Shown here: positions 1-806 of the stretch, piece by piece
Position numbering within the stretch: position 1 is the stretch's first letter
Layout of the letters: the number at the start of each line of letters is the position of its first letter
Source of the DNA: Escherichia coli
GTDB lineage: Bacteria; Pseudomonadota; Gammaproteobacteria; Enterobacterales; Enterobacteriaceae
Direction: 5' to 3' (one strand)
Length of the DNA stretch: 806 nt
Assembly (NCBI RefSeq): GCF_003334385.1
Contig: NZ_QOWN01000144.1
Translations under genes and position numbers: made by a program
Notes under the pieces: generated by a model
Databases searched by the model: none
What the model saw: only the letters and a program-made list of their open reading frames with translations
Told to the model about the DNA's origin: nothing

Positions 1-806
1 CATCCGATTCGGCATAAAAGGCTGCCTGGTCCTTAAGGCGTTCGCTCAGATACTGCGCGTTCTGTGCCCGTGCCTGTCTGTAAAAATCCTCACTGATATC
101 CCCGGTCTGATACTGAGACTGAAGGTCCGCATCCTTCTGGCGGAAGCTGTCGCGGATCTGCTGCAACTCCCGCATGCGTTCCCTGGCTCGTTCTCCCTGC
201 CCGTACCCCAGCAGTTCGGCTTCATTTGATGCACGCGCAGCCACATTATCATTCTTCAGGGTCTCTTCCCGGGATCGCAACTGTTCCCGGATTTTTTGCT
301 GGTCAATCAGGGCCGCGTTACGCAGCAGTTCCTGCTTCTGCATCTCCGTCAGGGTTTTCAGTTCGCCCTGCGCAGTCTGGTACTTCAGCTTCGCCAGCTC
401 TGTATTCTGACCCGCCAGTGCCAGTTGCTCTTTCTGCTGCTTCAGTAGCCGGGAAAAACTGTCTTCCGCTTTTTCCGTCTCTGATTTTCCACCCCGGGAT
501 TTAGGTTTGTTCGCCTCGTTATTACGCCAGGCTTCCAGAGCATTACTGATATAACGCTGTCTCGCCTCCTGATACGAATCCCCCACAAAACCAAGGTCAT
601 CCGCCGCATACCCCAGCCGGGCACGCTCTTTTTCCTCCCCCTTCAGTCGGGACAGGGCCAGCTCACGCTCTGTTTTTGTCAGGGCACTCTGCTGTTTATC
701 ATCCAGGGTGGCCTGTGGCAGCCGTAACGGTACATTCACCAGTCCCTGACGCTGCTGAAGCAGTTCATTCCCCAGCCCCAGCAGACGGTTGAATTCCGTA
801 TGCTGA
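1..806 (-). CDS. Partial CDS, internal fragment with both ends outside the window; probable phage tail length tape measure protein (lambda gpH-like), central helical/coiled-coil region
   Basis: Seen in sequence: the minus-strand frame with complete codons at 805..2 runs 268 sense codons with no stop, checked codon by codon. The same register on the plus strand contains TGA, TAG and TAA. Codon choice is enterobacterial-like: Gln almost always CAG (CAA twice), Leu mostly CTG. Composition is Q/E/L/R/A/K-rich with spaced hydrophobic residues, typical of long alpha-helical coiled coils. Inference: the product call rests on composition and on loose resemblance, recalled rather than searched, between the stretch ...NKPKSRGGKSETEKAEDSFSRLLKQQKEQLALAG... 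and the ...KKPKQSS...RQEDSAHAALLTLQAELRTLEKHAG... region of lambda gpH. No enzymatic motif is visible. Confidence that this is a real CDS is about 0.9; confidence in the tape-measure product is about 0.5. Confidence 0.7.

What the first reader, a model, noticed from the sequence alone, without database searches (positions are those of the whole stretch)
1..806. Window-spanning minus-strand reading frame that the ORF track does not show
The only plausible coding frame here is a stop-free minus-strand frame covering every codon from 805 down to 2. It is missing from the six-frame track because it has no in-window stop, and relying on the track alone would mis-annotate the window as four small ORFs. 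A 268-codon stop-free run with consistent CAG/CTG/GAA/AAA codon choice is very unlikely to arise by chance.
Basis: seen in the sequence. Interest (0 to 1): 0.3.

Follow-up and report, generated by a model that had tools for sequence, protein, structure and literature searches.

The report
Fragment of prophage tail tape-measure gene

Summary
The minus-strand frame from 805 to 2 has 268 codons and no stop, and every other frame has 4-16 stops. It is an internal segment of a lambdoid (HK97/Stx-phage type) tail tape measure protein (TMP) gene. The DNA is 99.8% identical to a prophage TMP gene in E. coli SCU-104. There the encoded 268 aa are 100% identical to residues 598-865 of an annotated 1088-aa TMP. 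It is 99.4% identical to phage Lys8385Vzw (residues 590-857 of 1080). In both records the window's frame is the annotated frame, and it runs on for hundreds of codons on each side to a start and a stop. Related phages vary mostly at third codon positions (5/8/48 variable columns at positions 1/2/3) and never interrupt the frame. The segment matches PHROG, Pfam (PF06120) and NCBIfam (TIGR01541) TMP profiles. It is 52% identical to HK97 gp16 and is predicted to be almost entirely alpha-helical. The gene lies in the canonical tail module (major tail, chaperones G/T, TMP, M, L, K, I, J). The small ORFs on the six-frame track are by-products of a CAG/CTG-rich gene. Nothing here is novel; interest is low.

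The parts
2..805 (-). Internal coding segment (268 complete codons) of a lambdoid/HK97-type phage tail tape measure protein gene. It corresponds to residues 598-865 of the 1088-aa TMP WP_174147749.1 of E. coli SCU-104 and to residues 590-857 of the 1080-aa TMP of phage Lys8385Vzw. Bases 806 and 1 belong to the flanking, cut codons.
   Evidence: Stop-free translation. 99.4% nt identity to the phage TMP CDS and 99.8% to the E. coli prophage TMP CDS, in frame. phrog_19302 E=7.6e-181 and phrog_339 'tail length tape measure protein' E=1.8e-62. Variable columns by codon position 5/8/48.
515..805 (-). Residues 1-97 of the window protein: the C-terminal end of the Pfam Phage_HK97_TLTM (PF06120) region of the TMP.
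   Evidence: Pfam PF06120 i-E=6.4e-20, model positions 195-292 of 295. In the full-length orthologue PF06120 covers residues 411-694 with E=1.1e-74.
2..400 (-). Residues 136-268 of the window protein: the N-terminal part of the lambda-type TMP C-terminal domain (TIGR01541 tape_meas_lam_C). This part aligns with lambda gpH from about residue 477 and with HK97 gp16.
   Evidence: TIGR01541 E=3.2e-11, model positions 2-142 of 332. The full-length orthologue scores 235.3 bits against a cut-off of 104.75 over residues 733-1051. BLASTP of the full TMP against lambda gpH gives E=5e-21 starting at TMP residue 733.
107..481 (-). Residues 109-233: predicted single long alpha-helix of about 125 residues, the rod-like part of the ruler.
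   Evidence: AlphaFold2 single-sequence model. DSSP helices are 2-23, 36-39, 44-70, 76-98, 109-233 and 239-266. pLDDT is 74-94 over most of residues 121-260; mean pLDDT is 69.7.

Best explanation
The window is an internal fragment of the tail tape measure protein (TMP) gene of a lambdoid, HK97/Stx-phage-type siphovirus prophage of Escherichia coli, transcribed on the minus strand. Shown here: the frame, its identity with annotated TMP genes, purifying selection on that frame, family-profile membership, helical prediction and tail-module synteny. Inferred from established knowledge of lambda gpH and HK97 gp16: the protein is an extended, largely alpha-helical multimer that sits in the lumen of the tail tube. 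The tail assembly chaperones (G/GT) hold it while the major tail protein polymerises around it, and polymerisation stops when the end of the TMP is reached. Tail length is therefore proportional to TMP length, about 0.15 nm per residue (114 aa for 17 nm, as used in PMC1796659, citing Katsura & Hendrix 1984). On that ratio the 268 residues in the window would account for about 40 nm of tail. On infection the TMP is expelled from the tube and helps form the channel through which DNA crosses the cell envelope.
For: The frame is stop-free over 268 codons. The DNA is 99.4% identical over 806/806 bases to the annotated 'tail tape measure protein' CDS of phage Lys8385Vzw and to four other phage records. 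In all, 91 phage records cover at least 80% of the window. It is 99.8% identical to a prophage in E. coli SCU-104, annotated 'phage tail tape measure protein'. 1280 of 5426 complete E. coli genomes carry a match. The window frame is in phase with both annotated CDSs, at codon 590 of 1080 and codon 598 of 1088. The window protein is 100% identical to SCU-104 residues 598-865 and differs from Lys8385Vzw by one residue, G106R. Among five homologues at 94.5-99.8% identity, variable columns by codon position are 5/8/48, synonymous codon changes outnumber non-synonymous ones (e.g. 35 vs 9), and none has an in-frame stop. A 75%-identical phage, vB_EcoS-689R5, keeps 68% aa identity over all 268 residues inside its 1075-aa 'tape-measure protein H'. 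Profile matches: phrog_19302 7.6e-181, phrog_339 and phrog_1716 'tail length tape measure protein' about 1e-62, PF06120 6.4e-20, TIGR01541 3.2e-11. The full-length orthologue passes the curated cut-offs of TIGR01541 (235 vs 104.75) and TIGR02675 (80.6 vs 21.35), and matches PF20155, PF06120 and PF09718. The window protein is 52% identical to HK97 gp16 TMP residues 615-850 of 1089, E=1e-69. The C-terminal part matches lambda gpH in the solved tail structure 8iyk_H, E=1.3e-17, and by BLASTP, 5e-21. Synteny is major tail subunit, chaperone, T, TMP, M, L, K, I, J in Lys8385Vzw, SCU-104 and 689R5, as in lambda and HK97. The protein is predicted to be almost entirely helical, with one helix of about 125 residues.
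Against: The window cannot be extended, so whether this particular copy of the gene is intact outside the 806 bases is unknown. No record in the searched collections is 100% identical at the DNA level; the best is 99.8%. The window fragment alone scores below the TIGR01541 curated cut-off (43 vs 104.75 bits), because it holds only 142 of 332 model positions. The fragment alone shows no significant BLASTP similarity to lambda gpH; the lambda relationship is seen only through profiles and the full-length protein. The structure model is single-sequence with moderate confidence (mean pLDDT 69.7, pTM 0.31). The ruler and ejection mechanism is taken from lambda, HK97 and TM4 work and was not tested for this protein. 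The number of TMP copies per tail is itself debated: classically three, but six are reported for Ur-lambda (PMC12617516).
Confidence: 0.97

Rival explanations
1. The open frame is a chance feature of non-coding or otherwise-coding DNA, and is not a translated gene.
For: A full-length stop-free frame arises in about 0.1% of mononucleotide shuffles of this window, so an open frame alone is not proof of a gene in a scan of many windows.
Against: The translated frame is near-identical to annotated TMP genes, in phase. It matches several independent profile libraries, with E-values down to 1e-181. Substitutions concentrate at third positions, 5/8/48. It is 52-68% identical in amino acids to diverged phages whose DNA is only about 66-75% identical.
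Confidence: 0.005
2. One or more of the small ORFs on the track, for example 174-410(+) at 78 aa or 226-504(+) at 92 aa, is a real gene, either instead of the minus-strand frame or overlapping it antisense.
For: These ORFs stay free of internal stops in the five close homologues. ORF 174-410(+) shares its wobble position with the TMP frame. Its variable columns are therefore also mostly third-position (2/2/19), and its synonymous/non-synonymous counts are nearly the same as the TMP's over that span. The substitution pattern alone cannot exclude it.
Against: The frames holding these ORFs have 4-11 stops across the window. The stops of 174-410, 226-504 and 296-448 are not conserved in three of five close homologues, and the TTG start of 226-504 is lost in two. 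For the other small ORFs variation falls on their codon positions 1 or 2. In the 75%-identical phage 689R5 the antisense frames carry 7-11 stops. The translations are low-complexity S/A/C/R/L-rich strings, as expected from the antisense of CAG/CTG/GCN-rich coding DNA. No annotated feature other than the TMP lies under the match in any record listed.
Confidence: 0.02
3. The window is TMP-derived, but this copy lies in a defective or cryptic prophage, or the gene is disrupted outside the window. In that case the segment is a decaying remnant, not a working gene.
For: The closest E. coli record (SCU-104) has a frameshifted portal pseudogene and an ompC-like gene inserted in the same tail/head module. 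E. coli genomes carry up to 8 copies of this segment, and many lambdoid prophages in such strains are defective (own knowledge).
Against: Within the window there is no stop or frameshift, and the protein is 100% identical to an intact 1088-aa TMP. The few differences from relatives are nearly all synonymous, which does not suggest relaxed selection.
Confidence: 0.15

Closest known systems
Tail tape measure protein of Stx-converting and related lambdoid E. coli (pro)phages (e.g. Escherichia phage Lys8385Vzw QIW91686.1, Stx2-converting phage 1717, E. coli SCU-104 WP_174147749.1)
   Same: 94.5-99.8% nucleotide identity over the whole window. The reading frame is the same. The amino acids are 100% identical to WP_174147749.1 residues 598-865. 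The tail-module synteny is the same.
   Different: Only a few, mostly synonymous, substitutions. There is one G/R difference at window residue 106 against Lys8385Vzw. No record is 100% identical at the DNA level.
HK97 gp16 tail length tape measure protein (NP_037710.1, 1089 aa)
   Same: 52% aa identity (69% positives) between window residues 29-268 and gp16 residues 615-850, E=1e-69. Overall length class is the same (1088 vs 1089 aa). The Pfam family PF06120, named after HK97, matches. The gene position is the same, between the G/GT-type chaperones and M-L-K-I-J.
   Different: Substantially diverged in sequence. The first 28 window residues do not align to gp16 in the BLASTP comparison. HK97's host-factor dependencies (own knowledge; Cumby et al. 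2015, cited in PMC12617516) were not tested here.
Bacteriophage lambda gpH (NP_040595.1, 853 aa; solved in tail structures 8iyk/8iyl/8k35)
   Same: It has the same role and the same position in the tail gene cluster. The C-terminal third is homologous: full TMP residues 733-1080 align with gpH 477-850 at 26% identity, E=5e-21. TIGR01541 'tape_meas_lam_C' passes its cut-off. PDB 8iyk_H matches at E=1.3e-17. The last ~130 residues of the window fall in this shared region.
   Different: The window fragment alone gives no significant BLASTP hit to gpH. The N-terminal and central parts belong to other families (PF20155, PF06120). The protein is about 230 residues longer than gpH, which implies a longer tail if the ruler rule holds (inference).

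Membership tests
Phage tail tape measure protein, lambda/HK97 type | Match to the curated lambda-type TMP C-terminal domain model (NCBIfam TIGR01541) above its cut-off | tested here: met
   The full-length orthologue, 100% identical to the window protein over the window, scores 235.3 bits against a cut-off of 104.75, residues 733-1051. The window fragment alone scores 43 bits (E=3.2e-11), because only model positions 2-142 of 332 lie inside the window.
Phage tail tape measure protein, lambda/HK97 type | Match to Pfam Phage_HK97_TLTM (PF06120) and to PHROG families annotated as tail length tape measure protein | tested here: met
   PF06120 i-E=6.4e-20 on window residues 1-97 and 1.1e-74 on the full protein. 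phrog_339 1.8e-62, phrog_1716 6.5e-62, phrog_2854 and phrog_24 also match.
Phage tail tape measure protein, lambda/HK97 type | N-terminal TMP domain (TIGR02675 / PF20155) in the same polypeptide | tested here: met
   In the full-length orthologue TIGR02675 scores 80.6 bits against a cut-off of 21.35, and PF20155 E=1.1e-56 at residues 83-272. This domain lies outside the window, so it is shown only for near-identical records.
Phage tail tape measure protein, lambda/HK97 type | Gene position: downstream of the major tail protein and the two tail assembly chaperone genes (G/T), upstream of M-L-K-I-J tail tip genes | tested here: met
   This order is seen in Lys8385Vzw, E. coli SCU-104 and vB_EcoS-689R5. 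It matches lambda and HK97. It cannot be read from the 806-base window itself.
Phage tail tape measure protein, lambda/HK97 type | Very long, predominantly alpha-helical protein | tested here: met
   The orthologues are 1080-1088 aa. In the window segment 63% of residues are A/E/L/Q/R/K/M and 6.7% are P+G. The AlphaFold2 model is nearly all helix, including a helix of about 125 residues, but it is single-sequence with mean pLDDT 69.7.
Phage tail tape measure protein, lambda/HK97 type | Protein length sets tail length (in-frame deletions or duplications change tail length proportionally); the protein is present in the tail lumen and ejected at infection | not testable with these tools
   Established for lambda gpH (Katsura & Hendrix 1984; Katsura 1987) and for TM4 (PMC1796659: a 114-aa deletion gave tails about 20 nm shorter).

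The most novel reading that the evidence does not exclude
The most novel reading not excluded concerns the plus-strand ORF 174-410, which shares its wobble position with the TMP frame and so escapes the codon-position test. It could be a real antisense overlapping gene inside the tape measure gene. A related possibility is that the steep fall in identity across this segment marks a functional or recombination module boundary within the ruler.
Probability: 0.03. Interest if true: 0.35.

Novelty: already known. Interest (0 to 1): 0.05.

Why it matters
It matters only for annotation. A fixed-size window that falls wholly inside a long gene shows no ORF on a stop-to-stop track, and the antisense of a CAG/CTG-rich gene produces decoy ORFs. 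Recognising the segment as a tape measure gene flags the surrounding DNA as the tail module of a lambdoid prophage. Such prophages are common in E. coli, including Shiga-toxin-converting phages, and often occur in several copies per genome. No new biology is implied.

Tried and rejected
Rfam at E<=1 on both strands gave no match. Tandem Repeats Finder at minimum score 30 gave none. The repeat search gave only one 16-nt two-copy direct repeat and one 13-nt inverted pair 301 nt apart, both at chance level. So there is no RNA element or internal DNA repeat unit in the window. BLASTP of the fragment against lambda gpH found nothing significant; the lambda link needed the full-length orthologue and profiles. 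The codon-position variability test failed as a discriminator for ORF 174-410(+), because that frame shares third positions with the TMP frame. That ORF was set aside on the non-conserved stop, the 11 stops in its frame across the window, and its low-complexity product. No enzymatic motif, such as the peptidoglycan hydrolase motifs known in some TMPs (PMC1796659), was found by Pfam in the window segment; the other Pfam hits had E>=0.0096 and look like coiled-coil noise. The large protein-database and metagenome scans were deliberately not run, because the identification was already unambiguous.

Full report
Observation. The 806-base window translated on the minus strand from base 805 down to base 2 gives 268 codons without a stop. 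The other five frames contain 4, 5, 10, 11 and 16 stops. The ORF lister omits this frame because it runs off both ends. The codon bias is as described: CAG 29, CTG 27, GAA 16, GAG 13, AAA 10. GC by codon position is 0.68/0.37/0.62. A full-length open frame in any of the six frames appeared in 20 of 20,000 mononucleotide shuffles. The run is therefore unlikely by chance, about 0.001, but that number alone would not be decisive in a genome-wide scan.

Identity. The translated product hits PHROG families annotated as tail length tape measure protein: phrog_339 at 1.8e-62 and phrog_1716 at 6.5e-62. It also hits the unannotated phrog_19302 at 7.6e-181. Pfam Phage_HK97_TLTM (PF06120) matches residues 1-97 at 6.4e-20. 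NCBIfam TIGR01541 (tape_meas_lam_C) matches residues 136-268 at 3.2e-11. At the DNA level the whole window is 99.4% identical to the annotated tail tape measure CDS of Escherichia phage Lys8385Vzw and to four further phage records. It is 94-99% identical to dozens of Stx1a/Stx2-converting phages, and 91 phage records cover at least 80% of the window. Among complete E. coli genomes, 1280 of 5426 carry a match, with up to 8 places per genome, nearly all chromosomal and all listed ones annotated 'phage tail tape measure protein'. The best is strain SCU-104 at 99.8%.

Extending the frame by proxy. The window cannot be extended, so I used the near-identical records. In Lys8385Vzw the TMP CDS is locus L001 4235-7477 (1080 aa), and the window's first full codon is codon 590, in phase. 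In SCU-104 the CDS is L002 6211-9477 (1088 aa), and the window begins at codon 598, in phase. The 268 residues are 100% identical to that protein, and there is one G/R difference against Lys8385Vzw. The frame thus continues about 590 codons upstream to an ATG and about 223 codons downstream to a stop.

Selection on the frame. I compared five homologues at 94.5-99.8% identity with the window, ungapped. Variable columns fall 5/8/48 on codon positions 1/2/3 of the minus-strand frame. Synonymous codon changes outnumber non-synonymous ones (35 vs 9, 25 vs 10, 16 vs 6), and no homologue has an in-frame stop. A phage whose DNA is only about 75% identical over two thirds of the window (vB_EcoS-689R5) retains 68% amino-acid identity across all 268 residues within its 1075-aa 'tape-measure protein H'. 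HK97 gp16, the name-giving member of PF06120, is 52% identical over window residues 29-268, aligned to gp16 residues 615-850 of 1089, E=1e-69.

Family membership. The full-length SCU-104 protein passes the curated cut-offs of TIGR01541 (235.3 vs 104.75 bits, residues 733-1051) and TIGR02675, the TMP N-terminal domain (80.6 vs 21.35). It has Pfam PF20155 (83-272), PF06120 (411-694) and PF09718 (870-941). Against solved structures it matches several tape measure proteins, including lambda gpH in the tail structure 8iyk (E=1.3e-17, query 751-1088 against chain 496-850). BLASTP of the full protein against lambda gpH gives E=5e-21 over the C-terminal third, starting at TMP residue 733, which is window residue about 136-144 depending on the record. 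The window fragment alone is not significantly similar to gpH by BLASTP. The central ruler region has diverged beyond pairwise detection, and the protein is closer to HK97 gp16 than to lambda gpH. The gene order is major tail subunit, assembly chaperone, T, TMP, M, L, K, I, J in all three near or distant relatives examined, and it matches lambda and HK97.

Anatomy of the segment. The 268 residues are rich in L, Q, E, A, R and K (63% A/E/L/Q/R/K/M) and poor in P and G (6.7%). A single-sequence AlphaFold2 model is almost entirely helical: helices 2-23, 36-39, 44-70, 76-98, 109-233 and 239-266. pLDDT is 74-94 over most of residues 121-260 and lower in the first 100. Overall confidence is moderate, with mean pLDDT 69.7 and pTM 0.31. 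This fits the rod-like ruler part of a TMP. No enzymatic domain was detected in the segment. There is no Rfam match, no tandem repeat and no meaningful dispersed or inverted repeat.

Mechanism (inferred from the family, not tested). In lambda the TMP gpH 'dictates tail tube length'; it is cleaved near its C terminus after tail assembly (PMC12617516, introduction). The proportionality between tape-measure gene length and tail length is described as well established in PMC1796659. That paper cites Katsura & Hendrix 1984 and Katsura 1987, and shows that a 114-aa deletion in the TM4 TMP shortened tails by about 20 nm against 17 nm predicted. Applying that ratio of about 0.15 nm per residue, the 268 residues encoded here would contribute roughly 40 nm, and a 1088-aa TMP roughly 160 nm. 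This is arithmetic on an inferred rule. The number of TMP copies per tail is unsettled: classically three, but six are reported for Ur-lambda (PMC12617516).

The decoy ORFs. CAG and CTG are reverse complements of each other, and GCN/NGC-rich codons likewise avoid stops in antisense. A gene this rich in Gln, Leu and Ala therefore leaves long open stretches on the other strand, and the small ORFs on the track are that by-product. Their frames hold 4-11 stops across the window. The stops of three of them are not conserved in three of five close homologues, and one start codon is lost in two. For most of them variation falls on their own codon positions 1 or 2. In the 75%-identical phage the antisense frames carry 7-11 stops. 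One caveat remains. ORF 174-410(+) shares its third codon position with the TMP frame, so third-position variability (2/2/19) and synonymous/non-synonymous counts are nearly the same for both frames and cannot discriminate between them. I set it aside on the other grounds, and I give a small residual probability to an antisense gene.

Verdict. The gene is a known, widely annotated lambdoid prophage tail tape measure gene. Nothing in the window departs from that family. Novelty: already known. Interest: low.

Noticed in passing
L002:10018-11181 (E. coli SCU-104 prophage, the closest relative of the window): A gene annotated 'porin OmpC' (1164 nt) sits inside the tail gene cluster between the M-like tail protein gene and minor tail protein L. 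In Lys8385Vzw, lambda and HK97 these two genes are adjacent. It looks like a moron-type insertion of an outer-membrane porin gene in the tail module.
   Followed up: no
L002:473-3219: The portal gene of the same SCU-104 prophage is annotated as a frameshifted pseudogene. In Lys8385Vzw the portal is annotated as two consecutive CDSs (L001 1-518 and 515-1252). Either a programmed or sequencing frameshift is shared, or these prophages are defective in head assembly although the TMP is intact.
   Followed up: no
window 2-805 (-) vs L006:1234-4461: Amino-acid identity to the TMP of phage vB_EcoS-689R5 falls steadily along the window protein, from 39/40 in the first 40 residues to 12/28 in the last 28. 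DNA-level matches to other phages cover only sub-segments; HK106/mEpX1, for example, match only query bases 313-613. The TMP gene appears mosaic, or evolves at very uneven rates along its length.
   Followed up: partly
window 1-806; E. coli genome collection: The segment occurs in 1280 of 5426 complete E. coli genomes, with up to 8 places per genome (median 1). That is long, near-identical sequence shared by co-resident lambdoid prophages, a potential substrate for inter-prophage recombination and a source of assembly ambiguity.
   Followed up: no
window 174-410 (+): A 78-aa ATG-initiated antisense ORF has third codon positions that coincide with those of the tape measure frame. Its substitution pattern mimics purifying selection (2/2/19), which is a trap for codon-position tests. 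Its stop codon is not conserved in three of five close homologues.
   Followed up: yes
L001:3978-4187 and L008:1204-1392: Just upstream of the tape measure gene, Lys8385Vzw has a small 210-nt CDS annotated 'putative minor tail protein', where SCU-104 is annotated with tail assembly protein T. HK97 has the gp15 moron at the corresponding place. I did not check whether the Lys8385Vzw CDS is a mis-called T/frameshift product or a moron.
   Followed up: no

Follow-up and report, generated by a model that had tools for sequence, protein, structure and literature searches.

Introduction

Tape measure proteins, including gpH of phage lambda, form an extended and mostly helical oligomer that is kept soluble by the G and G-T chaperones. 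In phage lambda, 32 rings of gpV wrap the gpH oligomer, which sets the length of the tube, whereas the C-terminus of gpH forms a trimeric (three-helix) coiled coil in the tip, where it is held by a gpI trimer (PMC10721106). During infection, lambda gpH is presumed to leave the tube and to assist passage of the DNA across the envelope (PMC10721106). That the length of the tape measure protein governs the length of the tail is firmly documented. For mycobacteriophage TM4, a deletion of 114 aa in the tape measure protein shortened the tail by ~20 nm, compared with a predicted 17 nm (PMC1796659).

Here, we analysed a stretch of 806 nucleotides of Escherichia coli DNA (contig NZ_QOWN01000144.1 of assembly GCF_003334385.1), referred to in its entirety as the window. 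An earlier examination of its letters, which we call the sequence-only reading, had proposed a probable phage tail tape measure protein, and this proposal is borne out by PHROG, Pfam, and NCBIfam profiles and by 100% amino acid identity to an annotated protein. The window almost certainly derives from the interior of the tail tape measure gene (the analogue of lambda gene H) of a lambdoid E. coli prophage with a long non-contractile tail, whose group counts many Stx1- and Stx2-converting phages among its members. The gene is a familiar one, with annotations in thousands of E. coli genomes and dozens of phage records.

Results

An open reading frame spanning the window

Six-frame translation identified one frame (minus strand frame 1, running from base 805 down to base 2) of 268 codons with no stop; the remaining five frames contain 4, 5, 10, 11, and 16 stops. 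A fully open frame arose in one of 5000 mononucleotide shuffles of the window, and an open frame on the minus strand in none of the 5000. The frame is open at both ends of the window, with its start and stop codons both lying outside, and it is omitted by the ORF lister. Positions 2–805 on the minus strand correspond to an internal fragment of a tail tape measure protein gene, as all 268 residues of the translation are identical to residues 598–865 of WP_174147749.1 (1088 aa, E. coli SCU-104), with 100% identity at the amino acid and 99.8% at the nucleotide level. This location, which is central to C-proximal in what we refer to below as the full-length relative, agrees with the earlier assignment of the window to the central part of a tape measure protein.

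The composition of the 268-aa translation is dominated by six residues (Q, E, K, R, L, and A), which together account for 62.7% of it, and includes no Cys, one Trp, and one His. The 15 Gly and three Pro residues mostly cluster at residues 10–30, 56–75, 101–106, and 200–204. Hydrophobic residues show a period-3.5 signal that was matched by 1% of shuffles; this periodicity fits a coiled-coil-like helix and provides modest evidence for one. A Pfam scan identified no catalytic domain in either the fragment or the full-length relative, in line with the lack of catalytic motifs that had been noted from the letters alone.

We also searched the window for a second functional element of any kind (antisense ORF, small RNA, promoter, or terminator), the presence of which we consider very improbable. 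What points to such an element are two plus-strand ORFs of 78 and 92 aa, a 13-nt inverted repeat whose arms are separated by 301 nt, and a 16-nt imperfect direct repeat. However, an Rfam scan of both strands gave no match at E ≤ 1, no promoter-like or terminator-like sites were found on either strand of the window, and the two repeats, which are the only inverted and direct pairs in the window, do not exceed what chance predicts for two-copy families. With A at just 134 of its 806 bases, the plus strand has few stop codons and can be expected to carry long antisense ORFs by chance alone; the mean longest open stretch in shuffles was 122 aa. We dismissed the 78- and 92-aa ORFs as antisense artefacts attributable to this A-poor strand.

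Occurrence among phages and E. coli genomes

Megablast searches identified the window in 92 of 50,697 phage records, with at least 80% of its length covered in 91 of them. The best matches, at 99.4% nucleotide identity, were Escherichia phage Lys8385Vzw and three vB_EcoS phages, and most of the other records correspond to Stx1a-, Stx2a-, Stx2c-, or Stx2-converting phages with 90 to 99% identity. Altogether, 68 Stx-phage records share 97 to 99% identity with the window. Wherever the matched feature is annotated in the phage records, it is a tail tape measure protein.

Among complete E. coli genomes, matches were present in 1,280 of 5,426, with a best identity of 99.8%, and each of the 15 E. coli matches listed carries the annotation “phage tail tape measure protein”. 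These genomes contain 2,984 matching places, 2,978 of which are chromosomal, as anticipated by the sequence-only reading when it placed the window in a prophage or phage tail module. An exact DNA match was found neither in the 50,697 phage records nor in the 5,426 complete E. coli genomes, which places the source genome outside both collections. The closest DNA record, the prophage of E. coli SCU-104 (L001), differs from the window at two positions (99.8% identity), and both differences are synonymous. Lys8385Vzw (L002) differs at five positions, of which four are synonymous, the remaining one replacing Gly106 of the window with Arg in the phage.

Individual E. coli genomes carry up to eight copies of the tape measure segment, with four to six copies in several O26 and other STEC strains. 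As long repeats of nearly identical sequence, these copies could support recombination between prophages that share a host genome.

Domain architecture of the encoded fragment

The fragment matches several PHROG tape measure families, including phrog_339 (1.8e-62) and phrog_1716 (6.5e-62), as well as phrog_2854 and phrog_24. Its top PHROG match is phrog_19302 (7.6e-181), a profile of 356 positions that carries the label “unknown function”. Its members are evidently pieces of tape measure proteins or the products of split gene calls, so that the label points to incomplete annotation of the library and has no biological meaning.

Two further profiles define the layout of the fragment. The Pfam model Phage_HK97_TLTM (PF06120) matches residues 1–97 (window positions 515–805, minus strand) with its positions 195–292 of 295 (6.4e-20), which corresponds to the C-terminal end of an HK97-type tape measure domain. 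The NCBIfam model TIGR01541 (tape_meas_lam_C) matches residues 136–268 (positions 2–400, minus strand) with model positions 2–142 of 332 (3.2e-11), representing the first 142 positions of a lambda-type C-terminal tape measure domain. The score of the latter match, 43 bits, is below the cutoff of 104.75 because the window holds just 142 of the 332 model positions, and the window ends five residues short of the core of Pfam Tape_meas_lam_C (residues 870–941 of the full protein). On the basis of these matches, the window comprises the end of an HK97-type central domain, a short linker, and the first ~40% of a lambda-type C-terminal domain.

In the full-length relative, Pfam identified TMP_3 (PF20155) at residues 83–272, Phage_HK97_TLTM (PF06120) at 411–694, and Tape_meas_lam_C (PF09718) at 870–941. 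The entire PF06120 model is matched (1.1e-74), TIGR01541 scores 235.3 bits over residues 733–1051 (cutoff 104.75), and TIGR02675 (tape_meas_nterm) scores 80.6 bits against a cutoff of 21.35. These matches to curated profiles are those predicted for a siphovirus tail tape measure protein.

The combination of domain types raises the question of whether the gene is a recombination mosaic, in which a lambda-type C-terminal domain was fused to TMP_3 and HK97-type N-terminal and central parts. In that case, the linker (bases 482–511) would mark the junction and could serve as a favoured site of exchange among the many lambdoid prophages that reside together in pathogenic E. coli. We regard this scenario as rather doubtful; if true, it would mean that C-termini compatible with the tail tip are swappable onto different ruler shafts.

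Predicted structure

The fragment was modelled with AlphaFold2 in single-sequence mode, giving a model of moderate confidence (mean pLDDT 69.7), and secondary structure was assigned by DSSP. In this model, helices cover ~85% of the length and are localised to residues 2–23, 36–39, 44–70, 76–98, 109–233, and 239–266. The breaks between them, at residues 24–43, 71–75, 99–108, and 234–238, match three of the Gly/Pro clusters and Gly235, whereas the glycines at 200–204 are inside the single continuous helix 109–233 and are accompanied by no break. This long helix (window positions 107–481, minus strand) is predicted with block-mean pLDDT values that rise from 56 at its start to 94. The sequence-only reading had described a long Q/E/K/R/L/A-rich helical segment with a few Gly/Pro breaks, a description with which both the residue content and the model are consistent.

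The break at residues 99–108 corresponds to a non-helical linker rich in Gly, Pro, and Lys (ANKPKSRGGK; positions 482–511, minus strand), delineated by DSSP on the model, by the Gly/Pro positions, and by the domain boundaries. This linker separates the end of the HK97-type domain (residue 97) from the start of the lambda-type C-terminal domain (residue 136). Given the 1088-aa length of the relative and the helical model of the fragment, the protein is predicted to be long, extended, and predominantly alpha-helical.

Genomic context in close relatives

Because the flanking genes are absent from the window, genomic context was taken from the SCU-104 prophage (99.8% identity) and Lys8385Vzw (99.4%), and not from the source genome. 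In these relatives the genes are arranged on a single strand in the order V (major tail), G, T, tape measure, M, L, K, I, J, and Lom. Upstream of the tape measure gene, the SCU-104 prophage encodes the small and large terminase subunits, capsid, portal, connector, head closure, tail completion, major tail subunit, tail assembly chaperone, and T. Downstream, the tape measure gene is followed by a tail protein (gpM analogue), a porin gene, minor tail protein L, and a C40 peptidase (gpK analogue), and then by a tail assembly protein (gpI analogue), J, and an Ail/Lom family protein. The gene order of Lys8385Vzw is the same except that the porin gene is missing. In both relatives, the tape measure gene is thus positioned between the G/T chaperone genes and M, L, K, I, and J, and in the same orientation.

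We identified an A_AAA_AAG slippery heptamer, in phase with the zero frame and 7 nt upstream of the G stop codon, in both the SCU-104 prophage and Lys8385Vzw. In both, T occupies the -1 frame, which stays open from 25 nt ahead of the end of G up to the stop codon of T; as a control, the script used for this search recovered the G_GGA_AAG site of lambda. These features are those of a putative G/T chaperone pair expressed with a programmed -1 frameshift in the relatives. Since the gene occupies the minus strand of the window, the chaperone genes would be located past position 806 and those of the tip ahead of position 1. This is the order that had been forecast from the window, namely gpG/gpGT with their -1 frameshift beyond position 806 and analogues of gpM, L, K, I, and J before position 1, and the order in the two relatives agrees with it.

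The additional porin gene of the SCU-104 prophage (L001:14018–15181) is ompC-like, encodes 387 aa, and is located between the gpM and gpL analogues in the same orientation, a gene that the collinear Lys8385Vzw lacks. The M-porin-L arrangement was detected, at a coverage of at least 80%, in 92 of the 5,426 complete E. coli genomes. In the phage collection, just distant porin genes were found (73% identity; nmpC of P7 and ompD of JL22), none of them in the M-porin-L arrangement. The porin gene of the SCU-104 prophage looks like a cargo gene inserted inside the tail operon.

Two other regions of these relatives show irregular gene models. In the SCU-104 prophage the portal gene carries a frameshift annotation (L001:4473–7219), and in Lys8385Vzw it is represented by two separate CDS (L002:2154–4252); errors in sequencing or annotation, a genuine defect, or recoding could account for these gene models. 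The SCU-104 prophage also has tail fibre genes (L001:22043–23227) that are annotated as partial, with an N-terminal piece that has no C-terminus followed by a piece that has no N-terminus, suggesting a rearranged or decayed host-range region in this prophage.

The context and the database matches bear on two other readings of the window. According to the first, the window encodes part of a coiled-coil protein that does not come from a phage, such as one involved in conjugative transfer or chromosome segregation; this is the alternative that the sequence-only reading had itself set against its proposal. The composition of the window is generic for coiled coils, and weak sub-threshold Pfam matches link it to unrelated coiled-coil families (CdvA, 0.0096), as does a match to nucleoporin Nup58 at E = 0.45, the sole PDB match that phmmer returned for the fragment alone and a chance-level coiled coil. 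However, the significant profile matches are all to tape measure families, a 100% identical protein is encoded between tail chaperone and tail tip genes, and the segment is also present in 92 phage genome records. With phage records, PHROG profiles, context, and full identity all contradicting it, this reading was rejected as exceedingly improbable.

The second reading accepts a tape measure gene and places it in a decayed, non-inducible prophage remnant or a phage-derived tail-like element, whose protein no longer builds infectious tails. Many lambdoid prophages of EHEC strains are defective, some E. coli genomes accommodate as many as eight copies of the segment, and the closest relative of the window has a portal gene annotated as frameshifted and partial tail fibre genes, all of which would fit such a remnant. 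Nevertheless, the reading frame is intact across the whole window, the segment occurs in records deposited as complete phages, and the differences from the relatives are mostly synonymous (2/2 relative to the SCU-104 prophage and 4/5 relative to Lys8385Vzw), as expected from recent purifying selection or recent common ancestry. We therefore consider a remnant unlikely, while granting it some weight.

Discussion

The assignment of the window to the tail tape measure gene of a lambdoid prophage allows a role to be proposed for the encoded protein from its family membership. The major tail protein would polymerise around the tape measure oligomer and stop at the end of the ruler, so that tail length would scale with protein length. 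On infection, the tape measure protein would be expelled from the tube and may help the DNA to cross the cell envelope. The 268 residues encoded by the window probably belong to the ruler shaft and, at ~0.15 nm per residue, would account for ~40 nm of a shaft of ~160 nm.

The window is of little importance in itself and serves as a marker of the tail module of a lambdoid prophage from a lineage that includes Stx1- and Stx2-converting phages. Cargo such as genes of the Lom/Ail family, porin genes, and perhaps toxin genes may therefore be encoded within some 10 to 30 kb of it. The window does not allow the presence of stx to be deduced.

Comparison with lambda gpH (NP_040595.1; PDB 8iyk chain H) depends on the length of sequence that is compared. 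BLASTP of the fragment against gpH returned nothing significant (best E = 2.9), and phmmer against PDB chains did not retrieve gpH at E ≤ 10. The suggestion of the sequence-only reading that one stretch loosely parallels gpH was therefore not upheld, as the resemblance is not recognisable by eye, and the homology of the window translation to gpH, although real, is visible just through profiles or the full-length protein. Solved tape measure chains, with lambda gpH (8iyk_H) among them, are homologues of the full-length protein, and residues 751–1088 of the full-length relative align to gpH 496–850 (8iyk_H) with E = 1.3e-17. Because this alignment starts at residue 751, fragment residues ~154 to 268 fall in the region homologous to gpH.

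With respect to the named systems, the window protein shares with lambda gpH its role, its gene position (V, G, T, H, M, L, and K in lambda), and the TIGR01541 C-terminal domain family. In contrast, the full-length relative is longer than gpH (1088 versus 853 aa), its N-terminal and central regions belong to the TMP_3 and HK97 types and are not lambda-like, and the G/T slippery site is A_AAA_AAG in the relatives and G_GGA_AAG in lambda. Similarity to the tail length tape measure family of phage HK97 (PF06120) is established through the family profile and not through the HK97 protein itself; fragment residues 1–97 match the last 98 positions of this model, which covers just the first third of the window. 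The closest correspondence is with the tape measure genes of Stx-converting and related lambdoid phages and prophages, represented by Lys8385Vzw (QIW91686.1), Stx2-converting phage 1717, and SCU-104 (WP_174147749.1), which share 98 to 99.8% DNA identity with the window and have the same reading frame and position within the gene.

What the first reader, a model, noticed from the sequence alone, without database searches (positions are those of the whole stretch)
479..511. Basic Gly/Pro-containing break (NKPKSRGGKSE) between two helical blocks
This short stretch (protein residues 99-109 of the fragment) interrupts otherwise helix-favouring sequence and is the most AT-rich patch on the plus strand. 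It reads as a flexible basic hinge or linker. A similarly placed KPK-containing break is present in lambda gpH as I recall it, so it may be a conserved domain boundary. This is inference, not a demonstrated functional site.
Basis: inference. Interest (0 to 1): 0.18.

Follow-up and report, generated by a model that had tools for sequence, protein, structure and literature searches.

The report
Linker joint in phage tape-measure protein
The flagged stretch is a short, basic, non-helical joint between two modules of a lambda-like prophage tail tape measure protein; lambda's own protein has a matching joint, and it is an ordinary structural feature rather than a new system.

Summary
[quoted passage not shown] NKPKSRGGKSE lies exactly at 479-511 (TMP 696-706).

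- **Break:** AlphaFold2 predicts helix 673-695, a 10-residue low-confidence break at 696-705, then helix 706-726.
- **Lambda:** gpH has KKPK at 452-455. It shows the same predicted 10-residue break (453-462), and profile-profile alignment pairs the two.
- **Domain boundary:** The break lies in the gap between Pfam PF06120 (ends 694) and the lambda-type C-terminal domain (TIGR01541 starts 733). About 40 distant TMPs begin their homology there. It is also the right edge of a divergent cassette (469-701) relative to phage HK633.
- **Motif:** In close relatives it reads as a helix stop (A-N-K-P), a variable basic Gly/Pro spacer, and a helix N-capping box ([S/T]-[E/D]-x-E).

The "most AT-rich patch" claim holds only approximately. 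The break is one of eight in the fragment, and some relatives lack it. Any function beyond linking two modules is inference. Low novelty, low interest.

The parts
2..805 (-). Internal fragment (residues 598-865 of 1,088) of a lambdoid prophage tail tape measure protein gene. The frame is open across the whole window.
   Evidence: Translation. 99.8% DNA identity to the annotated TMP gene of E. coli SCU-104, and 99.4% to phage Lys8385Vzw. PHROG 339/19302, Pfam and NCBIfam matches.
479..511 (-). The flagged peptide NKPKSRGGKSE (TMP 696-706), a predicted non-helical, low-confidence joint between two helices.
   Evidence: Coordinates. AlphaFold2 gives coil at 696-705 with pLDDT below 50 at 698-705.
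503..514 (-). Helix-stop element A-N-K-P (TMP 695-698). It ends helix 673-695, with Pro two residues after the last helical residue.
   Evidence: In 21 relatives filtered at 90% identity: A695 81%, N696 67%, K697 90%, P698 76%. Helix end. Lambda has the same layout, with its helix ending at K452 followed by K453-P454.
485..502 (-). Variable basic Gly/Pro spacer K-S-R-G-G-K (TMP 699-704). It is an indel hotspot, and the mosaic junction lies between codons 701 and 702.
   Evidence: Position 703 is Gly or Pro in equal numbers, and K704 is 90% conserved. Length varies from absent to several residues longer among relatives.
473..484 (-). Helix-start element S-E-T-E (TMP 705-708), which fits the S/T-x-x-E N-capping box. 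The next helix begins at 706.
   Evidence: [S/T]705 95%, [E/D]706 95%, E708 90%, K709 95%. Helix 706-726. Lambda has S462-A-G-D465 before helix 463-489. The capping-box assignment is inference from general knowledge.
515..805 (-). C-terminal end of the HK97-type central region (Pfam PF06120 match 411-694). It includes short, confidently predicted helices at 633-695.
   Evidence: Pfam match ends at 694, model position 292 of 295. pLDDT is 71-91 over 631-690.
2..481 (-). Start of the widely shared, proline-free, lambda-type C-terminal module (TMP 706 onward). The TIGR01541 match begins at TMP 733, which is window 398-400.
   Evidence: TIGR01541 matches 733-1051 at 235 bits against a cutoff of 104.75. 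41 distant TMPs begin their homology at 686-730. The next proline is a median of 250 residues downstream.

Best explanation
The segment is a structurally defined helix-break-helix joint, an inter-module linker, in the tail tape measure protein of a lambdoid E. coli prophage. It joins the HK97-type central region (Pfam PF06120, ending at residue 694) to the lambda-type C-terminal module. That module is homologous from about residue 700, and TIGR01541 matches it from 733.

**How it is built**
- A-N-K-P terminates the upstream helix.
- A short basic Gly/Pro spacer cannot be helical.
- A capping box [S/T]-[E/D]-x-E nucleates the downstream helix.

**How it most likely works (inferred)**
- The joint uncouples the two helical modules. 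Each can then pack, bind chaperones and, after ejection, refold independently.
- Because length and sequence are tolerant there, it is also the point where evolution has swapped modules.
- The C-terminal side has a nearly constant length in relatives. The N-terminal side varies and carries the differences in ruler length.

**Shown versus inferred**
- Shown: position, predicted break, conservation pattern, coincidence with domain-model edges, the mosaic junction, and the equivalent break in lambda gpH.
- Inferred: flexibility, the capping roles, and any function beyond linking.
For: - **Identity of the gene.** It is an annotated TMP lying between the tail assembly chaperone genes and a gpM-like gene. 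It matches TMP_3, PF06120, Tape_meas_lam_C, TIGR01541 and TIGR02675.
- **Predicted break.** Helix 673-695, coil 696-705 with pLDDT below 50, then helix 706-726.
- **Lambda gpH.** KKPK at 452-455, and a predicted break at 453-462 of the same 10-residue length. hhalign pairs the two KPK elements, and the default local alignment starts at TMP 700 / lambda 460.
- **Domain edges.** PF06120 ends at 694 and TIGR01541 starts at 733.
- **Homology starts.** 41 long distant TMPs begin their homology at 686-730, against about 5 between 441 and 685.
- **Mosaic junction.**
  - Salmonella relatives are unrelated upstream and near-identical from GKSEAEK onward.
  - The HK633 cassette 469-701 is 26% identical, against 66% elsewhere.
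  - The DNA identity switch lies at codon 702.
  - DNA similarity of mEpX1, HK633 and mEp234 begins inside the break.
- **Motif conservation.** K697 90%, P698 76%, K704 90%, [S/T]705 95%, E708 90% and K709 95%, with an indel-prone middle.
- **Module lengths.** A proline-free stretch extends a median of 250 aa downstream. The C-terminal part measures 340-419 aa in 52 of 66 relatives, while the N-terminal part ranges from about 400 to 800 aa.
Against: - The break is missing in 2 of 13 subfamily representatives (P0119, P0127), so it is not indispensable.
- Only 36 of 66 distant relatives have their last upstream proline at equivalent positions 672-707.
- It is one of eight predicted breaks in the fragment, so a break as such is not special.
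- The AlphaFold2 models are monomers of moderate to low quality (mean pLDDT 65.5 and 54.4, pTM 0.32). In the virion the protein is an extended trimer or hexamer (PMC12617516).
- No solved structure covers this region.
- Local alignments may start here simply because residues 711-745 are the best-conserved motif.
- Residue-level alignment with lambda is ambiguous by about 17-20 residues.
Confidence: 0.7

Rival explanations
1. Neutral scar. The stretch is only a tolerated loop left at an old recombination junction, with no selected role beyond not disrupting the protein.
For: - Two subfamily representatives lack it entirely.
- The middle of the motif varies in length and sequence.
- Identity downstream of the junction is only moderate, so the mosaic is old.
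- The composition test is marginal at 4.7% of shuffles.
Against: - Flanking positions K697, P698, K704, [S/T]705, E708 and K709 are 76-95% conserved among sequences filtered at 90% identity. That is more conserved than many neighbouring positions.
- WRNNxANKPK is nearly invariant in relatives that are only 53-68% identical overall.
- An analogous break is predicted in lambda gpH.
Confidence: 0.13
2. Specific basic docking patch. The Lys/Arg cluster binds an acidic partner, such as the tail-tube lumen, the G/GT-type assembly chaperone, the DNA end or a host envelope factor, and so fixes the register of the protein.
For: - It is the most positively charged 11-mer in the fragment.
- Basic character is kept even where the sequence varies (AKGGK, RKGPK, AHKK, KKTPK, KKPKKPG).
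- Lambda's counterpart is also basic.
Against: - No direct evidence for any partner. The binding-site mapping papers were not available.
- The patch is followed immediately by an equally conserved acidic stretch (E706, E708, E711, D712). This suits helix capping and local charge balance as well as it suits docking.
- The patch is absent in some relatives.
Confidence: 0.1
3. Proteolytic maturation site, comparable to the processing of lambda gpH to gpH*.
For: Exposed basic loops are typical protease targets, and TMPs of several phages are processed (PMC12617516; PMC5099701).
Against: [quoted passage not shown] It leaves the N-terminus unchanged (PMC12617516).
- The lambda counterpart of this break is at 452-462, about 250 residues away.
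- No signal of any kind points to cleavage here.
Confidence: 0.03

Closest known systems
Bacteriophage lambda gpH (tail length tape measure protein), break at residues 452-462
   Same: - Same protein family over the C-terminal 390 or so residues (BLASTP E = 2e-20; hhalign probability 100%).
- K-P-K lies at the end of a helix.
- The predicted non-helical stretch is 10 residues long and has low confidence.
- A Ser-x-x-acidic motif precedes the next helix.
- The distance from the break to the C-terminus is similar (about 392 against 401 residues).
   Different: - The N-terminal 450 residues of lambda belong to another Pfam family (TMP_2 PF06791 rather than TMP_3 plus PF06120).
- Lambda has QSSVKVS where this protein has SRGGKSE.
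- One pairwise alignment route offsets the two breaks by about 17 residues.
HK97/HK633-type tape measure proteins (Pfam PF06120 Phage_HK97_TLTM)
   Same: Same overall architecture and exactly the same length as HK633's protein (1,088 aa), at 57% identity. HK633 has a basic Gly-containing break at the same place (NSSRHKGGKSEAEK).
   Different: HK633 has no proline in the break. Residues 469-701 are a divergent cassette at only 26% identity that ends inside the break.
Generic inter-domain linkers and helix capping motifs (N-capping box S/T-x-x-E; Pro after a helix C-terminus)
   Same: Pro/Gly-rich, indel-tolerant, of low predicted confidence, flanked by conserved capping-type residues, and coincident with the edges of curated domain models.
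   Different: Its flanks are better conserved than a purely passive linker would need. Flexibility itself was not measured.

Membership tests
Phage tail tape measure protein with lambda-type C-terminal domain (TIGR01541 / PF09718) | Match to the curated C-terminal domain model above its cutoff | tested here: met
   TIGR01541 scores 235.3 bits against a cutoff of 104.75, over residues 733-1051. PF09718 matches 870-941 with E = 7.6e-18.
Phage tail tape measure protein with lambda-type C-terminal domain (TIGR01541 / PF09718) | N-terminal tape-measure domain | tested here: met
   TMP_3 PF20155 matches 83-272 with E = 1.1e-56. TIGR02675 scores 80.6 bits against a cutoff of 21.35.
Phage tail tape measure protein with lambda-type C-terminal domain (TIGR01541 / PF09718) | Gene lies between the tail assembly chaperone genes and the gpM-like minor tail gene | tested here: met
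   In both an E. coli prophage and phage Lys8385Vzw the order is major tail, chaperone, T-like protein, TMP, gpM-like, L, K-like, I-like, J.
Phage tail tape measure protein with lambda-type C-terminal domain (TIGR01541 / PF09718) | Long, predominantly alpha-helical protein | tested here: met
   AlphaFold2 predicts helices over most of residues 16-950. The window fragment is 78% helical.
Phage tail tape measure protein with lambda-type C-terminal domain (TIGR01541 / PF09718) | Protein length sets tail length | not testable with these tools
   This needs deletion mutants and electron microscopy. The only hint is indirect: HK633 keeps exactly 1,088 aa despite a replaced cassette.
Inter-domain linker | No regular secondary structure, and low confidence in structure prediction | tested here: met
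   Coil at 696-705, with pLDDT below 50 at 698-705.
Inter-domain linker | Coincides with the edges of independent domain models and with where homology starts | tested here: met
   PF06120 ends at 694 and TIGR01541 starts at 733. 41 distant relatives begin their homology at 686-730.
Inter-domain linker | Tolerates insertions, deletions and substitutions | tested here: met
   Length ranges from absent to several residues longer among representatives, and the middle positions are variable.
Inter-domain linker | Physically flexible or protease-accessible | not testable with these tools
   This needs limited proteolysis, hydrogen exchange, NMR or cryo-EM. No solved structure covers the region.
Counterpart of the lambda gpH KPK break | Lambda gpH has a KPK-containing predicted helix break | tested here: met
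   KKPK at 452-455. AlphaFold2 predicts coil at 453-462 between helices 433-452 and 463-489.
Counterpart of the lambda gpH KPK break | The two breaks occupy the same alignment position | tested here: inconclusive
   Profile-profile alignments, both global and permissive local, pair NKPK with KKPK. The default local alignment starts just after it. A pairwise alignment through P0116 offsets them by about 17 residues, while one through P0230 agrees. They lie in the same inter-module gap, but residue-level equivalence is uncertain.
TMP proteolytic maturation site (lambda gpH to gpH*) | [quoted passage not shown] | tested here: not met
   The break corresponds to lambda 452-462. The cleavage region is taken from PMC12617516.

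The most novel reading that the evidence does not exclude
The joint is a programmed hinge. After ejection from the tail, the tape measure protein folds back at this conserved break and its neighbours to build the tube that carries DNA across the periplasm. The nearly constant length of the C-terminal module in relatives would then reflect the geometry of the tip complex and cell envelope, not chance. A recent Ur-lambda study modelled gpH 320-691 as a tube-forming hexamer, and that segment contains lambda's 453-462 break.
Probability: 0.08. Interest if true: 0.5.

Novelty: already known. Interest (0 to 1): 0.15.

Why it matters
There are three modest points of value.

- **Construct design.** The break gives a rational boundary for structural work on lambda-like tape measure proteins, which have so far resisted structure determination apart from their last 30 or so residues.
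- **Engineering.** It marks a natural splice point for building chimeric or length-altered tape measure proteins, and so tails or tailocins of designed length.
- **A possible constraint.** The nearly constant C-terminal module, set against a variable N-terminal part, suggests which half of the protein carries tail-length differences.

None of this changes the current understanding of tape measure proteins.

Tried and rejected
- **Nucleotide-level explanations.** No Rfam match at E up to 1 on either strand. No promoter-like or terminator-like site. Only short chance-level repeats. No plus-strand ORF of note. This is a protein feature.
- **Solved structures.** The PDB holds lambda gpH, F-pyocin-type and other TMP chains. 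Sequence matches are to the N-terminal or C-terminal domains, and published maps resolve only the last 30 or so residues. Nothing covers the break.
- **Proteolytic site.** Rejected, because lambda's cleavage is near residue 700, not 452.
- **Experimental mapping papers.**
  - The chaperone-binding paper (Xu, Hendrix and Duda 2014, PMC3907469) and the gp15 exclusion paper (Cumby et al. 2012, PMC3430355) are not held.
  - The Cumby et al. 2015 paper on the HK97 TMP did not appear in the full-text search. I could not check whether the cassette ending at the break carries host-factor specificity.
  - Katsura's deletion endpoints in lambda gene H could not be retrieved either.
- **Composition profile from ungapped extension.** Extending upstream of a downstream anchor without gaps was too smeared by indels to show a sharp Gly/Pro peak. 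The last-proline analysis replaced it.

Full report
**What the window is**

Only one frame is open across all 806 bases: the minus strand from base 805 to base 2, giving 268 residues. The DNA is 99.8% identical to part of an annotated "phage tail tape measure protein" gene in an E. coli prophage (strain SCU-104). It is 99.4% identical to Escherichia phage Lys8385Vzw and to several Stx-converting phages. 1,280 of 5,426 complete E. coli genomes carry a match.

In both annotated contexts the gene follows the major tail protein and the tail assembly chaperone genes. It precedes homologues of lambda M, L, K, I and J. The full tape measure protein (TMP) is 1,088 residues, and the window covers residues 598-865. 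Domain models found:

| Model | Residues |
|---|---|
| TMP_3 (Pfam) | 83-272 |
| Phage_HK97_TLTM, PF06120 (Pfam) | 411-694 |
| Tape_meas_lam_C (Pfam) | 870-941 |
| TIGR01541, lambda-type C-terminal domain (NCBIfam) | 733-1051, 235 bits against a cutoff of 104.75 |
| TIGR02675, N-terminal domain (NCBIfam) | 157-231 |

PHROG 339 (tail length tape measure protein) covers the whole protein.

**Checking the observation**

NKPKSRGGKSE is residues 99-109 of the fragment and maps exactly to 479-511. This is TMP 696-706. It contains one of three prolines and the only Gly-Gly pair in the fragment. It overlaps the most positively charged 11-residue window.

The AT-richness claim is only roughly right. 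The segment has GC 0.455 against 0.556 overall, but 20 of 774 windows of the same length are lower. The lowest start at 454-456, adjacent and partly overlapping. At a 58-base scale the two lowest windows both overlap the finding.

Composition alone is weak evidence. 4.7% of shuffles of the fragment contain an 11-mer at least as rich in Pro, Gly and Lys/Arg, and the test was chosen after the fact.

Nothing exists at the nucleotide level. There is no RNA family match, no promoter-like or terminator-like site, and no meaningful repeat.

**Is it a helix break?**

AlphaFold2 was run on the full protein with 31 aligned sequences (mean pLDDT 65.5). It gives helix 673-695, a non-helical stretch at 696-705 with pLDDT below 50 at 698-705, then helix 706-726.

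The picture of "two helical blocks" is too simple, however. The fragment is 78% helical with eight breaks. This one (10 residues) is second in length to 617-632. Upstream, three short helices at 633-695 are predicted with good confidence (pLDDT 71-91 over 631-690). The helices downstream score around 66-77.

**Conservation**

Among enterobacterial relatives that are only 53-68% identical overall, WRNN[E/Q/D]ANKPK is almost invariant. The next residues vary but stay basic and Gly/Pro-rich (AKGGK, RKGPK, AHKK, PKGRHGK). The sequence then returns to a conserved xEKxED.Y.RLIKQQKEQIAL.

In 21 sequences filtered at 90% identity, conservation is:

| Position | Conservation |
|---|---|
| A695 | 81% |
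| K697 | 90% |
| P698 | 76% |
| 703 | Gly or Pro in equal numbers |
| K704 | 90% |
| [S/T]705 | 95% |
| [E/D]706 | 95% |
| E708 | 90% |
| K709 | 95% |

I read this as three elements:
- a helix stop (A-N-K-P, with Pro two residues past the last helical residue);
- a basic spacer that cannot be helical;
- an N-capping box (S/T-x-x-E), placed exactly where the model starts the next helix.

The capping assignment is inference from general knowledge of helix caps.

The middle is an indel hotspot. Two of 13 representatives of the subfamily (P0119, P0127) lack the break altogether, so it is not indispensable.

**Is it a domain boundary?**

Four independent lines say yes.

1. **Curated model edges.** The break lies in the 38-residue gap between the end of PF06120 (694, model position 292 of 295) and the start of TIGR01541 (733).
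2. **Where homology starts.** I searched 1.84 billion representative proteins with residues 521-953. 41 long, distant TMPs (25-35% identical) begin their homology at residues 686-730, while only about five begin between 441 and 685.
3. **A mosaic junction.**
   - Salmonella relatives have unrelated sequence upstream and near-identical sequence from GKSEAEK onward.
   - Against phage HK633's TMP, a two-changepoint fit isolates a cassette at 469-701 that is 26% identical, compared with 66% elsewhere.
   - At DNA level the switch lies at codon 702.
   - DNA similarity of phages mEpX1, HK633 and mEp234 begins inside the break.
4. **Different properties on the two sides.**
   - Downstream, the next proline is a median of 250 residues away across 66 relatives.
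   - The distance from a fixed anchor (residue 736) to the C-terminus is 340-419 residues in 52 of 66 relatives.
   - The N-terminal part ranges from about 400 to 800 residues.

Many distant relatives have a Lys/Pro/Gly/Ser/Thr-rich patch just before the conserved module. Examples are LKPKPSKPTPTGNK, RPSGSDKKPKKPGS, KDPKTPKPKQ and DKGGTNGKPKTD. This is partial, though. The last upstream proline falls at equivalent positions 672-707 in 36 of 66 relatives.

A caveat applies to the second line. Local alignments may start here partly because residues 711-745 are the best-conserved motif.

**The lambda comparison**

Lambda gpH has KKPKQSSVKVS at 452-462. BLASTP aligns the two proteins confidently only from residue 741 of this protein (lambda 477) onward.

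I built alignments of the two subfamilies and compared them profile to profile. The global and the permissive local alignments pair NKPK 696-699 with KKPK 452-455. The default local alignment begins at residue 700 (lambda 460), immediately after it.

Pairwise routes disagree. One, through P0116, offsets the two by about 17 residues. Another, through P0230, agrees with the profile result.

AlphaFold2 on lambda gpH (18 sequences, mean pLDDT 54.4) predicts helix 433-452, a 10-residue break at 453-462, then helix 463-489, with pLDDT below 50 from 454. The next helix is preceded by S462-A-G-D465, again a capping-type pattern. The distances from the break to the C-terminus are about 392 and 401 residues.

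Residue-for-residue equivalence is likely but not certain.

**What it most likely does**

The best-supported reading is a defined helix-break-helix joint. It links an exchangeable central region to a constant-length, lambda-type C-terminal module.

The published background:
- TMPs are extended helical rulers at about 1.5 angstroms per residue (PMC5099701).
- Lambda's protein is present in six copies, and only residues 818-849 are resolved.
- gpH is cleaved near residue 700 to give gpH*.
- gpH* is the candidate for the channel across the periplasm. Hexamer models of segments 1-319 and 320-691 form tubes (PMC12617516).

A joint at this point would let the two modules pack, bind chaperones and later refold independently. 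That step is inference.

Rivals are a neutral recombination scar, a basic docking patch for an acidic partner, and a protease site. The protease site is effectively excluded by its position relative to lambda's cleavage region. The most novel reading still open is a fold-back hinge used when the ejected protein builds the periplasmic tube. I give that a low probability.

**Verdict**

It is a small, ordinary structural feature of a very well known, correctly annotated protein family, and its boundary is already implicit in curated domain models. Novelty is low and interest is low. The practical value is as a boundary for structural constructs and a splice point for engineering.

Noticed in passing
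L001:7018-8181 (E. coli SCU-104 prophage, downstream of the TMP gene): A gene annotated as porin OmpC sits inside the tail operon, between the gpM-like gene and minor tail protein L. Phage Lys8385Vzw has no gene at that spot. It looks like a moron insertion.
   Followed up: no
window 701-748 (TMP 617-632, QGLVNVPLRLPQATLD): A second, longer predicted helix break (16 residues, two prolines, pLDDT below 50).
   Followed up: partly
window about 482-493 (GGT GGA AAA TCA GAG on the coding strand): Several database proteins (P0056, P0050, P0038) carry frameshifted stretches that begin or end at the A4 run inside the break. These are probably sequencing errors or pseudogenes.
   Followed up: no
L004:444-3707 (phage HK633 TMP) compared with L001:3211-6474: Both proteins are exactly 1,088 residues long, although residues 469-701 are only 26% identical. 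Length appears to be preserved while the sequence was replaced, as expected for a ruler.
   Followed up: partly
TMP residues about 700-986 (window 2-499 and beyond): There is a proline-free stretch of roughly 290 residues downstream of the break. It is shared by nearly all 66 relatives examined, and the next proline is a median of 250 residues from the anchor at 736.
   Followed up: partly
Whole TMP family (66 relatives): The C-terminal part, from the anchor at 736 to the end, is 340-419 residues in 52 of 66 relatives. The N-terminal part is bimodal, at about 400-500 and 700-800 residues. Tail-length differences seem to reside upstream of the break.
   Followed up: partly

Follow-up and report, generated by a model that had tools for sequence, protein, structure and literature searches.

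Residues 618-632 of an HK97-type tail tape measure protein (TMP), encoded in the 806-nucleotide stretch of Escherichia coli DNA analyzed here (henceforth the window), probably form a real and conserved break in the helical rod of this protein, as judged from predicted structures and homologue alignments. A first-pass annotation had flagged a less helical Pro/Gly-containing segment at window positions 716-805, that is, the first 30 residues of the encoded fragment. The break itself is present in both AlphaFold2 models, but it spans fragment residues 21-35 instead of 1-30: the non-helical part corresponds to window positions 701-745 and runs 5 residues past the flagged end, whereas helix is predicted for fragment residues 1-20, among them Gly607 and Gly609. 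Moreover, the segment was described as lying at an N-terminal end, which is an artefact of where the window was cut, as its 30 amino acids are residues 598-627 of 1088 and thus sit in the middle of the protein.

Read on the minus strand from base 805, the window contains a single open frame of 268 amino acids (window 1-805 translated), starting with QHTEFNRLLGLGNELLQQRQGLVNVPLRLP, and the remaining frames are stop-rich. The window protein matches residues 598-865 of WP_174147749.1 (1088 aa) with 100% identity; this protein is encoded by a prophage of E. coli SCU-104 in which the TMP gene is found at 3211-6477 of locus L001. At the nucleotide level, the window is 99.4% identical to phage Lys8385Vzw, in which the gene is annotated as a tape measure protein, and 97-99% identical to many Stx1/Stx2-converting phages, in which it is annotated as a tail tape measure protein. 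A survey of complete E. coli genomes revealed matches to the window DNA in 1280 out of 5426, with SCU-104 as top match (99.8%). The gene is therefore an already annotated and very common prophage gene.

The assignment to the HK97 type is supported by family profiles as well as by gene order. PHROG tape measure families match the window protein with E-values from 1e-62 to 1e-181. On the full TMP, Pfam identifies TMP_3 at residues 83-272, Phage_HK97_TLTM (PF06120) at 411-694 and Tape_meas_lam_C at 870-941; the PF06120 match, which establishes family membership and covers the flagged segment, has an E-value of 1.1e-74 and extends over model positions 3-292 of 295. DSSP analysis of the AlphaFold2 model assigns mostly helix from about residue 16 to residue 946, in combination with a TMP domain at the N-terminus and a lambda-type module at the C-terminus. 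Genes in the SCU-104 prophage are ordered as major tail subunit, assembly chaperone, protein T, TMP, M-like, L, K-like peptidase, I-like and gpJ, and the same order is found in Lys8385Vzw (L002) and HK97. Accordingly, the TMP gene has the HK97-type location between the tail assembly chaperone (G/T) and the minor tail/tip genes (M, L, K, I, J). Against NCBIfam TIGR01541 (tape_meas_lam_C), the 268 residues of the window, being only a fragment, score 43 bits, which is below the curated cut-off of 104.75; since the window stops at residue 865, this match is limited to model positions 2-142 of 332. By all family criteria testable, the window gene encodes an HK97-type tail tape measure protein.

Screening of both strands against Rfam at a permissive threshold yielded no RNA family in the window, and promoter and terminator scans of the window found neither element. 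The sole repeat family detected in the window (16 nt, two copies, 81% identity) is probably due to chance. A plus-strand ORF overlapping the segment (676-792, 38 aa, TTG start) was rejected as a gene, since the opposite frame is fully open and 100% identical to a known protein. Elsewhere in the SCU-104 prophage, a gene annotated as porin OmpC lies amid the tail genes, between the M-like gene and L (L001 7018-8181). It is missing at the same place in Lys8385Vzw and was, for this reason, considered to be a moron-type insertion.

The composition of the flagged segment is as originally described, with Gly at fragment positions 10, 12 and 21 (residues 607, 609 and 618) and Pro at positions 26 and 30 (residues 623 and 627). 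By itself, this composition is within chance expectation and proves nothing. The chance of finding at least five Gly/Pro residues in one fixed 30-residue window is 0.02-0.05, and 70% of the shuffled versions of the 268-residue fragment hold some 30-residue window with at least five. The segment has the lowest intrinsic helix propensity within TMP residues 540-870, with a mean Pace-Scholtz penalty of 0.57-0.61 versus about 0.32-0.45 elsewhere; the next-worst dip is located at residues 681-722.

Secondary structure was evaluated in two AlphaFold2 models: one of the full 1088-residue protein, based on alignment A1 (mean pLDDT 68.8), and one of residues 525-735, based on a partly different alignment, A2 (mean pLDDT 78.5). 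In the full-length model, DSSP assigns helix to residues 531-617 (87 residues), coil to 618-632 and helix to 633-649. The sub-region model gives nearly the same assignment, with helix at 530-616, coil at 617-632 and helix at 633-649. Checked for an uninterrupted helix by full-length prediction, as had been suggested, the stretch is thus interrupted in both models. The long helix preceding the break begins 67 residues upstream of the window; over its last part, residues 598-617, the full-length model has pLDDT values of about 58-64 and the sub-region model values of 74-78. Across residues 619-630, the full-length model stays below a pLDDT of 50; the sub-region model has its internal minimum, a block with pLDDT 55, over residues 615-624. 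The loop is a low-confidence element of monomer models whose pTM is low (0.36), and what these models show is not the confined oligomer present inside the tail tube. Coordinates of the features are listed below.

Features of the TMP gene in the window, given in window positions (residue numbers refer to the 1088-residue protein)
Feature	Window position	Strand	Basis
Internal part of a gene for a phage tail tape measure protein (TMP), residues 598-865 of 1088	1..805	-	Frame open throughout
TMP 598-617 (QHTEFNRLLGLGNELLQQRQ), predicted C-terminal end of long helix, motif EFNRLLxxGNxLLxxR	746..805	-	Both AlphaFold2 models
TMP 618-632 (GLVNVPLRLPQATLD), predicted non-helical low-confidence linker, the actual break	701..745	-	DSSP coil, low pLDDT, homologue insertions
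Pro623 codon ccg, best-conserved residue of the linker	728..730	-	Homologue conservation
Pro627 codon cca, second proline of the linker	716..718	-	69% conserved in non-redundant set
TMP 633-649 (DKQQSALTKTERELALS), predicted restart of helix, motif KQxxALxxxxRxLxLSxLxG	650..700	-	Both models; L648 at least 90% conserved
TMP 696-705 (NKPKSRGGKS), second comparable Pro/Gly linker	482..511	-	Coil in both models

The break at 618-632 is the longest of about eight predicted within the window, the seven others being located at residues 650-652, 668-672, 696-705, 727-732, 743-750, 796-802 and 831-835. Past residue 633, the rod is modelled as a series of helices of 10-77 residues, with interruptions about every 15-80 residues. 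The central rod contains seven prolines (437, 476, 481, 526, 623, 627 and 698), each of which is in or adjoins a predicted break. The comparable linker at 696-705 adjoins the C-terminal limit of the PF06120 match and falls within the second propensity dip, and the largest insertion hot spot among homologues follows residue 695 (38 of 49 sequences, A1). Sequence and profile searches against the PDB gave nothing over residues 598-632, with matches confined to the TMP domain at the N-terminus and the lambda-type module at the C-terminus. Likewise, a Foldseek comparison of the sub-region model with the PDB gave no meaningful match (best E-value 2.5). Outside the window, residues 418-447 of the SCU-104 protein form a Gly-rich hydrophobic stretch (SGAASLLSLVGGIPGLLMLGAGAWY) with pLDDT below 50, of which 426-439 is predicted to be non-helical; this stretch resembles putative membrane-inserting segments of other tape measure proteins (PMC5099701).

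Homologues were collected by an exhaustive, profile-free search, which returned 25,730 matches, of which the best 150 were considered. Alignment A1 consists of 49 sequences, namely 47 homologues among these 150 that span the region, the query and the Lys8385Vzw protein. A non-redundant set, thinned to at most 80% identity, holds 29 homologues. A protein search with the sub-region contributed little further diversity, most of its matches being short E. coli fragments. Over the 211-residue region (A2), mean column identity is 21%, and the only columns conserved at 90% or more are N603, P623 and L648. In the non-redundant set (n = 29), conservation amounts to 90% for N603, 84% for G609, 96% for N610, 83% for R616, 86% for P623 and 69% for P627. 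In A1, P623 is present in 26 of the 31 occupied cells, and overall it is about 86-90% conserved. At least one proline is found between N603 and K634 in 28 of the 29 non-redundant homologues. The length of this N603-K634 stretch ranges from 26 to 47 aa across homologues, and insertions cluster after residue 619 (15 of 49) and after residue 624 (19 of 49) in A1. Taken together, the conserved proline, the tolerance to insertions and deletions and the conserved helical flanks suggest that the loop has been kept as a loop by evolution.

Several proteins related to the query deviate in this region. One TMP variant (P0001, 705 aa) carries an in-frame deletion of about residues 366-748, which includes the flagged region entirely. 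If this variant were functional, a tail about one third shorter would be predicted, but an origin from a defective prophage is more likely. In a 780-residue chimera (P0011), the tape measure protein is joined in frame after the first 281 aa, with IYTLD directly followed by TEFNRLLGLG; the junction, at about residue 283 of the chimera, corresponds to TMP residue 600 or thereabouts (window position ∼797-799). The first 281 aa appear to be derived from a phage terminase large subunit. Probably, the chimera was left behind by a deletion in a decayed prophage from which the head genes have been lost. Some further database proteins (P0046, P0130) follow the TMP frame to about ...SRLKGE/K and then continue in an alternative minus-strand frame (e.g., ...SVSDWGMRRMTSVLWVIRIRRRD...), which is the frame of a 60-aa ORF at window positions 442-624 on the minus strand. 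These represent TMP pseudogenes of E. coli genomes that carry a frameshift.

Tape measure proteins sit within the tail tube and leave it ahead of the DNA. They act as rulers of largely α-helical structure, and deletions in them give proportionally shorter tails (PMC5099701). That their length sets the length of the tail, and that their ejection aids DNA entry, is known for lambda, TP901-1 and HK97 (PMC5099701, PMC12617516). The closest reference for the query is HK97 gp16, the founding member of PF06120, which is 1089 aa long compared to 1088 aa, shares 57% identity over the whole protein and has the same three Pfam regions and the same gene order (chaperone/T, TMP, M, L, K, I, J). Residues 480-700, approximately, are the most diverged between both proteins: HK97 has ...EMYDRLNKVSRQSTAVSPPKYAGPVLPALD where the query has ...EFNRLLGLGNELLQQRQGLVNVPLRLPQATLD, and is about 9 aa shorter there. 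At the position equivalent to the linker, HK97 gp16 carries a different sequence that is also Pro-rich (AVSPPKYAGPVLPALD), and both proteins have a Pro-rich non-helical stretch preceding a conserved L-D/N-x-KQQxA helix. In Stx-converting and other lambdoid E. coli prophages (e.g., phage Lys8385Vzw, Stx2 phage 1717, BP-4795), the window is 97-99.4% identical at the nucleotide level and the linker is identical, while the TMP alleles are mosaic upstream of residue 597.

Lambda gpH (PDB 8iyk/8iyl/8k35) fulfils the same role and shares the C-terminal module (query 751-1088 versus gpH 496-850, E = 1e-17), and in both cases the tube lumen is occupied by a ruler that is helical for the most part (PMC10721106, PMC12617516). 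There is, however, no detectable sequence match of gpH over query residues 598-627. The lambda TMP fills the lumen of the tube, with the C-terminal helix alone being resolved (PMC10721106); as this helix comprises residues 818-842/849, the gpH structures offer no counterpart of the linker (PMC10721106, PMC12617516). Following ejection, gpH* constitutes at least a major part of a trans-envelope or periplasmic channel, the density of which was fitted with AlphaFold3 hexamers of two separate gpH segments (PMC12617516).

The first-pass annotation proposed that the segment may mark a transition between an upstream domain and a long coiled coil further along the protein. In favor of such a boundary are the helix break itself, present in both models, and a seam between TMP alleles at about residue 597. 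Comparison of the SCU-104 and Lys8385Vzw TMP genes (L001 3211-5001 versus L002 3235-5001) revealed 40-75% nucleotide identity over residues 320-597 and about 99% from residue 597 onward, which places the junction at the start of the flagged segment (window position ∼805). In most E. coli genomes, alignment to the SCU-104 allele begins only at residue 538-541, shortly past a further predicted loop (525-530). With residues 397-797 as query, only 124 of the 1248 matching E. coli genomes have the SCU-104-type allele across 80% or more of its length. Allele mosaicism is common in phage tail genes, and the seam near residue 597 is a case of such mosaicism, not a fold boundary. The upstream side is the 87-residue helix 531-617 and not a different fold; both sides of the break belong to the helical rod, and the single PF06120 match spans it. 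Nor is a single long coiled coil predicted to follow, as the downstream part is split by the seven further breaks. The heptad-like pattern reported there appears weak: using a crude score of a/d positions in 28-residue windows (shuffled null with mean 0.28 and 95th percentile 0.50), most windows are within the null, and a few reach 0.5-0.68. A transition from a separate domain upstream to a long coiled coil downstream is therefore very unlikely. Alternatively, the Gly/Pro cluster could have arisen by chance within a helix that is continuous, perhaps kinked, when stretched in the tail tube. The frequency of equally Gly/Pro-rich windows in the shuffled fragments is in line with this possibility, as is the limited value of a monomer prediction for a confined oligomer. 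Yet the column of P623 ranks among just three that are near-invariant in a region of otherwise low identity, two prolines spaced four residues apart combined with local indel tolerance would be unexpected in a regular helix, and the same break is obtained from two alignments, which makes a fortuitous cluster unlikely.

A different explanation is that the conserved pattern EFNRLLxxGNxLLxxRxGL...P.R.PQAxLxxKQ constitutes an interaction or processing motif, serving tail chaperone binding, PtsG/FkpA binding or proteolysis. Conservation of the flanking residues N603, G609-N610 and R616 equals or exceeds that of the prolines, so selection may act on a binding motif instead of a passive hinge. In addition, HK97 injection requires PtsG, an inner-membrane protein, and FkpA, a chaperone of the periplasm, with the TMP being implicated, as summarized in PMC5099701 and bioRxiv 10.1101/2025.12.01.691526; these summaries attribute a reported interaction between the HK97 TMP and PtsG to Cumby et al. 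2015. HK97 gp16, however, lacks EFNRLLGLGN and has a different sequence at this position, and the motif can consequently not be the general PtsG/FkpA determinant of HK97. As for proteolysis, lambda gpH does undergo proteolytic processing, but near its Gly-rich C-terminal part and not in the middle of the protein (PMC12617516). An interaction or processing motif is, on balance, distinctly unlikely as the main explanation, and a conserved break in the helix is the reading we retain.

With respect to function, residues 598-617 would end a long α-helix, residues 618-632, with their two prolines, would break the rod, and the helix would resume at residue 633. Its most likely role is that of a flexible joint, with the loop linking rigid helical segments of the ruler. 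Such a joint would allow a rod of roughly 1100 residues to bend or to change helix register, be it while tail assembly chaperones hold the rod, when it is packed in the tube lumen, or on refolding after ejection, when the rod may contribute to the conduit that leads DNA through the cell envelope. A hinge or register-break role in assembly or ejection is inferred. A more far-reaching, and highly improbable, proposal is that the two-proline loop and its flanks (N603, G609-N610, R616, P623 and P627) form a functional switch, by which the rod would fold back on ejection to build the trans-envelope DNA channel, and that FkpA, a prolyl isomerase and chaperone, might act on the hinge.

Helix-breaking loops are to be expected in long helical rulers, and the loop at 618-632 is an ordinary feature of long helical tape measure proteins. 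The value of the present analysis is accordingly modest, in that the exact coordinates of the break are now 618-632 and not 598-627. Still, Pro623, N603, G609-N610 and R616 stand out as conserved in a fast-evolving, mosaic part of the TMP, and these residues are possible targets for dissecting how HK97-type tape measure proteins refold during DNA injection.
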